A stretch of 64,000 nucleotides of DNA from Escherichia virus TH06, in the sequence record MT446386.1; one strand, written 5' to 3'. Position 1 is the first letter of the stretch. The number at the start of each line of letters is the position of its first letter. Below the pieces are notes generated by a model. That model was not told where the DNA came from. It ran no database searches and saw only the letters and a program-made list of their open reading frames with translations. The translations under genes were made by a program, and so were the position numbers. Positions 1 to 64,000 of the stretch are shown in pieces.

Positions 1-2
1 TC

Positions 3-1327
<1,325 letters not shown>

Positions 1328-1331
<4 letters not shown>

Positions 1332-2221
1332 ATGAAGAGGTAAAAGCTTTAAAGAAAGCTCTTGCAATTAAAATCAAACATTTAAATTTCGTCAGAGATG
1401 AGTTGGAGGAGCTATCCAACTTATCAGGATATGAGTTACAGAATGAGCTTGTAGAGTTTCAAATCAATATTGATGGCGGTAAATACGTAGAAACAACTAG
1501 AGCGATTTTACCTAAAGTTACTGGTAACAAAACTTCTCCAATAGACTACTCACATGACCACACGGAGCAATTAGAAATGGAATCTCAAGGCAATCCAGCA
1601 CTGACCAATATGGTGGGAGATTCCCATTATAAGCCTTTAGTAGTAATTCTTAATGGGCCTCCGGGTTGTGGTAAAGATACGATAGCCAATGCTTGGGTTA
1701 ATGCCCATTCATACCATCACAATTATTCAACCAAATCCTTCAAGGAGCCAATGTACAAGGTAGCTGCTGCTGCACTAGGCATACCTCTAGAAAACTTTCT
1801 AGCACGCTATGAAGACCGTGAATGGAAAGAAAAACCTAGACCAGAATGGGGAGGGAAGTCTGTAAGAGATTTGATGATTTCTACAAGTGAAGACTTCTTA
1901 AAACCTATGTTTGGCAATAATCATATGGGGACTCTTGCTGTAAAGAGCATCAAACAAGAAGGGCTAGGTCAGGATGATATTGTCGTGTTTACTGACGGAG
2001 GTTTTGATGCAGAGGTACGAGAACTAGAAAAGAATTTCCATGTCCAAGTTGTCCAAGTTCTTAGAGATGGTTGCTCTTTTGAGGGAGATTCTCGCTCATA
2101 TATTGAAGGTGAGCAGAGAAAAACATATCTACTGTATAATGACTCAACTGTTGAATCAGCAGTGTTAGATCTAGATTGGATTATTGATCAAGCTCGGGAT
2201 GATATTTATGGAAGAAGTTAA
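1328..2221 (+). CDS. P-loop NTPase, possibly a nucleotide kinase
   Basis: ATGA overlap with upstream stop; Walker A-like LNGPPGCGKDT; track start at 1322 is GTG. Confidence 0.4.
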
Positions 2222-3026
2222 GCTCCCTGAAGTTGCTCTAGTGGATGCTGACGTTCTTCGATATGAAGTGGGTGCTCTTACTCAGGAGCATCCTTTTCTT
2301 GACACAGGACGTGTTCCAGTTGATTACAATTTCATGATTGAACGACTTCAGTACAAGATTGATACGATCATATCTCGCTCAGGTTGCAGTAAGGTTGTAT
2401 TCTACTTCAGCGAAGGTGGTAACTTCCGTTTCGATGTTGCTAAGCAACAAGACTACAAGGCAAACAGACCTCCCGGAGAAAGACCTTTTCATTGGCAAAA
2501 CGTTGGTGATTACATTAAAGCCAAGTACGAATACATTGAGGTCTTTGGGAGAGAAGCTGATGATGCACTAGCTGAAAGGCAACGTAGGGATAAGAATACT
2601 ATCATCTGTACCAGAGACAAGGATTTGTTGATAACTCCCGGATGGCATTATCGCTGGGCTTGTGGAGAAAGGCAGAAAGAAGTCCCTCCTCACTATGTAT
2701 CTGATTTAGTCTCATGGCAAAACTTCTTCTATCAAATGTTGATTGGAGACGGTACGGATAATATTTCCGGATGTGGGGAACGTGAAGAAGTCATGTGGGG
2801 TGGTAAGCTTCAGCTTCGACGTCAAGGAGTAGGGAAGAAGGCAGCAGCTAAATTACTAGCTGGTGTTACAGATAAGTGGACCATGTATCATATAGTACGA
2901 ATGGAATATTATAAGAAGTTCGATACTGAAGATGAAGAGAAGATGCTTGAGAATGCGCGGCTGCTCTTTGTTGGTCAGACTCCTGAAGACCTGTTCGACT
3001 GGACATGGTTAGATAAATCTTGGTAA
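2199..3026 (+). CDS. 5'-3' exonuclease / flap endonuclease (FEN family)
   Basis: Motifs LVDADVLRY, GREADDALA, ICTRDKDLL, IGDGTDNISGCG and GKKAAAKLL (H3TH-like); start uncertain among TTG 2184, ATG 2199, ATG 2208. Confidence 0.6.
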   Translation: MIFMEEVKLPEVALVDADVLRYEVGALTQEHPFLDTGRVPVDYNFMIERLQYKIDTIISRSGCSKVVFYFSEGGNFRFDVAKQQDYKANRPPGERPFHWQNVGDYIKAKYEYIEVFGREADDALAERQRRDKNTIICTRDKDLLITPGWHYRWACGERQKEVPPHYVSDLVSWQNFFYQMLIGDGTDNISGCGEREEVMWGGKLQLRRQGVGKKAAAKLLAGVTDKWTMYHIVRMEYYKKFDTEDEEKMLENARLLFVGQTPEDLFDWTWLDKSW

Positions 3027-3039
3027 TAAGGATATTATA

Positions 3040-3219
3040 ATGGGTAAATTTGATTATCGTTCATATGATGAAAACTACTCCAACCGTGAATCTCGTAAAG
3101 ACCAAAAGATTAAACATCAACTGTTTGATCAGAGAACTGGTCGTATTCCTCGTGAGGGTAAGGTGAGCCATCGTGTAAACAAACGAGTTTGGGAAGAAGC
3201 TGATTATGGCGAAGTCTGA
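3040..3219 (+). CDS. hypothetical small protein (59 aa)
   Basis: ATG preceded by AAGGA; below the track length cutoff; overlaps the next gene start. Confidence 0.3.
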   Translation: MGKFDYRSYDENYSNRESRKDQKIKHQLFDQRTGRIPREGKVSHRVNKRVWEEADYGEV

Positions 3220-3607
3220 GAAGACTCGCTGTAGTGGAATGTGGACTGAAGCTCGTTACAACTCTTTCATCAAGTCAGGGATTCGTTCTCTGACTAGAAA
3301 GTGGAAGCCCATGTTCGATGCACTAGCAGACGCCAAGACAGAGCAGAAGATTAATCCAAAGACAGGTAGACTGGCAATGCACTTTAAGTGTGCCATGTGT
3401 GGTTCTGACCACCCTGTAAAGGATATGGCTATTGACCACATAGAACCTATAGTTCCTCTTGACCACGAAGCAACTTGGGATGAGATCATCTCTCGTGCTC
3501 TGTGTGAGAAAGAAGGTTTTCAGGTTCTGTGTAAAGACCCTTGTCATAAGATTAAAACAAAAGAAGAGAATGATGCAAGAAAACAATTCAAAAAAGGAAA
3601 TGAGTGA
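3206..3607 (+). CDS. HNH endonuclease
   Basis: Cys pairs and DHIEP ... CHKIK HNH-type motif. Confidence 0.55.
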   Translation: MAKSEKTRCSGMWTEARYNSFIKSGIRSLTRKWKPMFDALADAKTEQKINPKTGRLAMHFKCAMCGSDHPVKDMAIDHIEPIVPLDHEATWDEIISRALCEKEGFQVLCKDPCHKIKTKEENDARKQFKKGNE

Positions 3608-3827
3608 TGATCAAAAATCTACGCAACAAGTGCTTCGCTTTCGCTATCGCAATTGGAGAGGCGAGGTTTCTGACCGGTCCGTTATTCCACTCCGAACCTC
3701 CGTTGCTAGCTCCCGTTTTCATAACGGTGGCAAACCTTGTTGGATTATGACAGCAATAGATGTAGAGAAAGATGAGATTCGAGAATTCAAACTCTCTGAC
3801 ATTATTCAGTATTATGATTTAATCTAG
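3600..3827 (+). CDS. hypothetical protein (75 aa)
   Basis: In-frame ATG with RBS AAGGAA inside track ORF 3459..3827; overlaps HNH stop. Confidence 0.4.
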   Translation: MSDDQKSTQQVLRFRYRNWRGEVSDRSVIPLRTSVASSRFHNGGKPCWIMTAIDVEKDEIREFKLSDIIQYYDLI

Positions 3828-3835
3828 GAACTGAC

Positions 3836-3997
3836 ATGATCACACAAGCAGATAAAAATAAACTCTTCGACTTAATCCATGACCTACTAGAAGCTCAGAG
3901 CTTTATTGACAATGCCGATACTTGGGAGATGGAAGCAGCTGGAAAAGCTTTTGATGAAAGTGAAGAGAAACTTACTAATTTTATAAACACAATCTAG
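3836..3997 (+). CDS. hypothetical small protein (53 aa)
   Basis: Open frame from ATG 3836 to TAG 3995..3997, translated by hand. Confidence 0.25.
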   Translation: MITQADKNKLFDLIHDLLEAQSFIDNADTWEMEAAGKAFDESEEKLTNFINTI

Positions 3998-4154
3998 GGG
4001 GAGTTATATGAATGAAGAAGTTGTTATTCTTGGAAGTAAATCAGATTGGTTCTACGGAGGCATCTCAGGATGCTTTGAAGATGAACATCCAGACTTCTGA
4101 AGAGAATTGGGATGTATGACGAATTTGATGGTTTTTAAAACTTAGAAACAAATA

Positions 4155-4191
4155 AAGCCCTCTTGGATTTCTCCTTGAGGGCTTTTCTTTT
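4155..4191. terminator. bidirectional intrinsic terminator between convergent plus and minus transcription units
   Basis: Hairpin AAGCCCTC...GAGGGCTT followed by TTTTCTTTT on plus; U-rich on minus as well. Confidence 0.6.
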
Positions 4192-4192
4192 A

Positions 4193-7100
4193 TCACTCCT
4201 TAGGTCGAACTCTTACACGGAGTCTCGATTGACGCTTACTGCGTTCAAGCTTCTCTGACAATGAGCCACGTTTAATCTTCGGCTTCCCTTCGTCATTAAA
4301 CTTCTCCAAGAACTGCAAGTACTCAGTACGATTGGTTGTCTTGTAAGAAGGAATCTTAATATCAGGGTTCTCTTCAATTACACGTCTCATCTTCGCTACA
4401 TCATCCCTACCAAGCAACTTACTCTTAGCCTGTTCAGCTGTAGAACCAAAGATTTTCTCCAGTGCTCTGGATTTGTTACCACCTGCGGAAGAAGCACCAA
4501 GTTTAGCAATGGCAGAGTAATCATCAGCACTAAACCAAGCTACTGGATTATCACCATACTTCTTCTTGTTTTCAGCAGCAGTCTGCAATGCACGTACAAA
4601 GCGACGGTTGTTACCAGCCTTATCTGCACCATGAACCCTGTCTAAAACTTCAGCCACACTAACCAACTCATCCAAGCTTTTCCCACTCAAGAAAGCTTTC
4701 TCTACTTTATCAGCAAAGACCTCTTCCTGTTGTTTAATGCTTTCCAAGATATCAGAATTTGCTTGAGATCTTTCATCATCAGGCAGAGCAGAACGAATCT
4801 TCTCCATCTCCAACTCTTCCTCTTGCAGTTTCTTAATATCAGAGTCAACCTTCTGAGCCTCCTCAATAGCCTTCCTGGTATCCGCATCCAAGTTATCAAG
4901 CTTACCTTCAGTATCTCCAGTAACCTTAACAATCTCTTTCTCGATAGGGGTCATTGATTCATACTTCTTAGCAAACTTCTCAACATCAGCTTCGATACGA
5001 GAACGAGCATTCTGATGTTCAGTAGGAGTCATAGGCTTCTCAAGAAGTGCATAACGGTTATCCATATAGGAACCAGCAAATGCTTCAGCATCCTCTCTAG
5101 ATATGCCCTTATCTTCCATAGTACGCATCAGGCGGCGATGAATGTCATCACGTTGACGTTGTACTGCCATAAGGTCATTCTCACGCTCTTGGGCCGCTTT
5201 AAGCTCTTCACTGCGCTTAACTCTCTTGTCCACATCAAACTTACGGTTCATTTCTTCCGCTTGCTCATACATCTTGTTCCACTTGGCCTGACGAGCATCT
5301 TCCTCTGCATCAGTTAAACGACGCTGACGATCAAGGTAATCTGACTCGGCGTTGTGGATACGTTCAATGTAACTACGGAACTTCTCTGGAGGAACTGGAG
5401 AGTTCTTGTCATGGTGAGCAGCCAACTGTTTCAATGTACGAGATTCCTGAGCCTCACGAACAGGTTTAGGTAAACCTTCCATCATCTTCTCAATCTCACT
5501 CTTCTGAGCTGCAATAGCCTCTAGAGTTTTACGTTCATTCTCAACAGCAGCCTTAGCATCTGAACGAGCCTGAGCCTTTTTCCTGAGGGTAGCAAGACGT
5601 TCTTCACGAGCCTGTAAGTGCTTAGCAGCAGCTTCGTACTGAGAGTTCTTGTTAGCTTTGTTGAAGGCATTCACTTCTCTGTTGTAGGTGTTAATAAACC
5701 CATCCCAAATATCCTTCATCTGACCGACTTCCAAAGCCTCTTCCCTACCAGCCTTCTCTGAAGATTTAAACTTCCCATCTACAAAGTCATTCATCAGCTT
5801 ACGCATAGCATCTTTCTGAGCAGGACGTAAAGGTTCTGAATCAATCAAAGCATCAATCTCAGACTGAAGCTCTTTCTTCTGGTCAACCAGTTTAGGAGCA
5901 TCTTTCTTATCGAAAGCTTTGTTCTCTTCTAGAGCTTGTTGGTACAGTCTATCAAACTCATCCTCACGCTGCTTCTGATACAACCTTTCAGCACGACGTT
6001 TCAGACTATCCAAGTTAGTTACGTTCCCACCTAAACCTTTCTCTTCAGCACGTAATGCCTTAGTGGCAATGTCTTCTGGCAGACCACGTTCTTTAACCCA
6101 TTCAGCAAAATTAGTTCGTACAGTGTTGTTCTTAGCAGTAGCAATACCTTGCTGAGAGGCCAGCTGGTTACGAGCCATTTCTTCATGACGTTCAGTATTG
6201 ATAGCATTATCTTCCTGACGAATACGACGCATCAGTTCCTTAGGATCGCCTTTATAAGCCAAGAAGTTTTCAGCAGTAGCTTTAGCTTTAGCAGCCTTAG
6301 AGTACAGAGAACGAGCAAAGCGTTCTGCACGATCTTTAGTAGCCTGACGAGCAGCACTAGACATAGCAGCTAAACGTTCTACACCACTTGCCGGTTTAAC
6401 GTCCTGTACAGCTTCCTTAGGAGCTTTAGGAGCACGAGCAGGTAATGGCTCAGCTTTGACTGTTGGTTCCTCTACGGTTGGTTCTGGAGCCTGTGCGGCC
6501 TCTTCTTGAGCACGTTGCTGTTCCATTGCACGACGCTCCTCTAGAGGGTTACGAGCAGGGAGAGGTTCAGCCTGTGGAGCTTGTTCGACCGGAGCTTCTT
6601 GAGCTGCTGCTGCCTCTTCTTCAGCGCGACGCTGTTCAGCCTGACGGATAGCGCGTCTTTGCGCAACTAAATCACGAGCTGTGAGAGGGGTTTCTTGAGG
6701 AGTAGAAGAAGGAAGATTTTCTTCCGTCACAGTACTAGAAGAAGGCTCCCGAACCGGTTCGGTTTCCACGTCATTTTGCGTCTTAAATTTAATGTCATCA
6801 ACAACTGGTTCTTCTTCCATCTTAGCACGAGCTTCATCAGCAGTAGATTTAGCACGAGCAACTTCCAAATCACCACGAGCCAGAGAGCGGATAGCTTCAC
6901 TATTAGACTCTTGTTGCTTAACACGTTGAGAACGGGCACGCTGAGAAGAGAAGCGATTCAGAGCATATTTAGCAGCACCGAGAGTGTTCATCACCAGACT
7001 AGGAGAAGAAGCCTCACGGAATCCATCATCAGTCAAGGAAGTCCAACCACGATCTTGGTTGCTCATGAATTTAGCTGTATTGTTCAGAGTGTAAGCATCT

Positions 7101-8659
7101 TGAATAGGATTAAAACCTTCAGGCATACCTTTCAGTTTCTTCAACCCACCGATAGCTTTCTTCATCTCTGGAGAAACATTATCAGCCATCTTCTGTAGTT
7201 CAGTAGCTTTCTCTACAAAGTTATTAAAATCTTCACCTTCACGAGCTTTGAATCGATTTGCTTCATTGTAGAAAGTCTTGTAAGCATCAATGAAATCACG
7301 GTCAGCTTGTGTACGATTCTTAATATCAATCGGACTACCAGTAAAATCACCAGAAGCTCGGAGAGAAGTTAATTCACGGTCTAGGTTATCTAGAACATCT
7401 GTAAGAGCTTTCGTGTTGTCTTTGGTGTAGTCAGCCATTGCATCCTTCATAGCAACAGCCTGCTTCTGGTTGTGCTCATTATCAGCAAATGCTTTACCAC
7501 GAGTCTTAGCAGGAGAAGCTAAAGGATTAAGGCCCGGAATGTTGGAATGTTCTTTCTGAACAGAAGCAGCTTTCTCAGCACGAACTTGGTCAGTATTAAG
7601 AATACGCTGAGCAGCAGGAGAATCTACAGCAACAGCATCTGTAATACGGAATCCATTCTCATCCAGAAGGTTAAGAGCAGAAGCAGCGTTAGCAGTTTCA
7701 GCTTTAGAGTAAGCTTCTTTCAGTTCATCAATATTCTTAGCACTACGAATTAGTTCATCATCAGCAGCAATATCAGTCTTCGCATACTCTGGAGTATTCT
7801 TGAAGACAGCAGAATCCGGACGGCTAATCAAACCATGAACCCCACCAACTGCACCACCGAATGCAGCACCCATAGCACCTTCTTCGATAGCACCTTCTAA
7901 TACATTGGCAAAGGTTGTGTCATCTCCGTGCTTATTCTGAGCTTCAGCAGCACCCACAAGAGCACCACCTTTAGCACCAGCCACTGCGTTACTAGCAACG
8001 TTCTGACCAATACGTCCAAGTGTGGACTCAGCTGTACCGACAGCACCTGGAAGGATTCTCTGAGCCGCATAGTTAGCACCACCAACTAAGGCTGCATCTA
8101 GAATAGACTTATCTTCTCCCTCTTCAGGGGTTTGGTCTGCATATGCACGACCTGTCTCACGACCTGCGATGATAGCAGCAGCAGCCAATGGGTTAGCAAC
8201 TGTCAAACCGATATCACCAGCAACGCCAGCATACTGACCGACAGTTTTACCAATCCCATCCTCAATCTTATCCATACGTTCTTTCAGAAGGTTCTGAGAG
8301 TTCTCTTGGATACGCTTACCATAACTAGTTTGTGCTCCAGCTAGATTCTCACCAATCTCAACTAAACCACCAATACCTTTAGCAGCACTAGCTGCAATAT
8401 TTGCACCACCAGATTGAAGAGCATTTGACACACCTTGAGCAAACTCACCTATAGCACCACGTTCTTCTTGTTGTGGTTGTGCTACTGGTTGTTCCTCAGG
8501 AATAGAGCCACCTGCTGCCTTATATTGTTCTCTCATTTGAGCTTGTTGCTCCGGAGAGGCATTCAGATACGCAGGAGCTTTGGAAGCTTCTTCCCACGGT
8601 TTAATGTTAGCCATAACGTCTCCTTTTATAAATAAAAATGTCCTACCCCCTATATACAT
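4193..8659 (-). CDS. large internal virion / ejection protein (1488 aa)
   Basis: Last gene of late operon; long coiled-coil rich ORF; position analogous to podovirus internal core proteins. Confidence 0.45.
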   Translation of the reverse strand: MYIGGRTFLFIKGDVMANIKPWEEASKAPAYLNASPEQQAQMREQYKAAGGSIPEEQPVAQPQQEERGAIGEFAQGVSNALQSGGANIAASAAKGIGGLVEIGENLAGAQTSYGKRIQENSQNLLKERMDKIEDGIGKTVGQYAGVAGDIGLTVANPLAAAAIIAGRETGRAYADQTPEEGEDKSILDAALVGGANYAAQRILPGAVGTAESTLGRIGQNVASNAVAGAKGGALVGAAEAQNKHGDDTTFANVLEGAIEEGAMGAAFGGAVGGVHGLISRPDSAVFKNTPEYAKTDIAADDELIRSAKNIDELKEAYSKAETANAASALNLLDENGFRITDAVAVDSPAAQRILNTDQVRAEKAASVQKEHSNIPGLNPLASPAKTRGKAFADNEHNQKQAVAMKDAMADYTKDNTKALTDVLDNLDRELTSLRASGDFTGSPIDIKNRTQADRDFIDAYKTFYNEANRFKAREGEDFNNFVEKATELQKMADNVSPEMKKAIGGLKKLKGMPEGFNPIQDAYTLNNTAKFMSNQDRGWTSLTDDGFREASSPSLVMNTLGAAKYALNRFSSQRARSQRVKQQESNSEAIRSLARGDLEVARAKSTADEARAKMEEEPVVDDIKFKTQNDVETEPVREPSSSTVTEENLPSSTPQETPLTARDLVAQRRAIRQAEQRRAEEEAAAAQEAPVEQAPQAEPLPARNPLEERRAMEQQRAQEEAAQAPEPTVEEPTVKAEPLPARAPKAPKEAVQDVKPASGVERLAAMSSAARQATKDRAERFARSLYSKAAKAKATAENFLAYKGDPKELMRRIRQEDNAINTERHEEMARNQLASQQGIATAKNNTVRTNFAEWVKERGLPEDIATKALRAEEKGLGGNVTNLDSLKRRAERLYQKQREDEFDRLYQQALEENKAFDKKDAPKLVDQKKELQSEIDALIDSEPLRPAQKDAMRKLMNDFVDGKFKSSEKAGREEALEVGQMKDIWDGFINTYNREVNAFNKANKNSQYEAAAKHLQAREERLATLRKKAQARSDAKAAVENERKTLEAIAAQKSEIEKMMEGLPKPVREAQESRTLKQLAAHHDKNSPVPPEKFRSYIERIHNAESDYLDRQRRLTDAEEDARQAKWNKMYEQAEEMNRKFDVDKRVKRSEELKAAQERENDLMAVQRQRDDIHRRLMRTMEDKGISREDAEAFAGSYMDNRYALLEKPMTPTEHQNARSRIEADVEKFAKKYESMTPIEKEIVKVTGDTEGKLDNLDADTRKAIEEAQKVDSDIKKLQEEELEMEKIRSALPDDERSQANSDILESIKQQEEVFADKVEKAFLSGKSLDELVSVAEVLDRVHGADKAGNNRRFVRALQTAAENKKKYGDNPVAWFSADDYSAIAKLGASSAGGNKSRALEKIFGSTAEQAKSKLLGRDDVAKMRRVIEENPDIKIPSYKTTNRTEYLQFLEKFNDEGKPKIKRGSLSEKLERSKRQSRLRVRVRPKE

Positions 8660-8681
8660 TATAGAAGGCAGGACTTAGGTC

Positions 8682-10331
8682 TTATTGAGTAAACCAGCTA
8701 GTGTCTTCGACAGCTGATAAAGCACCATTAAGCTTAGGATTGGTTGCTGCACCACCAACTGCTTCTTCTGCTTGTTCAGAGAAAACACCTAGAGGGTCAT
8801 AGAAACCACCAGAAGGGATTGCACGGTTAACCAATGCAGTAGCTCTCTTCTTATCCATACCAGAACCGATGTAAGCTTCAATCGTAGCTCTCTTAGCATC
8901 AGCAACACCTTTCATTGCAGAGGTGTGACCAACGTTAGCTTGCTTACGAGCATAAGCAAGAGCAGAGTCAGTAGGACGCCATCCAGATTTCAGTGCAAAC
9001 TTGTTGCCAACACGAACGAAGATTGATGGGTCTTCTGCAAAGTGCCCTAAGTCTTCTTCGGTAAGAGAACGAGTAGCACCGATTTCAGCCCTTGCGGAGT
9101 TCATGATAGCCTGCATGTAAGCAGAACGAGCTGTCTGATAGTCTTTATCCTTAACAGCCTTATCAGCCAAATCCAAGTCTTTGTTAGACTGGTTAAACAG
9201 GCCACCTTTCTCTGCCCACTGCTTAGCAACCGTACCTTCAGCTGTGTTCTGAGCAAGACGAACTTCTTTCGGGTTAAAGTTAAAACTCTGAGCAGCTTGC
9301 TCAGCACGTTCAGCCTTAACCTTATCACGATAACCAATCAACTCTTTCTGACGTTCAAAGTTCATGTTAGCCCTTTCTTCAGCGGCACGACGAGTTTCAT
9401 CAGCACGCTCACGCATAGTTTGCTCTTGAATCTGTTGACGTCTATCCCATTCAGCATTTTGTCGTTCTTCACGAGCAGCATACAGTGCTTCTTTCTGAGC
9501 AGGGTCTACAGCTCTCATCTTCAGTAGAGATGGGTCTCCGTTAGCAATAGCAGCTGCGATCGAGTCTTGAGAGAAGCCTTGTTCAATCAGAGCATCACGG
9601 TTAGCTTCAAGTTGCTTCTTAGTCTCATCTTGATTAGCCATTCCCTGACCAATCTGGAAAGCTTCAATAGGAGACTTACCTGACATAATGGAAAGACCTA
9701 CACCCATCAAACCTGTGTAGAAACTAGAGTTCTGATAGAATGGTTCTTTCTGTAGTTTGTTCCAAGCTTCCGAAGGGTCTTTAGCTTTCGCAACTTGCAA
9801 GATATCGTTGTTAACACGTTCCTGATCTTTAGCACGAGTAGCAGCAGTCATTCCATCACCAGCGTCTTGTCCTTGAGCAAGAGTATTAATCACACCTTGT
9901 GCCTGTTCAACCTGAGAAGGAGTAAACTCCATAGGACCAGCTTCTAACGGTTTAGTAGGAGGTGTTACCGGAAGAGGTTCTGATTCTGGAGGAATAGAAG
10001 AAGGAGAAAGTCCAGCAGCTTGCATGGTTTCTTGATTCTCAAACTCAGGAAGAGTTACATCCTGTTGTGCTTGAGGTTGTACATCATTTGGGATATCAGA
10101 AGGAAGACCATTACTCTGAACAGGATTCAACATATTCTGATAATCTACTGAAGTTTGACCTACAAGAGAGGAAAGCCCAGCAGGTATAGCAGGACGTTGA
10201 TACATAGAAATATCTGCTGTCTGAGTTGGTCTAGCCATATAAGGAGAGGCCGAAGCCGCTCCCGGATTAACACCATAGAAAGTATTTCTCGGGTCACGAC
10301 TTCTGACCTGAGCGTAAGTTGTCTGTTGCAT
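8682..10331 (-). CDS. internal virion protein (549 aa)
   Basis: Long ORF in late operon with charged coiled-coil segment. Confidence 0.4.
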   Translation of the reverse strand: MQQTTYAQVRSRDPRNTFYGVNPGAASASPYMARPTQTADISMYQRPAIPAGLSSLVGQTSVDYQNMLNPVQSNGLPSDIPNDVQPQAQQDVTLPEFENQETMQAAGLSPSSIPPESEPLPVTPPTKPLEAGPMEFTPSQVEQAQGVINTLAQGQDAGDGMTAATRAKDQERVNNDILQVAKAKDPSEAWNKLQKEPFYQNSSFYTGLMGVGLSIMSGKSPIEAFQIGQGMANQDETKKQLEANRDALIEQGFSQDSIAAAIANGDPSLLKMRAVDPAQKEALYAAREERQNAEWDRRQQIQEQTMRERADETRRAAEERANMNFERQKELIGYRDKVKAERAEQAAQSFNFNPKEVRLAQNTAEGTVAKQWAEKGGLFNQSNKDLDLADKAVKDKDYQTARSAYMQAIMNSARAEIGATRSLTEEDLGHFAEDPSIFVRVGNKFALKSGWRPTDSALAYARKQANVGHTSAMKGVADAKRATIEAYIGSGMDKKRATALVNRAIPSGGFYDPLGVFSEQAEEAVGGAATNPKLNGALSAVEDTSWFTQ

Positions 10332-10344
10332 ATTTATCTCCTAA

Positions 10345-11313
10345 TTAAGTACTAGCCAACCCACCGATTACACCCCCAGCTAATGCACCCCAAGGCCCAA
10401 AGGAAGAGCCAGCTGCTGCACCACTCATAGCTCCACCAAGGAAACCACCTTTGCCACCAGATGTTTTAGTAGTTGTAGTTTGTCCGAGAGCACCGTTAAG
10501 TACACCTGCTGCACCGAGTTGGTTATTGATATCTTGCCATCCCCAATTAGCTGCGTTCTGAGCATTCTGGTAGGCATTATCATATTCATTCTGTTGTTGC
10601 TGTTGTTGCTGCAACCCTGCATTCCATTGATTCATTATTTGCTGTTGAGACAAATTAGCACCCTGCTGACCTAGGTTAGAAAGGTTAGAACCAATATTAG
10701 AAAGACCAGAGAGAGCAGCTGCCTGATTCTGTCGATTACCAGAGAGGATGCTTTCAGCTTGGCTAATAGCCGAGTTATAGGCACTATTGGTAATATCTGT
10801 TGCTTGGCCTTGCATCTGATTCAGAGCATCACCTTGGGCAAAAGATTTAGCCATACGAGCACCTGAACCTTGTTGACCAGCAAACTGTTGAGCTAACTGA
10901 GGAAGAGCATTACGTGCCAAGTTCTGTTGAACCTGTTCATTATTAGCTGTAATGGCTGCTTGCACAGCGTCATCATCATACAGTTGACCAGCGAGAGCAC
11001 CAATCTGTTCTCCAGTAATCCCACCTTGTCCAGAGAGGCTCTGATAGCCTTTATAGGCATTATCTAGATAACCCAAGCCTTGACCTGCTGCATCCATGTA
11101 TTGCTGTGAGAGAGTGCCCAAAGCGCCAGATTGTGCTAGGTTGTTAAGTGCCTCTGTCTGATTATTATTAAACCCTACATTATCTCGATAAACATAATCC
11201 CCTGAACTAGTATTACCGATCTGCTGGTTAAGCTGGTCAATATACTGTTGAATGTATTCAGGGCGAATCATTTGGGAAGTAGTTTTACTACCCCCGCCTC
11301 CGAAAAGTCCCAT
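10345..11313 (-). CDS. Gln/Asn/Gly-rich virion protein
   Basis: Low-complexity Q/N/G-rich sequence; N-terminus MGLFGGGGSKTT parallels the next gene. Confidence 0.4.
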   Translation of the reverse strand: MGLFGGGGSKTTSQMIRPEYIQQYIDQLNQQIGNTSSGDYVYRDNVGFNNNQTEALNNLAQSGALGTLSQQYMDAAGQGLGYLDNAYKGYQSLSGQGGITGEQIGALAGQLYDDDAVQAAITANNEQVQQNLARNALPQLAQQFAGQQGSGARMAKSFAQGDALNQMQGQATDITNSAYNSAISQAESILSGNRQNQAAALSGLSNIGSNLSNLGQQGANLSQQQIMNQWNAGLQQQQQQQNEYDNAYQNAQNAANWGWQDINNQLGAAGVLNGALGQTTTTKTSGGKGGFLGGAMSGAAAGSSFGPWGALAGGVIGGLAST

Positions 11314-11325
11314 ATCAAATCTCCT

Positions 11326-12378
11326 TTAGTTTGCTCCAAATGCCCCTAAGACACCACCTAAGATATTACTACCTGCTGTGGATAACCAGTTAGACTGACC
11401 TCTCTGTTGAGAAAGATTAGAACCTCCAATCATAGGTCCAGCCATTCCAGATTGCCCACCTGAGTTGTTATAGGAACTCCAAGCATTCTGAGTCTGTTGA
11501 TTAGGAGAGAAAGCACCCATACGACCTGCAATACCTAAACCAGTGATACCAGCACCTAGGAGCTGTTGTCCAGTATTAACACCCGGAGCAGCATTCTTAA
11601 TTGTATACCCAGCCATTGGGCTTACACTATTTAATACATTAAGTTGGTTGTTAAGCTGATTCCACCCATACTGCTGAGAGCCAATAGCGTTCTGCCAATT
11701 AATATCAGCTTGAGCTTGGGCTTGTTGCTGTTGTAGATTACCAGCCATGAGTTGATTCTGGATAGCTTGTTGAGTTGCCTGAACACCTTGAGCACCTAGG
11801 TTGAGATTCTGTCCAGCCAATCCTGACTGAGCACCAAGTAAACCTCTCTGGAAGTTTTGGTCTTGTTGAAGAGCACTGATTCCCATATTCTTGCCACTGA
11901 TAGTACGAGCTAAGTTTGTATTAGCACTGTTCAGAGCAGCACCTTGAGCAGCAGCTCTACGGAGAGAGCCTGAATCAGAACCATTTCCGAGGGATACATT
12001 GGAAGCTGCCTTACTAGTCGCTTGAGCAAGAGCTGAGTTATTCAATCCTTTACTAAAGTTATTAACACCATCAGCAGTTAGACCACCACCATTGACAATA
12101 TTCTGATACTGCTGTGCAAGAGAGTTTAATTGGTCCAACCCTTGCTGTGTACGAGGCGTGTACATATCAGCCAATTGCTTCTGAGTAGTAGAAGCTGCTA
12201 AGTTGTTCAGAGCACCCTGTTGGTTGCCATTAAACCCAGCCAGTTGTTGGGAGATGAATCCCGGATCGTTGTTCTGCATATTCTGAGCATTAGCAACAAT
12301 CTGCTTCAGCAGGGCATCAACCTGAGAGGAAGGGGCCACTGTGGTTTTGCTAGAAGCTGATTTTCCAAATAAAGACAT
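11326..12378 (-). CDS. Gln/Asn/Gly-rich virion protein (paralog of 10345..11313)
   Basis: N-terminus MSLFGKSASSKTT; Q/N/G-rich. Confidence 0.4.
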   Translation of the reverse strand: MSLFGKSASSKTTVAPSSQVDALLKQIVANAQNMQNNDPGFISQQLAGFNGNQQGALNNLAASTTQKQLADMYTPRTQQGLDQLNSLAQQYQNIVNGGGLTADGVNNFSKGLNNSALAQATSKAASNVSLGNGSDSGSLRRAAAQGAALNSANTNLARTISGKNMGISALQQDQNFQRGLLGAQSGLAGQNLNLGAQGVQATQQAIQNQLMAGNLQQQQAQAQADINWQNAIGSQQYGWNQLNNQLNVLNSVSPMAGYTIKNAAPGVNTGQQLLGAGITGLGIAGRMGAFSPNQQTQNAWSSYNNSGGQSGMAGPMIGGSNLSQQRGQSNWLSTAGSNILGGVLGAFGAN

Positions 12379-12397
12379 AAGTCCTCCTTAAAGATTA

Positions 12398-13180
12398 TTA
12401 CTTTACACCAATGCTAGCCAGACGTCTGAGCACTGCTTGTGTTTGTGGACTGTACTGAGAACCTGCTGCATGTGGTGCACTTGCCCTCTGAACTGTTTGA
12501 GAAGTGGGAGGTTTACCAGCAAGCATAGCAGCTACCCCTAATACTGCATTACCAAAGTTCTGTTGAGGTTTCTGATTTTCGCCTTCCTGCACTTCATCAG
12601 AGTAAAACTCTACTGGATTTCCACCTAAAGCACCTGTCTTAGAAGCAGCAATCTCTGCCTGAGTTGGAGCTTGTGCGGCCTTCTCTCTATCTAACAAGTC
12701 AGGACTAAACTGATTGACTGGTTGAACAGCTTGCAAAGCTCCAACAGGGTTAGCAATCTGAGAAGCTGCATCACCATAGAAAGGAAGAAAGTGTTTGTTG
12801 TTCATTGAGTCAAGGGCTTGAGGTGTAAATCCCTTTTTACCAGCGAACATTTGCTTAGCACCACCGATACCTTCTGAGTAACCAACCATTGCTTTCTTAA
12901 CATCACCATTAAAAGCCTTTAAGTTATCTCTAATATAACGAGCACCCATATCAATATTCTTTGCTGGGTCAAGTCTGTCTTCTAGTTTGTAACCGTAATC
13001 TTTAGCCAACCCTTTACTAATCTGCATTAAACCTACAGGACCAGTTCCAGAAGCCACTGTAGGACGACCACTAGACTCTCTTTGGATTACAGCATGAATC
13101 AAAGCAGCAGGAATCCCATACTTCTTTGAAGCCTGTTGAACCATTGGGTCTAGTTCTTCAATACCCATTCTAATTGACAT
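12398..13180 (-). CDS. SLT-domain lytic transglycosylase (virion-associated)
   Basis: VIQRESSGRPT and GLMQISKGLAKDYGY motifs typical of soluble lytic transglycosylases. Confidence 0.6.
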   Translation of the reverse strand: MSIRMGIEELDPMVQQASKKYGIPAALIHAVIQRESSGRPTVASGTGPVGLMQISKGLAKDYGYKLEDRLDPAKNIDMGARYIRDNLKAFNGDVKKAMVGYSEGIGGAKQMFAGKKGFTPQALDSMNNKHFLPFYGDAASQIANPVGALQAVQPVNQFSPDLLDREKAAQAPTQAEIAASKTGALGGNPVEFYSDEVQEGENQKPQQNFGNAVLGVAAMLAGKPPTSQTVQRASAPHAAGSQYSPQTQAVLRRLASIGVK

Positions 13181-13189
13181 AATAACTCC

Positions 13190-14224
13190 TTATTGTATAC
13201 TCCTGAATATTTTCCTAGCATCTAATATCGGAATGCTTAATCCGAGAGCACCACCCCCTCCTAAATCGTATTGGTCACTCCAAGAGTAAATCATCCTACC
13301 GAAACCTGTGCTGAAAGAAGAGCCATTCATCATGTGAGATCTTGTGTGTTGAAAATACCAACCACTAGTCCTGCCTCTTATTGCTCCGGCTCCGTAAGAT
13401 AGTGGTATCATTGGATAGGCCAGAGATGTGTTACCACCACTCATAGGCATAAATCCCTCAACACTAAAAGGGGTTCTATATGTAGAAAATACACACTGAT
13501 ACCCATTTGGAGAAAAGATATTTAAACCTCCATTATGAGTCGGTACTCCAGAACCATCACAGAAGACGGCAATTCTAACACCGCCAATGGATCCTGTTTG
13601 GTTTGTGTTACCATTATCATGAGACCTGTTCTGGTACACATAAACAACCCTATTGGATGGATTGTATAGAAGCCCTGCTCCTCCGTTACTCCAATTTGCG
13701 TAGACAGTTGCTCGGCTCATATCAAAACCACCAATATCTGGTATTTGAAGAGAACCATTTATGTCACCTTCCCAAGCCCAAATACATTGACCAACAACTC
13801 CAGAATCAGAGATTGAGAAATAGTCAGCAGAGTTGGAGAATGTGATTCCATAGTTCCTATTAGCTCTAGGCCATATTTGATACACATTAAAAGCCATATC
13901 AAATATCCAACCGTTTACGTTATAGTCCATAGTAACTCTGAAGGTTGAGTTATTAATAACAGATATGTCAGTTATCCAATATACATCAGATGTTAAATTG
14001 GGAGGTATGTATCTCTCCCAAACAACAGACCCTGTTGGAACTATAACTATCTGACCACTACCATCCCAACCACTTATAGGCAAGTCACAGGTATTTCCAC
14101 TAAAAGAGAAATTCCCACTGACCCTATTTCTGAGTTGAGGGAATGTGCTACCACTATCAATATAAATATCAGCAGGGGCCGCTGGACCCGGACCAACCGG
14201 GCGTGTCCATATTCCATATGCCAT
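13190..14224 (-). CDS. tail / structural protein
   Basis: ORF in tail module; no specific motif recognised. Confidence 0.35.
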   Translation of the reverse strand: MAYGIWTRPVGPGPAAPADIYIDSGSTFPQLRNRVSGNFSFSGNTCDLPISGWDGSGQIVIVPTGSVVWERYIPPNLTSDVYWITDISVINNSTFRVTMDYNVNGWIFDMAFNVYQIWPRANRNYGITFSNSADYFSISDSGVVGQCIWAWEGDINGSLQIPDIGGFDMSRATVYANWSNGGAGLLYNPSNRVVYVYQNRSHDNGNTNQTGSIGGVRIAVFCDGSGVPTHNGGLNIFSPNGYQCVFSTYRTPFSVEGFMPMSGGNTSLAYPMIPLSYGAGAIRGRTSGWYFQHTRSHMMNGSSFSTGFGRMIYSWSDQYDLGGGGALGLSIPILDARKIFRSIQ

Positions 14225-14225
14225 G

Positions 14226-15260
14226 TTACCAACTCCCTATTCTTATGCGAAGAGTTCCACTCCCATCATAAAAATCTATTCTATTACCATTCATCCACAA
14301 CTGAGAACCACCTGTACCACCCATAACAAAATCACCACCAACAGTAAGTCTCCAGTTAGAACCCCACATAGAGCCAGCAGTAATCTTATCCGCTGACAAG
14401 TTCTGAATCTGAGCATTGGAGATGGATACGTTATCGATCTGTGCCCATTGGATTCTAGCGTTAGCAATCTGAGCTGTTGTGATATTGACATTCTTTATAT
14501 CAGCAAATTCCATCCTAGCTCGCCCACCCTCAAACACGAAGGGAGTATTCCCAGAGCTACCATCACCAACAATAAATTTGTTAGCTGTTACTTGGAATTG
14601 ACTGTTTGTACCATTATTAGTTAACTTGACCCCAGCATATCTTCCGTTGACTGTAGAGTTAATACCCCACGTAGCTTCATACTCAGAGAGTTTCATATAC
14701 TGAGAAAGGCTTCCGTTGATATTTTGTAGTTCTGTCTGAACAAGAGCAATCTCTTGACCTTGATCGTTAACAATACCTTCTACTGTCTGAATTTTAGTTG
14801 TGTTACCTTCGATGCTGGTCTTAAAACCAGATACAGTGCTTTCTAGCTTCACAGGGGGTTGAACAGAATTATCCCAAATGTCCTCAGTGGACAGGTTCCC
14901 CATCTGGGTTTGGATATCTGCAATAGCTGTTTCTATCTCTGTAGTAATTCTATTCTCAAGCTCATCAAATTGTAGATTCATTGCATTAAGAGCTTTAATA
15001 CGAACATCAATCTCTTCGTGAATTTCATCTATAGCTTGGAACATTTGGTTAGTAGCTGTGCTAACTTTTTGTAATTCATCATACACGGCTACGTTATATG
15101 TTTCTGTGTCCTGTACATTATTGAGAAACCCAACGTTGTACGGGAGTGTGGTGTTATTGCGACCAGTGTTCTTACGAAAACCACCTGCACCCATAAGTTC
15201 CTCCAAAACAATAAAAGGGGCACGAAGCCCCTTGTTGTTATCTCCGCCCGCCAACAGCAA
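14226..15260 (-). CDS. tail fibre protein
   Basis: C-terminal repeat ANARIQWAQIDNVSISNAQIQNLSADKITAG resembling phage tail-fibre repeats. Confidence 0.45.
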   Translation of the reverse strand: MLLAGGDNNKGLRAPFIVLEELMGAGGFRKNTGRNNTTLPYNVGFLNNVQDTETYNVAVYDELQKVSTATNQMFQAIDEIHEEIDVRIKALNAMNLQFDELENRITTEIETAIADIQTQMGNLSTEDIWDNSVQPPVKLESTVSGFKTSIEGNTTKIQTVEGIVNDQGQEIALVQTELQNINGSLSQYMKLSEYEATWGINSTVNGRYAGVKLTNNGTNSQFQVTANKFIVGDGSSGNTPFVFEGGRARMEFADIKNVNITTAQIANARIQWAQIDNVSISNAQIQNLSADKITAGSMWGSNWRLTVGGDFVMGGTGGSQLWMNGNRIDFYDGSGTLRIRIGSW

Positions 15261-18255
15261 ACTCTATCGTTAAACCATTGATAGCAGCATTACTGTTAAC
15301 ATCATTATCTATAACATTATAGAAAAGGTATGGATGGTTCAGCCTCACAGAGACATGCCTGTCAACACCAATTGTATAAGTCTTCGATGTGTGTGGGTGT
15401 CCGTATTCATTTGAGAATTGACTACCACCAGCTTCAAATATGTAAGTACCTGAACCGGTTGTCTGAGGCCGGAACCTGTTAATATGCTTCTGATTCCACT
15501 CATTAGTCACATTATCAAAATCTATACCAGTCCTCTCCAACCTCATTTCCAGAGGCTTCTCTATAACAACATCATTTAGCCTGTCATAGAAATAATCAAG
15601 AGCACCTACATCCACTTGATAGAATCCCTTCAAGAATGAACCTACTATCGTAACCCTCTGTCTAAAGTTTGTTGCATCCTTTCTCCAAACGAGTTCTTTA
15701 ATAGATGGGTCATCCCAAGTGATTTCTTGGAAGTCAGACCAGATTGGACCTCTTTCTAAAACAGGAGGATCAACCAGACCAATACACTGAGCATATGGTA
15801 TAGTACGGAAAGACCAAGTATCAAACTCGTAGTTCCATACAGCAGCTTTAGTACAAGCGAAGCTTTCTTTTGGCTCCCCCGGTCCTACATAGAGAACCCA
15901 AACTTCTTTCTTATCCTGATGCAAGTGCACTCGAGTTGCTAGAGGGTTAACCAGACACACCTCGTTAATCAGCATATTCTTGACACGGTTAGATGCAATT
16001 GACTTCTTGGTTGCACCATTATGCAAGATTACATCATTCTGAGTAACTACGAAATGACTACCTTCTACTTCAACCACGCACTCAGGAGCAAGGATACCAG
16101 AGTCGTTAAAGAGCTTCTTGAACATTAGAGGTTGGTACGTGTTATTAGTCGGAGAACCAATATACGTTTCAAACTCTGTATAAACGAACAAGTAATCTTT
16201 AAGAGGTAGGATATCAATCAAGCTACCATTAGAATCTGCTAGATCAATATAACCAGCATACCCATTCTCTAGAGCCTGAGTCTGACCTACGATGTTAGAA
16301 GCTAAGTCCGAAGACACAACTCGATCATAGGCAAAGTCATCCCACAGTGTAGGAGCCTTGTTCTCATTGGCAAAGTTAGACCAACGAAGACGAAGCGGAT
16401 AGTTAGTGGTAACACCAGAAGCATTAGCTTCTCTCATATTCAGAGCAAAAAGACGGTTGTTAAAAGATCTCACTCTCTCACATTTCCAGTTAAACTTCTT
16501 GACTGAAGGGTTTCCATCATTATCCACAACTGTTTGCTCACCCCATCCCGGAAGATCTACAAAGTATTCTGATTCGAATTCTTTTACCTGAGGAGTTTCA
16601 TAGTGAGTTGTAGCAACTGCACAGTTAGAGATAACAGCATGATACCAAGGATAGTCATCAAAAGCATCGTAATCTTTTTGAGTCATCTGACTAACAGTAC
16701 AAGTTACGTTAATCTCTCCTTTACGAAGAGCAACCAGTTTGATAGATTTACCAGTAACTGAGGTTGTAGAAACATAACCAGTCTTATCAACAGACCACTG
16801 ATAGGAGTACTCACCTTCCGGAGAAGCTGTGGCTGTAACAACAATCTCTTCACCAACATCAAGAGAAGCGCTGACAATATCTAAGGTGACAGATGACAAA
16901 GGAGTTGCGAGTAAAGAAGCTCTTGCAAAACCTTCAATGTCATTCACGTTAGAGTAGTCGTAGAAGTTGTTACCTTCATACATCCCTGACGTATCAATAC
17001 CGGATGTAGGCTCAGCAAAATAAACCGTCTCTTCACTTTCAGGAGGAGTTACTACTTCTTCCTCTTGAGTTTCTACTGACTCTGACACAGGAGCGGCAAA
17101 TGCCATAGCACTTGTTCTCATTGTCCTTCCAGCTAAATCCACACGTACAATACAGACAGCAACTCTGTTACCTTCTTCAGTGGTAGCTGTAATCTCAGTA
17201 AAACCAGCAAGTAGAGCGTTGATCGTCCCTTGTGTACTAGTCCCTGATACTGTTGCAATATTTGGATTAGAAGAGGTCCAAGTAATATTTTGATTAGGGG
17301 CGTTAGCAGGAGAAAGGGTAGCAGTTAAGATGTACTGAGAACCTCTACTCACAGTAACATCTGACTGGCTTAAAGAGATACTATCAATCTGAGGGATAGA
17401 AACAATCTCACAAGAAGCAGTCTTAGTCCCGTTATCAGCAGTGATTGTTACATTACCTTCTCCATTCGCTGTAATGACAGCAGTTAAAGAGTTGGCGTTA
17501 GGGGTTACGGATACAATAGAAGCGTTACTGCTGGACCAAGTTACAGGAGTCTTGCCAGTAACAGCCGTGAGAGTAGTAGTCCCTCCCTTACGAATTGTAA
17601 CAGTATCTTGACTCAAGAAGATGCCTGAATCACCATCTATGATATTAACAGCAATCTGAGCCACTACGGATTCATTGGCAGTAGAGATAGTTACTACAAG
17701 ATTACCCTCTTTCTCAAAAGATGTTAGAGTAGCAAGTTTAGAGTCACTAGGGTCTACTGTAATACTTCCATAAGATGAGTTACTAACCTCCCAAACAAGA
17801 TCAGTATTGTTGGCATCAGCAGGAAGAAGAGAAACCTCTAGATTCTTGGTCTGATTGAAGTTCATTGAGATGGTTGATTCTTTAGGAACAATCTGAGAAA
17901 CAACCGGATAAATCTTAATTGAGGCAGAAGCCTTTTTAGTGACTGTAGCAACCTTACGGCTAATATCAGTCAAGCTTTCATCTGTCAGTTTATATAACTT
18001 CTTATCCGTACCTACAACAAGAAAGCTATTACCTGCGCTATAATAATCGAAAGGCATAGAAATGAAAGACAGAGGGGTTAAATCCTTATCTTCATCTACA
18101 TAAGAAAGAGGGGCATTGCCCCCCGTCTTAAATACTCTCTGCTCAACAAACCGAGCATTTATAGCATTAGTGAAAGCATTAGGAGCTAAGTCTGTCGGAG
18201 CCTGATCAGCGATAACGCCTACAGCACCTAATGACTTTATTGGATACAGCGCCAT
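15238..18255 (-). CDS. large tail protein with Ig-like (Big_2-type) repeats
   Basis: 1005 aa; several Thr/Ser-rich beta-strand repeats resembling bacterial Ig-like domains. Confidence 0.45.
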   Translation of the reverse strand: MALYPIKSLGAVGVIADQAPTDLAPNAFTNAINARFVEQRVFKTGGNAPLSYVDEDKDLTPLSFISMPFDYYSAGNSFLVVGTDKKLYKLTDESLTDISRKVATVTKKASASIKIYPVVSQIVPKESTISMNFNQTKNLEVSLLPADANNTDLVWEVSNSSYGSITVDPSDSKLATLTSFEKEGNLVVTISTANESVVAQIAVNIIDGDSGIFLSQDTVTIRKGGTTTLTAVTGKTPVTWSSSNASIVSVTPNANSLTAVITANGEGNVTITADNGTKTASCEIVSIPQIDSISLSQSDVTVSRGSQYILTATLSPANAPNQNITWTSSNPNIATVSGTSTQGTINALLAGFTEITATTEEGNRVAVCIVRVDLAGRTMRTSAMAFAAPVSESVETQEEEVVTPPESEETVYFAEPTSGIDTSGMYEGNNFYDYSNVNDIEGFARASLLATPLSSVTLDIVSASLDVGEEIVVTATASPEGEYSYQWSVDKTGYVSTTSVTGKSIKLVALRKGEINVTCTVSQMTQKDYDAFDDYPWYHAVISNCAVATTHYETPQVKEFESEYFVDLPGWGEQTVVDNDGNPSVKKFNWKCERVRSFNNRLFALNMREANASGVTTNYPLRLRWSNFANENKAPTLWDDFAYDRVVSSDLASNIVGQTQALENGYAGYIDLADSNGSLIDILPLKDYLFVYTEFETYIGSPTNNTYQPLMFKKLFNDSGILAPECVVEVEGSHFVVTQNDVILHNGATKKSIASNRVKNMLINEVCLVNPLATRVHLHQDKKEVWVLYVGPGEPKESFACTKAAVWNYEFDTWSFRTIPYAQCIGLVDPPVLERGPIWSDFQEITWDDPSIKELVWRKDATNFRQRVTIVGSFLKGFYQVDVGALDYFYDRLNDVVIEKPLEMRLERTGIDFDNVTNEWNQKHINRFRPQTTGSGTYIFEAGGSQFSNEYGHPHTSKTYTIGVDRHVSVRLNHPYLFYNVIDNDVNSNAAINGLTIEFAVGGRR

Positions 18256-18264
18256 AATTCCTCC

Positions 18265-19068
18265 TTAGCTAATACGTCTCCAAATGTGAGCTGCTCTGAA
18301 TGGTGGCAAAGTGTTAATAGGTTGACGAGAGATATCATCACGACCAAGACTTACACTACCAGAGATTGTATGAGTATGCGTGTCGTTATCAGTTCTCTGA
18401 CTGTAACCACCACCCGGACTATACCAGTTTGGTGAGCTGTTATGACCACTAGCATCTCCACGACCAAATACCATATTGTGACTGTGGGTGTTACTGGATA
18501 AGGAGAAGCTGGAGCCATTAACTGTCATCAAAGGTACGTTCTCTGTTCGAATGGTATTGAAGACACGACCACCAGTACCACCTGCTTGGAACTCAACTCT
18601 CTGAGCATTAGGGACAGAGCCATCAGGGTTTACTACACCAGTACCCATAATGACACCAGTCACTTTAGCCCAAGAACCAAACCCTAAGGAGATAGAATCA
18701 CCGGGGTTAATATCTTCTTCAGTGATGTAGTAAGAGCCAATTCGATAGAGCTTATTCTCCATCCAGTTCTTCATGAACGCTTCCATCTGACCTTTAGTGA
18801 CAACGTCCTTGTCACCAGTTCCCGGAGTAACGTTCTTGATCATAAGACCACCAACATCCATTGCATCACCAGTAAACTTGAGCTTCTCTGACATAATCTT
18901 AAAGGTGTCAGAATCAATATCAACTGGCTCTGTGACATTGGGGAATGTGTTCTGTAGTGTTTGTTTAATGAGGCGGATTTGAGCCGCCCCTTCGTAGATG
19001 TAATCCCTGTCTCTAGGATAGAGTGGGTTTAAATCGGTAATAACTACCGCATTAGTTTCGATAGCCAA
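18265..19068 (-). CDS. tail / structural protein
   Basis: ORF in tail module; Gly/Ser-rich C-terminus. Confidence 0.35.
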   Translation of the reverse strand: MAIETNAVVITDLNPLYPRDRDYIYEGAAQIRLIKQTLQNTFPNVTEPVDIDSDTFKIMSEKLKFTGDAMDVGGLMIKNVTPGTGDKDVVTKGQMEAFMKNWMENKLYRIGSYYITEEDINPGDSISLGFGSWAKVTGVIMGTGVVNPDGSVPNAQRVEFQAGGTGGRVFNTIRTENVPLMTVNGSSFSLSSNTHSHNMVFGRGDASGHNSSPNWYSPGGGYSQRTDNDTHTHTISGSVSLGRDDISRQPINTLPPFRAAHIWRRIS

Positions 19069-19080
19069 AAGGCACCTCCA

Positions 19081-19572
19081 TTAATATTTACCTTCGGTGT
19101 AAAGATTAGCTTCTGCAACTCTTCTATTATGAAGACCCTGACTTCTCTGCTTCTCTCCCTTGACCGTTATTTTATCCCAACGAAGAAATTCGGAATAAAC
19201 ATCCCCCTTAACATCTCCATTGATTACTTTCCTTAACTTAGATGTGCTCAAAGCACCACTGCCAACGTTGAAGTTGAAAGAAGTGAGTGCATCAAACTCA
19301 TGAACTAGTAAAGGAACCTTTATGTTCTTCTGAGTAGCACGAACAGAGTCTTGTGTGTCTCTATCTAGCAGAGCTAGACAATCCTCTATAGAATACGTTA
19401 ATCCTTGTCTAACCGGATAACCATTCATATCGCGCGTAGCCCCTACACATATAGTCCAGATACCTGCGGAATCTTTATAAGCCTTGGTTCTCATACCCTC
19501 ATGCTTCATGATGAATTCCATTCCAGCTGGGCTTAAGTTTAGTTGTACAGGTGGCAATGCGGCGTTATCCAT
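19081..19572 (-). CDS. GH24 (T4-type) lysozyme / endolysin
   Basis: N-terminal EFIMKHEGMRTKAYKDSAGIWTICVGAT matches the T4 lysozyme family catalytic region. Confidence 0.65.
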   Translation of the reverse strand: MDNAALPPVQLNLSPAGMEFIMKHEGMRTKAYKDSAGIWTICVGATRDMNGYPVRQGLTYSIEDCLALLDRDTQDSVRATQKNIKVPLLVHEFDALTSFNFNVGSGALSTSKLRKVINGDVKGDVYSEFLRWDKITVKGEKQRSQGLHNRRVAEANLYTEGKY

Positions 19573-19601
19573 TTCTAACCTCCTTTTGTGGTCCCTTTAA
19601 A

Positions 19602-19820
19602 TTAAGGTAGTATCTTTCTCAGAGCGTTAGATTCAGCATCAGGACAAATAACAACTAGATTATTTTGAATGGTTCGCTGCTTACATTGAGAACTAAGTTT
19701 CTCTACTGGAGCAGGTGCTGTAACTAATGGATGAACTGCGCTTACAGGGATTGCAGTAGATACCACGACTCCTGCACCTAAACAAACTAAACCATATACA
19801 GCTTGTTTCATCATTTTCAT
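19602..19820 (-). CDS. small membrane/secreted protein next to lysozyme (possible lysis protein)
   Basis: N-terminal hydrophobic segment AVYGLVCLGAGVVVSTAIPVSA; lies immediately upstream of the lysozyme. Confidence 0.3.
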   Translation of the reverse strand: MKMMKQAVYGLVCLGAGVVVSTAIPVSAVHPLVTAPAPVEKLSSQCKQRTIQNNLVVICPDAESNALRKILP

Positions 19821-19891
19821 TTGAGTGTCTCCTATAAATTAACCTCTTGGGATATATTAGTTTCATTACTTACTAAGGGTACTTACTACTA

Positions 19892-19909
19892 AAGCCCCCG
19901 AAGGGGCTT
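19892..19909 (-). terminator. hairpin downstream of tail-fibre gene
   Basis: AAGCCCC-CGAA-GGGGCTT hairpin just after the stop of 19913..22081. Confidence 0.4.
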
Positions 19910-19912
19910 ATC

Positions 19913-22081
19913 TTACTTCTCTGCTAACTTAGCTTCTAGAACTTCAATACGTTTCAACAGGTCTTGAACAACTTGCATGGTGTCGAGGAGCATTGGAGCT
20001 GAGTCTAGCTCTTTCTGTTCTTGTTCTACACCGTCGTTGTCATGGAACTTACGAGTCTTAACATAAAGAGGTTCTACCTTTTCTGCTTGCTGTGCGATAA
20101 TACCACGACGAGTTCTTCCTTGTTCGTCATTGTTGTACACGAATGATTTGAAGTCCAAACCTTTAATCGCACGAATTGCTTCATCAGGCGAGAGATCTTG
20201 AATGTTGTGTTTCAACCTTTCATCTGACACAGGATTCATAGCAAGAGTATAAGTTCCGGTTGAACTTGGCTGCCAAGTGTAGTAGTAAATCTCGTTCCTG
20301 TTTGGTCGGAGAGTTAAACGACAACCATATTTGTTGTCTTCATCTCCCGAAACATGCCAACAGGAATCAGCAAAAGATCCAGCATCATTGTGAATCATCC
20401 CTACATGGGTAGTAGTTTTGTATCCACCTTGGGATGCTTGGGAAGCACTCAGTATAGAGTTAAAAGAGTAGTTAGCACCAACCCCTTGGTTGTCTATAGA
20501 AAACGTCCCTCTGCGACTTCCTGTTTCACTCCAAGACATCAATGTTCTAGACCGAGCAACATATCTATCAGAGTTCAGGGTTCCAGAATCGTCAAAAGCT
20601 AATTGCTTGGTAACTCCTTTGGTTTTATTATAAACATTGATAATCCCATAATAAGCTCCGTCGATATAAGCATCAGTTTGGAGCGTAGTAGAGGCTTCTA
20701 CTTCTGAACCTATTTTATATTCAGAAACAACTGAACCGCTAGTTACCCTAGTTCCACCAGCAGGACGGTTTGCATCACTGTTAATAACTGACCAAGAGGT
20801 GTTAGCAGCAGTAAAACCACCATGCGCACGAATAGTCCAAACACCTACAAAGTTACGGGTCAGAATCTCCTCAGTGGAGCGACCATAAATAGGACTGGAA
20901 CGCGATGCGTCAAAGTTTGTGGATATGTATTTACCTCCAGTCCCCACTGGAGCCACATCGTCTGTAGAGGTGATTGATTGAATTGCCCCGTCAGTCGCCA
21001 CCTGCCCAGGAGCGGAGGCTAGTGTTACCATTGTGTGAGGGGACGCATATGTGATGTTCGGTGCAGCAGAATCAAACACTTGACCGTTTGCAGCAGAATT
21101 ACCACCATCACCACGGCCATATAAAGCTCTCAGTGACCCCTCTTGGATGCCATTTCGGTCAGGAACACGGAAAGTTGTTGTACCGTTTCCGGTAGAATAC
21201 CTACCCCTCTGATAGATATTAGACAACCAAAGAGAGTCTTCAATTGGGGATAGCAGTTGTGCATAAGCCCATAAATCTGGGTAGTCAGCACGATTCAAAA
21301 GCTGCCCATCCGACACAACCTCAAAAGCTGGGATGAAAGCTCGACTATCACGTAAGTGGAAATCACCAATACCAAAGTTAGAAATACCACTCATGGTAGG
21401 ACCACCAGAACCACCACCACTATTTCGGAGCTGTCTCAGTGTAACCGCATCATAATCTCCAACTGCATCAGGAACAGTAACGGGTTGAGTGAAGGTTACC
21501 TTCTGGGTAAGTTGTTTGATATCAGAGTTAATCCCTGTACGAGTAACACCAATAGTCCGACCTTTGGAATCTTTGACATAAGAACCAATTGCAGCAAAAG
21601 GCAAATCCTCAATCTCTGGACGATACCGTTTAGAATAGACCGGATATTTAGTTTCTACTCCAGAGTCGTTCTGGTCTACTACTTGAAGACGACCAGCAGA
21701 ATGAATCTCTACACCTTGAACTGAAGAGGCATAGCTACCAATCTTGATTGAGTTATCGGGAGTAACCTTCATCATATCCACAGACTCTACACCATTAGCA
21801 CCAGTAGATCGGAAAGGTGTATCATTCACAACCCAAGGGTCTGCTCTGAATAAAGCACCAGACATAAGAGGTTGAATTGAATCTAACACGTAGTCCTTAG
21901 ATGCACCTTCTGTTTTAGTTTGGTATGTAGCAGCTGCATCGGTTTTCTGTAAGTACTTATCAGTCAGATTCACAGCCCCTGCCTGACCATCTACTGTAGA
22001 AACACCAACAACTGCCGCATCTCTGGTCACAACTACGTGGGGCATCATTATGCCAGATTTGGGCATTAATTCTCTAGACAT
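19913..22081 (-). CDS. tail fibre/spike with C-terminal intramolecular chaperone (S74-like) domain
   Basis: C-terminus DERLKHNIQDLSPDEAIRAIKGLDFKSFVY resembles the autoproteolytic chaperone domain of phage fibres. Confidence 0.55.
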   Translation of the reverse strand: MSRELMPKSGIMMPHVVVTRDAAVVGVSTVDGQAGAVNLTDKYLQKTDAAATYQTKTEGASKDYVLDSIQPLMSGALFRADPWVVNDTPFRSTGANGVESVDMMKVTPDNSIKIGSYASSVQGVEIHSAGRLQVVDQNDSGVETKYPVYSKRYRPEIEDLPFAAIGSYVKDSKGRTIGVTRTGINSDIKQLTQKVTFTQPVTVPDAVGDYDAVTLRQLRNSGGGSGGPTMSGISNFGIGDFHLRDSRAFIPAFEVVSDGQLLNRADYPDLWAYAQLLSPIEDSLWLSNIYQRGRYSTGNGTTTFRVPDRNGIQEGSLRALYGRGDGGNSAANGQVFDSAAPNITYASPHTMVTLASAPGQVATDGAIQSITSTDDVAPVGTGGKYISTNFDASRSSPIYGRSTEEILTRNFVGVWTIRAHGGFTAANTSWSVINSDANRPAGGTRVTSGSVVSEYKIGSEVEASTTLQTDAYIDGAYYGIINVYNKTKGVTKQLAFDDSGTLNSDRYVARSRTLMSWSETGSRRGTFSIDNQGVGANYSFNSILSASQASQGGYKTTTHVGMIHNDAGSFADSCWHVSGDEDNKYGCRLTLRPNRNEIYYYTWQPSSTGTYTLAMNPVSDERLKHNIQDLSPDEAIRAIKGLDFKSFVYNNDEQGRTRRGIIAQQAEKVEPLYVKTRKFHDNDGVEQEQKELDSAPMLLDTMQVVQDLLKRIEVLEAKLAEK

Positions 22082-22096
22082 TTATTTCTCCTTAAA

Positions 22097-22112
22097 GCTC
22101 CCCGAAGGGAGC
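22097..22112 (-). terminator. intergenic hairpin between the two large fibre genes
   Basis: GCTCCCC-GAA-GGGAGC hairpin directly upstream of the RBS AAGGAG of the 722 aa gene. Confidence 0.35.
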
Positions 22113-22121
22113 ATTATTGTT

Positions 22122-24902
22122 TCATTTAGAAGGCATCTCAACACGAAGGTCAATCCATCTTCCAGAAGGGATATCAATTGGTTCACCATCCACCACACCT
22201 TCTATTACATTACTTGCAAAAGAAGGAACTCCCTCGTGAGTTCGATGGTAAGTTTTCAGAGTAATATCACCTTCTTCATCAACTTCATAATCAACCCAAA
22301 GAAGAGGTAATCCGTTAGAGTTCTGAGGAATAGAAAAACCACCGTCATTACCACCCCAAGAGGCATCTGAGTTAAACCCTAAGACTCCTGAGATTTTATA
22401 GACACCAACATCTAATCTTTCGGTTGTCACTCCTTGGGCTTGGTCATTAGCTTCAGAAGACCCGTCAGATTTTAGTTTGACTATAGGGGATGCAATTTTA
22501 ACAAAACCATTAACATCTACAGTGGTGTTCAAGTCCCGTACTAAGAAATCTCTCCAGTTAGTAATCAAAGCTGGGTCATTGGTTCTTTGACGATACCGAG
22601 GAGCTTGGTTGGTAATAGTAGAGAAACCAATCTGAGACCAGTTACCACCGCGACCTCCTTCTGATATAGTCATAATCTCTGCATAAGAATAAGGCGCTCC
22701 ATTACCTCCGGGGAAAGGGGAAACGTCTTGACTATAGAACCCAATACCTGTTGGTAAATCTTCACTGCCATAAAAAGTTGATTGACCATACTGACAATGC
22801 ATGGCTCCTAATTTTTCAGAACCTTCAGCTGGTGTTTTCCCTCCAGTACCACCACTTATTACTGGCAAGGCTATTCTAGAAGAATCAGAGTTATTGAAAT
22901 ACCCCCAATCTGCATCTGTAATAAAGAAGGTATGTTCTCCAGAACCATCCAGCAGTTTTGTGTCTGTTGAACTTTGAACAAGCTTATCCACCTTCAGATT
23001 GACACGAGCAGCAGCCTCAGAGGTCGCTCCTGTACCACCTTGTCCTACCCCTAAAGCTCTCCATGCTGAGTCAGCAGAACTATAAGCCCCCCAAGAGGTG
23101 TCTGAAATTGTTAAATATGAAGATTTACTAGGAGCCATAACTATGGTTTCATTGCTAGGCTGTAAAAATCTCTCCAAATTTAAGCTAATTCGAGCATCGT
23201 TTAATGTGGTTGCTCCCGTACCACCTGATTCTATAGCAAAAGGTACAACTTCTTCCGTCCCTGCATTAATAGAAGCAACAAGTCCCGAGTTATCCACTTT
23301 GAAAGCATACTCCCCGTTAGGAGATCTATAACTGTTATAAGATTGAGGATCAGCCTGATCATTACATAAAACCCCCTGGACCAACGCCGACCTACGAAGC
23401 GAGCCAATATCGGTAACACCTGTACCACCCTGAGCAACAGAAAGAGGGGTAGTCAATCCACTAAGGGATGTGATATCAGAGTTAGCGCCTGAAGATGCTG
23501 CCCCAACATTAGCAGCTGTGAGGACTACATTACCATTAGCGTCATCAGGGGCTTTTCCGTTTACGGTTACAATGTAAGGAATCTGAGATTGAACACGACC
23601 TTTGTAATTAGCATCTTTATCTGAATCAGGAGACCTGATAGCCTCACCACCAGTCCAGTCAGGAAGTCGGATACTTATAAAGTTAGTAGAATCTGCATCA
23701 GTTATACCATCAGCCAGCTTACCCCAAGAGAAATATTGACGAGCACCAGATTGCCATTCAGTTTCAGAAACAACAGGAAGTTGTCCACTGACAAGAGATG
23801 GACCTAAGTCTGAAGCAGATTCTTTAGATACTAGACGACCGTCAGCTGGAAGAACACCCGGATAGGAGATATTCTTCGTTGGGTCATAAGGGAACATCAC
23901 CATCTCACCAAGATACAGAGAAGGGTTTCCTGTTGGAATAGTAATGTCAATGTTACCACTGGAATCTGGAGAACGGGAGTTAACAGTAAGGATCCTACCT
24001 TCAGTTTTAACAGGAGTTAATGTTTTGTTAGCAGCAACAGTGTAGAACTCATACTTAGTAGCTTCCCAGACTAAGACTTTCTCACCAACTTGACGATACT
24101 GAGCGTCAGCATCAGCTTCTGCTTTTGATTGGTATGTCTTGGTAGTTTTGTCAAACTTGTCGTTAATCTCTTGACGGCTATACTGAGCAACGTTCAGAAC
24201 ATTCCCTAAACCTACCGTCTCTTTGTTGATTGTTAAGGCAACCTCTCCATCAAGAGCTGGACCACCGTTAATAGAAACAGAACGAACAGACGGGATTAAG
24301 TTGGCAATGTTCTCTAGAGTAGTCTTGTGGACAGTATTATCATCTTTGTCAACATAGAAACCCAAGTCACCTAACTCTGGAACACCGGTAGGTGCTGTAT
24401 CCAAATCCTTAACAGAACCATCCTTTCCGGGATCACCTTCTGGGATACCTAGAGAGATTACACCAGTGTTCGGATTAAAAGAGCCAGTAGCCGGAGTTCC
24501 CGGAGGAAGTGTGGTTACATCAACGGACATTCCTAACAGAACGTCAAGCTGGTTCTGGACTTCAATAAGTTTCTGATTAATTAGAGCTACAGCATTATTC
24601 GCATCTGATACCGCTGCGTTAGTTTGAGCAATCAAACTCATCAGACGAGCATCTTGATCTTTAAAGTCCTGCTTAAGATCTTCGATATCCTGCTTCATCA
24701 GAACACCTTGCTGATACAAACGTTCTACTTCAGCGATCAGGTCATCAATTGTACCAAACTTAGACTCTGCTAACAGTGCCCAATATTTGGAGTCAGCTGC
24801 ATATTCTGCGGCTTGCTTATAAGCTCCAATAGAGCCTTCAGTAGCACCAAACTGCCCAACGTTATTCACTGCATCAGGTGCTTGGTTATTATAAACGATC
24901 AT
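22122..24902 (-). CDS. tail fibre / appendage protein (926 aa)
   Basis: N-terminal coiled coil, collagen-like GIPEGDPGKDG, long beta-rich C-terminal part. Confidence 0.5.
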   Translation of the reverse strand: MIVYNNQAPDAVNNVGQFGATEGSIGAYKQAAEYAADSKYWALLAESKFGTIDDLIAEVERLYQQGVLMKQDIEDLKQDFKDQDARLMSLIAQTNAAVSDANNAVALINQKLIEVQNQLDVLLGMSVDVTTLPPGTPATGSFNPNTGVISLGIPEGDPGKDGSVKDLDTAPTGVPELGDLGFYVDKDDNTVHKTTLENIANLIPSVRSVSINGGPALDGEVALTINKETVGLGNVLNVAQYSRQEINDKFDKTTKTYQSKAEADADAQYRQVGEKVLVWEATKYEFYTVAANKTLTPVKTEGRILTVNSRSPDSSGNIDITIPTGNPSLYLGEMVMFPYDPTKNISYPGVLPADGRLVSKESASDLGPSLVSGQLPVVSETEWQSGARQYFSWGKLADGITDADSTNFISIRLPDWTGGEAIRSPDSDKDANYKGRVQSQIPYIVTVNGKAPDDANGNVVLTAANVGAASSGANSDITSLSGLTTPLSVAQGGTGVTDIGSLRRSALVQGVLCNDQADPQSYNSYRSPNGEYAFKVDNSGLVASINAGTEEVVPFAIESGGTGATTLNDARISLNLERFLQPSNETIVMAPSKSSYLTISDTSWGAYSSADSAWRALGVGQGGTGATSEAAARVNLKVDKLVQSSTDTKLLDGSGEHTFFITDADWGYFNNSDSSRIALPVISGGTGGKTPAEGSEKLGAMHCQYGQSTFYGSEDLPTGIGFYSQDVSPFPGGNGAPYSYAEIMTISEGGRGGNWSQIGFSTITNQAPRYRQRTNDPALITNWRDFLVRDLNTTVDVNGFVKIASPIVKLKSDGSSEANDQAQGVTTERLDVGVYKISGVLGFNSDASWGGNDGGFSIPQNSNGLPLLWVDYEVDEEGDITLKTYHRTHEGVPSFASNVIEGVVDGEPIDIPSGRWIDLRVEMPSK

Positions 24903-24911
24903 ATTATCTCC

Positions 24912-25661
24912 TTATACACGAGAAGTACGAATACCATAAATATCAGGCAAGCTGCTCTGAAGTCGAGTCATGTTATTCGGAATTGCGATAGGTGAACCTG
25001 AGTACTCTTGTTTCTTATTCTGTTCTACCATTTCATCAAGGATAGCTTTTCCTAATGCTGACCATTTCTGAACACCATTATCATCTTGAACAAAGAGACA
25101 AGCATGACGTAGGGTGAAGTACAGAAGAAGTTCTGGTGCTATAGTAAGAATAGTACTAGTATCTGTATCTTCATGGAATTCCGGTGGGTCTGCATAATAG
25201 CTAAGAATCACTGAGTTTTCTGCTGGAATCAAAGGGCTTCCATCATCAGGGTAGTACGGAGTATCTGCTTCGATGCTAGGGTAGAAAATGAAACGACTAC
25301 CGAAACGAGCAAAGTTGACAGGTTGGTTATTCCAGTGAGATGGGTTAATTGTTCCATGCTGTCTACGATAGCTAATCTCTTCAGGAGAGGTTACTTGGAA
25401 GATTGTGCCATCTTTGGCTCTCATCATCCATTGAGCTTCTAAGTAATCAGGAGGAATGTAAGCTACTCCATCTTTAATATCTAAATACACTTCTTTTTCC
25501 AGAGGAGGAATACGTAAGTTACGATAAATCTCTTTCTCTGCAAAGTTAATAAAGTTTGGAATTTGATTAACAAATTCGTCATCGTCCCTATCTGCCCAGA
25601 GGGCCACGGCCTTCTTTAGCCACCCATAGGTATTGATGGGGTATTGAACGTCAGGCAACAT
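24912..25661 (-). CDS. virion structural protein (putative head-tail adaptor)
   Basis: Strong RBS GGAAGGAGG 6 nt before the ATG at 25661; track start 25688 lacks an RBS. Confidence 0.4.
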   Translation of the reverse strand: MLPDVQYPINTYGWLKKAVALWADRDDDEFVNQIPNFINFAEKEIYRNLRIPPLEKEVYLDIKDGVAYIPPDYLEAQWMMRAKDGTIFQVTSPEEISYRRQHGTINPSHWNNQPVNFARFGSRFIFYPSIEADTPYYPDDGSPLIPAENSVILSYYADPPEFHEDTDTSTILTIAPELLLYFTLRHACLFVQDDNGVQKWSALGKAILDEMVEQNKKQEYSGSPIAIPNNMTRLQSSLPDIYGIRTSRV

Positions 25662-26163
25662 AGGATACCTCCTTCCAGTTTGTGCCATTGATTATCAGGC
25701 TTATTGTACTTGAAGAGACTCCAAACTTCCTAGCTAAAGCTCTAGCTCCGAACTGTCTGTCCCTCGGTTTATAGTTCTCTAAACAGAAAAGAACTTGTTC
25801 TTTAGTAAGCTTGGAATTAGGGTTATCCTCAAGATTCCTTGGTGTTGAGAGTTTTGTTTCATAAGCATGTACACAGTTTTCTTGTTGAGTACACCACTCT
25901 AGATTCTCAATCCTGTTGTCATCTTTTATTCCATTCTTATGGTTGACATAGTCCTTCCCTTCTACTTTAGGAAGAAAGAGTTCAGCTATGACCCTGTGCT
26001 CTAGGTATGATTTCTTCTTGAAGGTTAGTACACGATATCCCTTATTATTAATACATCCAGCACGTTGCCTTTTCTGTTTATTGAATATATTACTCATAGA
26101 CCAGAAAAGATGCCCTGTATTTGGGTTATATGTAAAAGCTCCTCTGAAATCTGGCATTGCCAT
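25651..26163 (-). CDS. HNH homing endonuclease
   Basis: HNH core YLEHRVIAELF...NHKNGIKDDNRIENLEW; inserted between capsid and tail genes and overlapping the downstream gene start. Confidence 0.6.
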   Translation of the reverse strand: MAMPDFRGAFTYNPNTGHLFWSMSNIFNKQKRQRAGCINNKGYRVLTFKKKSYLEHRVIAELFLPKVEGKDYVNHKNGIKDDNRIENLEWCTQQENCVHAYETKLSTPRNLEDNPNSKLTKEQVLFCLENYKPRDRQFGARALARKFGVSSSTISLIINGTNWKEVSYVA

Positions 26164-26231
26164 AGGTTGTCCTCCTTGTTATATGTAGACAAAGAATATA
26201 CATTACACACTGGCTTGTATAGGTCTTAAAA

Positions 26232-26258
26232 CGAAAAAACCCCGCCCGAAGGCAGGGT
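26232..26258 (-). terminator. intrinsic terminator after capsid genes
   Basis: Hairpin CCCTGCC-TTCG-GGCGGGG followed by TTTTTT on the minus strand. Confidence 0.6.
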
Positions 26259-26264
26259 CTAGTT

Positions 26265-26777
26265 TTAAGCAGGTGTTACACCAGTAAAAGTGCATGTTGC
26301 ATTGATGGATGGGTCAGCTGTCAAACTTGCTTGAACAGTAACTTCGCCACTTGCAGCAGCATCTAAGGTTAACGCACCAGCGGCGCTTACTGTACCAGCT
26401 TCTGTAGGGGTTACAACAAACGTGTAATCCGCAGCAGTAGAATTAGTTACAGTAAACATGGTAGTGAAGTTAGTGGAAGAACCACCAGTTTTACCCGTAA
26501 TTGGACCCTTAGCTACAATAGTAGGAGCAGGAGCAACAATTTCAGAAATGGTTGCTGTACCAGAAACACCTTCTAAAGTTGCAGTAATGGATACATCAGT
26601 GGATTGAGACGCACTCGGAGCAGTATACAAACCAGACTGAGTGATAGAACCACCTCCTGTCACTGACCAAGTAAAGCCAGTTGTTTCGGTAGAACCATCA
26701 CTTTTCTCCGCGCTTGCAGTGAACTGCCGAGTAGCCCCTGTCTCTAGACTTGCTAAAGACGCAGGGCTAACAGTCAC
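26265..26777 (-). CDS. Ig-like (Big_2-type) domain, probably expressed as a frameshifted C-terminal extension of the capsid protein
   Basis: Frame is open upstream through the capsid stop; GTG at 26777; Thr/Ser-rich Ig-like sequence. Confidence 0.45.
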   Translation of the reverse strand: MTVSPASLASLETGATRQFTASAEKSDGSTETTGFTWSVTGGGSITQSGLYTAPSASQSTDVSITATLEGVSGTATISEIVAPAPTIVAKGPITGKTGGSSTNFTTMFTVTNSTAADYTFVVTPTEAGTVSAAGALTLDAAASGEVTVQASLTADPSINATCTFTGVTPA

Positions 26778-26788
26778 ACTGTCTACTG

Positions 26789-27847
26789 TTACGCCGCCAC
26801 CTTTCCCGCGGCAGTGAACAGAACGCCGGAAGCGTACGGGTTGCGGTGACGCAGACCAACTTCCATTTCAATCATCCACTTCTCGTAAGAACCGTCTTTA
26901 GCCAGTTCAGTGCGTTTCGGAGCACGCAGAACCATCTGAGTCCAGTCAGCGCTACGGAAGAAGTAAACTGCATCGGTAGGCATCCAACGGTTAACGATGA
27001 TTTTGTAGCTCTGGCCCAGCGGGTCAGTGATGCTGTTAACTTCGTAGATGAACTGCTTGGTGTTCTCAAAGATACGCTTACGTGAACCCTGAGTATTTTC
27101 TTGCAGACCAGCGAAGATCTTAGCATGAGCCGGGTTAATCATGATGATATCTGCTTCAGAACCAGCGGTATACAGTTGCAGAGTCATATCAAAGATATCA
27201 GCTTCGTCAAAACCAATGTTAGTGGTCGGGTTAGAAGCATTCTGTGCAACTTTAACAGTTACTGCACCAGTATCCGGGTCAGCAGGACCATTCTTGGTCT
27301 TGTCAACAACGCCACCAGCAAGACCACCGTGAGCACACAGGAACTGGAATGCACCAGTCTTACGAGCTGCATGAGTGTCGTTCAGACCAACAGTTGCAGG
27401 ATCAGTTGCAGAGTTAGTCAGGTACTGATCAGCCAGAACGTCGGTACGAGCCTGACCGGACAGAAGGATTTTCTCGAGGTCACGCTTGATCTCTTTACCT
27501 TTCTTCTCCAGCTGATACATCAGTTCACGACCACGACCGTAGTTAGCGGTGGTGTTAGCAGTATCAGAAACACGAACAACCTTACGCAGAATCTGAGTAA
27601 CGTTAGATTTGATAACAGTCGGTTTCATTTCGCCGTCTTCAGCACGAGAGCCTTCGACGTGTGCGTTATTACCGTCAACGCTTGCCAGTGCATCGGTCTG
27701 CCAGCTAAAGATAGTCTGGTTGATAGACTCTTTACCGGTCATAGATACGAACGGGGTATCCTGAGGGGACAGAACAGAAATCCAGTTAGCAAAAGAAAGT
27801 TTTTTACCATTCTGGTCATACGATACAAATAAAGTTGGATTAGCCAT
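26789..27847 (-). CDS. major capsid protein
   Basis: 352 aa ORF immediately downstream of the acidic scaffold gene and upstream of a strong terminator. Confidence 0.55.
   Translation of the reverse strand: MANPTLFVSYDQNGKKLSFANWISVLSPQDTPFVSMTGKESINQTIFSWQTDALASVDGNNAHVEGSRAEDGEMKPTVIKSNVTQILRKVVRVSDTANTTANYGRGRELMYQLEKKGKEIKRDLEKILLSGQARTDVLADQYLTNSATDPATVGLNDTHAARKTGAFQFLCAHGGLAGGVVDKTKNGPADPDTGAVTVKVAQNASNPTTNIGFDEADIFDMTLQLYTAGSEADIIMINPAHAKIFAGLQENTQGSRKRIFENTKQFIYEVNSITDPLGQSYKIIVNRWMPTDAVYFFRSADWTQMVLRAPKRTELAKDGSYEKWMIEMEVGLRHRNPYASGVLFTAAGKVAA
26801..26807 (-). other. slippery heptamer G GGA AAG (candidate -1 programmed frameshift site)
   Basis: X XXY YYZ motif four codons before the capsid stop; the -1 frame continues without a stop into 26265..26777. 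Confidence 0.45.
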
Positions 27848-27888
27848 GTTATGTTAGCTCCTATACTATTAATAATTTAATTTGTCGA

Positions 27889-28965
27889 TTAATCTACGAG
27901 GAATTTGAATGCGTCTTCGTGACTAACGCGACCCTCTGCGAATGCCTTGGCAACCTTAGCGTTGTCGGGCTTATTGGAAGTGCGAGACTTTGCAGCATCA
28001 GACTTCACAACCTTGCGTGGAGCACCGGGACGTTTAATCTTAGCCATCACCTGTTGCTTACCTTTATCAAATTGGTATGCTTTATGGAGAGCTAGGAAAA
28101 TAGACGGACGGTTTTCCTTCAATACTTCTTCTTCAGTAGCACCTAAGTCAATTGCGTATTGCATTAAGTTTTGATATAAGTTTTCATCCCAATTTGGAAT
28201 CTCGCGTTTCAGAATATTAACACATTCAATACTCTTGGCTTGGAAAGCTTCCTGCTCTTTAGCTGCTGCTTCCTGCTTAATACGGACCTGAGCCTGTTCA
28301 AGCTGTTGACGGCGAGCTGTGTACTTCTCTAGGAAACGTTTGTTTTCAACATATGCTTGAGGATCTTCTACTGCAAGCTTGTCCCAATCAAAACCGTTAT
28401 AATCTTCAATTACTCGGTCTGCTTCTAAAGACGCTAGTTCTAATACATCCTTCAAACCTACTACACGTTCCTCGAATGCTTCCATATGACGCTGAAGAGT
28501 TGATTCTCGTTCTGTCATATCAGCACCAGTAAGATAGCCATTAGAAAGTTCTTCAATAGTCATCTCACGTCCATCAGGAAGGGTGATAACGGTTTCGTAG
28601 TCTACATCAAAGACTTCACCTTCACCGTCAGCAGAATCATCTTCATACTCTGCATCGCTTGAATCTTCTTCCTCTTGTTCTTCTGCTTCAGAGGATTCGT
28701 CTTCATCTTCTTCGACTTCGCCTTCCTCTTCACGATCTTCCCAACCATCTTCATCTTCGAACTTAAGCTCATCGCTTTCACCGAGAAGGTCGGTATCAAA
28801 GTCGAAATCGTCACCGTCTTTTTCCGGGAACTCATCGTCAATGTCCACTTCTGGTTCTTGTTCAGATTCTAATCGACCGAGTTCTTCTTTGAAAGAACCT
28901 TTCAGGTCATCCAGTTGGAGGAAAGATTTAAAATCGTTCGGGTCAATATAATTATCTTGTGGCAT
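27889..28965 (-). CDS. scaffolding protein
   Basis: Highly acidic Asp/Glu-rich N-terminal half, helical C-terminus, located between portal and capsid genes. Confidence 0.5.
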   Translation of the reverse strand: MPQDNYIDPNDFKSFLQLDDLKGSFKEELGRLESEQEPEVDIDDEFPEKDGDDFDFDTDLLGESDELKFEDEDGWEDREEEGEVEEDEDESSEAEEQEEEDSSDAEYEDDSADGEGEVFDVDYETVITLPDGREMTIEELSNGYLTGADMTERESTLQRHMEAFEERVVGLKDVLELASLEADRVIEDYNGFDWDKLAVEDPQAYVENKRFLEKYTARRQQLEQAQVRIKQEAAAKEQEAFQAKSIECVNILKREIPNWDENLYQNLMQYAIDLGATEEEVLKENRPSIFLALHKAYQFDKGKQQVMAKIKRPGAPRKVVKSDAAKSRTSNKPDNAKVAKAFAEGRVSHEDAFKFLVD

Positions 28966-29201
28966 TATGAAACATCTCCTGCACTATTGATAGCAGCTTT
29001 TATGACCTCTTTTAAGCTACCAACCATTTTATACTTTTGATAACAATCTTCGCGTTTCTTATTCTCATGAGGTTCTGTTTGAACTATCTCTGTCATGAGT
29101 CTTTCTTTCAATGCCTCTAATGCTGCGTCAAGACTGCCGTTAAGGTTGAGAGCCGCCAAAGCGGCGGCGTGCTCTTTATTAAATTGATGTCTAATGTTCA
29201 T
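28965..29201 (-). CDS. hypothetical protein (78 aa)
   Basis: Small ORF between portal and scaffold. Confidence 0.3.
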   Translation of the reverse strand: MNIRHQFNKEHAAALAALNLNGSLDAALEALKERLMTEIVQTEPHENKKREDCYQKYKMVGSLKEVIKAAINSAGDVS

Positions 29202-29210
29202 TCGACGTCC

Positions 29211-31454
29211 TTAGTTTTTACTTCCAAGACGTTTGCCTGGAATCCGTGAATCTTTGAGAGAAGCTTGTTGCTCTTTCTTAGTTACATTAGCTTCTTTCTT
29301 TTGGAGTTCCAAAGTTTTATCCTGAACACGAGCTTGCTGAACAATCTTCTCTTGGTCTACCTGATGAGACATAACCATCTGCAATTCTTTCAGTACAGAT
29401 TCATACTGACGGACCTGCTGTTGCATAAGAGCTAACTTGTGCTTAGCTTGTTCCAGAGTAGCATTGTTGTCTTCTTTACGGTTTTCCAGAGTCATTGCAT
29501 CTGCTGCATTTTCTTGCTTGAATTGCAACTCTTCCTGACGTAGACTTAATTCATCCGCAGCTTTCTGCTGTTCGAATGTAGTACGTTCACGTTGGTCGAA
29601 TGCATCAGCAATCATCTTCTGAGAAGAAGCCTGTACGTTCTCAACCTGTGCTTTAGTCATCTCGAGCTGGAGGATTTCCATCGGAGAAGGTTCTGGAGGT
29701 TGATACTGTTCCAGAGGCAGAAGGTATTTATGTGTGTCCTTAATGCCCATCAACTCAAAGATCTGTGCAGTCATGTAACGATCTTGCTCCAAACCAAAGA
29801 GAGGCGCTAACTGTGCATCTGCTGCAATCAGCTGTTTCAAGCTAATCAGTTTCTGTGCACGTTCTGCTTTCTCATTAGGAGAGATAGCTACAACAACTTG
29901 AAGATTGTGACGAGCTGGCAGTTGTTTTGGATTTACCTGAATCATACCACGAGGGGTTTGTACCTCGATAGGAACTTCACCATTTTCTCTGATAAGGTTG
30001 TAAATACCACGCATCAATTCAACCATACCGTTGTGAGCAATGTTACGACATACCATACGGAGGCGGTTCTGTGCAGCATTCATCATCAAGCCTACGGTTG
30101 CATAAGCGTTATCATTCTTAAACACATCAGGGTTGATACCCATGCCTAGTTTGGTTACACCGGTACGTGTCTCTTTAAGCTCCTCAGACATGCCTAGAAG
30201 GCCGTCAATACCTTGAGGTAGGTTATGGTATGGGAACAGGTCAATAGCGTCCTGACGTTCCATTTCAACCACTCCACCGGGACGGTTATCAAGCAGAGAG
30301 CGACGGTCGTATGCACCAACAAGAGCTTTGTATCGACCATAGTTAGCATTGTTGACGTTATCAATATAACCACGAACTAACGCGGTACGTAAATCTTGAA
30401 TATCTTTCGTAATGTCATAGACCGATTGACCATAGAAGGAACCCGGAATCGGATACGGACAGAAGGTTACAAACGGAATGTGAGTTACTTCTTCAGTGTG
30501 AAGGATATGCTCACCAGCTTGAATAACCTGATAGAGTTTAGACTCTTTATTCTTATCTAGAACACCAGTACGAATATAGTGCTCATAAACCCAAACCATA
30601 GAAGCGATATCTTCGGTATCTGTACCAATATCAGCATCAATATCCTGACGCCAGTCAGTACGAGACCAAGCAACTGTAGATTGAGTGGTATCCATCGTGT
30701 CTGTCCAGTCGTTGAATGCTTCAATCTCATCTTTAGGGAAGCCCATAGCAACCAGATCTTCTTTAGAGCGACGTACACGATGACAGAAATATTGTGCATC
30801 TGCGAAAGAGGTAGCATGTTCATCAACAAAGATTTGCTCTGAAGGAACATATTCAACTTTCACACGTTTAACAGTTTGTTCGTAAGTAACTTTAACATCT
30901 ACTGTACCATCTTCATTTTCTTCAGTGAAGATTTCCAGATTCTTGAGTCCACCAGCTTCTAATCCCTGAACATATGCAGCCAATGCTTCCGGTGGTACAC
31001 CTTCAGCCTCTTCAGTTTGAGTAGAAGTTTGCTCATCCCAATAATACTTGATAAAAGAGTTACGAGTAACTAGACATTCTTGTGCAGCAGAAGAGATAAT
31101 ATTGTATCCCGGATTATCACGCAGAAGAATTTGGTTAACTAATTTAGTTGCTACATCAGCAGCATCAGAATCCTGTTGGTTGTCAGCTACGAAAGTAACT
31201 GCTTCATCACCAGAACAGAATACGTTAATAATATCTTGCAATGTACCGTTAACAGATTCCCAAACAGTACGATCTACCCAACTAGAGCTGCCAGCAGTTA
31301 CTGGTGCAGGTAAGTTACCATAGAAATATTCCCAAGCTTCACGAGCATAGCCCTTAACAGCCATGTCCACGTAACCTTGAGCGTAATTAAAACGACGTTG
31401 AAGGTCAACACGTAACTCGTCCAACACCTCTTCACTATATTTTTGCTTAGCCAT
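29211..31454 (-). CDS. portal protein
   Basis: 747 aa ORF immediately downstream of large terminase; size and position typical of podovirus portals. Confidence 0.55.
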   Translation of the reverse strand: MAKQKYSEEVLDELRVDLQRRFNYAQGYVDMAVKGYAREAWEYFYGNLPAPVTAGSSSWVDRTVWESVNGTLQDIINVFCSGDEAVTFVADNQQDSDAADVATKLVNQILLRDNPGYNIISSAAQECLVTRNSFIKYYWDEQTSTQTEEAEGVPPEALAAYVQGLEAGGLKNLEIFTEENEDGTVDVKVTYEQTVKRVKVEYVPSEQIFVDEHATSFADAQYFCHRVRRSKEDLVAMGFPKDEIEAFNDWTDTMDTTQSTVAWSRTDWRQDIDADIGTDTEDIASMVWVYEHYIRTGVLDKNKESKLYQVIQAGEHILHTEEVTHIPFVTFCPYPIPGSFYGQSVYDITKDIQDLRTALVRGYIDNVNNANYGRYKALVGAYDRRSLLDNRPGGVVEMERQDAIDLFPYHNLPQGIDGLLGMSEELKETRTGVTKLGMGINPDVFKNDNAYATVGLMMNAAQNRLRMVCRNIAHNGMVELMRGIYNLIRENGEVPIEVQTPRGMIQVNPKQLPARHNLQVVVAISPNEKAERAQKLISLKQLIAADAQLAPLFGLEQDRYMTAQIFELMGIKDTHKYLLPLEQYQPPEPSPMEILQLEMTKAQVENVQASSQKMIADAFDQRERTTFEQQKAADELSLRQEELQFKQENAADAMTLENRKEDNNATLEQAKHKLALMQQQVRQYESVLKELQMVMSHQVDQEKIVQQARVQDKTLELQKKEANVTKKEQQASLKDSRIPGKRLGSKN

Positions 31455-31515
31455 CTATTCTCTCCCTCGGTTGATAGCTTAAATAAAAGAAGGGAGGACA
31501 AACCTCCCCCTTACT

Positions 31516-33057
31516 TTAGTAACTCTGATTCCATCTGCTTACGTTTGCCTCATACAGAGAAGCACTTCCGTAGCTAACGTCATGCTTAGAGCGACCACGA
31601 TGTGTAACAGAGCACGCTGAATAGCGCATTGCATCCATTAAGTCATCATGTTCTTTAATAATCTTACCAACCTTACGGTGATATCTAGCTTTCTCTTCGA
31701 ATAGCTTAGCATTAGCGGCTGTGTTAAAGATTTTAAAGCGTCCACTCATCATTCTTTCTCGGATATCTGTGATTCCCGGTTCTACAAAGAAGTTCTTTTT
31801 ACCATCCATTCCAATTTTGTTGTAGAAGGTCTCACTCTGTACGTTAACTCCTGCATTCTTATAGAATTGAGCAACAGATGAGCCACTACCTTTCTCAATA
31901 TTGTCCGCATCGTGCGGTAGGATGACAGGAATCCACTGACCACGACCATTAATAGCTGGAGCATGATACACTGGAGTAAAGCCACCTTCTTTATATGAGT
32001 CGTAAACATAGATAGTATCCGTGTTTGCATCGTAAGCTGTCCAAACAGCAGCAGTTGGGTGATCAATACCAATATCAATTGCACAGACACGTTTCCACGT
32101 ATCAGGAATTTCGAATGGTTCACATTTAATTGTGTCATCCGATACATCATAAATCAAACCACTTCCTAACAATGGCATACCTTTCGAACGCATCTCTAAC
32201 TGCCACGCTGGAATACCTTCAGTCATATCTTTTATATCTTGGTCAGTGATATGTCCACCTAGGTCTGCATGAGCATCCCACCAAGAAGCGTTCTGGAAAT
32301 ATAGAGAACCTGTGTTCTCATCCCCTTCACCTTTCATAAATTTATCTACCAGTTCAGTTAAACCGTTCTCTGGTGTAGCTGTAATTGTAACTAGACCTTT
32401 AGTTGTGAGTGTACGTGTGACGCACTGTGCGAATATAGCCATAGACTCGTATGGATCTTCTTCGTCTAACCAAATGTAGTCAACTGTTGCACCCATCAAT
32501 GTGTGTTCACCCTGTTGGGTTGAACGGAATTCTAATGTACTTAAACCGTCAAACTCCCCTCTCTCATTTTGATGTTTGATTTGTACGATTTGAAGTTTGT
32601 TACCATCTCGTTCTATCGTGTCAATGACGATAGCATCACGAGGAATGACACCTGTCCCCAATAAGTTTGTATCCTTTCCGATAGGTGTACCAAACAATTC
32701 CTTTTGCAATACTTTCCTTGTGGAATCCCCTGTAATACCAACTGCCCATGCTAAGATAGGTCTTTTAAATTTATATCCTGTCCACCAAGTTGGGTAGCGA
32801 CCTGTGACATGACAAGCAAACTCGTATGCCTCGCTATAAGATTTACCAACACGGTTCGCTGCACACAAGAATCTAAAGCGATGCTTCAATCCTGCTGCAT
32901 AAAATTTCTTTTGGAAGTCATACGCCTTGAAAGACAAAATCTTATTATACTTCCTCCATTGGTCACGCTCTTTCAACATATTCAATAGTGCTTTCTTTTC
33001 CTCTACACTAAGATTGTTACCAGTTAGAGCTTCATAAATTTGTTTATCTAATGACAT
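31516..33057 (-). CDS. terminase large subunit
   Basis: Walker A-like CAANRVGKS, Walker B-like WLDEEDP, C-terminal nuclease-like DIGIDHPTAAV. Confidence 0.75.
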   Translation of the reverse strand: MSLDKQIYEALTGNNLSVEEKKALLNMLKERDQWRKYNKILSFKAYDFQKKFYAAGLKHRFRFLCAANRVGKSYSEAYEFACHVTGRYPTWWTGYKFKRPILAWAVGITGDSTRKVLQKELFGTPIGKDTNLLGTGVIPRDAIVIDTIERDGNKLQIVQIKHQNERGEFDGLSTLEFRSTQQGEHTLMGATVDYIWLDEEDPYESMAIFAQCVTRTLTTKGLVTITATPENGLTELVDKFMKGEGDENTGSLYFQNASWWDAHADLGGHITDQDIKDMTEGIPAWQLEMRSKGMPLLGSGLIYDVSDDTIKCEPFEIPDTWKRVCAIDIGIDHPTAAVWTAYDANTDTIYVYDSYKEGGFTPVYHAPAINGRGQWIPVILPHDADNIEKGSGSSVAQFYKNAGVNVQSETFYNKIGMDGKKNFFVEPGITDIRERMMSGRFKIFNTAANAKLFEEKARYHRKVGKIIKEHDDLMDAMRYSACSVTHRGRSKHDVSYGSASLYEANVSRWNQSY

Positions 33058-33126
33058 ACTTCCTCCAATTTAAAAATAGAAAAGGGAAAGTCCCTTCGTC
33101 AAAGAACCTCCCCTTCTTTCCTTTAC

Positions 33127-33600
33127 TTAACTCTCGTCCGCTTCCTCCCCCTTTTCAGCGTCCTCAGAGTTGTCTTCTTCTGGAGGCATAACGTCGATAC
33201 CAAGTGCTCCAGTCAAGAAGTCCTTGATTTGTGCATTCAATGATTCTTCGTTGATTACATTCTCTTCCTCAATCTTAACTTCAACAGAGGCCGCCTTAGG
33301 ATATACCAGATCTGCAACTTTTGATGCAGCCTTGAATCTAAGATCAGGTGGAATATTAGGATCTTCGTAAATTTGAATTAACACTTCATCAGGAGACAAA
33401 TGACTTGCAGCAACACGGTCCAACATTAATTGTGTCAGTTTACCTCTACTACCTCTGGGTCGTCCGAATTTATTTCCCTTTTGAAACTTCCCATTGCTTG
33501 GATTCATACCACGGCCTTCAAGTTCTTCCGTTACTCCGGGTAATCTTCCTGTAATCTCAGCTACCTGTGCAGGCGTGAGTTCTCCGTTTTCTCCAAACAT
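33127..33600 (-). CDS. terminase small subunit (putative)
   Basis: Basic segment GNKFGRPRGSRGKLTQ and acidic C-terminus; directly upstream of large terminase. Confidence 0.45.
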   Translation of the reverse strand: MFGENGELTPAQVAEITGRLPGVTEELEGRGMNPSNGKFQKGNKFGRPRGSRGKLTQLMLDRVAASHLSPDEVLIQIYEDPNIPPDLRFKAASKVADLVYPKAASVEVKIEEENVINEESLNAQIKDFLTGALGIDVMPPEEDNSEDAEKGEEADES

Positions 33601-33656
33601 TTTATACTCCTTCTACATTATCAACAACACAAAAAGCCTCCCAACGGAGGCAAATA

Positions 33657-34289
33657 TTACTTACAATCACCAACGGACAGGTTAAACATCTTACCTAGAG
33701 CAATCGTCTCACCTTCCCACGGAAGTTCTGCACCCTTCTCTTCCTCTAAAAGAATAGAGCCGTCGACCAAAAATTTTTCGTAGTCTCGCAGTGCGTCGTC
33801 TACTAGCTCACTCTTGTGAATCCATGTAATTGTTTCTGTACCATCCTCTTCGATTCTAACATCACGATGCCATTCATCTTTGGAGGTAATATAATCATGG
33901 AGCATTTCGTATTCAGCTTCTTCAATCATCTCAATCATTGCACGAGCATAGTCAGGGAGGTGATCATGTTTAGTAGATTCGTATTCAACTACTTCCAGAG
34001 TAGAAGGCTTAGCCCGTGCAACTTCTTCAAGTACTTTTGAGCGATCTTTGTAGTAGTTCTCATATTTATCACCAATAGTACCGACTTGAAGTCCACGGTA
34101 TTGTTCTACTAAACTCATCATATCTTTCTTCTCCGTAATAGTTGGTTTAAGAATACTTCCACTATATAAATCTTGTACAGCCAATCCTGAAACATTTCCC
34201 ATAGTTTCTAAATGCTGTAAGCTACAACCAGATCGACATAGCTGTGAATTGTAATCGTTAAGGTCCATCGCTTGGATTAAATTATTCAT
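33657..34289 (-). CDS. hypothetical protein
   Basis: Start chosen at MNNLIQ with RBS AGGGAGA; track start 34364 would overlap the upstream gene. Confidence 0.4.
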   Translation of the reverse strand: MNNLIQAMDLNDYNSQLCRSGCSLQHLETMGNVSGLAVQDLYSGSILKPTITEKKDMMSLVEQYRGLQVGTIGDKYENYYKDRSKVLEEVARAKPSTLEVVEYESTKHDHLPDYARAMIEMIEEAEYEMLHDYITSKDEWHRDVRIEEDGTETITWIHKSELVDDALRDYEKFLVDGSILLEEEKGAELPWEGETIALGKMFNLSVGDCK

Positions 34290-34536
34290 TTGTATCTCCC
34301 TTGCTGTAATCTTTGTATGTTTCTTTTCTGTAAGTGCGGAATGCTCTGAAGAAGAGCCAACCAAAACTACTTACATCAATTGTAATATCGAAATCTGTTT
34401 CATCATCTAAATCAACAAGACGGCCTAAGCAAGTAGCTTCCATCCCTTCTTCAGAGTCACTGTTGACCACGAAAGCGTATGTCTCCGTTCTGAACCGAGG
34501 CACCATCTCTGATAAAAAGTCTAGTACTAAATTCAT
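34282..34536 (-). CDS. hypothetical acidic protein (84 aa)
   Basis: ATG preceded by GAGGAGAAG. Confidence 0.4.
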   Translation of the reverse strand: MNLVLDFLSEMVPRFRTETYAFVVNSDSEEGMEATCLGRLVDLDDETDFDITIDVSSFGWLFFRAFRTYRKETYKDYSKGDTNE

Positions 34537-34768
34537 AATTCTTCTCCTCTGAATAAGAGTATAAAGGGCACATCATAAGACCTACCCGTAAAGGCCACCT
34601 CACATTAACACCCGTGAGAATACCTGTATTCATTTTCGTAGTCTTCTTCAGAGAAGCTACCGTATTCATCTTCTGTCATACATCCCTCTGATAAAGTTAA
34701 GACATAAAGGGGACGTCATCTTTGATGACTACTTCACATTAAGGCACCCCCATAAAGGCCATGTCACG

Positions 34769-34933
34769 TTAAGGCCTATCCATCCATGTGCTGTGTTTAA
34801 GCTTACCACATTTACTACATCTCCAAGTGGACTTATAAAGGGTGTGAACTCTTTCATCCCCGTAAGCTTTGCGTATCCGATAGTACTCATGATCACATTT
34901 GAATTGCTTAATGATTAACTTAATTTTCCACAT
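34769..34933 (-). CDS. small Cys-containing protein (54 aa), first ORF of the late operon
   Basis: Hand-translated MWKIKLIIKQFKCDHEYY...WRCSKCGKLKH; below the track cutoff. Confidence 0.3.
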   Translation of the reverse strand: MWKIKLIIKQFKCDHEYYRIRKAYGDERVHTLYKSTWRCSKCGKLKHSTWMDRP

Positions 34934-35658
34934 AAGTTCTCTTTCAACCTTATATATAAGAGTTTAAAATTCTGATTTGACTGAGTAGGGCTAGCCGCTT
35001 CCCGCGCGTTTCCTAAAAGGGGGGAGTCCTCATTTAAAAAAGGGTTATTGGCAATGCCTTTACCTTCCTTTTCAACGTTCCACTTTTCCCCGTGCCTACT
35101 CCCCGTTATTCTTTCCCCGTGTATACCATCCTATTCATTAGCTACCCGTTTATTTAGTACCCCTTTAAAGAGTGAGAGAAAGGCTATACTCTGATAACGG
35201 TCTGTTAAGGCGTGATAATAACAGGTCTAATAATACCCCTAGTTACTACCCCATTCCCCCATAGTTACGTTGATAATAGTTTCAATAGTAATGATTATGA
35301 GTGCAATAATGATATATGTATTAATTAAGTGGATGATTGTGTTTCTTTTATTCTTTTCTTTTTCAGCGTGCCTTTGTGAGCGTAGCGAACGTCTTTGATG
35401 TTTGAGTTATACAATTATTTAAGTGGTATATTATTACCGCACTATCTTGCTATGTTTCCCCGTGGTCTGTTCTGCGGTTGTGTGTTCCCCGTTTGCCCTG
35501 GTCTGTTGGTCTGCTACCCGTAGCACCAGCGTAACACCCGTAGGATTAGTGTTATAAAGTAACAATAGCTAGTAAGCTGATTCTCTGAGTATGGAAAGTT
35601 TAGTAAATTAAATTCCTTTAGTTTTCAGTGAGTTATAAGAAAGTTAGAAAATAAATGG

Positions 35659-35686
35659 TTGACAGGTTTTTCCTTTATTATATAGT
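35659..35686 (+). promoter_or_regulatory. sigma70-type early promoter
   Basis: TTGACA, 16 nt spacer, TATAGT; A-rich upstream; about 45 nt before the ATG at 35731. Confidence 0.5.
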
Positions 35687-35730
35687 TGCGATTGTAATTT
35701 GTAGTTTTCATCAACCATAAGGAATATCAA

Positions 35731-36603
35731 ATGTCTAAAGTAGCAATTAACCACTTGAACAAAGCAAACGAAAGTCTTTCCTCTTTAGGCTTAACTGTTG
35801 GTAGTCCTGATGCGTGGATGGAAAACGAAAGCGCACGTAAAGGATTCAAAAACTCTGTAATGCTGGCTTGCTTGATCATTAATTCTACTGCGAACGCTTT
35901 ACAGTGTGAAGATGAAAGCACGTTCAAAGAGAACGGTTTTACCGATATGCAGGACGCTATCAATTGTTACATTCAAGCGAATTTGGATAGCTGGAATCAG
36001 AAAGATTGGCCTGAGTCATGCCGTGATGTGAAAGCTGAATTATCCCGCTTGTCTGTCATGGTTGAAGCATGGAACAAGAAAAACAAGAAACAGCCAATCA
36101 AGCCTACTGTTGCAAGTAAGATTATGAAGTCTGTTAATCTGGCAAGTTATGCACTGGTTGCAGCTATCGGTGTTAGTGCACTGGTCACATCTCTTTCTGA
36201 TAAGGCTATCGCTAGTCCTGCTCCTGCAACTGATGCGGCTAGTGTCTTCTCTAGTTCCATCAATAAGGGTTGGATGATTTGCAACGGTGCGGATAGTGAC
36301 AGCAATAATATCGTGCTAAAGATGAAATTTAGCAACGTAACAAATGATGGCGTTCTCTTTCAATCTAAAACGTTAGATAATCAGCCTAACAGTGATCTAG
36401 TTCTCAAGCGTACTGATAACGATGCGGATATGGTGACATTTGGCACTGTACAACGTTACGAAGACGTTAAAGCTGTAACCAACCTAGTGAGCTATGGCCC
36501 GATCAATGAGTCGATGATTGCTACAACTGTTTACAATAACGCTGATAACGCTGTTTATACCGTTCACGTTAATTTAGCCAACTGTATTAAGGCTAGTAAG
36601 TAA
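35731..36603 (+). CDS. early membrane-associated protein
   Basis: RBS AAGGAA; central hydrophobic helix VNLASYALVAAIGVSALVTSL. Confidence 0.5.
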   Translation: MSKVAINHLNKANESLSSLGLTVGSPDAWMENESARKGFKNSVMLACLIINSTANALQCEDESTFKENGFTDMQDAINCYIQANLDSWNQKDWPESCRDVKAELSRLSVMVEAWNKKNKKQPIKPTVASKIMKSVNLASYALVAAIGVSALVTSLSDKAIASPAPATDAASVFSSSINKGWMICNGADSDSNNIVLKMKFSNVTNDGVLFQSKTLDNQPNSDLVLKRTDNDADMVTFGTVQRYEDVKAVTNLVSYGPINESMIATTVYNNADNAVYTVHVNLANCIKASK

Positions 36604-36628
36604 ATAACCTATTTTCAGGAGTGTAAAA

Positions 36629-36892
36629 ATGGCTATCAAAGAAGTTAGATTATCTAATGGCTATTCTGTTTTTGTTGGCGATACCGCTATCACGTTTAAT
36701 CTGCGTCATGGTCAGTTAACGTTGCCTGTTGTTACTTTCTGCGTTATGGATTTTAAACAGGCTAAAAATTGGCTATCTGCTATCGGCGTTGAAATTAACC
36801 GTGATGATTTTCGTTCTATATATTTTGACGGTGGCTTGTCACTGGCTAACCTGCTCAATCATGGCCTTGTTGGAGGTGGCACTAATGGGTAA
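36629..36892 (+). CDS. hypothetical protein
   Basis: ORF with RBS GGAG upstream. Confidence 0.45.
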   Translation: MAIKEVRLSNGYSVFVGDTAITFNLRHGQLTLPVVTFCVMDFKQAKNWLSAIGVEINRDDFRSIYFDGGLSLANLLNHGLVGGGTNG

Positions 36893-37139
36893 TGAAACAA
36901 TCGCACTGATTGACACGCACAATTACGGTGGCGTTACGCTCTCCTTTGATGAGTCAATCGACTACACTTATTTGTCCTTTCTAACTAAGGGTGAAATAAA
37001 AACTATTAGCTTTCCTGCGGTCTATTTAGTACAGGATTATCTCACTATTGGGAAGTATTTAGCCCAACGCGGGATTCTTCTGTCGCTGGAAGAAGTGGAA
37101 CAGGTTAGCGTAGCATTTTTTGGCGAGGATAGCAACTAG
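36889..37139 (+). CDS. hypothetical protein
   Basis: ATG at 36889 overlapping the upstream stop. Confidence 0.4.
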
Positions 37140-37243
37140 TGATTCATGATTATTTTTGGCGTTGCTTGTTCGTTGTTACAGTGGCGTTATTCGTCGCTGA
37201 TATGCTTTATTCTTATATTCTCTAACTATAGGTGATTATTATC

Positions 37244-37609
37244 ATGGGTATTATCAAATTTGTAGTAAAAGTATTCGTGGGCTTCTTCCTTGTCGTTCTC
37301 CTGCTGGGTGTGCTCCTATCGGCTATGGGTAGCGTTAAGGCTGCAACATTCTCCCCTGCTACGGTTGACGGCTTGCAATGTACTTATCTTGTAGAAAACT
37401 ATGAAACCGGTAAAAAGTCACCTAAAGTTATTATTTTGCATGTAAATGATTTCGATCATGTGCAATCATATGATAAAACTGTTCAACTGGTAAATGAAAC
37501 AACCGGTAAACAAGTCATGATTGATCACTTGATGCGCTCATCGTTAACGCTCTTTGATGAGTCCATGAATGAAATTGAATCCGGTAACGGTCAATGTGTA
37601 AATCCATAG
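37244..37609 (+). CDS. secreted/membrane protein
   Basis: RBS AGGTGA 9 nt upstream; N-terminal signal-like hydrophobic region. Confidence 0.45.
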   Translation: MGIIKFVVKVFVGFFLVVLLLGVLLSAMGSVKAATFSPATVDGLQCTYLVENYETGKKSPKVIILHVNDFDHVQSYDKTVQLVNETTGKQVMIDHLMRSSLTLFDESMNEIESGNGQCVNP

Positions 37610-37685
37610 GGTTACTATTTCTGCTTTATTGTGCCGTGGTCATGCCTATGGTCATAATTTATCTGATACTTTAAAACCTTCCTAT

Positions 37686-37709
37686 AAGCCTCGCTATGAG
37701 GCTTTTTTC
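37686..37709 (+). terminator. intrinsic terminator
   Basis: AAGCCTC-GCTAT-GAGGCTT followed by TTTTTT. Confidence 0.65.
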
Positions 37710-37913
37710 ATTTCTAGGGTGATTGTATGGCTTACTCCCTTTTAGCTCGCTACAGTGCGTTTCAGGCCGCTTATTATTGCTTTACAAGCCGTTTTCTATG
37801 ATGTATCACGCGCCCCCGCTCTTTTACCTCCTGATTTCTTCCGGTGTCCTACCGACAATAAAATAAATTCCTTTATAAAACAGTGAGATGAAAAATAATT
37901 TGAAAAAAGGGTA

Positions 37914-37941
37914 TTGACATGATTTTCCTTTATAGTAATAT
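37914..37941 (+). promoter_or_regulatory. sigma70-type promoter with A-tract UP-like element
   Basis: AAAAAAGGGTA TTGACA, 16 nt spacer, TAATAT; spacer resembles that of the 35659 promoter. Confidence 0.5.
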
Positions 37942-38070
37942 GAATCCCGTAGTAAGCAGTAAGTAACAACAAGTAGTAAAAACTCCTCGATAGGTGATTA
38001 GCATCACGGTAAAAGGCTTCAACGGGGAGCGGTAGGAATACCGACAGTAAGACGCACAATGAAGGTGCTA

Positions 38071-38084
38071 CGCTCTTTAAAAAT
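38071..38084 (+). repeat. copy 1 of CGCTCTTTAAAAAT motif
   Basis: Exact 14-mer. Confidence 0.6.
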
Positions 38085-38119
38085 CAGGCTAGAAAGTGAA
38101 AATATTCTTAAAAAGAGTA

Positions 38120-38148
38120 TTGACACCAGAAAAAGCCTGATACATAAT
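38120..38148 (+). promoter_or_regulatory. sigma70-type promoter
   Basis: AAAAAGAGTA TTGACA, 17 nt spacer, CATAAT; downstream GAGCACTCA nearly identical to the 38608 promoter. Confidence 0.55.
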
Positions 38149-38179
38149 GAGCACTCATTCAGCGATGAATCAAAACATC

Positions 38180-38194
38180 CCGCTCTTTAAAAAT
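38180..38194 (+). repeat. copy 2 of CCGCTCTTTAAAAAT motif
   Basis: Exact 15-mer followed by ATGA. Confidence 0.6.
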
Positions 38195-38449
38195 ATGATT
38201 TGTCTTACAGGTGGCGGTAACGTCATTACTATAAGGCGCTTAGTTGATCGCTAGAATTGATTCCTGATTCATACGTGAATAGGCGGACGAAGAGCAACAA
38301 AATAAGCCTCATTTGTTCGATACTTTCAAATGGTCGATGCTTGAAAGCGCACTAGATTCCTAAAAGACAAATCAGACTTATCATCTTGCCCTTTCGCAAA
38401 GATTCAAGCGAGATAAGGGAACGGAATAAAAGAAGATGATAAAAAGAGT

Positions 38450-38477
38450 TTGACAAGCTAACACGATGTGTTAAGCT
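38450..38477 (+). promoter_or_regulatory. sigma70-type promoter (weaker -10)
   Basis: AAAAAGAGT TTGACA, 16 nt spacer, TGnTAAGCT extended -10. Confidence 0.4.
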
Positions 38478-38489
38478 GTAAATGCTCCA

Positions 38490-38504
38490 CCGCTCTTTAA
38501 AAAT
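38490..38504 (+). repeat. copy 3 of CCGCTCTTTAAAAAT motif
   Basis: Exact 15-mer followed by ATGA. Confidence 0.6.
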
Positions 38505-38607
38505 ATGAATCATAAGTTTAAGCCTCACCGCTTAATCCTCAATCAAATAAAGCTGATTGATATATCCTCCCAATAGCGGGAACGACGAAAAAAGATTAAA
38601 AAAGTGG

Positions 38608-38636
38608 TTGACAGCGAAAACAACATGATTCATAAT
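38608..38636 (+). promoter_or_regulatory. sigma70-type promoter
   Basis: AAAAAAGTGG TTGACA, 17 nt spacer, CATAAT. Confidence 0.55.
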
Positions 38637-38725
38637 GAGCACTCACTAAGCAAATCACCGCTTCAGTGAAAAGCGCAACAACGGCTAACAGTTGCATAGC
38701 GTGAGAAAGCACGCTGATAGGTTTA

Positions 38726-38740
38726 CCGCTCTTTAATAAT
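38726..38740 (+). repeat. copy 4 (variant) CCGCTCTTTAATAAT
   Basis: One mismatch relative to the other copies. Confidence 0.5.
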
Positions 38741-39557
38741 TTAAACATTCTCCTATATCGGTTGAATATGCTTGATGATAATAACCATCGGAAAGCATAC
38801 CAGATAAAACGGTGTAAGATTCTCTAAACTATCAGAGAAAACAATCTTACAATCCCTTGCTGGAAACGTCACCACTGATAAACGGATTCATTGAGTGTAC
38901 GCAAAGACTTAAGCTAATCGCCCACGGTTAAGGGTAGCGGCGGTCATCGCTAACAAGGCGCTACAGTGAAAGAAGTTAATCAGGGTAGGCAAGCCCGAAG
39001 AATTAACGCTCAATTGAGAGCGGCGGGGAGTGGTTAAAAAGTGGCAAATTGCTATTTAACAATAAGGTTTAGTGTGAACGTTTACGATGTGAATGATTTG
39101 AGGCCACTATCGATGGCGTACATAGTCAGTTTATGTAGTAAACTTGCCGAAAGATATAAAACGTCAGAACATTAGACGGTCAATGACTCTTTCACAATAG
39201 CATCCCGTTGTGGGCGATGGCTAGTGATTGAGAGTTGATACAAAAGGATAGGCGAGAGCGAAAGCAAAGTAGACGATATTGCCGACGGTTACAATAAACG
39301 TAACTAATTAGAGTCGGACGCACTGCCTTATTGTGATGATTGATCATCGCTATCAGGTCGGCTTCGTTTATAGCGACTAATTAAAGATACCAGATGAAAC
39401 ATCACGGATAAGGGGGCGGCAAGGTTAACTCCTGATAAGACCGCCCCGCTTATCAATAATTACTTAACAATGAGTGGTTATTGATAAGTTAATAGTGACT
39501 TAAACAAGCTCATAGAGAGCGGGGCAATAGCGCCCTTACAATTGAAAGGTGAATATC

Positions 39558-40457
39558 ATGGCTAAAGTTTTTACTCTGGTTAACGAATCTGGTTTTAATG
39601 CACTGGCTAACAACATTCGTAGCAATAACGCGGCGATCAAACAAGATGTCTCTAACTTCCTGTTAGGGCACTTACAGCACTTCCGCAGTAACGGTAAAAA
39701 GCTGGACGTATTGCAGACGGCGGTTGACTTCTTGTTAACTGAACGTTTTCGTGATATGGATGTGATTGCCACTGCAATTACTTTCTTAACTCCTATCAAG
39801 TTTAACACTGATGCGGCAAATGGTCGTAAAAAGTGGATTAATCTGGAAGGTGAGGCGAAAGCTAAAGAAGACGCGAAAGAAGCGCAAATTAAAACCAAAA
39901 TGGAACAAAACCGCGCTCGCTGGTCAAACGCTTTCGAAAACTTTGCTTTAGGCCGTGAAATTGAAGTCGATAACCCTAACTTTTACAAGGGTTGCAATGA
40001 CAATGTGGCGGCACACCTGCAAATCCCGGCGAAAAACAAGGAAGACTTTAACCAAGATATTTACGCTTTGGTTGAACGCTTGAATGCAATCCGTATTGAA
40101 GCCAAATTACTGGCTGATGAGCGCAACGGTGCAACTAGTGATAACACTATCGCCCTGAGTGAAGAAGTAGGAAAGGTTAAGAAATCTTTTGATTCACTCA
40201 TCAAGAAAGTCACGGCCTCAACGGTAGCGATCTCTGATAACTACCTGATGAACGCATCAAGCAAGGAATTAGAATCACTCGATTCATACGCTGATGAAAT
40301 GGAAAAGACTGTTGCAGCTATGCAGGAGAAGTTAGAAAGTCTGCGCGGTCGTATCTCTTCAACGGTTGCTACCCGTACCGAACAAGCTGCGAAAGCAGAA
40401 GAGGAAGAAGTATTGCGTAAAGCGGCTGAAATTATGGCGGCACGTCAAGCGGCATAA
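39558..40457 (+). CDS. hypothetical coiled-coil protein
   Basis: RBS AAAGGTGA 7 nt before the ATG; track start 39549 is GTG. Confidence 0.5.
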   Translation: MAKVFTLVNESGFNALANNIRSNNAAIKQDVSNFLLGHLQHFRSNGKKLDVLQTAVDFLLTERFRDMDVIATAITFLTPIKFNTDAANGRKKWINLEGEAKAKEDAKEAQIKTKMEQNRARWSNAFENFALGREIEVDNPNFYKGCNDNVAAHLQIPAKNKEDFNQDIYALVERLNAIRIEAKLLADERNGATSDNTIALSEEVGKVKKSFDSLIKKVTASTVAISDNYLMNASSKELESLDSYADEMEKTVAAMQEKLESLRGRISSTVATRTEQAAKAEEEEVLRKAAEIMAARQAA

Positions 40458-40481
40458 GTAAGACAGTTTAAATAAACATAA

Positions 40482-40514
40482 GGTGCTATCTTAACGGGTA
40501 GCGCCTTTTCTTTT
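40482..40514 (+). terminator. intrinsic terminator
   Basis: GGTGCTA...TAGCGCC hairpin with one G-U pair followed by TTTTCTTTT. Confidence 0.5.
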
Positions 40515-40568
40515 ATCAGTGCATTGATTCAGTGCATTAATCAAAGAATTTAATCAAAGGTGATGATC

Positions 40569-40787
40569 ATGTTAATTACGCATACCACGATTTATAGGAA
40601 TCTTGTCAACGGTCAACATTACCGCCTATCTAAAAAGTATGGCGTTGAATGTAAATGTGTTATTACCGGTGAATGGTATCCGTCACCAATGAAGATTGAA
40701 ACGTTGGAACGTGAAGCGATCAGCTATATTATCACGCAAGAAACAACGTTAGGCCGTATCTTAAGAAAGTTGGGATTGAGAAAATGA
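40569..40787 (+). CDS. hypothetical protein
   Basis: ATG with AAAGG RBS; track start is GTG at 40560. Confidence 0.4.
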   Translation: MLITHTTIYRNLVNGQHYRLSKKYGVECKCVITGEWYPSPMKIETLEREAISYIITQETTLGRILRKLGLRK

Positions 40788-41008
40788 TATTCAGTAGCAA
40801 TTTTGGCAAGTGTCCTATTTGTGAGAAACATCGCAGCACGGGAAACCATCGCAAATGTAGTAAGATATTACAGCGCCAACGTGATAACAACCATTGGGAT
40901 ACTGTACACGCTAATCAGCGTAAAGAAGAAGTTAAAGAAATGGCTGTTAAAGCATCCTTTGCCCAATCCACCCGTATTGAACACATCCAAAGGTATCAAG
41001 CATTATGA
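40784..41008 (+). CDS. small Cys-containing (zinc-ribbon-like) protein
   Basis: CPICEKH ... HRKCSK; ATGA overlap with upstream stop. Confidence 0.4.
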   Translation: MIFSSNFGKCPICEKHRSTGNHRKCSKILQRQRDNNHWDTVHANQRKEEVKEMAVKASFAQSTRIEHIQRYQAL

Positions 41009-41214
41009 TCACTAATATTTCAGAGTTTAAGAAAGCGCCTTCTCGTCTGTTAGGTCGTCGTGTTGTGTATCTTTATAGCAATAAAGGTAAAGCTACAACT
41101 GGACGAATTACAACAGTAAGTAGTGTTACTAAAGGTTTGCTCAAGTTATGTGTAGATATGGACGATGGTACAATCCTGCTACGCAGTTGGAAGTCGTTTA
41201 GTTTACTTGATTAA
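41005..41214 (+). CDS. hypothetical protein
   Basis: ATGA overlap; weak similarity to the small paralog family. Confidence 0.35.
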   Translation: MITNISEFKKAPSRLLGRRVVYLYSNKGKATTGRITTVSSVTKGLLKLCVDMDDGTILLRSWKSFSLLD

Positions 41215-41283
41215 GTTGTTTGTTCAAGCCTATCACCTTGATGGGCTTGCCCGATATAACTTATCACTAAAAGGAATAAGATT

Positions 41284-41727
41284 GTGGCTAAATCAAAAAT
41301 CAGCATGAAGGGCGGGCGTTGTTTTGCTATCTCTGAACTGGAGAAAGAGAAGCCAAAGGCAACCAATCACGTCAGCAAGCGTAGTTTAAAACGTCGTGCT
41401 GCAAAGGCTGAGGCTGAATCTCATGTTCCTTCTAGTATACCTAAGCGCGTAGGCCATCGCGTTCATCGTGCTGATGCGTTATTGTTAGCTGATCATAAAC
41501 GATCTTTGTTACAGAGCGGGGGCGCTAAAACAGAAGAAGAGAAGAAGTTAGAAATCTTCTGTAATGGTCGCACCCGTGGTAAACAGAAGTTTAAGGGTAG
41601 CACGAAAGACCCGCAGGCTTTCCCTAAGACAAGCCAATGCGCACCTGATGTTTTCTACGCAGACAGTAAACATAAATGGGGCGTTGAGAAATACATTGAC
41701 CCCATCAAAGAGGCAAGGGTTAAGTAG
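41284..41727 (+). CDS. basic hypothetical protein
   Basis: GTG start 8 nt after AAGGA; Lys/Arg-rich. Confidence 0.4.
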   Translation: MAKSKISMKGGRCFAISELEKEKPKATNHVSKRSLKRRAAKAEAESHVPSSIPKRVGHRVHRADALLLADHKRSLLQSGGAKTEEEKKLEIFCNGRTRGKQKFKGSTKDPQAFPKTSQCAPDVFYADSKHKWGVEKYIDPIKEARVK

Positions 41728-41806
41728 TAGGAATATAGCCCCTCTTTTAGTACTATGACGCTCTTTCTGTAGCGTCGTGCCCTCTCCCCATTTGAAGATT
41801 CCGCAT

Positions 41807-41829
41807 AGCCGCCTTTGAGCGGCTTTTTG
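41807..41829 (+). terminator. intrinsic terminator
   Basis: AGCCGC-CTTTGA-GCGGCT then TTTTT. Confidence 0.65.
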
Positions 41830-41891
41830 CGTTGCTGTAAGTGCATTTGCGAGTGTATTTATAGCAACGGTCATGTGTTGCTTTCAGGTTT

Positions 41892-41918
41892 GCCCCGGCT
41901 ACGGCTGGGGCTTTTTTA
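41892..41918 (+). terminator. intrinsic terminator
   Basis: GCCCCGGC-TACG-GCTGGGGC then TTTTTT. Confidence 0.6.
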
Positions 41919-41966
41919 TGCCCGTAAAACAGGAGGTATCAAGTTCTGATAACAACGGCCCAGCTA

Positions 41967-42356
41967 ATGTTGACATTGACTATTTATTATGAGGCAGGGA
42001 ATCAGCCAACCGCATGTAAGGCTTTAGTTGCGGATACCGTAATAAATAGAATGGCACAACGAAAACTGACCGCTGAACAGGTGATAAGACAAAAGAACCA
42101 GTTTGAGTGGATTCCGGTACTATTAAAACAGGAGAAACCTTATAAACGTTATGTAAAGCTGATTCGTGATAAAAATCCGATGACTAAGCAAGCCATTGGA
42201 GAAAGCGAGCGGCTAGCTAAACGTGCCCTTAAGAAGAATTATGTTCCGCTTTATAGTGGGACTTACTTTCAGAGTAAGAGCGAAGGGGTGCCAAAATGGT
42301 ATGCCAATCCTATGTATTGTGGTGATTTAGTGTTCGATAATAGCTCTAGGGAATAA
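41967..42356 (+). CDS. SleB/CwlJ-like cell-wall hydrolase domain protein
   Basis: IYYEAGNQ...ALVADTVINR and NQF motifs match the Hydrolase_2 pattern Y.EA...VA..V.NR ... QFS. Confidence 0.45.
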   Translation: MLTLTIYYEAGNQPTACKALVADTVINRMAQRKLTAEQVIRQKNQFEWIPVLLKQEKPYKRYVKLIRDKNPMTKQAIGESERLAKRALKKNYVPLYSGTYFQSKSEGVPKWYANPMYCGDLVFDNSSRE

Positions 42357-42555
42357 TCTCTAGTGCCAGATTTAACAAACTAAATTCCTTTATAAACCAA
42401 CCACTTAGTAAATTTATTGAAAAAGATGGTAGTATTCTGGGACTATGGGTAATGCTCTGTATATAGACCCTTTGAAAATTTCTTAGAAAATAAGTTTACT
42501 AAATATAACTTACTTAAATAATATTACTTTTAATCTCTGATAAAGGGTAAATAAT

Positions 42556-42852
42556 ATGACTTTAGAGGTATATAAATTCCTTTTTGTAAGCTGTTTAACT
42601 ATCAGCGTTATAGGGTTTATTGTTCTCAGAAACAAAGCAGCAAGCTGGGAGAGAATGTATAAATCTCTAGTCCGAGTGGATGAGATGTATAATGAGAAAG
42701 TTAAAGTAACACTTAATGATCTTATTATGCAAGTTGAAGACAGAAATAAGCGTCTTCAGAACCTCAACCATGAAGTATTACGACTTGCTCGTGCTAATGA
42801 AGACTTGCGAGTAGCTATTGCTAAGCAGCAGGAGATTAACAGTGAAAGTTAA
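42556..42852 (+). CDS. membrane-anchored coiled-coil protein
   Basis: N-terminal TM helix followed by a heptad-rich segment. Confidence 0.4.
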   Translation: MTLEVYKFLFVSCLTISVIGFIVLRNKAASWERMYKSLVRVDEMYNEKVKVTLNDLIMQVEDRNKRLQNLNHEVLRLARANEDLRVAIAKQQEINSES

Positions 42853-43078
42853 TATTAAATCTGATCGTACAATGCTTCGATTAAATAACATGAAGCCGGG
42901 GGTTCTGTTTGAGCGTAAAGAATCCCTTTACATCAGAACCGACACATTGTACGCAGACAATTATGTCAACTGTGTTGATGTGGTAACTGGAAAGCTCATG
43001 CCTTTTAAACGGGATGAAGTTTGCCAAGTACGCAGTGATCTCCATATAACCAACATAGAGGCTAAAGATGAAGATTAA
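42842..43078 (+). CDS. small paralog-family protein (array 1, member 1)
   Basis: GTG start after AGGAG; motif KPGVLF; family resemblance to the following genes. Confidence 0.4.
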   Translation: MKVNIKSDRTMLRLNNMKPGVLFERKESLYIRTDTLYADNYVNCVDVVTGKLMPFKRDEVCQVRSDLHITNIEAKDED

Positions 43079-43325
43079 TCTTGAAGTAAATGAACCGTCT
43101 TTGTGTGTTGGTGATCTCAAACTTGGGGATGTATTCCAAATCAGGGAAACACGAGCAGATTTCTACATGGTTGTTCAGCTATTTACCTCACAGATTGAAG
43201 AGACCAAGCCTTCTGATGGGGGTTGTGTCGTCCTTAGTCTGACAAATAAGCAAGTCCTTAAACTTAGCTCGAAAAGCAAGGTTGTTCTTCTTCATGATGT
43301 TGTTATTACTAACAAGGGCAAGTAG
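43068..43325 (+). CDS. small paralog-family protein (array 1, member 2)
   Basis: MKINLEV ... LGDVFQI ... FYMVV. Confidence 0.45.
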   Translation: MKINLEVNEPSLCVGDLKLGDVFQIRETRADFYMVVQLFTSQIEETKPSDGGCVVLSLTNKQVLKLSSKSKVVLLHDVVITNKGK

Positions 43326-43544
43326 ATGGAAATTAAAGTAGTTGATTATCCTAAATATGCAAATGCAGAAGATGTTAAAGGTGGTGATGTTTTCTCTTAC
43401 GACAGACGTTTCTGGCTGATGTTAGAAGATAAAACTCCCGATGGTTTATGTAAGGCCGCCAATCTGAACAGCGGTTCTGTTGAAGTCTTCGGTCTATCAA
43501 CCACTGTTATGCCACGCCCTGATCTGTGTTTATCCCAAAAGTAA
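43326..43544 (+). CDS. small paralog-family protein (array 1, member 3)
   Basis: MEIKVVD ... GGDVFSY ... FWLML. Confidence 0.45.
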   Translation: MEIKVVDYPKYANAEDVKGGDVFSYDRRFWLMLEDKTPDGLCKAANLNSGSVEVFGLSTTVMPRPDLCLSQK

Positions 43545-43552
43545 CATCGACT

Positions 43553-43655
43553 TATAGCCCTTGTGTTTATCAGAGGGCTATGTGAGGGTGTTCCTCATTA
43601 ACTTATTAATTCAGGCATATGCCACACCGCTAGGGAGAGCTTGCTCGAACATCCG
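43553..43655 (+). repeat. conserved ~100 bp element, copy 1
   Basis: Shares TATAGCC hairpin with GAGGGCTATGTGAG, GCTAGGGAGAG and CTCGAACATCCG with 49016..49126. Confidence 0.55.
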
Positions 43656-43902
43656 GTGTTAGACTAAAACCTGTTCAATTTCGGTAGACTTTCCACTACG
43701 TAGGGGTACGTATTGGTTTGGGATTCAGGAGATCTCCTAGGGGTAGGAGGTCTTCACCAGTTGGGATAAGAGATAGCTCTAGAACCTGAACTCTTAGGCA
43801 GAGAGGGTCGGCAATGAGTACGCGGTCAGAATTAGCCTCCTGACTAGGGCTATCCCTTATATCAACTGGCAATAATGCCTCCACTAATAAAGAGAGAACG
43901 TT

Positions 43903-44043
43903 ATGAAGAAGTCAACCAAGCGTATGAACCGTCCTGAGCGTATGGATGCAGTAGCAAATGGTGCACTGAAGATCGAGTCTGCCATGCTGCGTCTGATGGG
44001 TAACATCCGTAAGCGTCAAGGTGGTTGGGTTTACAATAACTGA
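43903..44043 (+). CDS. hypothetical small basic protein (46 aa)
   Basis: Hand-translated MKKSTKRMNRPERMDAV...; weak RBS. Confidence 0.25.
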   Translation: MKKSTKRMNRPERMDAVANGALKIESAMLRLMGNIRKRQGGWVYNN

Positions 44044-44209
44044 TTTAATAAAAGGCTGCCTAGAAATAGGTGGCCTTTGTTGTTTTAATTAAGGGTCAAC
44101 TCTTACTTAAACTAACAACGGGTGTATGGTATTGACAGGCATCGGCACGGAACTTGTTACCAACAAGGTTGGCGAATCAAGACCTCTGTGAAGCTCCGAA
44201 GAAATCAAG

Positions 44210-44237
44210 GCAGGTTCGACTCCTGCTCCCCGACCAA
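44210..44237 (+). other. tRNA-like T-arm plus acceptor-3'-like segment (not a complete tRNA)
   Basis: GCAGG-TTCGACT-CCTGC followed by TCCCCGACCAAATC; no matching 5' acceptor strand found. Confidence 0.2.
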
Positions 44238-44256
44238 ATCAGCAAGAGGTGCTTAT

Positions 44257-44610
44257 ATGAGAAGCATGGTTAAAGATTGGGTAACTAAATCAGGTCTTCG
44301 TGCTGTGATTATGCACATGAACGACTCCCACTTTTGTGGATATGTAGAGCTACCAGACAGCTTAAAACATAAAAACTTCACCGGATATAACGGGAATGAA
44401 GAAGTTTGTTATGTAAGTGTTCATGGTGGTGTCACATGGCAAGATACCCTTGAAGAGATGGATGGTTTAGATACAATCGGATTTGATTGTGCCCATGCAG
44501 GTGATAAGACACGGTTCAACCCTAACGGGGTTCCAAGAACAGAAACGTTCTGCATCAACGAATGCGAACAAATGGCTGAACAACTAAGAGATCTCGAATC
44601 AAATGTCTAA
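44257..44610 (+). CDS. hypothetical protein
   Basis: ATG with RBS AGAGGTG; the track's longer form starts in unlikely upstream sequence. Confidence 0.45.
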   Translation: MRSMVKDWVTKSGLRAVIMHMNDSHFCGYVELPDSLKHKNFTGYNGNEEVCYVSVHGGVTWQDTLEEMDGLDTIGFDCAHAGDKTRFNPNGVPRTETFCINECEQMAEQLRDLESNV

Positions 44611-44779
44611 GCAAACAATCAAACATACGCAAGCTGGTTACTCTTATATCAACTCTCCTTGTTGTGGTGCTCGTGTGAATCTGGTTAAGGAAGAGGTTCG
44701 TATCGTTCAGCGTGGCGCTACTGTTGTCCGTTCATGCTGTGTCTGTGGTAATGACATTTTTATCAAAGGTAAAGTATGA
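44603..44779 (+). CDS. small zinc-ribbon-like protein (58 aa)
   Basis: SPCCGARV ... SCCVCGND; below the track cutoff; ATGA overlap with next gene. Confidence 0.35.
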   Translation: MSKQTIKHTQAGYSYINSPCCGARVNLVKEEVRIVQRGATVVRSCCVCGNDIFIKGKV

Positions 44780-45027
44780 AAAACTTCCAAGCTGCACCAA
44801 TCACGAAAGTTATTTCAGTTGATGATGTGATGATGACTGTTCCTCTGAACACTCGTTACATTGCAATTGACAAGATGGGTTATGTATGGGCTTGGAAGAT
44901 TAAGCCTAGCTATAACGCACTGTTCGACGAGTTTGTTTGTACTGGTACGTATAGCCCTACGTTCTTGGGTTTGTTTGGAGAGTTCGAAGGTCAGTATAAA
45001 ATCATCACTCTCCCTGCTTGTGCTTGA
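44776..45027 (+). CDS. hypothetical protein
   Basis: ORF with start/stop overlap. Confidence 0.45.
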   Translation: MKNFQAAPITKVISVDDVMMTVPLNTRYIAIDKMGYVWAWKIKPSYNALFDEFVCTGTYSPTFLGLFGEFEGQYKIITLPACA

Positions 45028-45034
45028 GGTTAGT

Positions 45035-45199
45035 ATGTTCAAGTGGTTTAAACGTCTATTCCATCTGCACGATTGGGTAATTCTCGAGAAGTATACACTA
45101 AAGATCACTGATGATTATGGTGGTACGAAACATAAAGGTTTACGTTATATCATGCAGTGCAAAACATGTGGTTGTATCACCAAGCGGGATATGATCTAA
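45035..45199 (+). CDS. small Cys-containing protein
   Basis: RBS GAGGT; CKTCGC motif; C-terminal part of track ORF 44861..45199. Confidence 0.35.
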   Translation: MFKWFKRLFHLHDWVILEKYTLKITDDYGGTKHKGLRYIMQCKTCGCITKRDMI

Positions 45200-45207
45200 A
45201 TAATTCT

Positions 45208-45283
45208 GCGCTCTTAGCTCAATGGATAGAGCAGTAGCCTTCTAAGCTATTGGTTACAGGTTCGAGTCCTGTAGGGCGCACCA
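45208..45283 (+). tRNA. tRNA-Arg (anticodon TCT)
   Basis: Hand-folded cloverleaf: acceptor GCGCTCT/AGGGCGC with one G-U, D-arm GCTC/GAGC, anticodon stem GTAGC/GCTAT, loop CTTCTAA, T-arm ACAGG-TTCGAGT-CCTGT, encoded CCA. Confidence 0.7.
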
Positions 45284-45377
45284 CATTTAGGGCTAGTATG
45301 GGTGCGGCACCAGAGTTAGTGTATCCCTGTTGAGGCAAGTGCTTTTATAACAGTGGGAATTACTTTCTTAGTGAGCT

Positions 45378-45404
45378 TCTGGTTCGATTCCAGATAGTCC
45401 ACCA
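45378..45404 (+). other. second tRNA-like T-arm plus 3' segment (no canonical cloverleaf)
   Basis: TCTGG-TTCGATT-CCAGA followed by TAGTCCACCAAATC; shares the ACCAAATC tail with 44210..44237. Confidence 0.2.
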
Positions 45405-45423
45405 AATCTAATAGGAGGTAATT

Positions 45424-45723
45424 ATGAGTTGGGGTGGTGTAATATCCTTAATCTGTATCTTCCTTGTCTGTGTGGCCCTTACAGGCTGCGTACAGAGCCG
45501 CCCTGATGGGTGGTGTGCAGTAGCAGTGGATGGTATTTGTGTATCTCGCTGGCATTCAGGAAACAAGATTCCTAGTGGTGAGATTGATATGCGCTACAAC
45601 GGGGCAACCTGCTCTAATGCTAACCCTTCTATCAACGAAGAGAAGTCTACGCCAGACAATGTTGTGATCGATACAGCGTTGTGGTGTGGCGGTTCTGTAA
45701 CAACAACCGGTAAGGAGTGGTAA
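45424..45723 (+). CDS. lipoprotein (possible superinfection-exclusion protein)
   Basis: Signal peptide with lipobox ALTGC; Cys-rich mature part; early-region location. Confidence 0.45.
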   Translation: MSWGGVISLICIFLVCVALTGCVQSRPDGWCAVAVDGICVSRWHSGNKIPSGEIDMRYNGATCSNANPSINEEKSTPDNVVIDTALWCGGSVTTTGKEW

Positions 45724-45724
45724 T

Positions 45725-45886
45725 GTGACTATTGAAGAACTCATTAGAACTCTTGAAAACTTATCTGTTACTTGTGGTCCAGATGCTATCGTCTACATCG
45801 AAGAACCTTCAGGGAATGAATACCCTGTGAAAGAGGTTCTTGAGTACTCAGTAGGAGATCTTTCATCAGTAACCCTAAGACATTGA
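45725..45886 (+). CDS. hypothetical small protein (GTG start)
   Basis: AAGGAG 7 nt upstream of GTG; hand-translated. Confidence 0.25.
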   Translation: MTIEELIRTLENLSVTCGPDAIVYIEEPSGNEYPVKEVLEYSVGDLSSVTLRH

Positions 45887-45887
45887 G

Positions 45888-46142
45888 GTGTATATGACAG
45901 CTCATTATTGGAATACAAAGAAGCTTCTTGAAGAGATGGCTGGGGGTAGTAAGTTCCAGTTAAACTCCATGCTTCGAATGGATGCCCGCTCTTTACGTTT
46001 CCAAGTAAAGATTGGTAACTTCAGTGATGGACTTTATTATACCTTGAAAGAAAGGATTAAGAAGACTCACTTCATCATATATGGACTCAAACCGAGAACA
46101 TATGTTAACTACATGTATTGGGATACATGCTACGATAATTGA
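45888..46142 (+). CDS. hypothetical protein
   Basis: RBS GAGGTG. Confidence 0.45.
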   Translation: MYMTAHYWNTKKLLEEMAGGSKFQLNSMLRMDARSLRFQVKIGNFSDGLYYTLKERIKKTHFIIYGLKPRTYVNYMYWDTCYDN

Positions 46143-46149
46143 GGTTATT

Positions 46150-46371
46150 ATGTTATTTGAAGCTAAGCAAACATTACCAGTAGTTCCTTTGTCTACACTT
46201 CTTAGTGGGAGTGCTTTTAGACATGATAATGGTTTTTGGATTAAGGGCGACCAAGAGGTTGGAGGGTATATTACCTGCATCAACATCTGCAACGGCGTTG
46301 TTGACGGATTTCGTCCAGCCGCTGAAGTCACTCCTCAATCCAACGCAAAGGTTGTAGGTTTAGTTTACTAA
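46150..46371 (+). CDS. hypothetical protein
   Basis: In-frame ATG with RBS GAGG inside track ORF 46081..46371. Confidence 0.4.
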   Translation: MLFEAKQTLPVVPLSTLLSGSAFRHDNGFWIKGDQEVGGYITCINICNGVVDGFRPAAEVTPQSNAKVVGLVY

Positions 46372-46380
46372 GGAGCCTGT

Positions 46381-46554
46381 ATGAGTTGTTTTGGTGGCGG
46401 TGAAGTAGATGACGATGATGACATGGAATCCAACGGTACATGCCCTGATTGTGGGTGTGAGACATTTGATGGGGTGTCAGTATATCCTGCCTGTAGTTAC
46501 TCACCAGTGATCTGTAAAACATGTGGAGATCAGCCTTGTGATCAATCTTGTTAA
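46381..46554 (+). CDS. small Cys-rich acidic protein (57 aa)
   Basis: Strong RBS AAGGAG; CPDCGC ... CKTCGDQPC. Confidence 0.4.
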   Translation: MSCFGGGEVDDDDDMESNGTCPDCGCETFDGVSVYPACSYSPVICKTCGDQPCDQSC

Positions 46555-46563
46555 GAGAATCTT

Positions 46564-46695
46564 ATGACTGAAGAATTTTTAGAGTGGTTTAGTGACACCT
46601 TCAAAGAATACCTATTCACTCCAGAAAGTTTAGAAGAGTTGAAAACCTACACTTGGTTGGCTTGGAGAGATAGCCGACGAAAAATGAATAAGTAA
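46564..46695 (+). CDS. hypothetical small protein (43 aa)
   Basis: Hand-translated. Confidence 0.25.
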   Translation: MTEEFLEWFSDTFKEYLFTPESLEELKTYTWLAWRDSRRKMNK

Positions 46696-46706
46696 GAGAC
46701 GATTAA

Positions 46707-46964
46707 ATGGGTTTACTTGATATTTTTATCTCAGTTTACTTTATTGGAGTATTCCTCTCTGTTTTAGTGCTGAAACTGCTATACAAGAAAGGTCTACTAA
46801 AAGGGGTCATTACAACAGAGTCTACCAGCTCTGAACCTGATGAGATGATGGTTGTGCTCTTAATTGTGTTGTGGCCTATCTCAATACTGGCAGGAGTTTT
46901 TTATCCAATAGGTTTGCTTCTGTTTAAAGCATATGACGCAGTTATGCATTTTATCTTTAAGTAA
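46707..46964 (+). CDS. small membrane protein
   Basis: Two hydrophobic helices. Confidence 0.45.
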   Translation: MGLLDIFISVYFIGVFLSVLVLKLLYKKGLLKGVITTESTSSEPDEMMVVLLIVLWPISILAGVFYPIGLLLFKAYDAVMHFIFK

Positions 46965-47175
46965 TATCGTGAAGGATTCTTACGAGAGTCCTTTGAGATA
47001 GGACTTCAGATCTCCTATCAAACTAACATTCATGTAACTAGCCCATAAGGGCGTTACCCTTTAATAACCCAGCCCACTAAGGGGGCGGGAGTTTAGTGCT
47101 GGATTGGCTTTACGCTTATTCCTACAAAGGCAACCGATTGTTAGATCTTACATGCAATATTAACTAATAGGATAA

Positions 47176-47206
47176 GGGAGGATTCGTCCCCTCCCCCTAT
47201 TTTATT
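47176..47206 (+). terminator. intrinsic terminator (weaker U-tract)
   Basis: GGGAGG-ATTCGTC-CCTCCC then CCTATTTTATT. Confidence 0.45.
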
Positions 47207-47254
47207 GAATCTTTATCTAAGCAAGTCTTACATAAATATTTAATTGGAGGATGT

Positions 47255-47566
47255 ATGAAAGCTCGAAGAACTATATGGACTCCGATGCAGATTGAAAATC
47301 TTCGGAGACTAATCAAAGAGTACTCGGTTCAAGAAGTTGCTCAGATTATGAATGTAACGGAGAATGCAGTTAACACAGCTTGTACTAAATTCGGAATATC
47401 AAGAGCTTCAGTCCGAGTTAAATGGTCTGAAGAAGAAGATCAGTTCCTTATCCGTAATGCTGGGTTCATGCCTATTCAGAGAATGGCTGACATGCTCGGT
47501 AGAAGTTATGCTGCTGTACAGAACAGGGCATGTATGCACCTTAATATTAGCCTCAAACTTAAATAG
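47255..47566 (+). CDS. putative DNA-binding protein with two HTH-like repeats
   Basis: Internal repeat W(T/S)..Q...L...I...... both ending in A(V/A)(N/Q)(T/N)(A/R)A. Confidence 0.4.
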   Translation: MKARRTIWTPMQIENLRRLIKEYSVQEVAQIMNVTENAVNTACTKFGISRASVRVKWSEEEDQFLIRNAGFMPIQRMADMLGRSYAAVQNRACMHLNISLKLK

Positions 47567-47574
47567 GAATCAAT

Positions 47575-47823
47575 ATGAAGATTACTCACAAGAAAGAAGA
47601 AGTGTCCACGGTTGATATCAACTCTCTTCCTAGTGGAGCAGTATTTAAATTCCCTGAGAGTTCTACTCTCTATGTCAAAGGGTCTGTGTCTGAAAGTCCT
47701 AATGTAACCGTTAACTCCGATCGAGCAATCACTCTTCGTCTATCTGATGGTAACGTAACAGCCCCTTCTATCTGGTGCCGAGTTGTCCCTGTATCGGCAG
47801 AACTTTTGGTGGATAATACATAA
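47575..47823 (+). CDS. small paralog-family protein (array 2, member 1)
   Basis: MKITHKK ... SGAVFKF ... LYVKG. Confidence 0.45.
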   Translation: MKITHKKEEVSTVDINSLPSGAVFKFPESSTLYVKGSVSESPNVTVNSDRAITLRLSDGNVTAPSIWCRVVPVSAELLVDNT

Positions 47824-48068
47824 TGAAAATCATCCCAAAGAAAAAGGATAATACGGTACGATTGGAAACAATCATTCCCGGAAACCCTTTCGTGGTTCAG
47901 AACGGAAGTGCCTCTCCTCAGTATTACATGAGGGTTGAAAATGCTTCTGGTAACATTCGTATAGCCAGTGGTTGGGTTCCTGTGGTAAACCTTTCCACAG
48001 GTGTGTTATCTGTTAAAGGTCTTGATGATCAGGTAGAAATGATTCGTATGTCAGTGGTTCAGGAGTAG
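47823..48068 (+). CDS. small paralog-family protein (array 2, member 2)
   Basis: MKIIPKK ... PGNPFVV ... YYMRV. Confidence 0.45.
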   Translation: MKIIPKKKDNTVRLETIIPGNPFVVQNGSASPQYYMRVENASGNIRIASGWVPVVNLSTGVLSVKGLDDQVEMIRMSVVQE

Positions 48069-48322
48069 TGCATATGAGCATTATTAACATTAAAGTTAAA
48101 GACAAAGAGGAAAAAATCCTCCGCGTCAGAGATCTAAATATGTCAGATGTGTTCACTCTCCAAGAGTGCCAAAATCAAAAGGTTTATATGATGACAGCTA
48201 AAAGCAGGGGTTGTCAACCTGCTGGAGCTGTTAACCTAGGCACTGGAGAACTACGTGTCATCTCTGGTGATATGGTTGTTGGTGAGAAGTTTATTAAGGC
48301 TGAAATCATCTTAACTTCGTAG
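48068..48322 (+). CDS. small paralog-family protein (array 2, member 3)
   Basis: MSDVFTLQ ... VYMMT. Confidence 0.45.
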   Translation: MHMSIINIKVKDKEEKILRVRDLNMSDVFTLQECQNQKVYMMTAKSRGCQPAGAVNLGTGELRVISGDMVVGEKFIKAEIILTS

Positions 48323-48330
48323 GAAAACAA

Positions 48331-48447
48331 ATGAGACGTAAAGCATATTCTTATGACGATATGATTAACCAGAAAGGCTTCGGTCAACGACAGCCTGACG
48401 GTTCAATTATCTGGTTCGTAAACGGACAGAAAAAGGTAGCTAAATAG
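48331..48447 (+). CDS. hypothetical small protein (38 aa)
   Basis: Hand-translated; weak support. Confidence 0.2.
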   Translation: MRRKAYSYDDMINQKGFGQRQPDGSIIWFVNGQKKVAK

Positions 48448-48553
48448 GCTCTCTTCTCTCCTCCTTTTAGTACTATGACGCCTCTCTGTGGGCGGCCCAA
48501 TTTGCGTAGGGAATTCCCTCTACGCAGCCATAACTTTTTAAGGAATTTCCCCT

Positions 48554-48787
48554 ATGTCTAAAGTAAGCGCAATTGATGCAATCCGTCAACCATTCCAGTT
48601 CCAATCTAAATCAACCCAAACCTTCAGTGAGCCTAAGCAAATTCGCTTGGGCGGCACAGAGAAGACTGTGTTTGATCTGGCTAAAAACAAGAGCGTTACT
48701 GTAGTTGATGGTGGCACTCTGGTTAACGTTTCCCATCGCATCCGCACTGGCAAAACTGCCAAAGATCGTGCTAAGAAAGGCGAGTAA
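48554..48787 (+). CDS. hypothetical protein
   Basis: ORF with start/stop overlap to the next gene. Confidence 0.45.
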   Translation: MSKVSAIDAIRQPFQFQSKSTQTFSEPKQIRLGGTEKTVFDLAKNKSVTVVDGGTLVNVSHRIRTGKTAKDRAKKGE

Positions 48788-49002
48788 TGATAACACTTGT
48801 GTCGATCGTTTACAGAATACACTACCGTCTAGACAAAGGTAAAACCTATAAGTGCAAGAGTAAGACAGGCAATAGATGCTCTGTAGAAAACAACTCTGGT
48901 CAATGGGTGGATGTACCTTGTTGTTGGTTCAGGAAAGACTTGACTAACAAAGAAATTGACGAAATCCTTAGTGATGGTTTTGTAAAATCAAGTGATTTTT
49001 AG
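48787..49002 (+). CDS. hypothetical Cys-containing protein
   Basis: ATGA overlap. Confidence 0.4.
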   Translation: MITLVSIVYRIHYRLDKGKTYKCKSKTGNRCSVENNSGQWVDVPCCWFRKDLTNKEIDEILSDGFVKSSDF

Positions 49003-49015
49003 TTGTAGTAACGCC

Positions 49016-58928: not shown

Positions 58929-59348
58929 ATGTCAGAAGTAATTTACGTAGCAACTTATGGTTCTCTTCGTCGTGGTCAAGCTAACTATTTAGTTAATGAT
59001 CGAGCTGGTGCTAAGTCAATTGGTGAAGGTTGGACTGAAGACAACTTTGATCTGTTCCGTTACGGTGGTTCCTACTTCCCGAGCATCTCTCTCGCACACA
59101 GCAATAACAATAAGCCTGTTCGTGTAGAAGTGTTTGCTACTGACAAAGCAGGTCTGGAAGGTCCGTATGACCGTCTGGAAGGTTACAATAAACGTAGCCC
59201 TGAAGACAGCTTCTATCAGCGTACTCAGATTGCCGTTAAGCTGGACTCAGGTGAAACTGTTATCGCTTGGATTTATCATATCGACGAAGAACAAGATGTT
59301 CTGGTTGAATCTGGCGACTGGTCAGAGTATCTGAAAAGTGAATCTTGA
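58929..59348 (+). CDS. gamma-glutamyl cyclotransferase (GGCT/AIG2)-like protein
   Basis: N-terminal YVATYGSLRRGQANY and downstream YDRLEGY resemble the GGCT fold signature. Confidence 0.45.
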   Translation: MSEVIYVATYGSLRRGQANYLVNDRAGAKSIGEGWTEDNFDLFRYGGSYFPSISLAHSNNNKPVRVEVFATDKAGLEGPYDRLEGYNKRSPEDSFYQRTQIAVKLDSGETVIAWIYHIDEEQDVLVESGDWSEYLKSES

Positions 59349-59541
59349 GAAAAGACAGGCTCTTCGGAGACTTGAAGCCAAGTATTTAATGCTACGGTGC
59401 AAAATCAATCGACATGAACGTTTCGTTGAAGCTGCACAATCTAAAAACTTTGAATCATCAGTGGAGATGTTCAAGACCCAACTTTCTTTTTATAGGAAAG
59501 AACAGGAACAAGTGTGGGATGAAATTCGTTCGTTCTACTAA
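59338..59541 (+). CDS. hypothetical small protein
   Basis: ORF. Confidence 0.35.
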   Translation: MNLEKRQALRRLEAKYLMLRCKINRHERFVEAAQSKNFESSVEMFKTQLSFYRKEQEQVWDEIRSFY

Positions 59542-59567
59542 GCTCAAGGATTCCAAGGAGGAAGAGC

Positions 59568-61358
59568 ATGTCAAAGATCATTTTGGGAGACACAGGTTGT
59601 AAGGAATGTATCTCTCATGGTCGTGATAAAACCCACAACCACATGATTCTCTTCCGTAACGAAGAGACTGGTGAGGAGTGGGGAAGTTGTAACCGTTGTG
59701 GGAATTACGAAGTGTTCGAAAAGGGCACTACACCTACTCCAAACGAGAAGAAAGAGTTATCCCCTGAAGAGTTGAGAGAAGTCTTAGATGATTGCTTAGA
59801 GCTTCCTCAGGGTGAACTTACTCGCCGTTTAATCCCAAAAGCTGTATCAGAGCGTTTTGAGTGTCGTATTGGCCTCAGTCAAACTGATGGTCAGACACCA
59901 GACAGTTACTTCTTTCCTCGTGAACGTGATGGAAACATTGTCGGATATGAGGTTAAGCTGCTAGATAGTAAGAAGTTCTATTACGTCGGCAGTGTGAAAG
60001 AAGCAGATTTGTTCGGTATGGCACAAGCTCAACGTGGAGATGTGTACAACAAGAAGCTGTTCATTTTTGAAGACCCGCTATCCTGTATGTCAGGTTTCCA
60101 TGTCCTTACGGCTTTTACAAATGCAACAAACATTAAACCAGCATGTGTTTCTTTACCGTTCGGTGCAGGTTCAATCTCTTCTGTGTTGTCTCGTAACCGA
60201 GACTTCGTAAATGGTTTTGAGGAGGTTGTGCTCTGCATGGACAACGATGATGCAGGTGAGATAGCTTTAACAAAAGGTCGTTCTTTATTCCCTCATGTTA
60301 AGTTTGCTCGTATTCCTAAAGGAACTTTCCCATACAACGGTGTGGAGAAAGAGATTAAGGATGCGAATGACATGCTTCTGTCTGGTCGTGGTCAAGAGTT
60401 ATTCAACATTCTCAAGTACTCAGCAAAGCGGGAATCTCCTGCTGGAGCTGTAACAATCTTTGATTGTCTTGATGATGCTCTGAAGAAAGCGGAGTGGGGT
60501 ATCCCATATCCGTGGAAGACTCTGAATGAGATGACCTTCGGTATTCGATGGGGAGAGGTGGTAGCAATTGGTGGTGGAGTAGGGAGTGGTAAAACACTCA
60601 TTGCTCACGAGCTGGTTGCCCATCTGTGCTTAGAGCATGGTTTTAATGGAGGTGGCTTCTTCTTGGAAGAGAAGGTAGGCATGTCTGTTAAGAACATTGC
60701 TGGTAAGTCAGCATCAATTCCTTTCCACCGACCTGATGTTGAATATGATGAGGAGGATTTGCGTAATGAAGCACTTCGTTATGCAGACAAATTCTTCTTG
60801 TATGACAACTTCGGACAGAACGAATGGGAAGACATTAAACAGTGTATCCGTTTCTGGGTAGTTGAAAACCAGTGTAAGTTTATCATCCTTGATAACATTA
60901 CCGCTCTGGTATCTCATTTAACACCTTCAGAGATTAACACTGAAATCAGTAAGATTGCTTCCGAGCTTGCTGGTATGTGTAAAGAGTTAGACTTTACCGC
61001 TTTCGTGCTATCTCACCTTAATGCTCCGGCAGGTGGTGCTCCTCATGAAGAAGGTGGACAGGTACGTGAAGTGCAGTTCACTGGTTCTCGTTCCCTTATG
61101 CGTTGGTGTCAGTGTATCATTGGCTTTGAGCGCGACAAGCAAGCTGATGGCTTAGCTAAGAACCTCTCAGTCATTCGATTACTGAAAGAACGTAACTACG
61201 GTCAGACGGGTGTCTGCTATACTAAGTATATCAGTGAAACCGGTAGACTTGTAGAAAGGGAAGACTTTGAAGTTGATGAAGATAATCCATTCGTTTTAAC
61301 TAACGGAGAGGATGCAGCTTCTCTCGTCAACCAAGCAGATGGAGCTTCACCGTGGTAA
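59568..61358 (+). CDS. DNA primase-helicase (T7 gp4-like)
   Basis: N-terminal zinc finger (CKEC...CNRC), TOPRIM-like [10 protein letters not shown], Walker [10 protein letters not shown], Walker B-like FIILDN. Confidence 0.7.
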
Positions 61359-61909
61359 AGAAAAAGAAGAAAGTGTTTGCATTCGATATCGAGAGTAATG
61401 CACTGTACGATGACATAACTAAAGTATGGTGTATTTACATCTTCAATGTTGAAACTGGTGAAAGGTGGGGCTATCGGCCTCACCAAATTGAAGACGGGAT
61501 TCGTAAACTTACAGAAGCTGATGTGCTCGTTGGTCATAACATTATTGACTTCGACTTACCTGCTCTGAAGAAGATGTATCCTTCTTTGATTAAATATCAT
61601 TTTAACGTCTTTGACACTCTATGTCTTAGTCGATATCTTAAACCTGACCGTATTGGTGACAGTCCTGAGTATCCGAAAGGCGACCCTAGACATGGCCCAA
61701 GAGGTCATGGCTTGAAGCAGTGGGGTGAGTTCTTAGAGGAACTTAAAGGAGATTACGGTGAGCAAGAGGAAGCATGGGATGCTTTCACTGAAGATATGTT
61801 TACTTATTGTGAACAGGACGTTAACTTAACCGTTAAGGTTTATAAATACTTGTGTGAACTCACAGGATTCGACCCTTACGACCCACCTTCATTATATTGG
61901 AAAATGTAA
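61352..61909 (+). CDS. DnaQ-like 3'-5' exonuclease (stand-alone)
   Basis: Exo I FDIES, Exo II HNIIDFD, Exo III YCEQD. Confidence 0.6.
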
Positions 61910-61910
61910 A

Positions 61911-63272
61911 ATGATTGTTATCCCGATTAACCAAATTGAAGATAAGGTTTCTCAACAACCTGATATCACTGTTGGTCGTCACTTCATTGAGCAATTGATT
62001 AATAACAACTTAATTCCAGACGGTATCTGTCCCATCATTACTGGTGGGGCTGTTCGAGATGCTGTGCTTAATAACACAGCTCCACATGACATTGATATCT
62101 TTATTGTCAGAGGACAAACACCAAGAACTCAAAACACATTCATCCCAACTGACCGTTGGCAAGCTCTTGGAAGAGAGATTGAAAGTAATGTGAAGGAATG
62201 GCTAGAGTCACAAGATATCGAGTATGCATCCCTTCTTGCTGAAGCTACGAACGAATCCTATGCTGGGGGTTCTCAATTAACATTCACTGATATTATTGAG
62301 TTTCAGTGGAATGGGGTTCGTATCCAATTCATGTTTAATTATCCTACTTCTATTGAAGAGGTATTGGATAATTTTCCTATGATGTGTCGTGGTGCGATGA
62401 CTCTTGACAATTTATTCATGACTTCTCATGGGTATTTGGCTATGACCGCCCCCTGTCCAGTGGTTGTTTCTAGTCGTGAAATCAGATACGTTCACAAGAA
62501 GTGGCCTAACTCGCAAGTATTGAGATTTTCCTCTCCAGCAGTTGCACATCAATACATGGCCCAAACTCGATATCTTCCCACACCCCAGCCGGTTAGTCAT
62601 CTGGTTAATGGATTAGGTCAGGTTTCTCTTATTGAGGATACAACAAGTGCTCAATATTGTGTTAACCGAGACATGAGTCGATTCTTTGGAATCCCTTATG
62701 AAGAGATTCAGTTAATGTCAAGCATTCATGGCTCTAGCCAGATTCGTGCATATTGGTCTGAAGGGTTGACAAACTTAACAACTAATACAGGAGGAGATCT
62801 CCTTGGTCGAGAAGATGAACCTAATCGGCACAATGCAATTGAAGGGGTGTTTGTAGCCCCTGCAATGCGCCGAGCACAAGAGTCACGAAGAGTAAGCCCT
62901 ACTCGTAGAACATCTTTTGAAGAAGCTCTTGGTATTACAAGTGATTCTATGGAGAGATGGATGGCTAGTCCTTCTCGTGGTCGTCCAAATGGTTTAACTG
63001 TTAGCGCACGTCAGTTCTCTGGTCAGGGTTTTGCTGTTGGTGATATCAACGCACCTGTTAGGGCTGTGTGGACTGATGAAGGTGTGGCCCAAGATGTGGC
63101 AGGTAGTCTTGATGTTCCTTCTCATGAGGAACTTGCTGAGACCATCAGTCGAAATCTCGCTGACCGCTTTGTTGCTAACAACCCTGAAGTATTAGAACCT
63201 CAAACCCGCACAGTTCGGTTTGCCGATGAAGCGGGTCGTGGAATCTCTTTTGACATGGAAACAAACAACTAA
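61911..63272 (+). CDS. Pol-beta-superfamily nucleotidyltransferase with a CCA-adding-enzyme-like head motif
   Basis: ITGGAVRDAVL...HDIDIF resembles the GG(A/S)VRD ... D.D motif of class II tRNA nucleotidyltransferases; start chosen at the ATG after the exonuclease stop. Confidence 0.4.
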   Translation: MIVIPINQIEDKVSQQPDITVGRHFIEQLINNNLIPDGICPIITGGAVRDAVLNNTAPHDIDIFIVRGQTPRTQNTFIPTDRWQALGREIESNVKEWLESQDIEYASLLAEATNESYAGGSQLTFTDIIEFQWNGVRIQFMFNYPTSIEEVLDNFPMMCRGAMTLDNLFMTSHGYLAMTAPCPVVVSSREIRYVHKKWPNSQVLRFSSPAVAHQYMAQTRYLPTPQPVSHLVNGLGQVSLIEDTTSAQYCVNRDMSRFFGIPYEEIQLMSSIHGSSQIRAYWSEGLTNLTTNTGGDLLGREDEPNRHNAIEGVFVAPAMRRAQESRRVSPTRRTSFEEALGITSDSMERWMASPSRGRPNGLTVSARQFSGQGFAVGDINAPVRAVWTDEGVAQDVAGSLDVPSHEELAETISRNLADRFVANNPEVLEPQTRTVRFADEAGRGISFDMETNN

Positions 63273-63281
63273 GGAATAAGA

Positions 63282-63815
63282 ATGAGTTTACTAGGAAGTG
63301 TTGAACTGCACGATGTAATTGACAATGGCTATCTGGATGCGGAGCATAAGTATGTTAACGCTGCTAGTGTGGATATCCGTATTGGTGATACTATCCTTGT
63401 TGAAGAACAGGCTGATGGCATCGTTGATATTGATGCGAAAGAGAATCTTCAGTGGAAGGAAGTAAAGATTCCTGAAGAGGGTTTGGTTATCACTCCGGGT
63501 CAGTTCTTCTTGGCTCACTCTATGGAGGAGTTTAATCTTCCAGATAACATCTCAAGTCTGTTTGTTCTGCGTTCATCTATGGCTCGTTGTGGTTTGAACC
63601 ATCTCCACGCTGGGTGGGCAGACGCAGGGTTTAATAGCAGTAAGCTGACATTTGAATTCCATAACGTAACCAAGCATCATAGCTTACGAGTTCGTGCTGG
63701 TATGCGTGTTGGTCAGATGGTTATGTTTGAGCACTCTCATGCAGGGGAGCACTCCTATGCAGTGAAGGGTCGTTATAATAACTCTGAAGGTGTAGTTGCA
63801 TCTAAAGGTGTGTAA
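63282..63815 (+). CDS. dCTP deaminase (Dcd family)
   Basis: SVDIRIG, VITPGQFFLAHSMEEF, RSSMARCG. Confidence 0.55.
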   Translation: MSLLGSVELHDVIDNGYLDAEHKYVNAASVDIRIGDTILVEEQADGIVDIDAKENLQWKEVKIPEEGLVITPGQFFLAHSMEEFNLPDNISSLFVLRSSMARCGLNHLHAGWADAGFNSSKLTFEFHNVTKHHSLRVRAGMRVGQMVMFEHSHAGEHSYAVKGRYNNSEGVVASKGV

Positions 63816-64000
63816 ATGAAAAAGTGGATTGTTCGTGTACATGATAACACGACTGGAGAGTTAGTAGCTGTAGATTTTGTTAAGACTCGAGAGCACGCAC
63901 GTAGGGTCAAAAATCAATACAAATCTACTTTTAGACTTAATAAGGTTACACTAGGAAAAGCTATCGTGAATAGTGAAGGTGCTTTTTGTGTTAACAGTAA
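63816..64000 (+). CDS. hypothetical protein, 3' end outside window
   Basis: ATG directly after the dCTP deaminase stop; open to the window edge. Confidence 0.35.
   Translation, partial: MKKWIVRVHDNTTGELVAVDFVKTREHARRVKNQYKSTFRLNKVTLGKAIVNSEGAFCVNS

Follow-up and report, generated by a model that had tools for sequence, protein, structure and literature searches.

In Escherichia virus TH06 (MT446386.1), two adjacent genes on the minus strand of the 64,000-nucleotide stretch analyzed here, hereafter the window, encode proteins of 350 aa (11326–12378, −) and 322 aa (10345–11313, −). On DNA sequence the phage is assigned to the phiEco32/SU10-type coliphages (Kuravirus), sharing 98% DNA identity with phage MN03 and its relatives. 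Both ORFs start with ATG, and an AGGAG-type ribosome-binding site stands ahead of each. The 350-aa product is the basic member of the pair (pI 9.9) and the orthologue of SU10 gp21 and phiEco32 gp23; the 322-aa product is the acidic one (pI 4.3), orthologous to SU10 gp22 and phiEco32 gp24. Scanning within and between both genes for promoters and terminators yielded nothing convincing, with promoter-like sites fewer than in shuffled sequence, and the opposite-strand ORFs over the locus are short (64–66 aa).

As an earlier preliminary description of this DNA had indicated, the genes lie between an SLT transglycosylase and the large internal proteins. Upstream of the pair is a 260-aa SLT lytic transglycosylase (12398–13180, −; Pfam SLT, E 1.2e-23), the counterpart of the SU10 ejection protein gp20. 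Downstream are a 549-aa protein (8682–10331, −; phrog_12130), whose counterpart SU10 gp23 is also an ejection protein (PMC9509320), and a large internal protein (4193–8659, −) corresponding to SU10 gp24, which is listed as an ORF of 1488 aa and comprises 1473 aa when counted from Met16; phrog_14629 matches residues 16–1488 of this ORF. Size and gene order make the 549-aa protein a candidate periplasmic-tunnel subunit, occupying the same position as LUZ24 gp51/Pa223 gp54 (505 aa) and P22 gp20 (471 aa), and the ~1473-aa protein a candidate inner-membrane/cytoplasmic subunit; a PDB search with the 549-aa and 1488-aa neighbours returned no sequence match to solved structures. Both genes of the pair match the gene position needle/gp19/SLT/gp21/gp22/gp23/gp24, and a cassette composed of SLT, 350-like, 322-like, ~500–560 aa and 1100–1500 aa proteins is kept in distant relatives.

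Composition and architecture of the paired proteins

The reported domination of both proteins by Q, N, G, A and S is confirmed by the residue counts. Together these residues make up 61.8% of the 322-aa and 62.9% of the 350-aa protein. Of the 35 window ORFs with at least 150 aa (median 32%), these two rank highest in this respect. Charged residues account for 8.7% and 6.6%, respectively. The poly-Q runs noted earlier correspond to a Q7 tract (QQQQQQQ, residues 235–241 of the 322-aa protein; 10591–10611, −) inside a predicted long helix (H219–275), together with a QQQ at residues 223–225 of the same protein, and to a Q4 tract (QQQQ, residues 216–219 of the 350-aa protein; 11722–11733, −) inside the predicted helix H192–249. 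The N-termini are parallel, as had been described: MGLFGGGGSKTT (codons 1–12 of the 322-aa protein; 11278–11313, −) and MSLFGKSASSKTT (codons 1–13 of the 350-aa protein; 12340–12378, −) share the motif M-G-(L-F)-G-G, which in the extended form M-G-(L-F)-G-G-x(3-5)-T-T is retained by both subfamilies and by the majority of distant members of the family.

At its C-terminus the 322-aa protein carries a glycine-zipper tail, GGKGGFLGGAMSGAAAGSSFGPWGALAGGVIGGLAST (residues 286–322; 10348–10458, −), made up of two short hydrophobic segments that flank a PWG turn. This tail is nearly invariant among homologues and holds 8 of the 15 GxxxG positions of the whole protein. The 350-aa protein has two such segments. 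The first, QQLLGAGITGLGIAGRMGAF (residues 271–290; 11509–11568, −), is hydrophobic, Gly-rich and conserved, contains the hydropathy maximum of the protein (Kyte-Doolittle, 19-residue window, 1.16 at residue 273) and is paired by hhalign with the beginning of the tail of the 322-aa protein. The second, the terminal Gly-zipper segment WLSTAGSNILGGVLGAFGAN (residues 331–350; 11329–11388, −), is preceded by a Q/N/G/S-rich linker, and the broad family HMM aligns residues 297–350 to the tail region a second time.

The characterization of these proteins as low-complexity stands only in part. Low-entropy sequence (12-residue windows, at most 2.2 bits) covers 34% of the 322-aa and 19% of the 350-aa protein, and the BLAST filter masked the final third of the former. 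However, homologues align position by position at 40–80% identity, both proteins have invariant R, P, Y, W and G positions, and both are predicted to be helical over their first 250–275 residues. AlphaFold2 monomer models built with family alignments reached mean pLDDT values of 39.5 and 41.7, with secondary structure the only usable part of either model. Foldseek found nothing with E below 1 when the 322-aa model was compared with the PDB, and sequence searches of a PDB copy that does not contain P22 gp7, run with each protein and with narrow and broad profiles, gave chance-level matches only (E above 0.1).

Paralogy, known counterparts and wider family

The two proteins align with each other at 30% identity by BLASTP (E 1e-12) and with a probability of 99.9% by hhalign (E 2.8e-33), and by this sequence evidence we regard the two genes as a tandem duplicate of one ejection-protein gene. 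Both match phrog_4287, annotated as 'DNA ejection protein' (E 1.4e-117 for the 350-aa and 3.5e-109 for the 322-aa protein), and scans of Pfam and NCBIfam returned no family for either. Their opposite charges extend to the respective subfamilies: net charge lies between −2 and −10 in each of the 31 proteins of the 322-aa subfamily, and in the 26 proteins of the 350-aa subfamily it is mostly positive, with a median of +5. In total the family comprises 682 clusters at 50% identity.

The closest counterparts, SU10 gp21/gp22 and phiEco32 gp23/gp24 (RefSeq 'DNA ejection protein'), are practically the same as the window pair, are encoded in the same order and show no material difference from it. Identity of the 322-aa protein is 100% with SU10 gp22 and 99.1% with phiEco32 gp24 ('putative DNA injection protein'), and that of the 350-aa protein is 97.1% with SU10 gp21 and 99.4% with phiEco32 gp23. 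Mass spectrometry of SU10 virions recovered gp21 with 53.4% coverage (11 peptides) and gp22 with 49.1% coverage (5 peptides; PMC4281155), in agreement with the proposal that the pair are virion proteins. Siborova et al. (2022) reported that SU10 gp20–24 are present in virions and missing from genome-release intermediates, and named them ejection proteins, which prolong the nozzle to give a translocation channel (PMC9509320). According to the same study, SU10 has five ejection proteins rather than the usual three, its nozzle lengthens the tail by 28 nm and its channel is closed by the tail needle gp18 (PMC9509320). Because the near-identical SU10 gp21 and gp22 are found in virions and are missing after genome release, the window proteins fall in the ejection-protein class. 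The earlier suggestion that they could form part of an ejection channel is thereby supported, and its alternative, a plug, found no support.

The status of the pair as ejection proteins is therefore already known, and for this reason the discovery value is low: the finding is real but largely ordinary. In the literature on the SU10/phiEco32 pair we found no individual role, structure or statement of paralogy for these proteins, and they go unmentioned in both the ejection-protein review (PMC8954989) and the Privateer paper. What the present analysis adds is the paralogy, the charge opposition, the membership in a large family, the link to LUZ24 gp53, the tail match to P22 gp7 and the S74 fusions.

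Among 485 LUZ24, P22 and T7 ORFs, the broad family HMM matched LUZ24 gp53 alone, and the match spanned the entire protein (76.9 bits, E 5e-23, profile positions 9–328). The narrower 322-aa subfamily HMM matched it at E 7.8e-7 and the hhalign comparison of the merged profile with the single LUZ24 gp53 sequence was weak (probability 6.5%), the relationship being clear only with a profile enlarged by distant representatives. LUZ24 gp53 was compared in place of Pa223 gp56, of which it is presumably the orthologue, having the same length and position; the LUZ24 and Pa223 genomes are 83.6% identical. Pa223 gp56 has been detected in virions by mass spectrometry and is a proposed outer-membrane channel subunit, a role that is itself predicted. 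These Bruynoghevirus proteins (313 aa) belong to the same size class as the Kuravirus pair, and LUZ24 gp53 likewise lies upstream of ~505–550 aa and 1000–1500 aa proteins and shares with the pair a Gly-rich hydrophobic C-terminal tail and an N-terminal GGSK..TT..P.Y motif. It differs in having ~26 additional N-terminal residues, and Bruynogheviruses carry one copy where Kuraviruses carry two of opposite charge.

The family also includes the 'DNA ejection protein' of Grimontviridae, represented by Privateer gp018 (409 aa, E 2e-76), a virion protein verified by mass spectrometry, and pSal-SNUABM-01 gp026 (412 aa, E 1e-74). These proteins occupy the same cassette position as the Kuravirus pair, but are encoded in single copy and carry an extra C-terminal module of ~85 aa that the pair does not have. 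In pSal-SNUABM-01 gp026 this module is a borderline Peptidase_S74 match (20.6 bits against a cut-off of 22), and Privateer gp018 has no Pfam match. Pfam detects Peptidase_S74 in 16 of the 104 proteins of alignment A5 and in 7 of 34 large representatives, and in neither of the window proteins; the S74 junction S|DxxxK, placed after the tail, occurs in 28 of 132 family representatives. Some relatives have the family domain fused to cell-wall hydrolases, sometimes following S74, and such fused relatives, P0149 among them, weakly match PHROG families annotated as tail fibre. The S74 chaperone in relatives points to trimers, the fit of which with a gp7-like dodecamer is not obvious.

Similarity to P22 gp7

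By hhalign, the last 32 residues of the P22 gp7 family pair with the tail of the 322-aa protein at a probability of 87% (E 4e-6), and with the broad family the probability is 96.4% (E 1.4e-9); for the 350-aa subfamily no similarity to P22 gp7 was detected. The 322-aa protein and P22 gp7 have in common the C-terminal motif SGA..G...PWGA..GG.IG.L. The Pfam P22_gp7 model (PF25688, gathering score 28 bits) matches neither window protein at E up to 10, and at E up to 0.01 it matches 2 of the 104 proteins of alignment A5 (best 5.2e-6); some family members match Pfam P22_gp7 and the Gly-zipper families. We rejected full-length homology with P22 gp7, as just the C-terminal 32–50 residues align, and a similarity confined to a short glycine-rich tail could be convergent.

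The likeness extends to composition, P22 gp7 consisting of 57.6% QNGAS and 10.5% charged residues, with the composition of the tunnel and inner-membrane proteins being different from that of the pair, and to gene order, which parallels that of P22 (needle, non-virion factor, gp7, gp20, gp16). Like the pair, P22 gp7 is virion-borne and ejected. It has 229 aa and a 20-residue propeptide that is cleaved by host OpdA, whereas both window proteins begin directly at the Gly-rich motif, without a gp7-type N-terminal extension. In situ, the C-terminus of P22 gp7 forms a V-shaped hairpin of two helices within the outer membrane, the gp7 body builds a hub-to-membrane channel via Q/N hydrogen bonds, and the lumen of the portal and tail houses the P22 E proteins (preprint 10.64898/2026.09.03.749273). 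P22 obtains two conformers, gp7-o and gp7-i, from one gene, where the window phage has two genes. T7 gp14 and DEV gp73, which provide the outer-membrane pore in the T7-type and N4-type ejectosomes, offer a functional analogy only: they are the smallest, membrane-active members of their ejection cassettes and the first out, but they are about half the size of the window proteins, and T7 gp14 is 20% charged. Homology with T7 gp14 was rejected, there being no signal among the T7 ORFs, and the profile searches of the PDB revealed no sequence relation to these pore subunits or to other solved ejection proteins.

A proposed channel module and competing readings

Taken together, we consider it probable, though by a measured judgment, that the pair constitutes a gp7-like, possibly heteromeric, outer-membrane channel module of the Kuravirus DNA conduit. 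Both products would be packed in the head and expelled via the tail after release of the needle, and would form the initial, outer-membrane-proximal part of the conduit that continues the SU10-type nozzle. The helical Q/N-rich bodies would provide the wall of the tube, held together by polar contacts, and the uncharged C-terminal glycine-zipper segments would enter the outer membrane as helical hairpins comparable to the P22 gp7 C-terminus. The SLT neighbour would then cut peptidoglycan, and the 549-aa and ~1473-aa proteins would carry the channel on across the periplasm and inner membrane. The two paralogues may co-assemble into one heteromeric ring, as suggested by the fact that they always co-occur and have conserved opposite net charges. 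The identity with proteins demonstrated in virions and lost on genome release, the paralogy, the family membership and the tail match to P22 gp7 are established; the outer-membrane location, the order of assembly and the formation of a hetero-oligomer are elements that we infer. A stricter version, which we advance only tentatively and think rather doubtful, makes the pair an obligate hetero-oligomer (e.g. 6+6) in which duplication and charge divergence would have fixed gp7-o/gp7-i-like conformations in two genes, with the family stored or folded as trimers; storage or folding as trimers is suggested because a fifth of the family's diversity would be matured by a self-cleaving S74 fibre chaperone right after the membrane-inserting tail.

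The way in which short-tailed phages move DNA across the envelope of Gram-negative hosts has only lately begun to be resolved, in T7, P22 and the N4-like DEV. Kuraviruses are present in phage-therapy collections, with no role assigned to any of their five ejection proteins, and the present analysis gives testable role assignments for two of the five, as well as a sequence profile that can be used to annotate hundreds of 'hypothetical' phage proteins. If true, the stricter version as a whole would define a hitherto undescribed and widespread outer-membrane-channel ejection superfamily, spanning Kuravirus, Bruynoghevirus, Grimontviridae and P22-like phages.

Several other readings accommodate part of these data. 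The pair, as ejection proteins, might instead form another section of the conduit, be it the periplasmic tunnel, a peptidoglycan collar with the SLT protein or the inner-membrane part, with the outer membrane breached by another protein or by the nozzle and needle. With five ejection proteins and a 28-nm nozzle in SU10, roles may indeed divide differently; in relatives the domain is joined directly to peptidoglycan hydrolases, and glycine zippers are not confined to the outer membrane. We nevertheless regard this assignment as unlikely: size and gene order place the 549-aa and ~1473-aa proteins at the tunnel and the inner membrane, the tail resembles the hairpin that P22 gp7 has in the outer membrane, and the charge of the pair is very low compared with known tunnel proteins, which are 19–30% charged. 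A role in storage or gating, in which the proteins would act as a plug or liner in the lumen of the portal barrel, adaptor or nozzle, holding the DNA end and controlling its release with no lasting function after ejection, strikes us as distinctly improbable. The SU10 map does contain unassigned portal-barrel density attributable to the DNA end or to ejection proteins (PMC9509320), P22 E proteins are kept in the portal and tail lumen, and a plug had been proposed in the preliminary description; yet the SU10 channel is already closed by needle gp18, the conserved hydrophobic glycine-zipper tails and the links to gp7- and Pa223 gp56-type proteins argue for membrane insertion, and storage in the lumen is compatible with later channel formation.

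The prospect that the pair are external, fibre-like trimeric tail components is one to which we give almost no credence. It draws on the S74 junction in the 28 of 132 representatives and on the tail-fibre PHROG matches of P0149, names that may stem only from the S74 domain; the SU10 cryo-EM tail model is complete without gp21 and gp22, both of which are lost on genome release (PMC9509320), and the window proteins are without an S74 domain and lie inside an ejection cassette. Scarcely more credible is that they are disordered, prion-like Q/N-rich fillers that associate non-specifically, for instance to form a gel or condensate within the head or to act as an osmotic or pressure buffer. Their extreme Q/N/G/S content, poly-Q runs and low AlphaFold confidence would be expected of such fillers, but conservation over the 682 clusters is position-specific, certain aromatic, proline and arginine positions never vary, both models contain long predicted helices, protein length is maintained, and a protein of solved channel architecture shares the terminal motifs. 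The Q/N-rich composition reflects a conserved helical, putatively membrane-active family, not generic disorder.

Composition and virion location of the gene pair

The two adjacent genes encode proteins of 350 aa (11326-12378, minus strand, starting MSLFGKSASSKTT) and 322 aa (10345-11313, minus strand, starting MGLFGGGGSKTT) in the ORF listing; they are separated by 12 nt, and each has an ATG start with an AGGAG-type ribosome-binding site upstream. A gene for a 260-aa SLT-domain protein (Pfam E 1e-23) lies upstream of the pair, and ORFs of 549 and 1488 aa lie downstream. Gln, Asn, Gly, Ala and Ser together account for 62.9% of the 350-aa protein and 61.8% of the 322-aa protein, the two highest shares among the 35 window ORFs of at least 150 aa (median 32%), with charged residues at 6.6 and 8.7%, respectively. 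The 322-aa protein contains runs of Q7 and Q3, and the 350-aa protein one of Q4. ORF, composition and Pfam data therefore agree with the preliminary description of an adjacent, Gln/Asn/Gly-rich pair with poly-Q runs, flanked by SLT and large genes, but its label of low complexity holds only in part. Low-entropy stretches (12-residue windows, <=2.2 bits) cover 34% of the 322-aa and 19% of the 350-aa protein, and BLAST masks the final third of the former, whereas homologues at 40-80% identity can be aligned column by column with both proteins and reveal invariant R, P, Y, W and G positions.

The DNA of the region is 92-98% identical to that of some 80 Kuravirus phages of Escherichia and Shigella, among them MN03, phiEco32, SU10 and NJ01. 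According to annotated records, the 350-aa protein is phiEco32 gp23 (99.4% identity) and SU10 gp21 (97.1%), and the 322-aa protein is phiEco32 gp24 (99.1%) and SU10 gp22 (100%). Neither protein matched a model in Pfam and NCBIfam scans; both matched phrog_4287, 'DNA ejection protein' (E of about 1e-117 for the 350-aa and 3.5e-109 for the 322-aa protein). Mass spectrometry of SU10 particles by Khan Mirzaei et al. (2014) detected gp20, gp21, gp22, gp23 and gp24, with 53.4% coverage (11 peptides) for gp21 and 49.1% (5 peptides) for gp22 (PMC4281155), so that absence from virions is not the case for proteins identical or nearly identical to the pair. Siborova et al. (2022) reported SU10 gp20-24 in virions and missing from genome-release intermediates, and concluded that they are five ejection proteins, released once the needle detaches, that extend the nozzle into a translocation channel; their cryo-EM maps resolved none of the five (PMC9509320). 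The pair is hence a real and correctly read feature, packaged and ejected, and its proposed part in an ejection channel is supported and was previously known for Kuravirus. The present analysis adds its paralogy with charge complementarity, family-level ties with Pa223 gp56-type proteins and the tail of P22 gp7, and fusions of relatives to S74 and hydrolase domains.

Paralogy, charge and extent of the family

The two proteins are paralogous: BLASTP aligns some 300 residues at 30% identity (E 1e-12), and the profiles of their subfamilies match along their whole length (hhalign probability 99.9%, E 2.8e-33). Both copies lie side by side in every Kuravirus-like context examined, namely the window, a metagenomic relative (L005) and a more distant element in an E. 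coli assembly (L003), always in the order SLT, 350-like, 322-like, a protein of about 500-560 aa and one of 1100-1500 aa; Grimontviridae (7-11-like pSal-SNUABM-01, Privateer) and Bruynoghevirus LUZ24 carry a single copy. Net charge is acidic in 31 of 31 members of the 322-aa subfamily (-2 to -10, median -7) and mostly basic in the 350-aa subfamily (-1 to +11, median +5, n = 26), the window proteins having pI values of 4.3 and 9.9, respectively.

The Kuravirus group is regarded as strictly lytic. The L003 locus (GCA_023211535.1, contig DAHCAP010000002.1, 204317-225285) is a Kuravirus-like module in a 389-kb bacterial contig, comprising SU10_MCP, SU10_portal, SLT, both paralogues and genes of 498 and 1113 aa; it could be a prophage-like relative or an assembly chimera. 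Enterobacter cloacae and E. mori contigs also carry homologues (P0095, P0091).

A two-subfamily profile searched against 1.84 billion cluster representatives delineated a large ejection-protein family, with 682 proteins at E <=1e-3 and 108 at <=1e-10, mostly 300-430 aa long and covering the whole profile. The family has an MG(LF)GG-x(3-5)-TT N-terminus and a central GS(S)R motif, which reads GSSRxG across the wider family and G-S-x-x-R among members of the 322-aa subfamily, where G149, S150 and R153 show little or no variation. At the C-terminus, a Thr-rich stretch leads into a hydrophobic glycine-zipper tail.

Among the 150 best family matches, 34 are proteins of 685-1591 aa, all of which match phrog_4287 and carry the ejection-protein domain at or near the N-terminus, beginning at residues 2-86. 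Pfam identifies Peptidase_S74 in seven of them and, downstream, Hydrolase_2 in two, SLT in one and Peptidase_M15_4 in one; in P0149 and P0162, the two inspected singly, S74 comes directly after the family domain. Such fusions link the family domain functionally to cell-wall-degrading internal virion proteins, and they match the separate SLT gene beside the window pair. The family representatives P0149, P0162 and P0211 are giant proteins of 1000-1300 aa: in P0149 and P0162 the ejection-protein domain precedes a Peptidase_S74 self-cleaving junction (S|DxxxK), with a downstream Hydrolase_2 in P0162, while P0211 has an SLT domain without S74. One close relative is annotated as 'internal virion protein D'.

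In a broad alignment of 104 proteins, made up of the window pair, LUZ24 gp53 and 101 smaller representatives, Pfam finds a C-terminal S74 in 16, Gly-zipper_YMGG in 4, Gly-zipper_Omp in 3 and P22_gp7 in 2. By motif, the S|DxxxK junction lies right behind the tail in 28 of 132 representatives, and 61 of the 132 terminate there, like the Kuravirus proteins. In S74 chaperones an endosialidase Ser-Lys dyad cuts at the junction Ser, so the product would end just past the glycine zipper, at a point equivalent to the natural C-terminus of the window proteins.

Relation to Bruynoghevirus and P22 proteins

A narrow HMM of the 322-aa subfamily ranked LUZ24 gp53 (L006:12258-13199, minus strand) as the top ORF in the 25.6-kb LUZ24 stretch examined (E 7.8e-7), and an HMM enlarged with 116 distant representatives matched the entire protein (76.9 bits, E 5e-23), with no match in P22 or T7. 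These matches imply that the Kuravirus pair is homologous to the Bruynoghevirus protein. LUZ24 and Pa223 are 83.6% identical at the genome level, and in LUZ24 the 313-aa gp53 lies upstream of the 505-aa gp51 and the 1055-aa gp50; from genus, length and position, we infer that LUZ24 gp53 is Pa223 gp56. A preprint on Pa223 (10.1101/2025.06.11.659172) proposes that gp56 (313 aa) forms the outer-membrane channel, gp54 (505 aa) the periplasmic tunnel and gp53 the inner-membrane complex, arguing from gene order, mass spectrometry of virions, transmembrane-helix predictions and AlphaFold3 models of nonamers. In LUZ24 gp53, about 26 residues (MNFLQFNVKRLMGFDVEDALDSRAY) precede a KGGSKKQKTTS motif; they resemble the 20-residue OpdA-cleaved propeptide preceding KGGKGG in P22 gp7 and may constitute a cleavable leader in Bruynogheviruses. 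The KGGKGG of P22 gp7 is exposed only once its 20 residues are removed; the MG(LF)GG..TT N-terminus is near-universal in the family.

P22 gp7 (L009:9369-10058, plus strand) ends in ...SAIGGGASGAIAGAGLAKLIGSSTPWGAAIGGGIGLLGSLF and the 322-aa window protein in ...GGFLGGAMSGAAAGSSFGPWGALAGGVIGGLAST. In profile-profile comparisons the gp7 family aligned with the 322-aa subfamily (probability 87%, E 4e-6) and with the broad family (probability 96.4%, E 1.4e-9), in both cases over the last 32-33 columns only, and gave no signal with the 350-aa subfamily; a gp7-family HMM matched one family member, across 51 C-terminal residues. Since Pfam P22_gp7 matched neither window protein, we do not claim gp7-family membership. 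A September 2026 preprint describes mature P22 gp7 in situ as a dodecamer with C6 symmetry in which gp7-o and gp7-i conformers are paired, held to gp20 by Gln/Asn hydrogen bonds, with a V-shaped C-terminus from which each subunit supplies two helices to the outer-membrane pore, with hydrophobic residues I191 to F229 (10.64898/2026.09.03.749273). It is exactly to this outer-membrane region that the 322-aa protein's tail aligns. The composition of P22 gp7 (57.6% QNGAS, 10.5% charged) is also like that of the pair, unlike that of the tunnel and inner-membrane proteins of P22 and T7, and the P22 gene order of needle (26), non-virion factor (14), 7, 20 and 16 parallels that of the window (needle, DUF6453 protein, SLT, pair, 549-aa and 1473-aa proteins). 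By analogy, the window proteins are treated here as working like gp7.

AlphaFold2 monomers predicted with family alignments had low confidence (pLDDT 39.5 and 41.7), and both models are all-helical up to residue 250-275, the longest helices spanning about 55 residues, with a non-helical Gly-rich tail beyond. A fold that forms only in an oligomer would be expected to give low monomer pLDDT, but the low values prove nothing. Foldseek with the 322-aa model yielded no match in the PDB at E <1, nor did profile searches reveal a relative of the pair among PDB sequences.

Proposed role and neighbouring genes

We propose, with moderate confidence, that the pair would leave the head first or early, after needle release, that its Q/N-rich helices would assemble into a tube continuing the nozzle and that its uncharged glycine-zipper tails would enter the outer membrane, while the SLT protein would open peptidoglycan and gp23 and gp24 would finish the periplasmic and inner-membrane parts of the conduit. 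More tentatively, the acidic and basic paralogues may co-assemble, possibly in place of the two gp7 conformers.

The pair might instead form a different section of the conduit, a reading that we consider distinctly less likely. A luminal plug is improbable, and a disordered filler, against which the column-wise alignments speak, is very improbable. The S74 chaperone is typical of trimeric fibres, yet for proteins lost from particles on genome release an external fibre seems the most doubtful reading of all.

Several features of the surrounding genes were also recorded. The 1488-aa large internal-protein ORF (4193-8659, minus strand) starts 15 codons upstream of the annotated phiEco32/SU10 start (1473 aa, MANIKPWEE...), and its phrog_14629 alignment begins at residue 16. 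The 344-aa DUF6453 protein (13190-14224, minus strand), encoded between the needle and SLT genes, is the counterpart of SU10 gp19, which is missing from the SU10 virion mass-spectrometry list (PMC4281155); its place in the gene order corresponds to that of P22 gp14, a non-virion factor encoded between the needle gene and gene 7. Where the 1005-aa nozzle gene meets the needle gene, a GC-rich hairpin carrying T-runs on both strands (15215-15233) resembles a bidirectional terminator. Another hairpin, with a 15-bp stem and a T-run behind it (8640-8674, minus strand), lies in the 67 nt that separate the 549-aa gene from the gene for the large internal protein; it resembles a terminator or attenuator and could reduce how much of the ~1473-aa protein is made compared with the smaller ejection proteins.

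Follow-up and report, generated by a model that had tools for sequence, protein, structure and literature searches.

From its sequence, the major capsid gene examined here very probably uses a programmed -1 frameshift to fuse two Ig-like domains to a share of the capsid subunits. A capsid-Ig frameshift of this kind is already known, having been published for phiEco32 (as cited in later papers), SU10, Privateer and YF01, and finding it again adds nothing new in itself. The contrast between slip-site variants and tandem capsid paralogs among relatives is a modest lead. Three by-products of the analysis may be new: variation of the slip site, replacement of the frameshift by paralogs, and loss of the extension in SU10 through a change that perfected a palindrome.

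The window, by which we mean the whole 64,000-nucleotide stretch of DNA analysed, is from a Kuravirus, a phiEco32-like coliphage and podophage. Over the 1.7-kb capsid-Ig region its DNA is 99.8-99.9% identical to phiEc_1, KM01 and MN03, 98.4% identical to phiEco32 and 98.1% identical to SU10. The assignment is based on this 98-99.9% identity, on Pfam matches to SU10_MCP and SU10_adaptor, and on gene order, which runs portal, small ORF, scaffold, capsid, Ig extension, terminator, HNH gene, adaptor and tail fibre.

Slip site and reading frames at the capsid 3' end

The features on which the reading depends are the following.

26789..27847, minus strand: major capsid protein gene (0 frame), 352 aa, 38.7 kDa, SU10_MCP family
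26789..26867, minus strand: overlap zone in which the 0 frame and the -1 frame are both open, bounded upstream by a TGA
26807..26801, minus strand: slippery heptamer GGGAAAG, read as G GGA AAG in the X XXY YYZ register of the capsid ORF
26265..26801, minus strand: -1 frame extension, made up of the linker GGGVTVDS and, in tandem, two Ig-like beta-sandwich domains of the Big_2 type

The capsid protein matches Pfam PF17236 (SU10_MCP) with E = 6e-77 and is near-identical to the SU10 chains in PDB 7z45 and 7z4b, with three substitutions in the printed alignment. SU10_MCP is the HK97-fold capsid of prolate Kuravirus heads. A strong Shine-Dalgarno sequence (SD), TAGGAG, lies upstream of the gene, and its 3' end on the minus strand reads GCC GCG GGA AAG GTG GCG GCG TAA. 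The AAG of the heptamer is thus the fourth sense codon from the end, followed by three sense codons and TAA. The original prediction had placed G GGA AAG at 26807..26801 on this strand, near the capsid stop, and both the sequence and the register bear it out. In the -1 frame, a TGA at 26870..26868 is the last upstream stop. This frame then stays open from 26867, which lies 78 nt ahead of the capsid stop, until its own stop at 26267..26265. Reading after the slip begins with GGT at 26801 and continues for 178 codons before the stop. The extension had earlier been given as 171 codons over 26265..26777; this matches the GTG-to-stop ORF with its stop codon counted, but omits the eight linker codons that specify GGGVTVDS.

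In the mechanism that we propose, most ribosomes would read GGA AAG GTG GCG GCG TAA and produce the 352-aa capsid protein. A minority would slip back by one base, with the Gly and Lys tRNAs on G GGA AAG re-pairing simultaneously with GGG AAA, and would then read GGT GGC GGC GTA and onward past the capsid stop. The protein that they make would be 527 aa long and would end in a short Gly-rich linker followed by two Ig-like domains of the Big_2 type. The predicted mass of the capsid protein is 38.66 kDa and that of the trans-frame fusion 55.65 kDa, the latter in agreement with the ~55 kDa estimated beforehand for the long form. The predicted trans-frame junction is ...FTAAGKGGGVTVDSVTVSPASLASLETGATR, where ...FTAAGK is followed by GGGV, and the predicted tryptic junction peptide, GGGVTVDSVTVSPASLASLETGATR, follows K349. 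Documentation of a junction peptide was not found in the literature searched on this phage group.

Numbers of the bare motif are unremarkable. GGGAAAG occurs seven times in the 64-kb window against 7.4 +/- 3.1 expected, so that its significance lies in placement and not in count. We therefore asked of each XXXYYYZ heptamer whether it lies in register with an ORF of at least 150 codons, whether a 0-frame stop follows within 30 codons, and whether the -1 frame continues for at least 60 codons further. Among 362 such heptamers on both strands of the 64 kb, the capsid site is the only one that combines all three. For the remaining six copies of GGGAAAG, in no case (0/6) does the in-register frame stay open beyond 12 codons upstream.

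The extension is rich in Thr (21%) and Ser (13%), as had been noted from the sequence at the outset, and also in Ala (14%) and Gly (11%). Residues 6-83, which make up domain 1, match Pfam Big_2 (PF02368) at 25.3 bits, above the gathering threshold of 22.8; no separate Pfam match was obtained for domain 2. An AlphaFold2 model of the extension, built with 21 homologs, has two all-beta domains and a mean pLDDT of 96.4. Foldseek searches with this model return tandem bacterial Ig-like domains, among them Leptospira LigA (8gyr, E = 4e-11), and at rank 36 the phi29 prohead chain 6qvk with its fused BIG2 domain, at 28% identity over 108 columns. The original prediction of an Ig-like domain was therefore right about the fold, on which Big_2, AlphaFold2 and Foldseek agree, but one short in its count. 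Codon differences in the extension at ~93% capsid identity, 40-41 synonymous and 32-33 non-synonymous, indicate purifying selection.

The Ig domains would presumably sit on the outer surface of the prolate head, and they may serve in adhesion, the role usually proposed for phage Ig-like domains. By analogy with characterised sites, slippage could operate at a few percent to ~10%, which would place the extension on tens of the 715 capsid subunits in each head (PMC9509320).

The extension in relatives

Related loci with the same two-frame layout differ in capsid identity, slip site and the length of the -1 extension.

L001-L008 (Kuravirus loci): capsid identity 93-100%; G GGA AAG; -1 extension of 178-180 codons (11 in SU10)
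L020: capsid identity 85%; G GGA AAG; -1 extension of 192 codons
L021: capsid identity 85%; C CCA AAG; -1 extension of 271 codons
L022: capsid identity 80%; G GGA AAG; -1 extension of 440 codons
L015, Proteus phage J3S: capsid identity 58%; G GGA AAG adjoining the stop; -1 extension of 169 codons
L009-L012, L018 and L023-L026: capsid identity 57-74%; GTA, ACA or TCA AAG, one codon before the stop; -1 extension of 88-297 codons

The element A AAG is invariant in all 20 of the 20 frameshift-type loci and stands 0-4 codons before the stop, and the -1 ORF has 88 to 440 codons in every frameshift-type relative except SU10. C CCA AAG is another efficient slip site in E. coli. The minimal NNA AAG sites, for example GTA AAG GCG TAA and ACA AAG CCG TAA, lack canonical P-site re-pairing, and L009-L011 have a GC-rich hairpin 6 nt past GTA AAG.

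Among nine diverged relatives, eight have extensions that match Big_2, I-set or Ig_3, often from residues 1-8. Because several of these Ig domains start at positions 1-8 past the slip, the whole domain would be made only by frameshifting. Five homologs in which capsid and Big_2 domain form a single ORF (P0056, P0063, P0069, P0020 and P0085) are collinear with the predicted fusion across the junction, and the YF01 capsid has been deposited as an 892-aa trans-frame product.

SU10 is the exception. Its -1 frame meets a premature stop 11 codons after the slip, and the Ig ORF then lies in the 0 frame behind TAA-CAG-TAG; in a published comparison SU10 is alone in the group in this respect (PMC9965538). 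Neither an extra capsid density nor an extra band has been seen for SU10 (PMC9509320, PMC9965538), and the premature stop explains the cryo-EM result (PMC9509320). That SU10 does without the extension also means that, under laboratory conditions at least, the long form is not required. The lesion consists of a change from AACAGTAGACAGTGTGACTGTT to AACAGTAGACACTGTCTACTGTT, and the new sequence has perfect inverted arms of 11 nt, which suggests that the extension was lost through a quasi-palindrome-templated mutation. In the mass spectrometry table for SU10, the entry '9+10' has 50.29% coverage of 527 aa, or 265 aa, and capsid alone has 78.1% of 352 aa, or 275 aa. Capsid peptides alone could thus explain the '9+10' coverage, and the published evidence for a fusion protein in SU10 is weaker than its citations imply.

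The frameshift is missing from several relatives, which instead have tandem capsid paralogs, 61-73% identical: a short copy and a long one that bears the Ig extension in frame.

SeKF_80: capsid paralogs of 312 and 589 aa
PKM.Lu.22.1: capsid paralogs of 314 and 778 aa
L014: at least three full capsid copies
L013: tandem capsid pair, the second copy running past the contig end

Short and long capsid proteins also share contigs in a protein search. In our literature search, which was not exhaustive, we found no mention of capsid paralogs in the PhiGT1 or Privateer papers.

One could envision, although we lean against it, that possession of a short and a long, Ig-bearing capsid is a conserved trait of the SU10_MCP family, achieved by three interchangeable devices. 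These would be a G GGA AAG or C CCA AAG heptamer; a minimal NNA AAG followed by one codon and the stop; and tandem duplication with in-frame fusion. If this reading is true, it suggests a selected role for the long isoform and not an accident. If the minimal sites do frameshift, the family would offer a natural series in which to follow the origin of a recoding site, its decay and its replacement by duplication. The main practical value of these results is in annotation, as the capsid/Ig locus is usually wrong in public records and the start codon of the supposed second gene is not conserved. Kuraviruses are used in phage therapy cocktails, and a capsid C-terminus fed by frameshifting is a natural low-copy display site, of the kind exploited in K1F and T7 (PMC13370021).

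Start signals, RNA structure and alternative readings

Two further elements bear on how the locus is transcribed and recoded.

26237..26260, minus strand: intrinsic terminator with a 10-bp stem (6 G-C) and a T-run, directly after the extension stop
26769..26790, minus strand: inverted repeat AACAGT...ACTGTT, 6 bp, starting 10 nt beyond the heptamer; it may form a weakly stimulatory hairpin

The terminator, which is annotated at the same site in the SU10 record, closes a transcription unit made up of the capsid gene and its extension, and the two ORFs are co-transcribed. From the capsid start to 26260, we found no other strong terminator and no promoter match on the same strand; there is a single weak match to the terminator consensus inside the capsid gene.

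Stimulatory elements of such sites are hairpins or pseudoknots 5-9 nt downstream, or SD-like sequences upstream. In L005, L006 and L007 the inverted repeat is predicted to form a stem, and in SU10 it is lengthened to perfect arms of 11 nt. It takes no part in the minimum-free-energy fold found in the window, and L020-L022 and J3S do not conserve it. The downstream fold (+1..+101) has z = -1.99; its main hairpin, which begins at about +20, is likewise not conserved in L020-L022 or J3S. Folding the 70 nt after the slip codon locus by locus revealed no structure of conserved position or spacing, and L021, L022 and J3S are poorly registered in the DNA alignment of 10 junctions. No SD-like element was found upstream of the heptamer. 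We also considered as a conserved stimulator the stem-loop of Mirzaei et al., which holds the heptamer in its loop (CTGCYGC...GYGGCGG). It can form in the window, phiEco32, SU10 and L005; we rejected it because it is broken in L006/L007 and absent from L020/L022, and because it would be melted with the ribosome on the slip site. Since a conserved stimulator was not found, the efficiency of frameshifting could be low. The lambda G/GT site is not known to have a strong RNA stimulator.

The Ig ORF might alternatively be a separate gene whose own start, at GTG 26777 or internally, would yield a free protein of ~17 kDa that binds the capsid non-covalently. A mechanically called ORF, 26265..26777, does begin with this GTG. 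Records in GenBank and RefSeq, including those of phiEco32, SU10 and ShigP1, mostly annotate a CDS of its own for an 'Ig domain containing protein' and have no slippage join, and SU10 gp10 has been discussed as a possible low-affinity minor capsid protein (PMC9509320). The start signals argue against such a gene. GTG 26777 has no SD, the preceding sequence being TGGCGGCGTAACAGTAGACAGT; neighbouring genes carry AGGAG, AAGGAGG, AGGAGA or GAGGGAG. This codon is GTA in L006 and L007 (KBNP1711) and ATA in L005, and the first 60 codons of the extension contain no ATG. Across 20 relatives the first possible start usually comes 16 to 83 codons in, within the first beta-sandwich, and an SD-like motif is missing at 57 of the 58 candidate starts listed for them. 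In the 12-codon stretch that opens with the slip site and closes with the GTG, six codons differ from L006/L007; in the -1 frame five of these differences are synonymous and one is non-synonymous, so -1-frame coding constraint already applies to the codons ahead of the GTG. Further evidence against a separate gene comes from the relatives whose Ig domains start at residues 1-8 past the slip site, from the homologs in which these domains and the capsid protein share one reading frame, and from the lack of any promoter or terminator found between the two ORFs. Taken together, these observations leave a separate gene with a small chance of being correct. A separately encoded decoration protein of the Hoc, Soc or gpD type was rejected on the same grounds: it would have neither a conserved start codon nor an SD as ribosome-binding site.

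The heptamer and the open -1 frame could also be an inherited, decaying remnant, at which frameshifting is negligible and the long isoform irrelevant. SU10, with its disrupted -1 frame, builds normal heads that lack the extension (PMC9509320), and the want of a conserved stimulatory structure fits such a remnant. SU10 is, however, the sole exception among the Kuravirus loci compared, and its loss is unique in the group according to PMC9965538. The extension stays open in all other frameshift-type relatives, is under purifying selection and folds with a pLDDT of 96; lineages that lack the frameshift retain a long isoform in the form of a second paralog, and Privateer virions contain the minor form (PMC7881722). 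We regard decay as very improbable. There is, finally, the prospect that RNA polymerase slips, or that the capsid gene is truly one long ORF split by a homopolymer error in sequencing or assembly. Runs of G3 and A3 are error-prone in some sequencing chemistries, and a single long capsid ORF is indeed present in SeKF_80 and in other relatives. The long ORFs of SeKF_80 and PKM.Lu.22.1, however, adjoin a separate short paralog to which they are only 63-73% identical, and hence are not the same gene with an error. Moreover, the two-frame layout recurs in every Kuravirus locus compared (L001-L008, L020-L022), and these loci come from isolates and metagenomes obtained independently. Most of the capsid-Ig region is matched by 76 deposited records. 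Transcriptional slippage requires far longer runs of A or T than A3. This last explanation can be set aside as next to impossible. Ribosomal frameshifting, as proposed in the original prediction, is thus the reading that we favour, and the expectations that a -1 frameshift sets at sequence level all hold: register, open frame, absence of a start, coding constraint ahead of any start codon, conservation, in-frame homologs and co-transcription.

Comparison with known systems

The nearest counterparts are phiEco32 gp11/gp12, SU10 gp9/gp10 and YF01 gp8, in which the same gene has the same heptamer in the same position, with an Ig extension. Savalia 2008 is cited for the phiEco32 capsid frameshift by three later papers (PMC4281155, PMC7881722, PMC9965538), and we know that work through these citations. 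For SU10, Mirzaei et al. 2014 described potential slippage at GGGAAAG that fuses the capsid to an Ig-like domain 'as in phage phiEco32' (PMC4281155), and a 2023 comparison of Kuraviruses reported that the heptamer, together with extended isoforms of ~500-550 aa, occurs group-wide (PMC9965538). Nothing essential separates the window from the phiEco32 group, to which it adds a downstream HNH gene. YF01 differs in its far longer extension, with 892 aa in total.

Privateer, a Proteus phage and prolate podophage of the Grimontviridae type, resembles the window in having GGGAAAG at the capsid 3' end and a -1 extension. Corban et al. 2021 attributed its major and minor capsid proteins to this heptamer, with two bands on gels and identification of the minor form by mass spectrometry (PMC7881722). 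Unlike the phiEco32 group, this system has only 58% capsid identity with the window and carries other extension domains. In J3S, a Privateer relative, the heptamer adjoins the stop and the 169-codon extension holds I-set and Big_2 domains.

The lambda G/GT junction has the identical G GGA AAG near the 3' end of its upstream ORF, and ribosomes slip there into the -1 frame at a low percentage. A rate of ~3.5% is given in PMC9965538, which cites Xu et al. 2004 for it. The outcomes differ: the lambda site feeds a non-structural assembly chaperone for which a fixed ratio is required, whereas the site in the window would feed a capsid isoform of the virion.

T7 10A/10B, T3 gene 10 and K1F gene 10b also produce a minor capsid isoform through a -1 shift near the 3' end, and their long isoform, like that predicted here, is confined to a subset of subunits and is dispensable. 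These phages have another capsid family and other slip sites, and the T7 10B extension is short and is not known to be a tandem Ig module. The rate of capsid frameshifting in T7 and T3 is ~10% (PMC9965538). Both the lambda G/GT and the T7 10A/10B analogies, drawn in the original prediction, are used in the literature itself (PMC7881722, PMC9965538).

Ig-like domains are widespread on phage structural proteins (Fraser et al. 2006, as cited in PMC9965538). Like the phage in the window, phi29 is a prolate podophage whose capsid protein, gp8, has a C-terminal Big_2/BIG2 domain. In phi29 the domain is on every subunit, because there is no recoding; in the window, the frameshift would restrict it to a share of them.

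Short and long capsid isoforms among relatives

Among the relatives' capsid loci compared with the window (L-numbers), those of L009-L012, L018 (Aeromonas phage 4_4572) and L023-L026 contain no X XXY YYZ heptamer in the final 10 nt of the capsid gene. Their capsid genes end instead in GTA, ACA or TCA followed by AAG, one further codon and TAA. Beyond this stop the -1 frame runs for 88-297 codons and encodes Ig-like domains that have no usable start. Because the Ig-like frame stays open without such a start, our comparison suggests frameshifting at a minimal A AAG site adjoining the stop. In L009-L011, a hairpin, GCG(C/T)CC-CTAC-GGGCGT, lies 6 nt 3' of the minimal site (z = -3.7 to -5.4).

The frameshift is absent in L017, L019, L013 and L014, each of which carries two to four tandem capsid paralogs that are 61-73% identical.

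Tandem capsid paralogs
2484-5270, L017 (Salmonella phage SeKF_80)
3501-6858, L019 (PKM.Lu.22.1)
3492-5464, L013
3-4433, L014

In L017, L019 and L014, a short capsid copy adjoins longer copies with an in-frame C-terminal extension of Ig type (long copies of 589 aa in L017 and 778 aa in L019); the second copy in L013 is cut by the contig end. Tandem paralogs are an alternative genetic means of making both a short and a long form of the capsid protein. L014 (IMGVR_UViG_3300033688_000038, a 124.9-kb contig) also has a dnaX-type heptamer, A AAA AAG, at 4421-4427, 3 nt from the stop of its last capsid paralog, past which the -1 extension is just 42 codons long.

The SU10 capsid locus

At 2611-2633 of SU10 (L002, KM044272), comparison with the homologous window segment (26790..26769) reveals a change of AACAGTAGACAGTGTGACTGTT to AACAGTAGACACTGTCTACTGTT, a mutation that truncates the -1 frame. 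Since the new sequence contains perfect 11-nt inverted arms, the lesion looks like a quasi-palindrome-templated change. After the mutation, the SU10 Ig ORF lies in the 0 frame, preceded by two stops (TAA CAG TAG).

The cited mass spectrometry support for a SU10 capsid-Ig fusion is weak. The '9+10' fusion entry has 22 peptides covering 50.29% of 527 aa, and the capsid alone has 23 peptides covering 78.1% of 352 aa (PMC4281155, Table 2). The fusion entry therefore covers no more residues than the capsid (265 versus 275), and by itself demonstrates no Ig-region peptide.

HNH insertion and adaptor start

Two overlapping features lie downstream of the extension in the window.

25651..26163, minus strand, gene for a 170-aa HNH_3 homing endonuclease, with a strong SD
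24912..25688, minus strand, adaptor ORF from its first ATG, 258 aa, no SD, overlapping the HNH gene

The HNH_3 gene is an insertion: the terminator of the extension lies on one side of it and the adaptor gene on the other, and it overlaps the 5' end of the adaptor ORF. Among 85 matching Kuravirus records, coverage of this region reaches 80% in only 10. TH38 matches it best (99.9%), whereas for the capsid region phiEc_1, KM01 and MN03 rank first, so the genome is mosaic here. The true adaptor start is probably an internal Met at residue 10, because the phiEco32 homolog has 250 aa, compared with 258 aa for the window ORF.

Follow-up and report, generated by a model that had tools for sequence, protein, structure and literature searches.

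We analysed a window of 64,000 nucleotides from Escherichia virus TH06 (MT446386.1), in which a non-coding region of 791 nt (34940-35730) is flanked by a small minus-strand ORF on its left and a plus-strand gene of 290 codons on its right. The first rightward gene (35731..36603, + strand, 290 aa) is an early gene homologous to phi32_128 (PHROG 36409, E = 7e-203), and it showed no Pfam match and no PDB match. The first leftward small ORF (34769..34933, - strand, 54 aa) matched PHROG 7696 (E = 6e-17). An alternative ORF at 34729-34896 overlaps it in a different frame, and the annotation of phiEco32 uses that other frame (phi32_1), not that of the 54-aa ORF. Considering that the ORFs overlap in two frames, the coding status of 34769-34933 is uncertain. 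A first, sequence-only reading of this DNA had named both flanking ORFs, which exist as it stated, but its description of the left one as late was not upheld: the SU10 paper (PMC4281155) assigns the short leftward ORFs of this end to the early class. Further to the left, TerL (31516-33057, - strand) carries Pfam Terminase_6N and Terminase_6C, and a putative TerS (33127..33600, - strand) lies directly upstream of it, both genes being located 1.4-3.5 kb left of the junction described below. This synteny is that of Kuravirus, with the terminase on the left arm and the early genes and the sigma70 promoter on the right arm. No tRNAs were found in the region, and ORF calls within 34940-35730 are spurious. 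A coding reading of 35186-35650 was rejected, as this stretch holds only ORFs of 30-48 aa and the indels of the relatives are not multiples of three.

The region showed divergent promoters, as had been suggested from the sequence. The rightward, early promoter (35659..35686, + strand) is of sigma70 type, TTGACA-16-TATAGT, and matched 11/12 consensus positions in a promoter scan. In the SU7 and 4E8 records the homologous sites carry a promoter annotation, and the SU10 authors list a homologous early promoter upstream of CDS125 (PMC4281155). The predicted leftward promoter (34953..34981, - strand; GTCAAA-17-TATATA) is a weak, sigma70-like one below the scan threshold, and part of the perfect palindrome CTTATATATAAG (34949-34960) falls within it. 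Ahead of CDS1, Table S2 of the SU10 paper lists the homologous stretch as a potential sigma70 promoter (PMC4281155). In a 14-sequence alignment of relatives, from which all conservation scores given here were obtained, 34950-34990 scored 0.93-0.97; the whole stretch 34949-34992, which holds the 12-nt palindrome and the predicted leftward promoter, is highly conserved. Another element, TGGTATATT (35424..35432, + strand), resembles an extended -10 element. It is invariant and lies within a conserved block (35420-35445, 0.95-0.96), and it was unreported by the promoter scan because it has no -35 element. From these features we only infer a candidate second rightward promoter. A promoter for the phage sigma factor (gp36) was rejected: the published motif, tAATGTATAtA, had no good match, and its matches across the window were at chance level.

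The terminal repeat and its boundaries

In DNA searches, the region matched 90 phage records with 82-98% identity, all of them from the Escherichia/Shigella phiEco32 group (Kuravirus, Gordonclarkvirinae), and no non-Kuravirus record was among the matches listed. The first 193 nt of phiEco32 are exactly its last 193 nt. We rebuilt the phiEco32 junction from the reverse complement of the left arm, one copy of the repeat and the right arm, and the rebuilt junction was colinear with the window, with the terminal repeat (DTR) falling at 34993-35185. Two insertions and one deletion distinguish the window from phiEco32: 12 nt are inserted directly to the right of the DTR, and in the left flank 65 nt are deleted and 18 nt inserted. 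The annotated 193-bp DTR of YF01 maps to the same positions. The records of phiEco32, SU10, YF01 and NC-B end at window position 34993, and those of Paul and CHD5UKE1 end at 35185|35186. The matches that stop at the ends of the relatives' records and the colinearity of the phiEco32 junction indicate that the window comes from a circularly permuted assembly in which the repeats were collapsed. Here the 193-bp DTR is present as a single collapsed copy (34993..35185), placed by the phiEco32 alignment, the YF01 annotation and the ends of the relatives' records.

The ends of the relatives have been mapped by several methods. The repeat of phiEco32 was established via restriction mapping, primer walking and subcloning. 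Full-length nanopore reads of YF01 carry 193-bp repeats at both ends, and similarity searches identified repeats of 192-193 bp in 30 members of the phiEco32 group (PMC9965538). The reads of SU10 fall off abruptly beyond the final base of each repeat, pointing to blunt ends (PMC4281155), and the Paul genome was reopened at a boundary predicted by PhageTerm (PMC6787329). By homology to these mapped relatives, we infer the ends of TH06, whose virion DNA would carry the 193-bp DTR at both ends. The sequence-only reading had considered that the window may span the physical ends of a linear genome, and had named comparison with related phages as a check. The window appears to span these ends, the DTR being placed by the ends of phiEco32, YF01, SU10 and Paul, and the comparison gave the same two boundaries in YF01, SU10 and Paul. 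For annotation, the start and end of the linear genome are fixed by this placement: a corrected record should be reversed so as to begin at window position 35185, which is phiEco32 coordinate 1, and should carry the 193-bp repeat twice.

Both boundaries have a similar form. The left boundary (34989..34996) is GGCTAGCC, a perfect 8-nt palindrome whose centre would be the cut site (34992/34993), and its context reads GGGCT^AGCC. In 11/11 relatives spanning this boundary, the sequence conforms to ...G[GC]C[TC]^AG[GC]C, and the records of phiEco32, YF01, 4E8 and NC-B start with AG... at this position. The right boundary (35182..35186) is GGCT^A, with the putative cut between 35185 and 35186, and (A/G)AGGC[TC]^A was found there in 16/16 sequences of the boundary table. 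The cut is followed by AG in most sequences, and by AT in the window, TH38 and YF01. This form is kept at both edges in all relatives compared, also in those of other genera, where homology gives repeat lengths of 205-206 or ~250 nt. Homology to the relatives shows that each DTR boundary would be cut in the middle of a GGCT^AG-type site. With 18 occurrences in the window, GGCTAG cannot define the ends alone and was rejected as a sole cut signal.

The most conserved block of the DTR is TAAAAGGGGGGAGTCCTCATTT (35014..35035, conservation 0.93-1.00), which sits 21-42 nt inside the left boundary. This block corresponds to nt ~130-170 of the DTR, a stretch that the YF01 authors describe as highly conserved (PMC9965538). 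It is also kept in two metagenome contigs of 88-90 kb, L027 (21/22) and L026 (19/20), whose putative TerS is 66-67% identical. To the right of the DTR, the order of elements is a variable stretch of 70 nt, an AT-rich core, TGGTATATT, a repeat array and the sigma70 promoter. The 70-nt stretch is poorly conserved, and its score of 0.26 is the lowest of the region. The AT-rich core (35255..35369, conservation 0.83-1.00) ends in the T-rich tract TTTCTTTTATTCTTTTCTTTTTCAGCGT; if the region were an origin, this core would be the place of the DNA-unwinding element. We also noticed by eye, in the unaligned sequence of a distant contig (L029, ~3955-3975), a similar A/G-rich tract in the opposite orientation, CTGAAAGAAAAAGAAAAG.

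The CCCCGT and GGTCTG arrays in TH06 and its relatives

The region contains short repeats in one orientation. TTCCCCGT occurs at 35086, 35113, 35456 and 35485, with no further copy on either strand of the 64-kb window. The shorter CCCGT occurs eight times on the plus strand of the region (35089, 35102, 35116, 35145, 35459, 35488, 35517 and 35537), against 0.3 expected from its rate in the rest of the window, and zero times on the minus strand. The three copies of GGTCTGTT, at 35199, 35464 and 35500, are its sole plus-strand copies in the window, and an additional copy of GGTCTG at 35508 brings the total of this motif in the region to four. Of 20,000 versions of the 791-nt region simulated with a first-order Markov model, 0.015% had at least eight CCCGT, and none had at least four GGTCTG or at least four TTCCCCGT. 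The densest 1-kb stretch of the window is 34551-35550, with 11 plus-strand CCCGT, where no other reaches more than 4; given a background of 0.37 per kb, the Poisson probability is ~3e-13. These 11 units comprise four in the DTR, four in the right flank and three in the left flank (34585, 34611 and 34859), the last three having the same orientation as the others. The repeats are genuine and far beyond chance. Accordingly, the short repeats that had been claimed from the sequence were all recovered at their positions (eight CCCGT, four TTCCCCGT, three GGTCTGTT), and so were the claimed AT-rich tracts, with GC contents of 23-25% at 35280-35370 and 25-30% at 35550-35730.

Most units of the region form two arrays on the plus strand. 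Array A (35086..35150) lies inside the DTR and consists of TTCCCCGT at 35086, CTCCCCGT at 35099, TTCCCCGT at 35113 and CTACCCGT at 35142. Array B (35456..35543) lies ~270 bp right of the DTR, just downstream of TGGTATATT, and consists of TTCCCCGT at 35456 and 35485 and ACCCGTAG at 35516 and 35536, interleaved with GGTCTG(TT) at 35464, 35500 and 35508. The third copy of GGTCTGTT (35199..35206, + strand) stands 14 nt right of the DTR in a segment that few relatives have, and among the relatives compared GGTCTG was found at this site only in the window, TH38 and XT32. Short-repeat arrays of this kind had been called typical of phage genome ends, packaging starts or origins. The repeats do lie in the end region, but they are not what marks the ends: these are defined by the GGCT^AG boundaries, and half of the repeats are outside the DTR.

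The two arrays showed different patterns of conservation. On the one hand, the in-DTR motif columns (six per unit) scored 0.958 against 0.860 for the rest of the DTR (Mann-Whitney p = 4e-4), and the units of array A are kept in DTR-spanning relatives, including EP335 and 4E8, with varying spacers. On the other hand, the motif columns of array B were no more conserved than neighbouring columns, because its units shift position between phages. Each relative compared has 2-5 CCCGT at the position of array B, on a constant strand, with zero on the opposite strand. In NC-B, SU7 and Bas88, the in-repeat units are three copies of CTACCCAT and one of CTACCCGT, and the right-flank array has up to five CCCGT together with GGTCTG; in NC-B, three of these follow at 7-nt spacing. 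In L029, which is a distant 92-kb contig with a small terminase 45% identical, ACTATGG units replace CCCCGT and flank, left and right, a conserved CCCCCTTTTA...GCTAGC segment that is homologous to the terminus of the window. Kuravirus, Nieuwekanaalvirus and Suseptimavirus-like phages agree in the number and orientation of the units and differ in their spacers and positions. This persistence of number, place and orientation despite the turnover of sequence suggests protein-binding sites that co-evolve with their reader rather than leftover duplications. We therefore consider that the arrays are probably protein-binding sites.

Readings of the units as structured nucleic acid were rejected. There was no Rfam match over 34300-36000 (E <= 1), the DTR folded as single-stranded DNA worse than its shuffles (z = +1.46), and array B folded as RNA gave z = -0.65. 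Since there is no significant fold and no Rfam match, the units, if they act, would act as duplex sites. A scan of contigs with the 14-mer ATGAGGACTCCCCC gave 78 matches, nearly all on size-unrelated viral contigs and probably due to chance; the only informative matches were on contigs of already known family membership.

We considered the putative TerS as the reader of these sites. When its profile was compared with solved structures, the top two matches were 7joq (E = 0.003) and 6w7t (PaP3, E = 0.09), both deposited as small terminase subunits, with weak E values. The YF01 paper reports the same link of TerS to small terminases by HHpred (PMC9965538). The AlphaFold model of the putative TerS had low confidence (pLDDT 67), and a Foldseek search with this model gave no significant match. 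Kuravirus and the SU7/ECBP2 group share ~90% identity in TerS, and 3/4 DTR units differ between them (CCCCGT vs ACCCAT). The role of TerS as array reader is weakened, as TerS is nearly identical where the DTR units differ, which argues that TerS would either not be a specific reader of the units or tolerate G/A at that position. For the same reason, the block at 35014-35035 appears to be the better candidate for a primary site, and we consider it the best candidate for a terminase (TerS) recognition site, more likely than the arrays.

A proposed genome-end junction and its alternatives

The region is very probably the genome-end (concatemer) junction of a phiEco32-like Kuravirus in a circularly permuted assembly, with a mechanism that we propose from sequence comparison as follows. 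Concatemers would be matured T7-style, in that the terminase would recognise the junction and cut or nick both boundaries, and the DTR would be duplicated during concatemer maturation. T7-style maturation is likewise assumed by the SU10 and YF01 authors, who remark that phiEco32-like phages have no RNA polymerase of their own, which T7 uses in maturation (PMC4281155, PMC9965538). The surroundings of the DTR are shown by homology: on its right lies a non-coding leader of ~470 bp and then the strong sigma70 promoter, which drives the early genes rightward, and on its left lies the weaker, predicted promoter of the small genes, which are read leftward in the direction of the terminase.

Within this junction, the part played by the arrays is more tentative. 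With chances that we hold to be a little short of even, the CCCCGT/ACCCGT units and GGTCTG would be site arrays for an asymmetric protein that marks or organises the end for packaging or end processing. A more specific form of this proposal is possible but rather doubtful: the arrays, with CTACCCAT or ACTATGG as their motif in other lineages, would belong to an end-marking class that is new to the literature and functionally equivalent to CCTAAAG of T7, and their reader would be a co-evolving phage protein distinct from TerS.

The layout is already known for the phiEco32 family and is much like that of T7; it is real and largely ordinary. The DTR and the early promoter are also already described for this family. 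A word search of the SU10, YF01, Paul, SU7 and Privateer papers retrieved no passage on the CCCCGT/GGTCTG arrays or their turnover, on a palindromic boundary or on the deep conservation of 35014-35035. The arrays offer a clean, conserved and strand-specific site set in a phage family that is used in therapy and in transcription studies. The GGCT^AGCC palindrome and the 35014-35035 block are targets for studying how blunt, repeat-bearing ends are formed without a phage RNA polymerase.

A replication origin near the genome end, made up of the arrays and the AT-rich core, is unlikely; in such an origin, either iteron-like CCCCGT units on both sides of an unwinding element of 23-25% GC would bind a phage initiator, or the GGTCTG units would be primase start sites. 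Two GC-richer arrays do flank a conserved AT-rich core with a T-tract, but DnaA boxes and IHF sites were not beyond chance: no IHF match was found near the region, one DnaA-box-like match lies just to its left inside the first small ORF (34924-34932), and both patterns were at chance level across the window. No initiator gene was found adjoining the region either, its neighbours having no match to a replication-initiator family. TGGTC, which is a recognition sequence of the T7 primase, occurs three times in array B; however, the arrays share one orientation, where inward-facing priming sites would use opposite strands. The minimum of the cumulative GC skew falls in the region and is not diagnostic, because it coincides with the switch in transcription direction. 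The terminal non-coding regions of T7 hold the annotated phiOL and phiOR promoters, which are secondary replication origins. Against an origin in TH06, half of the units are inside a DTR that is defined by packaging. A literature search for an origin of phiEco32 gave nothing usable. Of the earlier suggestion of a divergent promoter and origin region, the promoters stood, and the origin gained no positive evidence, as DnaA and IHF sites are not enriched.

A role of the arrays at the leading end during infection, where a bound host or phage protein would control the early promoter, protect the entering DNA end or pace genome entry, is improbable. The early promoter has array B 120-200 bp upstream of it, with the conserved extended -10-like element preceding the array, but the units are too far and too many for a simple operator, and others stand in the DTR and the left flank, a long way from this promoter. 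The order of DTR, repeats, sigma70 promoters and early genes is that of the T7 left end. The early promoter is ~670 bp from the terminus, and T7 has its A1-A3 promoters in the ~850 bp of DNA that enter first.

That the repeats are functionless remnants of slippage or duplication, kept by descent in fast-evolving terminal DNA, would suit an indel-rich region with variable spacers and the array B units that are conserved no better than their alignment neighbours, but is very improbable given that conservation is significantly higher in the in-DTR units than in the DTR around them, that complete strand bias and unit number are kept across three genera despite turnover, that distant lineages hold other motifs in the same places (in L029, flanking the homologue of the terminus) and that the same design is found independently in T7.

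Comparison with known systems

The preferred reading, a genome-end junction with site arrays, can be compared with several known ends and origins. The ends of the Kuravirus phages phiEco32, SU10, YF01 and Paul are homologous in sequence, with 84-98% identity over the region, and have the same 193-bp DTR, boundaries, flanking genes and early promoter, and nothing essential differs. The LUZ24/PaP3/tf-like Pseudomonas podophages (Bruynoghevirus) have convergent gene arms, as here, and DTRs of 182-186 bp against 193 here. PaP3-type small terminases are the best solved-structure matches of the putative TerS, with weak similarity (E = 0.003-0.09), but the localized nicks of the tf type are not known in phiEco32-like phages.

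In terms of site arrangement, lambda cosB has R sites for terminase beside the cut. In SPP1 pac, several TerS contacts flank the cut (PMC7672466). As in these two systems, several short sites beside the cut could position an oligomeric DNA-binding protein in TH06. Unlike in these systems, the units here extend out to 500 bp from the cut and stand on either side of it, binding is only predicted, and the best-conserved candidate is one block (35014-35035) rather than an array. The likeness to iteron origins consists of directly repeated short units beside an AT-rich segment, with the arrays flanking 35280-35370. The region differs from iteron origins in having no adjacent initiator gene, no enrichment of DnaA and IHF sites and an irregular spacing (13-29 nt), and in that part of the array is inside the packaging-defined DTR.

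The T7 junction has an exact 160-bp DTR, where TH06 has 193 bp. As here, a motif of 6-7 nt occurs in a single orientation within the repeat and on either side of it, and promoters for E. coli RNA polymerase and the early genes come next. In T7, this motif is CCTAAAG, found in one orientation at 17-60, at 175-340, where it recurs every 13 nt, and on the left side of the right terminal repeat. From direct reading of both junctions, CCTAAAG and CCCCGT have no sequence similarity, and the T7 arrays, with their 13-nt period, are denser than those described here. Late genes run away from the junction in TH06, unlike in T7. Just after the terminal repeat, T7 has its pause signal, ATCTGTT (161-167); the only look-alike here is GGTCTGTT at 35199, which is absent from most relatives. 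Literature searches found no function for the T7 short repeats, and we know of no established function for the CCTAAAG arrays, and the analogy with T7 gives no mechanism for the arrays of TH06. The resemblance between the two junctions is one of design, not of descent. If the arrays do belong to a common end-marking class, solving one system would explain the one-orientation repeats around DTRs in unrelated podophage families.

Candidate promoter elements and gene names near the repeat

The perfect 12-nt palindrome CTTATATATAAG (window 34949-34960) is kept in nearly all relatives; it lies just outside the direct terminal repeat (DTR) and overlaps the -10 region of a putative leftward promoter. 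On the other side of the DTR, we found an extended -10-like sequence, TGGTATATT (window 35424-35432), within an invariant 28-nt block, ATTATTTAAGTGGTATATTATTACCGCA, and the array of CCCGT/GGTCTG units starts just downstream. We consider this site a possible second promoter for rightward transcription, one that is annotated in no record.

Three genes (37232-37609, + strand; 36629-36892, + strand; 33657-34364, - strand) have product names that were taken over from PHROGs and from the annotation of phiEco32. These names, 'terminase', 'polymerase' and 'ABC transporter', are unsupported by Pfam, and solved structures gave no meaningful match for the gene named 'terminase'. All three product names look unreliable.

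Genome ends and repeat length in relatives

Three metagenome contigs of 88-92 kb (L026, L027 and L029) encode a small terminase only 45-67% identical. The DTR core TGAGGACTCCCCCTTTTA is retained in L026 (3600-3618) and L027 (4013-4033), both of which also contain ACGGGG-like units, and L029 (4100-4640) retains CCCCCTTTTA...GCTAGC. In place of the ACGGGG-like units, ACTATGG units flank the putative end of L029 on both sides.

Among closer relatives, homology-defined boundaries gave a repeat of about 250 nt in the group of NC-B (1-250), Bas88 (1244-1492) and SU7. However, this length conflicts with the annotated or published lengths of 194 nt for NC-B and 53 nt for SU7 (1-53). The end of the SU7 record falls at ...AACC^AGTG, a boundary-like sequence that is internal to the longer repeat. 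The mismatch leaves two readings, errors in the NC-B and SU7 annotations or a cut site that shifted in that lineage.

The left flank and likenesses to T7 and PaP3

A second family of repeats, [AG]TAAAGG[GC].AC.TCA, is present in the left flank (window 34540-34870), with copies at 34561, 34588, 34704 and 34752. Three more CCCGT units occur there at 34585, 34611 and 34859, and all of these repeats are contained in tiny overlapping minus-strand ORFs. Compared with phiEco32, the window lacks 65 nt after 34674 and carries an extra 18 nt at about 34713-34730, two changes that disrupt the small genes phi32_1 and phi32_2, and the frame of the first leftward gene differs between records (34769-34933 or 34729-34896). 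Placed left of the repeat, the small genes here may in fact be non-coding repeats of the flank, a possible counterpart of those left of the right terminal repeat of T7.

The class II pause signal of T7 RNA polymerase, ATCTGTT, is located at 161-167 in T7, directly after the terminal repeat. The look-alike GGTCTGTT (window 35199-35206) lies 14 nt past the window's own repeat but is found at that position only in the window and TH38. Because the phiEco32-like family has no phage RNA polymerase (PMC4281155), this likeness is probably a coincidence. The repeat ends in a GC-rich stretch of 20 nt, AGCCGCTTCCCGCGCGTTTCC (window 34993-35015), that loosely resembles the 20-mer GCCGGCCCCTTTCCGCGTTA, which the small terminase of the Pseudomonas podophage PaP3 binds in vitro (PMC7672466), and this likeness may be due to chance.

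Follow-up and report, generated by a model that had tools for sequence, protein, structure and literature searches.

Location and coding content

The question raised by this locus is what a phage does with 1.9 kb of DNA in which no gene can be recognized. The DNA analyzed here (64,000 nt of Escherichia virus TH06, record MT446386.1, referred to below as the window) comes from a phiEco32-like Kuravirus, and the gene-free region is the spacer that separates genes 125 and 124. In phiEco32 this spacer (2 kb) appears to have been treated so far only as the site holding early promoters. From the comparisons described below we consider it likely that the spacer is an early transcription cassette built like the leader of an rRNA operon, with boxA-Nus antitermination. 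The features on which this reading is based are listed in Table 1.

The lack of plus-strand ORFs of at least 60 aa, from which the original prediction started, was borne out, the longest one between 37700 and 39540 having 47 aa. On the minus strand there is an 87-aa ORF (37796–38059), which is not conserved as a gene among the annotated relatives. The spacer had no similarity to any of 5,426 complete E. coli genomes, so that a host origin is not supported. A tRNA or tmRNA within it was also rejected, since the scan of the window gave only a tRNA-Arg at 45208, and so was a replication origin located by GC skew: the switch is found at ~35 kb (35.0–35.5 kb), outside the region, and coincides with the change of gene orientation.

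Table 1. Features of the spacer and its borders (positions in the window).
Feature	Position	Strand	Description
Intrinsic terminator	37686–37713	+	Stem 37686–37704, then T-run TTTTCATTTC
P1	37902–37941	+	A-tract; −35 TTGACA 37914–37919; 16-nt spacer; −10 TAATAT 37936–37941
boxA copy 1 (predicted)	38070–38084	+	aCGCTCTTTAAAAAT; ~124 nt past inferred P1 start
P2	38108–38148	+	A-tract; TTGACA 38120–38125; 17-nt spacer; CATAAT 38143–38148
boxA copy 2 (predicted)	38180–38194	+	CCGCTCTTTAAAAAT; ~27 nt past inferred P2 start
Variable inter-module segment	38195–38437	+	BLAST against relatives; 38195–38377 present in only some
P3	38438–38477	+	A-tract; TTGACA 38450–38455; 16-nt spacer; extended −10 TGtTAAGCT 38469–38477
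boxA copy 3 (predicted)	38490–38504	+	CCGCTCTTTAAAAAT; ~8 nt past inferred P3 start
P4	38596–38636	+	A-tract; TTGACA 38608–38613; 17-nt spacer; CATAAT 38631–38636
Two 5' hairpins of P4 transcript	38679–38715	+	Second is 38698–38715, loop AGAAAG, just 5' of boxA4
boxA copy 4 (predicted)	38726–38740	+	CCGCTCTTTAATAAT
Domain I	38740–39038	+	~300 nt, multi-branched; closing helix 38740–38752 / 39026–39038
Invariant inter-domain hairpin	39039–39057	+	Helix 18
Domain II	39059–39334	+	276 nt; closing helix 39059–39068 / 39325–39334
Row of 3' hairpins	39335–39536	+	Helices 30–38; includes invariant GGCGGCAAGGTTAACTCCTGATAAG
Gene 124 Shine-Dalgarno and ATG	39544–39560	+	AAAGGTGAAT
Gene 124 homolog	39558–40457	+	299 aa; first gene past leader
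First downstream terminator-like hairpin	40480–40516	+	12-bp stem and TTCTTTTATC

Promoters and terminators

All four TTGACA promoters of the original prediction were recovered, each with an A-tract directly upstream (gaaaaaagggta, ttaaaaagagta, gataaaaagagt and ttaaaaaagtgg, respectively). P2 and P4, for which a common start region had been claimed, do share CATAATGAGCACTCA and match the consensus at 11 of 12 positions each; P3 (TAAGCT, TGn extended −10) scores under the threshold of the promoter scanner. A generic scan of the whole window was not enriched in promoters (16 found vs. 15.7 expected from shuffles), and what makes these calls credible is not scan enrichment, it is the perfect −35 hexamers together with the conservation in relatives and the published predictions. 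P4 was found in every relative, 940–1040 nt upstream of the gene 124 ATG. P1 was found in phiEco32, SU10, EK010 and L007, and many relatives are without it. It is not included in the SU10 promoter list, where the homologs of P2, P3 and P4 appear as early promoters (SU10 Table S2; predictions). Early sigma70 promoters had been predicted already at this place in SU10 and phiEco32, and they fit the proposal of a strong-promoter array that recruits the host RNA polymerase early. Some relatives do without P1 and several of the inter-module segments, which means that the full set of four modules is not essential. The segment between boxA copy 2 and P3, being mosaic among relatives, is probably dispensable.

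The terminator at the left border, whose counterpart is annotated in SU10 and SU7, ends the upstream early operon (homologs of genes 128–125). No plus-strand terminator-like site was found from 37705 to 40480, where a hairpin is located whose counterpart is annotated as a terminator in SU7. For this reason, transcription from each of the four promoters is expected to continue into a single long RNA. Short non-coding RNAs had also been put forward; there would then be one independent RNA for each promoter, and each promoter is indeed followed by its own short conserved element. However, there is no terminator-like site between the modules, the segments separating them are mosaic and partly missing in relatives, and the conserved element would be boxA, an antitermination signal and thus the opposite of a stop. 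The non-coding RNA that we do predict is a single structured leader of ~0.9 kb, and we give hardly any credence to the short ones.

The repeated motif

The motif described as occurring four times proved to be a true repeat, and a search for the 15-mer with up to two mismatches gives the same four sites. The exact 10-mer CGCTCTTTAA has four copies in the 64 kb, all on the plus strand (38071, 38181, 38491 and 38727), vs. 0.18 expected by chance, and none of 100 shuffles reached four. The four copies match perfectly the boxA consensus of gamma-proteobacteria, GYTCTTTAANA (PMC5725501), to which there are six matches in the window vs. 0.51 expected; the other two, at 15693 and 31650, were set aside as chance matches, antisense within late genes (long minus-strand ORFs). 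When the sequences were compared directly, both the E. coli rrnB boxA (cacTGCTCTTTAACAATTTA) and lambda nutL (CGCTCTTAAAAATTAA) resembled the spacer motif, and in three relatives (L033, L034 and L043) the stretch ACTGCTCTTTAACAATTTA is identical to the E. coli rrnB boxA over 19 nt. By these sequence matches the repeated motif is a predicted boxA, i.e., an RNA-level site for the host NusB/NusE, an identity that appears not to have been reported.

The arrangement is conserved among relatives. Perfect copies of boxA amount to 78 in 19 genomes, with more in 8 distant loci, and there are 2–5 per spacer in 23 genomes whose gp124 proteins are 49–100% identical. The order promoter and then boxA is strict: after 65 of the 68 predicted spacer promoters in the 23 genomes, a boxA is found before the next promoter. 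All copies are on the sense strand, 8–434 nt past the inferred starts, and the loci of the distant relatives, scanned whole (1,991–10,954 nt), contained none on the minus strand. A more distant comparison, with the right-end 8 kb of Salmonella phage 7-11, gave no match to the consensus. Copy 4 has a fixed position, 825–936 nt upstream of the gene 124 ATG in all relatives and with no conserved ORF in between, and the sequence around it, TTTACCGCTCTTTAAyAATTTAAAC, is invariant in 19 sequences. Over 63 distinct copies, position −1 was C in 56, +11 was A in 62 and +12 was T in 57, in agreement with the rrn sequence and within highly diverse flanks (63 distinct contexts), although this test of core against flank conservation is partly circular, the copies having been gathered with the consensus itself.

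The original prediction had offered the motif as a binding site for a phage regulator or for the origin. Sites acting on DNA, either for phage or host proteins or as origin iterons and with a merely coincidental likeness to boxA, would suit a repeat of 14–15 nt with irregular spacing in a gene-free region. However, the match is perfect to a consensus whose definition is based on function in RNA, some copies equal the rrn boxA over 19 nt, the motif is always on the sense strand and downstream of a promoter (the 65 of 68 cases above), and the GC-skew switch is at ~35 kb. We regard this alternative as extremely improbable.

The RNA just 5' of boxA tends to fold (mean MFE of −5.9 vs. −2.7 kcal/mol in shuffles), with values of −5 kcal/mol or lower in 63% of 90 boxA contexts. 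This does not hold for every copy. In the window, copy 1 has a small hairpin immediately 5', and hardly any RNA precedes the P3 copy, whose ~8 nt from the inferred start are a shorter distance than that of the rrnB P2 leader (about 35–40 nt). This pattern bears on a lambda-type nut system, in which each boxA copy would be one half of a nut site used together with a phage N-like antiterminator, with gene 124 as a candidate, and in which intrinsic terminators such as that at 40480 would also be suppressed. The layout of promoter, boxA and first early gene is like that of pL-nutL-N, where N follows nutL, and boxA1 is preceded by the same flank ATGAAGGTG as lambda nutL and has the same spacer AAAAAT. 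In addition, gene 124 is always present alongside the cassette, and there is a terminator after it with no strong promoter ahead of the next gene. However, the enrichment in folding is 5' and not 3' of boxA, where no common boxB-type hairpin was found and the sequences differ among the four copies. The gp124 protein belongs to phrog_13018 (a PHROG of unknown function) and its homologs were found down to 46% identity; it gave no Pfam family above threshold, no PDB sequence match and, with its AlphaFold model (pLDDT 75), no fold match. Lambda N has an arginine-rich stretch, which is absent from the N-terminus of gp124. We consider a lambda-type system unlikely.

The leader RNA

The region that goes from P4 to gene 124 (38643–39557) is predicted to be a large structured RNA of ~0.9 kb. 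Covariation is heavy: the consensus fold has ~38 helices and 240 pairs, 72 of them with compensatory changes, vs. 34 ± 3 in shuffles and 5–10 when the partners were slid, and 99.1% of the pair cells are paired. Strand specificity is seen in the large excess of G.U over A.C cells (463 vs. 14) and in an RNAalifold energy that is lower in the forward sense than in the reverse complement (−251.5 vs. −169.7). The leader sequence of the window by itself folds with z = −8.5. Eight distant leaders that had been kept outside the derivation of the fold, with gp124 merely 49–70% identical, still conform to it: 71–83% of their pairs are canonical vs. 33–47% with partners slid, and each has 11–60 pairs altered on both sides and still canonical. 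A coding reading is not supported, with no ORF of at least 30 aa in 11 of 19 sequences, no conserved ORF, and substitutions without 3-base periodicity.

At the 5' end, covariation is seen in three of the six pairs that form helix 2, the second hairpin, with the variants GCGTG, GTGTG, ACGTG, AAGTG and AGGTG all compensated, and the succession of this hairpin and boxA4 is the boxB-boxA order of rrn leaders. Domain I comprises helices 4–17, many of them with compensatory changes. The invariant hairpin between the domains, together with the bases that follow it, contains a boxA look-alike with one mismatch (GCTATTTAACAAT, 39051–39063). Domain II has compensatory changes in 59 of its 77 pairs and 98.1% of its cells paired; the window and the 26 relatives each have a single plus-strand match to its covariance model (R1), and there is none in the right-end 8 kb of Salmonella phage 7-11.

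The leader is conserved in roughly 100 sequenced coliphages and in more distant uncultured relatives, which form two groups with gp124 ~70% and ~49% identical and were obtained via protein search and contig look-up, and gene 124 accompanies it in every relative examined. Scans of IMG/VR and metagenomes with the gp124 peptide or an invariant 25-mer gave close relatives only. Compared with Rfam 15 at gathering score, only the tRNA at 45208 was matched in the window, and with E up to 10 the best value for 37600–39600 was 0.49, the hits being eukaryotic miRNA/snoRNA models far below threshold. The RNA appears to be unreported, no description having been found in the literature consulted. It could act in cis as the leader of gene 124, or be processed into a stable non-coding RNA. 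More tentatively, with the odds somewhat against it, the leader (~0.83–0.9 kb) would represent a new class of large structured RNAs of phages and have its own function, e.g., as a processed stable RNA or a ribonucleoprotein, possibly together with gp124. The phage would then make and fold it with a co-opted boxA/Nus complex, the machinery with which the host transcribes, antiterminates and chaperones its rRNA.

A structured RNA might also serve replication, priming or activating an origin like ColE1 RNA II or the transcription-activated phage origins, a role that would be compatible with the boxA reading. It is long, it is made from strong host-type promoters ~3 kb from one genome end, and it includes a G-rich stretch at 38980–39100. 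Against such a role, the skew switch lies at the change of gene orientation at 35.0–35.5 kb, the G-rich strand is tied up in a covarying RNA-RNA helix (helix 4), and no repeats besides boxA were noticed by inspection of the sequence and alignments. We consider it improbable.

A probable early cassette resembling rRNA operon leaders

The preferred reading, an rRNA leader-like cassette, would work as follows. The four tandem sigma70 promoters, with consensus −35 and A-tracts, would recruit the host RNA polymerase, and every transcript would carry a boxA shortly downstream of its start. The boxA RNA would bind NusB/NusE(S10) and nucleate a Nus complex (NusA, NusG, SuhB) on the elongating polymerase, which by resisting Rho could transcribe the long folded leader and gene 124. 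Resistance to Rho would matter because about 830–915 nt of untranslated RNA precede the gene 124 start codon. If rRNA is a guide, long-range helices may also form more readily when boxA stays tethered to the polymerase. Complexes of the rrn type are much more effective against Rho-dependent than against intrinsic termination, so that read-through past the hairpin at 40480 to the later early genes would still be limited. The stretch 38980–39300 is G-rich and heavily structured, and this could be enough to keep Rho off, in which case boxA would be less needed.

The cassette might instead be a sink, drawing NusB/E, SuhB and polymerase off the rRNA operons and contributing to host shut-off, with the RNA being secondary. 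Transcripts started at P1 hold up to 4–5 boxA copies, the promoters look very strong and the boxA sequences equal those of the host in quality. This would however leave unexplained why the last boxA keeps a fixed distance to gene 124 and why the leader covaries so heavily, and some relatives have merely two copies. We find it very unlikely.

Relation to known systems

In the E. coli rrn leader, tandem P1/P2 promoters with UP elements are followed by boxB-boxA-boxC and then by the 16S rRNA. The spacer shares with it the tandem strong sigma70 promoters with upstream A-tracts, a boxA identical or nearly so to that of the host (GCTCTTTAAnAATTTA), often with a predicted hairpin just 5', and a long untranslated and highly structured product with long-range closing helices. 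It differs in belonging to a virulent phage, in having one boxA per promoter over 2–5 modules, with no boxC noticed, and in that the product is not rRNA but an RNA of ~0.9 kb directly followed by protein-coding early genes. Like in lambda nutL/nutR, boxA is located in an early phage transcript between the early promoter and the first early gene, and boxA1 is similar to that of nutL including part of the flank. In contrast to nut/N, there are several copies, in what looks like the rrn and not the lambda order, without a boxB hairpin 3' of boxA, and no N homolog was recognized (gp124 examined). Stand-alone boxA sites ahead of CRISPR arrays and within the suhB 5' UTR protect long untranslated RNA from Rho without a phage protein (Stringer, 2020; Baniulyte, 2017). 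They have the same consensus, but are single chromosomal copies, whereas here a lytic phage has tandem promoter-boxA modules. The boxA of suhB is inactivated by the changes C4T/T6C.

As for the RNA, the leader is like GOLLD, ROOL, OLE, HEARO and similar large RNAs of phages and bacteria in its several hundred nt, many covarying helices, sequence-conserved loops and phage origin. Unlike them, it has no Rfam match even at E up to 10, and it heads an early operon as its 5' leader, behind boxA, in podoviruses of E. coli. Early promoters close to a genome end, read by the host polymerase, also give rise to two other structured phage RNAs, the phi29 pRNA (~170 nt), a part of the packaging motor in protein-primed phages, and HK022 put (~70 nt), which makes the polymerase termination-resistant in cis without Nus factors. 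No likeness of the leader to either of them, in sequence or in structure, was noticed.

phiEco32 serves as a model for the control of transcription, with its own sigma factor (gp36) and a sigma70 inhibitor (gp79). An rrn-grade boxA behind the promoters would explain, in a way that can be tested, how early transcripts are extended over nearly 1 kb of untranslated RNA despite active Rho, and would add a lytic phage to the cases of N-independent antitermination by boxA only (rRNA, CRISPR arrays and suhB). The more tentative reading of the leader, as an RNA with its own function, would if true make this the first virulent phage in which stand-alone boxA modules of the rrn type serve a structured RNA that is not ribosomal. 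The leader RNA occurs in an E. coli system amenable to genetics, which makes its function accessible to study. For phage engineering or therapy (SU10, BASEL Bas87–94 and others), the region should not be taken as a free site for insertion or deletion.

A minor observation concerns the start of gene 124, whose Shine-Dalgarno may form a duplex with the sequence flanking boxA4 on its 5' side (38721–38731). This predicted duplex (helix 3) has weak support: it shows no covariation and an energy of −7.8 kcal/mol (p ~0.05–0.1 vs. shuffles), and it is kept in 19 of 19 sequences.

The spacer and its promoters

The gene-poor region at 37620-39540 separates gene 125 from gene 124 and shares 93% identity with the corresponding spacer of phiEco32 (NC_010324, 72784-74740, minus strand). 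About 40 other Kuravirus-like coliphages carry the same spacer (92-97% identity), and 96 phage records match the region in total. In all annotated relatives these ca. 1.9 kb are devoid of any credible gene. The CDS called here in individual records are few, small and not common to relatives: a 55-aa "cathepsin L-like cysteine proteinase A" in NJ01 (locus L015, 2436-2603), a 66-aa hypothetical protein in SU7 (locus L017, 2150-2350) and 11 hypothetical proteins in CHD5UKE1. Given their lack of conservation among relatives, they are probably spurious.

Every element listed in the original prediction was present: the terminator at 37686, four promoters (P1-P4) at 37914, 38120, 38450 and 38608, each with a TTGACA box preceded by an A-tract, the start region CATAATGAGCACTCA common to P2 and P4, and the motif repeated four times. 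The promoters are already known. The SU10 genome paper describes three sigma70 promoters in this spacer, as in phiEco32, and its Table S2 includes homologs of P2, P3 and P4, the homolog of P1 being absent from it. In the accessible literature (the primary phiEco32 papers lie outside it), phiEco32 and Kuravirus are never tied to boxA, to non-coding RNA or to antitermination of their early transcripts. Neither the recognition of the motif as boxA nor the large structured leader RNA appears to have been reported so far; both are directly testable in this tractable phage with an E. coli host.

The repeated motif

Judged by its sequence, the repeated motif is a boxA. Its exact core, CGCTCTTTAA, has four copies in 64 kb against 0.18 expected, all confined to this region and to the plus strand. 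The four copies match perfectly the gamma-proteobacterial boxA consensus GYTCTTTAANA (PMC5725501), which is found six times in the window (0.51 expected), the remaining two matches being antisense and inside long late genes. Known boxA sites, read directly, are cacTGCTCTTTAACAATTTA in the rrnB leader of E. coli K-12 and CGCTCTTAAAAATTAA in lambda; the phage copies are cCGCTCTTTAAAAAT and cCGCTCTTTAATAATTTA. We gathered 17 relatives from GenBank and IMG/VR and three from metagenomes, together with eight more distant, uncultured ones located via homologs of gp124 (the gene 124 product) of 49-70% identity. Two to five perfect boxA copies were found in the spacer of every relative gathered, and the distant loci, scanned whole (1,991-10,954 nt), had no boxA on the minus strand. 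In several relatives the last copy, ACTGCTCTTTAACAATTTA, is the same as rrnB over 19 nt. Across 63 distinct copies the flanks were very diverse, yet the bordering positions outside the search pattern agree with rrn, -1 being C, +11 A and +12 T.

A boxA follows before the next promoter in 65 of the 68 spacer promoters predicted in 23 genomes, and two of the three exceptions are due to a weak overlapping promoter call that intervenes. A signal acting in the RNA requires such alternation, since a promoter's transcript does not include any boxA that lies upstream of it; for a site bound as DNA the alternation is difficult to account for. Action of the motif at the DNA level is unlikely, because both the orientation and the position of the copies count against it.

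Hairpins are enriched directly 5' of boxA, though not present at every copy, and no hairpin common to the copies was found downstream. The order resembles that of rrn leaders (boxB-boxA) more than that of lambda nut sites (boxA-boxB). A lambda-type N/nut system is also unlikely, since no boxB was detected and gp124, the protein examined for this, did not look N-like. The 9-mer ATGAAGGTG lies 5' of boxA in lambda nutL (locus L004, 219-260, minus strand) and of the first spacer copy, boxA1 (window 38058-38084), in both as part of a small hairpin directly 5' of boxA; this could reflect chance or common ancestry.

The number of modules (a promoter plus its boxA) varies from two to five per relative, and the inter-module segments also differ, which suggests that whole modules have been repeatedly duplicated and deleted. 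The segments 38195-38377 and 37948-38070, for example, are present only in some relatives. The last module is constant: in every genome P4 is located 940-1040 nt, and the last copy, boxA4, 825-936 nt, before the gene 124 ATG.

The leader RNA

The rest of the region, from the P4 start to gene 124, is, judging by comparative evidence, a large structured RNA. Nineteen sequences were aligned, each running from the P4 start (inferred) to the ATG of gene 124. The alignment has indels that break frame and no 3-base periodicity, and 11 of the 19 sequences contain no plus-strand ORF of at least 30 aa. The RNAalifold consensus fold has 240 pairs in 38 helices, with compensatory changes in 72 pairs (34 +/- 3 in shuffles, 5-10 with slid partners) and 99.1% of cells paired (93.6% and 34-47%, respectively). 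The signal is strand-specific: G.U cells number 463 and A.C cells 14, and the consensus energy is -251.5 forward but -169.7 in the reverse complement. The sequence of the window itself folds at -282.8 kcal/mol (z = -8.5). Variable columns were slightly fewer among unpaired (37%) than among paired positions (41.5%), as expected of a functional RNA.

A profile of the alignment finds the leaders of the distant relatives (E 1e-111 to 9e-12), which were left out when the fold was derived. In these, 71-83% of the pairs are canonical (33-47% with slid partners), and in each of them 11-60 pairs are still paired though both sides have changed. A covariance model of domain II, whose alignment has compensatory changes at 59 of 77 pairs, matches the window and all 26 relatives exactly once each, on the plus strand, and has no match in Salmonella phage 7-11. 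No Rfam family matches the leader, and E. coli genomes contain no sequence similar to it.

Predicted features of the leader RNA
Feature	Coordinates	Strand	Remark
5' hairpins	38679-38715	+	
boxA4	38726-38740	+	adjoins 5' strand of domain I closing helix
Domain I	38740-39038	+	
Hairpin between domains	39039-39057	+	
Domain II	39059-39334	+	
Row of 3' hairpins	39335-39536	+	end at gene 124 ribosome-binding site

The 5' flank of boxA4, ATTTACC (38721-38731), is able to base-pair with GGTGAAT (39544-39554), the Shine-Dalgarno region of gene 124, spanning the whole structured RNA. All 19 sequences keep this pairing; in Bas88 and TH34, G-to-A replacement converts a U.G pair into U-A. The pairing amounts to only -7.8 kcal/mol and is without covariation. 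A boxA look-alike, GCTATTTAACAAT (window 39051-39063), with a single mismatch at C4, a position reported as critical, is located in the hairpin between the domains, continues into the helix that closes domain II and is unchanged in all 19 aligned relatives.

Proposed mechanism

No plus-strand terminator-like site was found within 37705-40480, so transcripts from each of P1-P4 should extend across the leader and gene 124. Short separate RNAs, one of the original suggestions, find no support, given this absence and the variation of inter-module segments among relatives. RNA that stays untranslated over such a distance is a natural target of Rho, and C-over-G stretches are found at 38460-38900. 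In E. coli, stand-alone boxA elements recruit NusB/NusE along with the other components of the Nus complex and shield the transcripts of rRNA and CRISPR loci from Rho. A further effect of the complex is to keep the RNA 5' end on the polymerase and to promote long-range pairing. By analogy, the phage probably uses this device, and as each promoter has its own boxA, every polymerase would be modified. Complexes of the rrn type have about double the elongation rate of ordinary ones, and T7 relies in part on transcription from its strong early promoters to draw its genome into the cell; these two effects would suit a cassette ca. 3 kb from a genome end. That the array is a sink for Nus factors is very improbable, as it would leave the covarying leader unexplained. 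A role of the structured RNA as replication primer, which has no support from GC skew, we consider improbable.

Gene 124 and its surroundings

The structured leader is always accompanied by gene 124, whose product is predicted to be mostly helical and has no recognisable family or fold. Directly after the gene there is a terminator-like hairpin at 40480, and no strong promoter lies between it and the next gene, which begins at 40569; expression of the early genes beyond may depend on read-through. In Salmonella phage 7-11 (locus L031), gp151 has the same beginning as gene 124, ATCATGGCTAAA, and is preceded by ca. 1 kb free of genes at the right end (record 88864-89916), in which neither the boxA consensus nor the domain II model has a match.

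Two small early proteins, at 37232-37609 (125 aa, hydrophobic N-terminus) and 36629-36892 (87 aa), are named "terminase" and "polymerase", respectively, in RefSeq and PHROG. Pfam supports neither name, and both look like propagated mis-annotations. Within window 35000-35700 the GC skew reverses, at about 35.0-35.5 kb, where minus-strand genes end and plus-strand early genes begin, in a gene-poor stretch of ca. 0.8 kb lying ahead of the consensus promoter at 35659. Comparison with phiEco32 suggests that this is probably where the genome ends meet.

Follow-up and report, generated by a model that had tools for sequence, protein, structure and literature searches.

A 10-mer, TACTRTGACG, occurs at three fixed places in the DNA of a phiEco32-like coliphage, and its sequence makes it very likely a homologue of the nick-associated motif of related phages. 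The three sites are read here as conserved recognition sites for a phage nickase that would cut TACT/RTGAC in the motif strand, a reading to which a probability of roughly 60% is given. By analogy, it is reasonably likely that Kuravirus virion DNA is nicked at the three predicted sites, and this coliphage group probably carries three such nicks that have not been previously reported. We infer the nicks in Kuravirus DNA, their timing and the responsible enzyme by comparison with other nicked phages.

The window, meaning the whole 64-kb stretch of DNA that was analyzed, was known from a sequence-only reading to contain an identical 17-mer at two distant sites. A pattern search confirms that TTTTAGTACTATGACGC is present exactly at both places, in both cases on the plus strand, and the exact repeat shared by these copies extends to 18 nt, CTTTTAGTACTATGACGC. 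A motif search allowing mismatches on both strands raises the number of sites from the two initially described to three. The copies and the predicted nick positions are as follows.

41745 to 41761, plus strand: copy 1 of the 17-mer, core TACTATGAC at 41751-41759, then G41760
T41754/A41755, plus strand: predicted nick of copy 1, by analogy with phage tf (PMC3517423)
48465 to 48481, plus strand: copy 2 of the 17-mer, core TACTATGAC at 48471-48479, then G48480
T48474/A48475, plus strand: predicted nick of copy 2, by analogy with tf
6724 to 6740, minus strand: third copy, TTCTAGTACTGTGACGG, core TACTGTGAC at 6734 to 6726
T6731/G6730, minus strand: predicted nick of the third copy, by analogy with tf

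Copies 1 and 2 lie in the early region, which is transcribed on the plus strand. Strong sigma-70-like promoters were called by the promoter scan upstream of both 17-mers, at 35659, 38120 and 38608, in agreement with the early promoters listed for phage SU10. As originally described, both copies follow stop codons, namely TAG 41725-41727, which ends ORF 41284-41727, and TAG 48445-48447, which ends a 38-codon ORF, and both have pyrimidine-rich 5' flanks. The two copies lie at the ends of two early gene groups. Their supposed position before a next transcription unit is not demonstrated; the scan gives no promoter-like site between either copy and the next gene. The following hairpins are found downstream of the two copies.

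41807 to 41830, plus strand: intrinsic-terminator-like hairpin AGCCGC-ctttga-GCGGCT with a T run, about 50 nt downstream of copy 1
41892 to 41920, plus strand: second terminator-like hairpin downstream of copy 1, from the scan
48503 to 48526, plus strand: 10-bp hairpin without an adjacent T run, downstream of copy 2

The phage lacks phiEco32 genes 119 ("agglutinating adhesin") and 118; this deletion, at window 41920-41926 relative to phiEco32 2390-3190, follows closely on copy 1 and its two terminator-like hairpins. The records of NJ01, PE006 and MN03 start at a distance of 100-500 bp from site 1 rather than at the predicted nick, and these starts were not counted as evidence.

The argument that such a repeat is unlikely by chance stands only in part. 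An exact 17-mer direct repeat arises in 17% of order-1 Markov 64-kb sequences, and an 18-mer in 6.7%, so that the repeat itself is weakly improbable. Its significance comes not from its length but from the conservation of its core at syntenic sites in diverged phages. A larger duplication is ruled out, since alignment of 270 nt around each copy reveals similarity around the 17-mer only, over approximately 25 nt and a small hairpin. What copies 1 and 2 share is the repeat, a few pyrimidines 5' of it and a short hairpin 3' of it.

Comparison with related phages defines the conserved element more closely. In phiEco32, the same two sites are found at orthologous places, between genes 120/119 and 94/93, with TACTGTGAC at site 1. 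The whole genomes of phiEco32 and SU7 contain three TACTRTGAC each, syntenic with the three window copies. Sites 1 and 2 were also collected from Paul, EP335 (Nieuwekanaalvirus), KarlSchell/KBNP1711, and ECBP2 and SU7 (Suseptimavirus). Among 11 distinct site-1 and site-2 sequences from four diverged lineages, the sole invariant columns are TACT-TGACG, with R being A or G at either site. In the 5' flank, TTTTAG gives way to GTCAAC, TCAAC, TTTAAC, CTTTAGC, TTGCAAC or TTTGCAAC, and the 3' flank varies as well. At all three window copies, TACT[A/G]TGAC is followed by G, and the orthologous copies in seven phages match. Because only TACT-R-TGAC-G is invariant, the functional unit is the 10-mer TACTRTGACG rather than the 17-mer first noticed, which is a Kuravirus-specific extension. 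The positions of the sites are conserved among relatives although the flanks diverge. The motif is not statistically over-represented in Kuravirus, with three copies against about 1.3 expected; the window, phiEco32 and SU7 each have three against 1.2-1.4. Copies 1 and 2 are on the plus strand of the window and copy 3 on the minus strand, all three on the local sense strand.

Outside Kuraviruses, the 16-mer was encountered in IMG/VR in eight cyanopodovirus (S-CBP1-like) contigs, a number estimated not to exceed chance for the collection. These contigs hold TTTAGTACTRTGACGC in a single conserved coding site, with both R variants, and the match was judged to be accidental.

The third copy provides a separate view of the conservation of the core. 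It is located 1.9 kb within a gene, inside the 1488-codon ORF 4193-8659 on the minus strand, a homologue of phiEco32 late gene 26. When this low-complexity coding region is aligned across eight phages, the mean column identity is 69% and the longest invariant run is TACTGTGACGGAAGA. Fourfold-degenerate positions are invariant at 3/3 places within the motif versus 4/16 in the flanking conserved codons; this freezing of synonymous sites has P ~0.016, with few independent lineages.

The core TACTATGAC, or TACTGTGAC at phiEco32 site 1, is the nick-associated sequence of the phages tf, Rembedalsseter and Ab22. Sequencing, primer extension and denaturing gels sensitive to ligase located 14 single-chain interruptions with the consensus 5'-TACT/RTGMC-3' in the Pseudomonas putida phage tf (PMC3517423). 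More than 90% of molecules carry the nick, which can be ligated and lies just 3' of the fourth base; tf mostly has the variant TACTGTGAC, LUZ24 and PaP3 mostly TACTATGAC (PMC3517423). In tf, nicking is lost when TACT is altered to TATT or CACT. Nanopore strand coverage of Rembedalsseter falls at 13 WACTRTGAC sites (PMC11780129), and reads of the LUZ24-like phage Ab22 pile up at GTACTRTGAC, that is, at GTACTATGAC/GTACTGTGAC (PMC4482731). The published range of the TACT/RTGAC motif covers about 61 Pseudomonas phages. No report of nicks or of the motif in phiEco32-like phages or in Salmonella phage 7-11 was found in the literature searched, in which phiEco32 was covered partially.

Enrichment and strand bias of the motif are pronounced in the relatives. 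LUZ24 has nine copies of TACTRTGAC and tf has 12, each against approximately 0.6 expected, and all copies in LUZ24 (9 sites) and tf (14 sites) are on the top strand. The base after the motif is mostly G in both phages, and the base before it is also G in LUZ24, as in the Kuravirus 17-mer. Phage 7-11 contains 12 TACTRTGAC and one TACTGTGCC against 1.4 expected, with 11 of the 12 copies on the early/middle sense strand, clustered at the early end. Across 36 primase-helicase-anchored IMG/VR loci, all 57 occurrences of the motif are on the primase-coding strand, with none on the opposite strand, where about five would be expected. Vibrio phage Vp_R1 shows TACTRTGA in a 7:0 ratio on the early sense strand within 23 kb; here the last motif base is relaxed and, together with Aeromonas phage LAh_9, this phage indicates that specificity may have drifted or that the link between protein and motif may be imperfect.

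The RTG of the motif sometimes coincides with an annotated ATG or GTG start codon. This is the case for tf sci1, sci4 and sci11 (tf_04, tf_15 and tf_41) and for 7-11 gp138 and gp089, at record positions 83744 and 57087. A frequent location of motifs at gene starts is also noted in the literature (PMC11780129). The coincidence may reflect faulty annotation or a genuine coupling.

The phage itself belongs to a clade sharing core genes with LUZ24-like phages, as judged by sequence homology. The window derives from a phiEco32-like coliphage (Kuravirus), 91-95% identical to many records, and corresponds to phiEco32 35107 to 1 joined to 77554 to 47326, reverse-complemented, with about 12 kb of middle genes falling outside it. 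Positions 1 and 77554 of phiEco32, the physical ends of its genome with 193-bp terminal repeats, map within the window, at ~34273-34993, so that the source record is circularly permuted with respect to phiEco32. Window ORFs with homologues in LUZ24 and tf include the large terminase (37-40%), portal, scaffold and major capsid proteins, two tail/virion proteins, the 5'-3' exonuclease, the DEDDh exonuclease, the primase-helicase (45-47% identity) and the amidoligase cluster. The whole phiEco32 genome adds the DNA polymerase (35-40%) and gp58 to this shared set.

Taken side by side, the Kuravirus sites resemble the nick sites of tf, LUZ24 and Rembedalsseter in the identical 9-mer, in the use of both R variants and in the preference for G as the next base. 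They also resemble those of tf and LUZ24 in having copies on the sense strand of early genes and positions conserved among relatives, within phages that share replication and morphogenesis core genes and a convergent early/late architecture. There are also differences. There are three copies per ~77-kb genome here, in contrast to 9-14 per ~45 kb, and they lie on both physical strands, with the late-region copy in sense orientation here and antisense in tf and LUZ24. In Kuravirus, a hairpin and a pyrimidine-rich 5' flank accompany every copy, E. coli is the host, and the nicks are predicted. Phage 7-11 (Moazamivirus, a phiEco32 relative) resembles Kuravirus in carrying the motif on the early/middle sense strand and in encoding a gp58-like, putative HNH protein. 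Its flank consensus, aAC-TACTGTGAC-G, is that of the Suseptimavirus and Nieuwekanaalvirus copies. Unlike Kuravirus, it has 12-13 copies, mostly within genes and without hairpins. Weighing against the nick-site reading are the lack of enrichment of the three copies, their distribution over both physical strands, and a hairpin and pyrimidine flank unlike those of tf, LUZ24 and 7-11.

The phiKMV-like phages (5'-CGACNNNNNCCTA/CTCCGG-3') and T5 (5'-R/GCGCRGG-3') have virion-DNA nicks of the same kind, site- and strand-specific and ligatable, with recognition sequences and phage groups unrelated to Kuravirus. For the phiKMV-type site CGACNNNNNCCTACTCCGG, a single match with three mismatches was found in the window, against 2.1 expected by chance.

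The hairpins adjoining the motif are a further feature of the Kuravirus sites.

41757 to 41776, plus strand: hairpin GACGCT-cttctgt-AGCGTC (8 nt loop), MFE -9.0, top 1% of genome background
48479 to 48494, plus strand: hairpin CGCCT-ctctgt-GGGCG, MFE -7.4, top 3%, directly 3' of the motif
6708 to 6728, minus strand: hairpin in the GGAAGA...TCTTCC region, MFE -7.6, top 3%, coding, directly after the third copy

A hairpin stands directly 3' of each Kuravirus copy, with its 5' arm starting in GACG. At copy 1, the 5' arm overlaps the last three motif bases, and at copy 2, the hairpin overlaps the last base of the motif. Folding energies are in the top 1-3% of the background at the three copies, and likewise in phiEco32, SU7, EP335 and ECBP2; for the third copy, the MFE is -8.3 in phiEco32 and -6.7 in SU7. 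The stems differ compensatorily by copy and lineage, being GACGCT/AGCGTC, CGCCT/GGGCG or AGGCG, and GACGCTC/GAGCGTC. The copy-1 stem is altered in SU7 and ECBP2 and absent in KarlSchell, while the 9-mer stays. The copy-2 stem has U-A in phiEco32 versus U-G in the window, and EP335 has GACGCT/AGCGTC there. The hairpins at SU7/ECBP2 site 1 and EP335 site 2 carry a T run and are terminator-like; the motif-adjoining hairpins of the window lack one and do not qualify as intrinsic terminators. When folding was compared with the background, such hairpins were not a feature of the tf, LUZ24 or 7-11 sites.

According to the mechanism proposed here, the 17-mer would be the Kuravirus-specific long form of a strand-specific 10-bp DNA signal, TACT/RTGAC-G. 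A nickase acting in mid or late infection would recognize the motif and cut one strand, and in Kuravirus the adjacent hairpin may aid recognition. The cuts would fall at 41754/41755 and 48474/48475 on the plus strand, which is the early sense strand, and at 6731/6730 on the minus strand, which is the sense strand of the gp26-like gene. The phage enzyme would leave, after the fourth base, a ligatable nick with 3'-OH and 5'-phosphate ends in the packaged DNA. The nicks would be packaged and then resealed after injection, as described for other nicked phages.

Of the three functions offered by the sequence-only reading, an endonuclease site is the one favored here, as it matches the nick consensus, while RNA processing becomes a lesser rival and a promoter finds no support. 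As an RNA-level element, UACURUGACG with its hairpin would be a processing site, a 3'-end stabilizer or a terminator/attenuator at operon boundaries, and the match to the nick consensus would be irrelevant or secondary. This proposal agrees with the location of all three Kuravirus copies on the transcribed sense strand, of copies 1 and 2 just past stop codons, and of a hairpin directly after each copy; the pyrimidine-rich 5' flank suits it too. Compensatory stem differences (C-G vs T-A, U-A vs U-G) speak for it, as do the T runs on the SU7/ECBP2 site-1 and EP335 site-2 hairpins and the terminator annotated by the SU7 authors. However, the invariant part is the unpaired 9-mer, which KarlSchell keeps at site 1 without a hairpin, and in tf this 9-mer has been proven to be nicked in the DNA, also at two copies that are antisense to late genes. 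The copies in 7-11, tf and LUZ24 are mostly within coding sequence and lack hairpins, the window hairpins have no T runs, and no Rfam family is found at the sites. With Rfam 15 (gathering and E-value thresholds), a tRNA alone passes in the window; a weak MicX match (25.8 vs 75 bits) covers the terminators downstream of copy 1. An RNA-level function is considered unlikely. Similarly unlikely is a site of the shared replication or packaging machinery that stays un-nicked in Kuravirus, such as a place for primase-helicase priming or loading, or for terminase pausing or recognition. The core of T7-type primase sites is GTC, which the complement of the motif contains. Moreover, the motif tracks the primase-helicase clade with an absolute strand bias, a purine always follows the nick, and Kuravirus keeps only three copies, suggesting that a dense nick pattern is not needed. 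Nothing in the analysis links primase or terminase to the sequence, however, and the motif coincides with a nick wherever it has been examined experimentally (PMC3517423, PMC11780129, PMC4482731).

A promoter or operator is far less probable than either of these. TACTAT could be taken for a -10 element, agreeing with TATAAT at 5/6 positions, and TAGTACTA is an 8-bp palindrome that a dimeric regulator might bind. Nevertheless, candidate -35 elements match at no more than 3/6 positions, TG is missing at -15/-14, and the site is not called by the scan. The gp36-dependent middle/late promoter consists of a single element, tAATGTAtA, 6-8 nt upstream of the start (PMC8948821); its forms TAATGTATA/TAATGTAGA occur in the window at 8653, 26197 and 33612 only, and none is near the 17-mers. 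The published SU10 list (Table S2) has no entry at equivalent positions. A gp36 or sigma-70 promoter was rejected on the scan, the element positions and SU10 Table S2 (PMC8948821). The palindrome TAGTACTA is destroyed in SU7, ECBP2, EP335 and KarlSchell (AAC-TACT...) while the 9-mer is kept, which speaks against an operator; one copy lies 1.9 kb inside a gene, and the relatives' copies are mostly in coding sequence. Hardly credible, finally, is a chance or neutral short repeat without function. An exact repeat of 17-18 nt does appear in 7-17% of random 64-kb sequences, and three 9-mers are within about 2 SD of expectation. Against it, the 10-mer is invariant at three syntenic sites, including synonymous positions, while its flanks have diverged, and relatives show strong enrichment and strand specificity of this 9-mer.

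Two further repeated elements were observed. The sequence CCGCTCTTTAAAAAT, which is boxA-like, occurs four times on the plus strand, at 38070-38088, 38180-38198, 38490-38508 and 38726-38744, and two of the copies are identical over 19 nt; apart from the 17-mer repeat, no other exact 18-mer is repeated in the window. The scan calls strong early sigma-70-like promoters a short way upstream of three copies, at 37914, 38120 and 38608, and the copy at 38490 presumably follows the third SU10-type early promoter, which the scan did not call. The core of the repeat, GCTCTTTAA, resembles the boxA antitermination element of E. coli rrn and lambda. Such boxA-like repeats could account for transcription passing through the many terminator-like hairpins of the early region. 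A boxA/nut-like reading of CGCTCTTTC in the copy-1 hairpin was dropped, as copy 2 has no match. The other element is intergenic and present in two copies on the plus strand, at 43555-43660 and 49025-49130, where a hairpin TATAGCC...GGGCTATGTGAG is followed by the conserved boxes GCTAGGGAGAG and CTCGAACATCCG. It has no Rfam match and may be a structured RNA.

Returning to the nick-site reading, the best candidate for the enzyme is the putative HNH-like protein gp58 of phiEco32, of ~100 aa, whose gene is located outside the window. At 105 aa, gp58 is the most conserved protein common to phiEco32, 7-11, LUZ24 and tf, with 51-75% identity. A gp58-like protein is present in all motif-bearing groups sampled; a search of the sampled primase relatives without the motif, with loci extending over the neighboring exonuclease and polymerase genes, did not find it. 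In total, 246 phage records encode a protein of this type. As a counter-example, Aeromonas phage LAh_9 encodes a gp58-like protein and has no TACTRTGAC in 40 kb. In phiEco32, gene 58 is expressed from a gp36-dependent middle promoter (PMC4331800). The gp58-like ORF at LUZ24 15622-15933 and tf 16126-16416 is in a frame different from that of the annotated gp26 and tf_29, the latter described as "contains transmembrane domain"; these two annotations are probably wrong-frame calls.

The assignment of gp58 to HNH proteins draws on several partial matches. Invariant residues of the gp58-like proteins form a (D/G)H...N...NL...N pattern, and nine of 11 members give weak Pfam HNH matches, the best with E = 0.003. 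Single gp58-like sequences gave no Pfam match at E <= 0.01, and the gp58 profile found no match among PDB sequences. The AlphaFold model of gp58 has a pLDDT of 70, and its Foldseek matches are non-significant (E > 1); nearly all are HNH/beta-beta-alpha-metal nucleases, including one nicking HNH enzyme. Some database sources name gp58 relatives HNH. The link between gp58 and the motif is correlative, and the HNH assignment is sub-threshold in every single test. Compared with small phage HNH nickases (Gme 4h9d, I-HmuI-type), gp58 shares the D/G-H...N...N-L core and weak Pfam HNH matches, and its predicted beta-beta-alpha core superposes, in the model, on HNH nucleases. Unlike them, it lacks zinc-binding cysteines. 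Neither its sequence nor its fold gives a significant match, and it is a conserved core gene, not a homing endonuclease.

Probable homing endonucleases were considered for the same role. The HNH_3 enzymes encoded by window ORF 25654-26178 and by phiEco32 gp31 are not conserved across motif-bearing phages, and an HNH_3 endonuclease as the nickase is unlikely, being also absent from tf. The window ORF, on the minus strand among capsid/tail genes, has a Pfam HNH_3 match (E = 5e-13). As it is LUZ24 gp30-like and absent from phiEco32, it is probably a mobile homing endonuclease.

T5 has been known for about 50 years to carry site-specific nicks in its virion DNA, and phiKMV-like and LUZ24-like phages joined it later; the function of such nicks, and in most cases the enzyme, is unexplained (PMC3517423, PMC11780129). 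If Kuraviruses are nicked, the phenomenon would enter a genetically easy E. coli system with a mapped transcription program. It would offer three sites to mutate, two of them between genes and one open to synonymous change, together with a concrete candidate gene for deletion. The nicks would also have consequences for nanopore and library coverage when Kuravirus therapy candidates are sequenced, as many now are.

For the podophage clade as a whole, a more speculative proposal, doubtful at present, is that the gp58-like proteins are a clade-wide, cysteine-less, minimal HNH nickase writing TACT/RTGAC nicks, and that Kuravirus has been pared down to three hairpin-coupled, sense-strand nicks at fixed positions. 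The clade with gp58-like proteins (50-75% identity) comprises phages of Pseudomonas, E. coli, Salmonella, Vibrio, Proteus and Cronobacter. If this proposal is true, three fixed nicks would imply a position-specific role rather than a bulk one, such as staged DNA entry, starts of recombination or replication, or the marking of operon ends.
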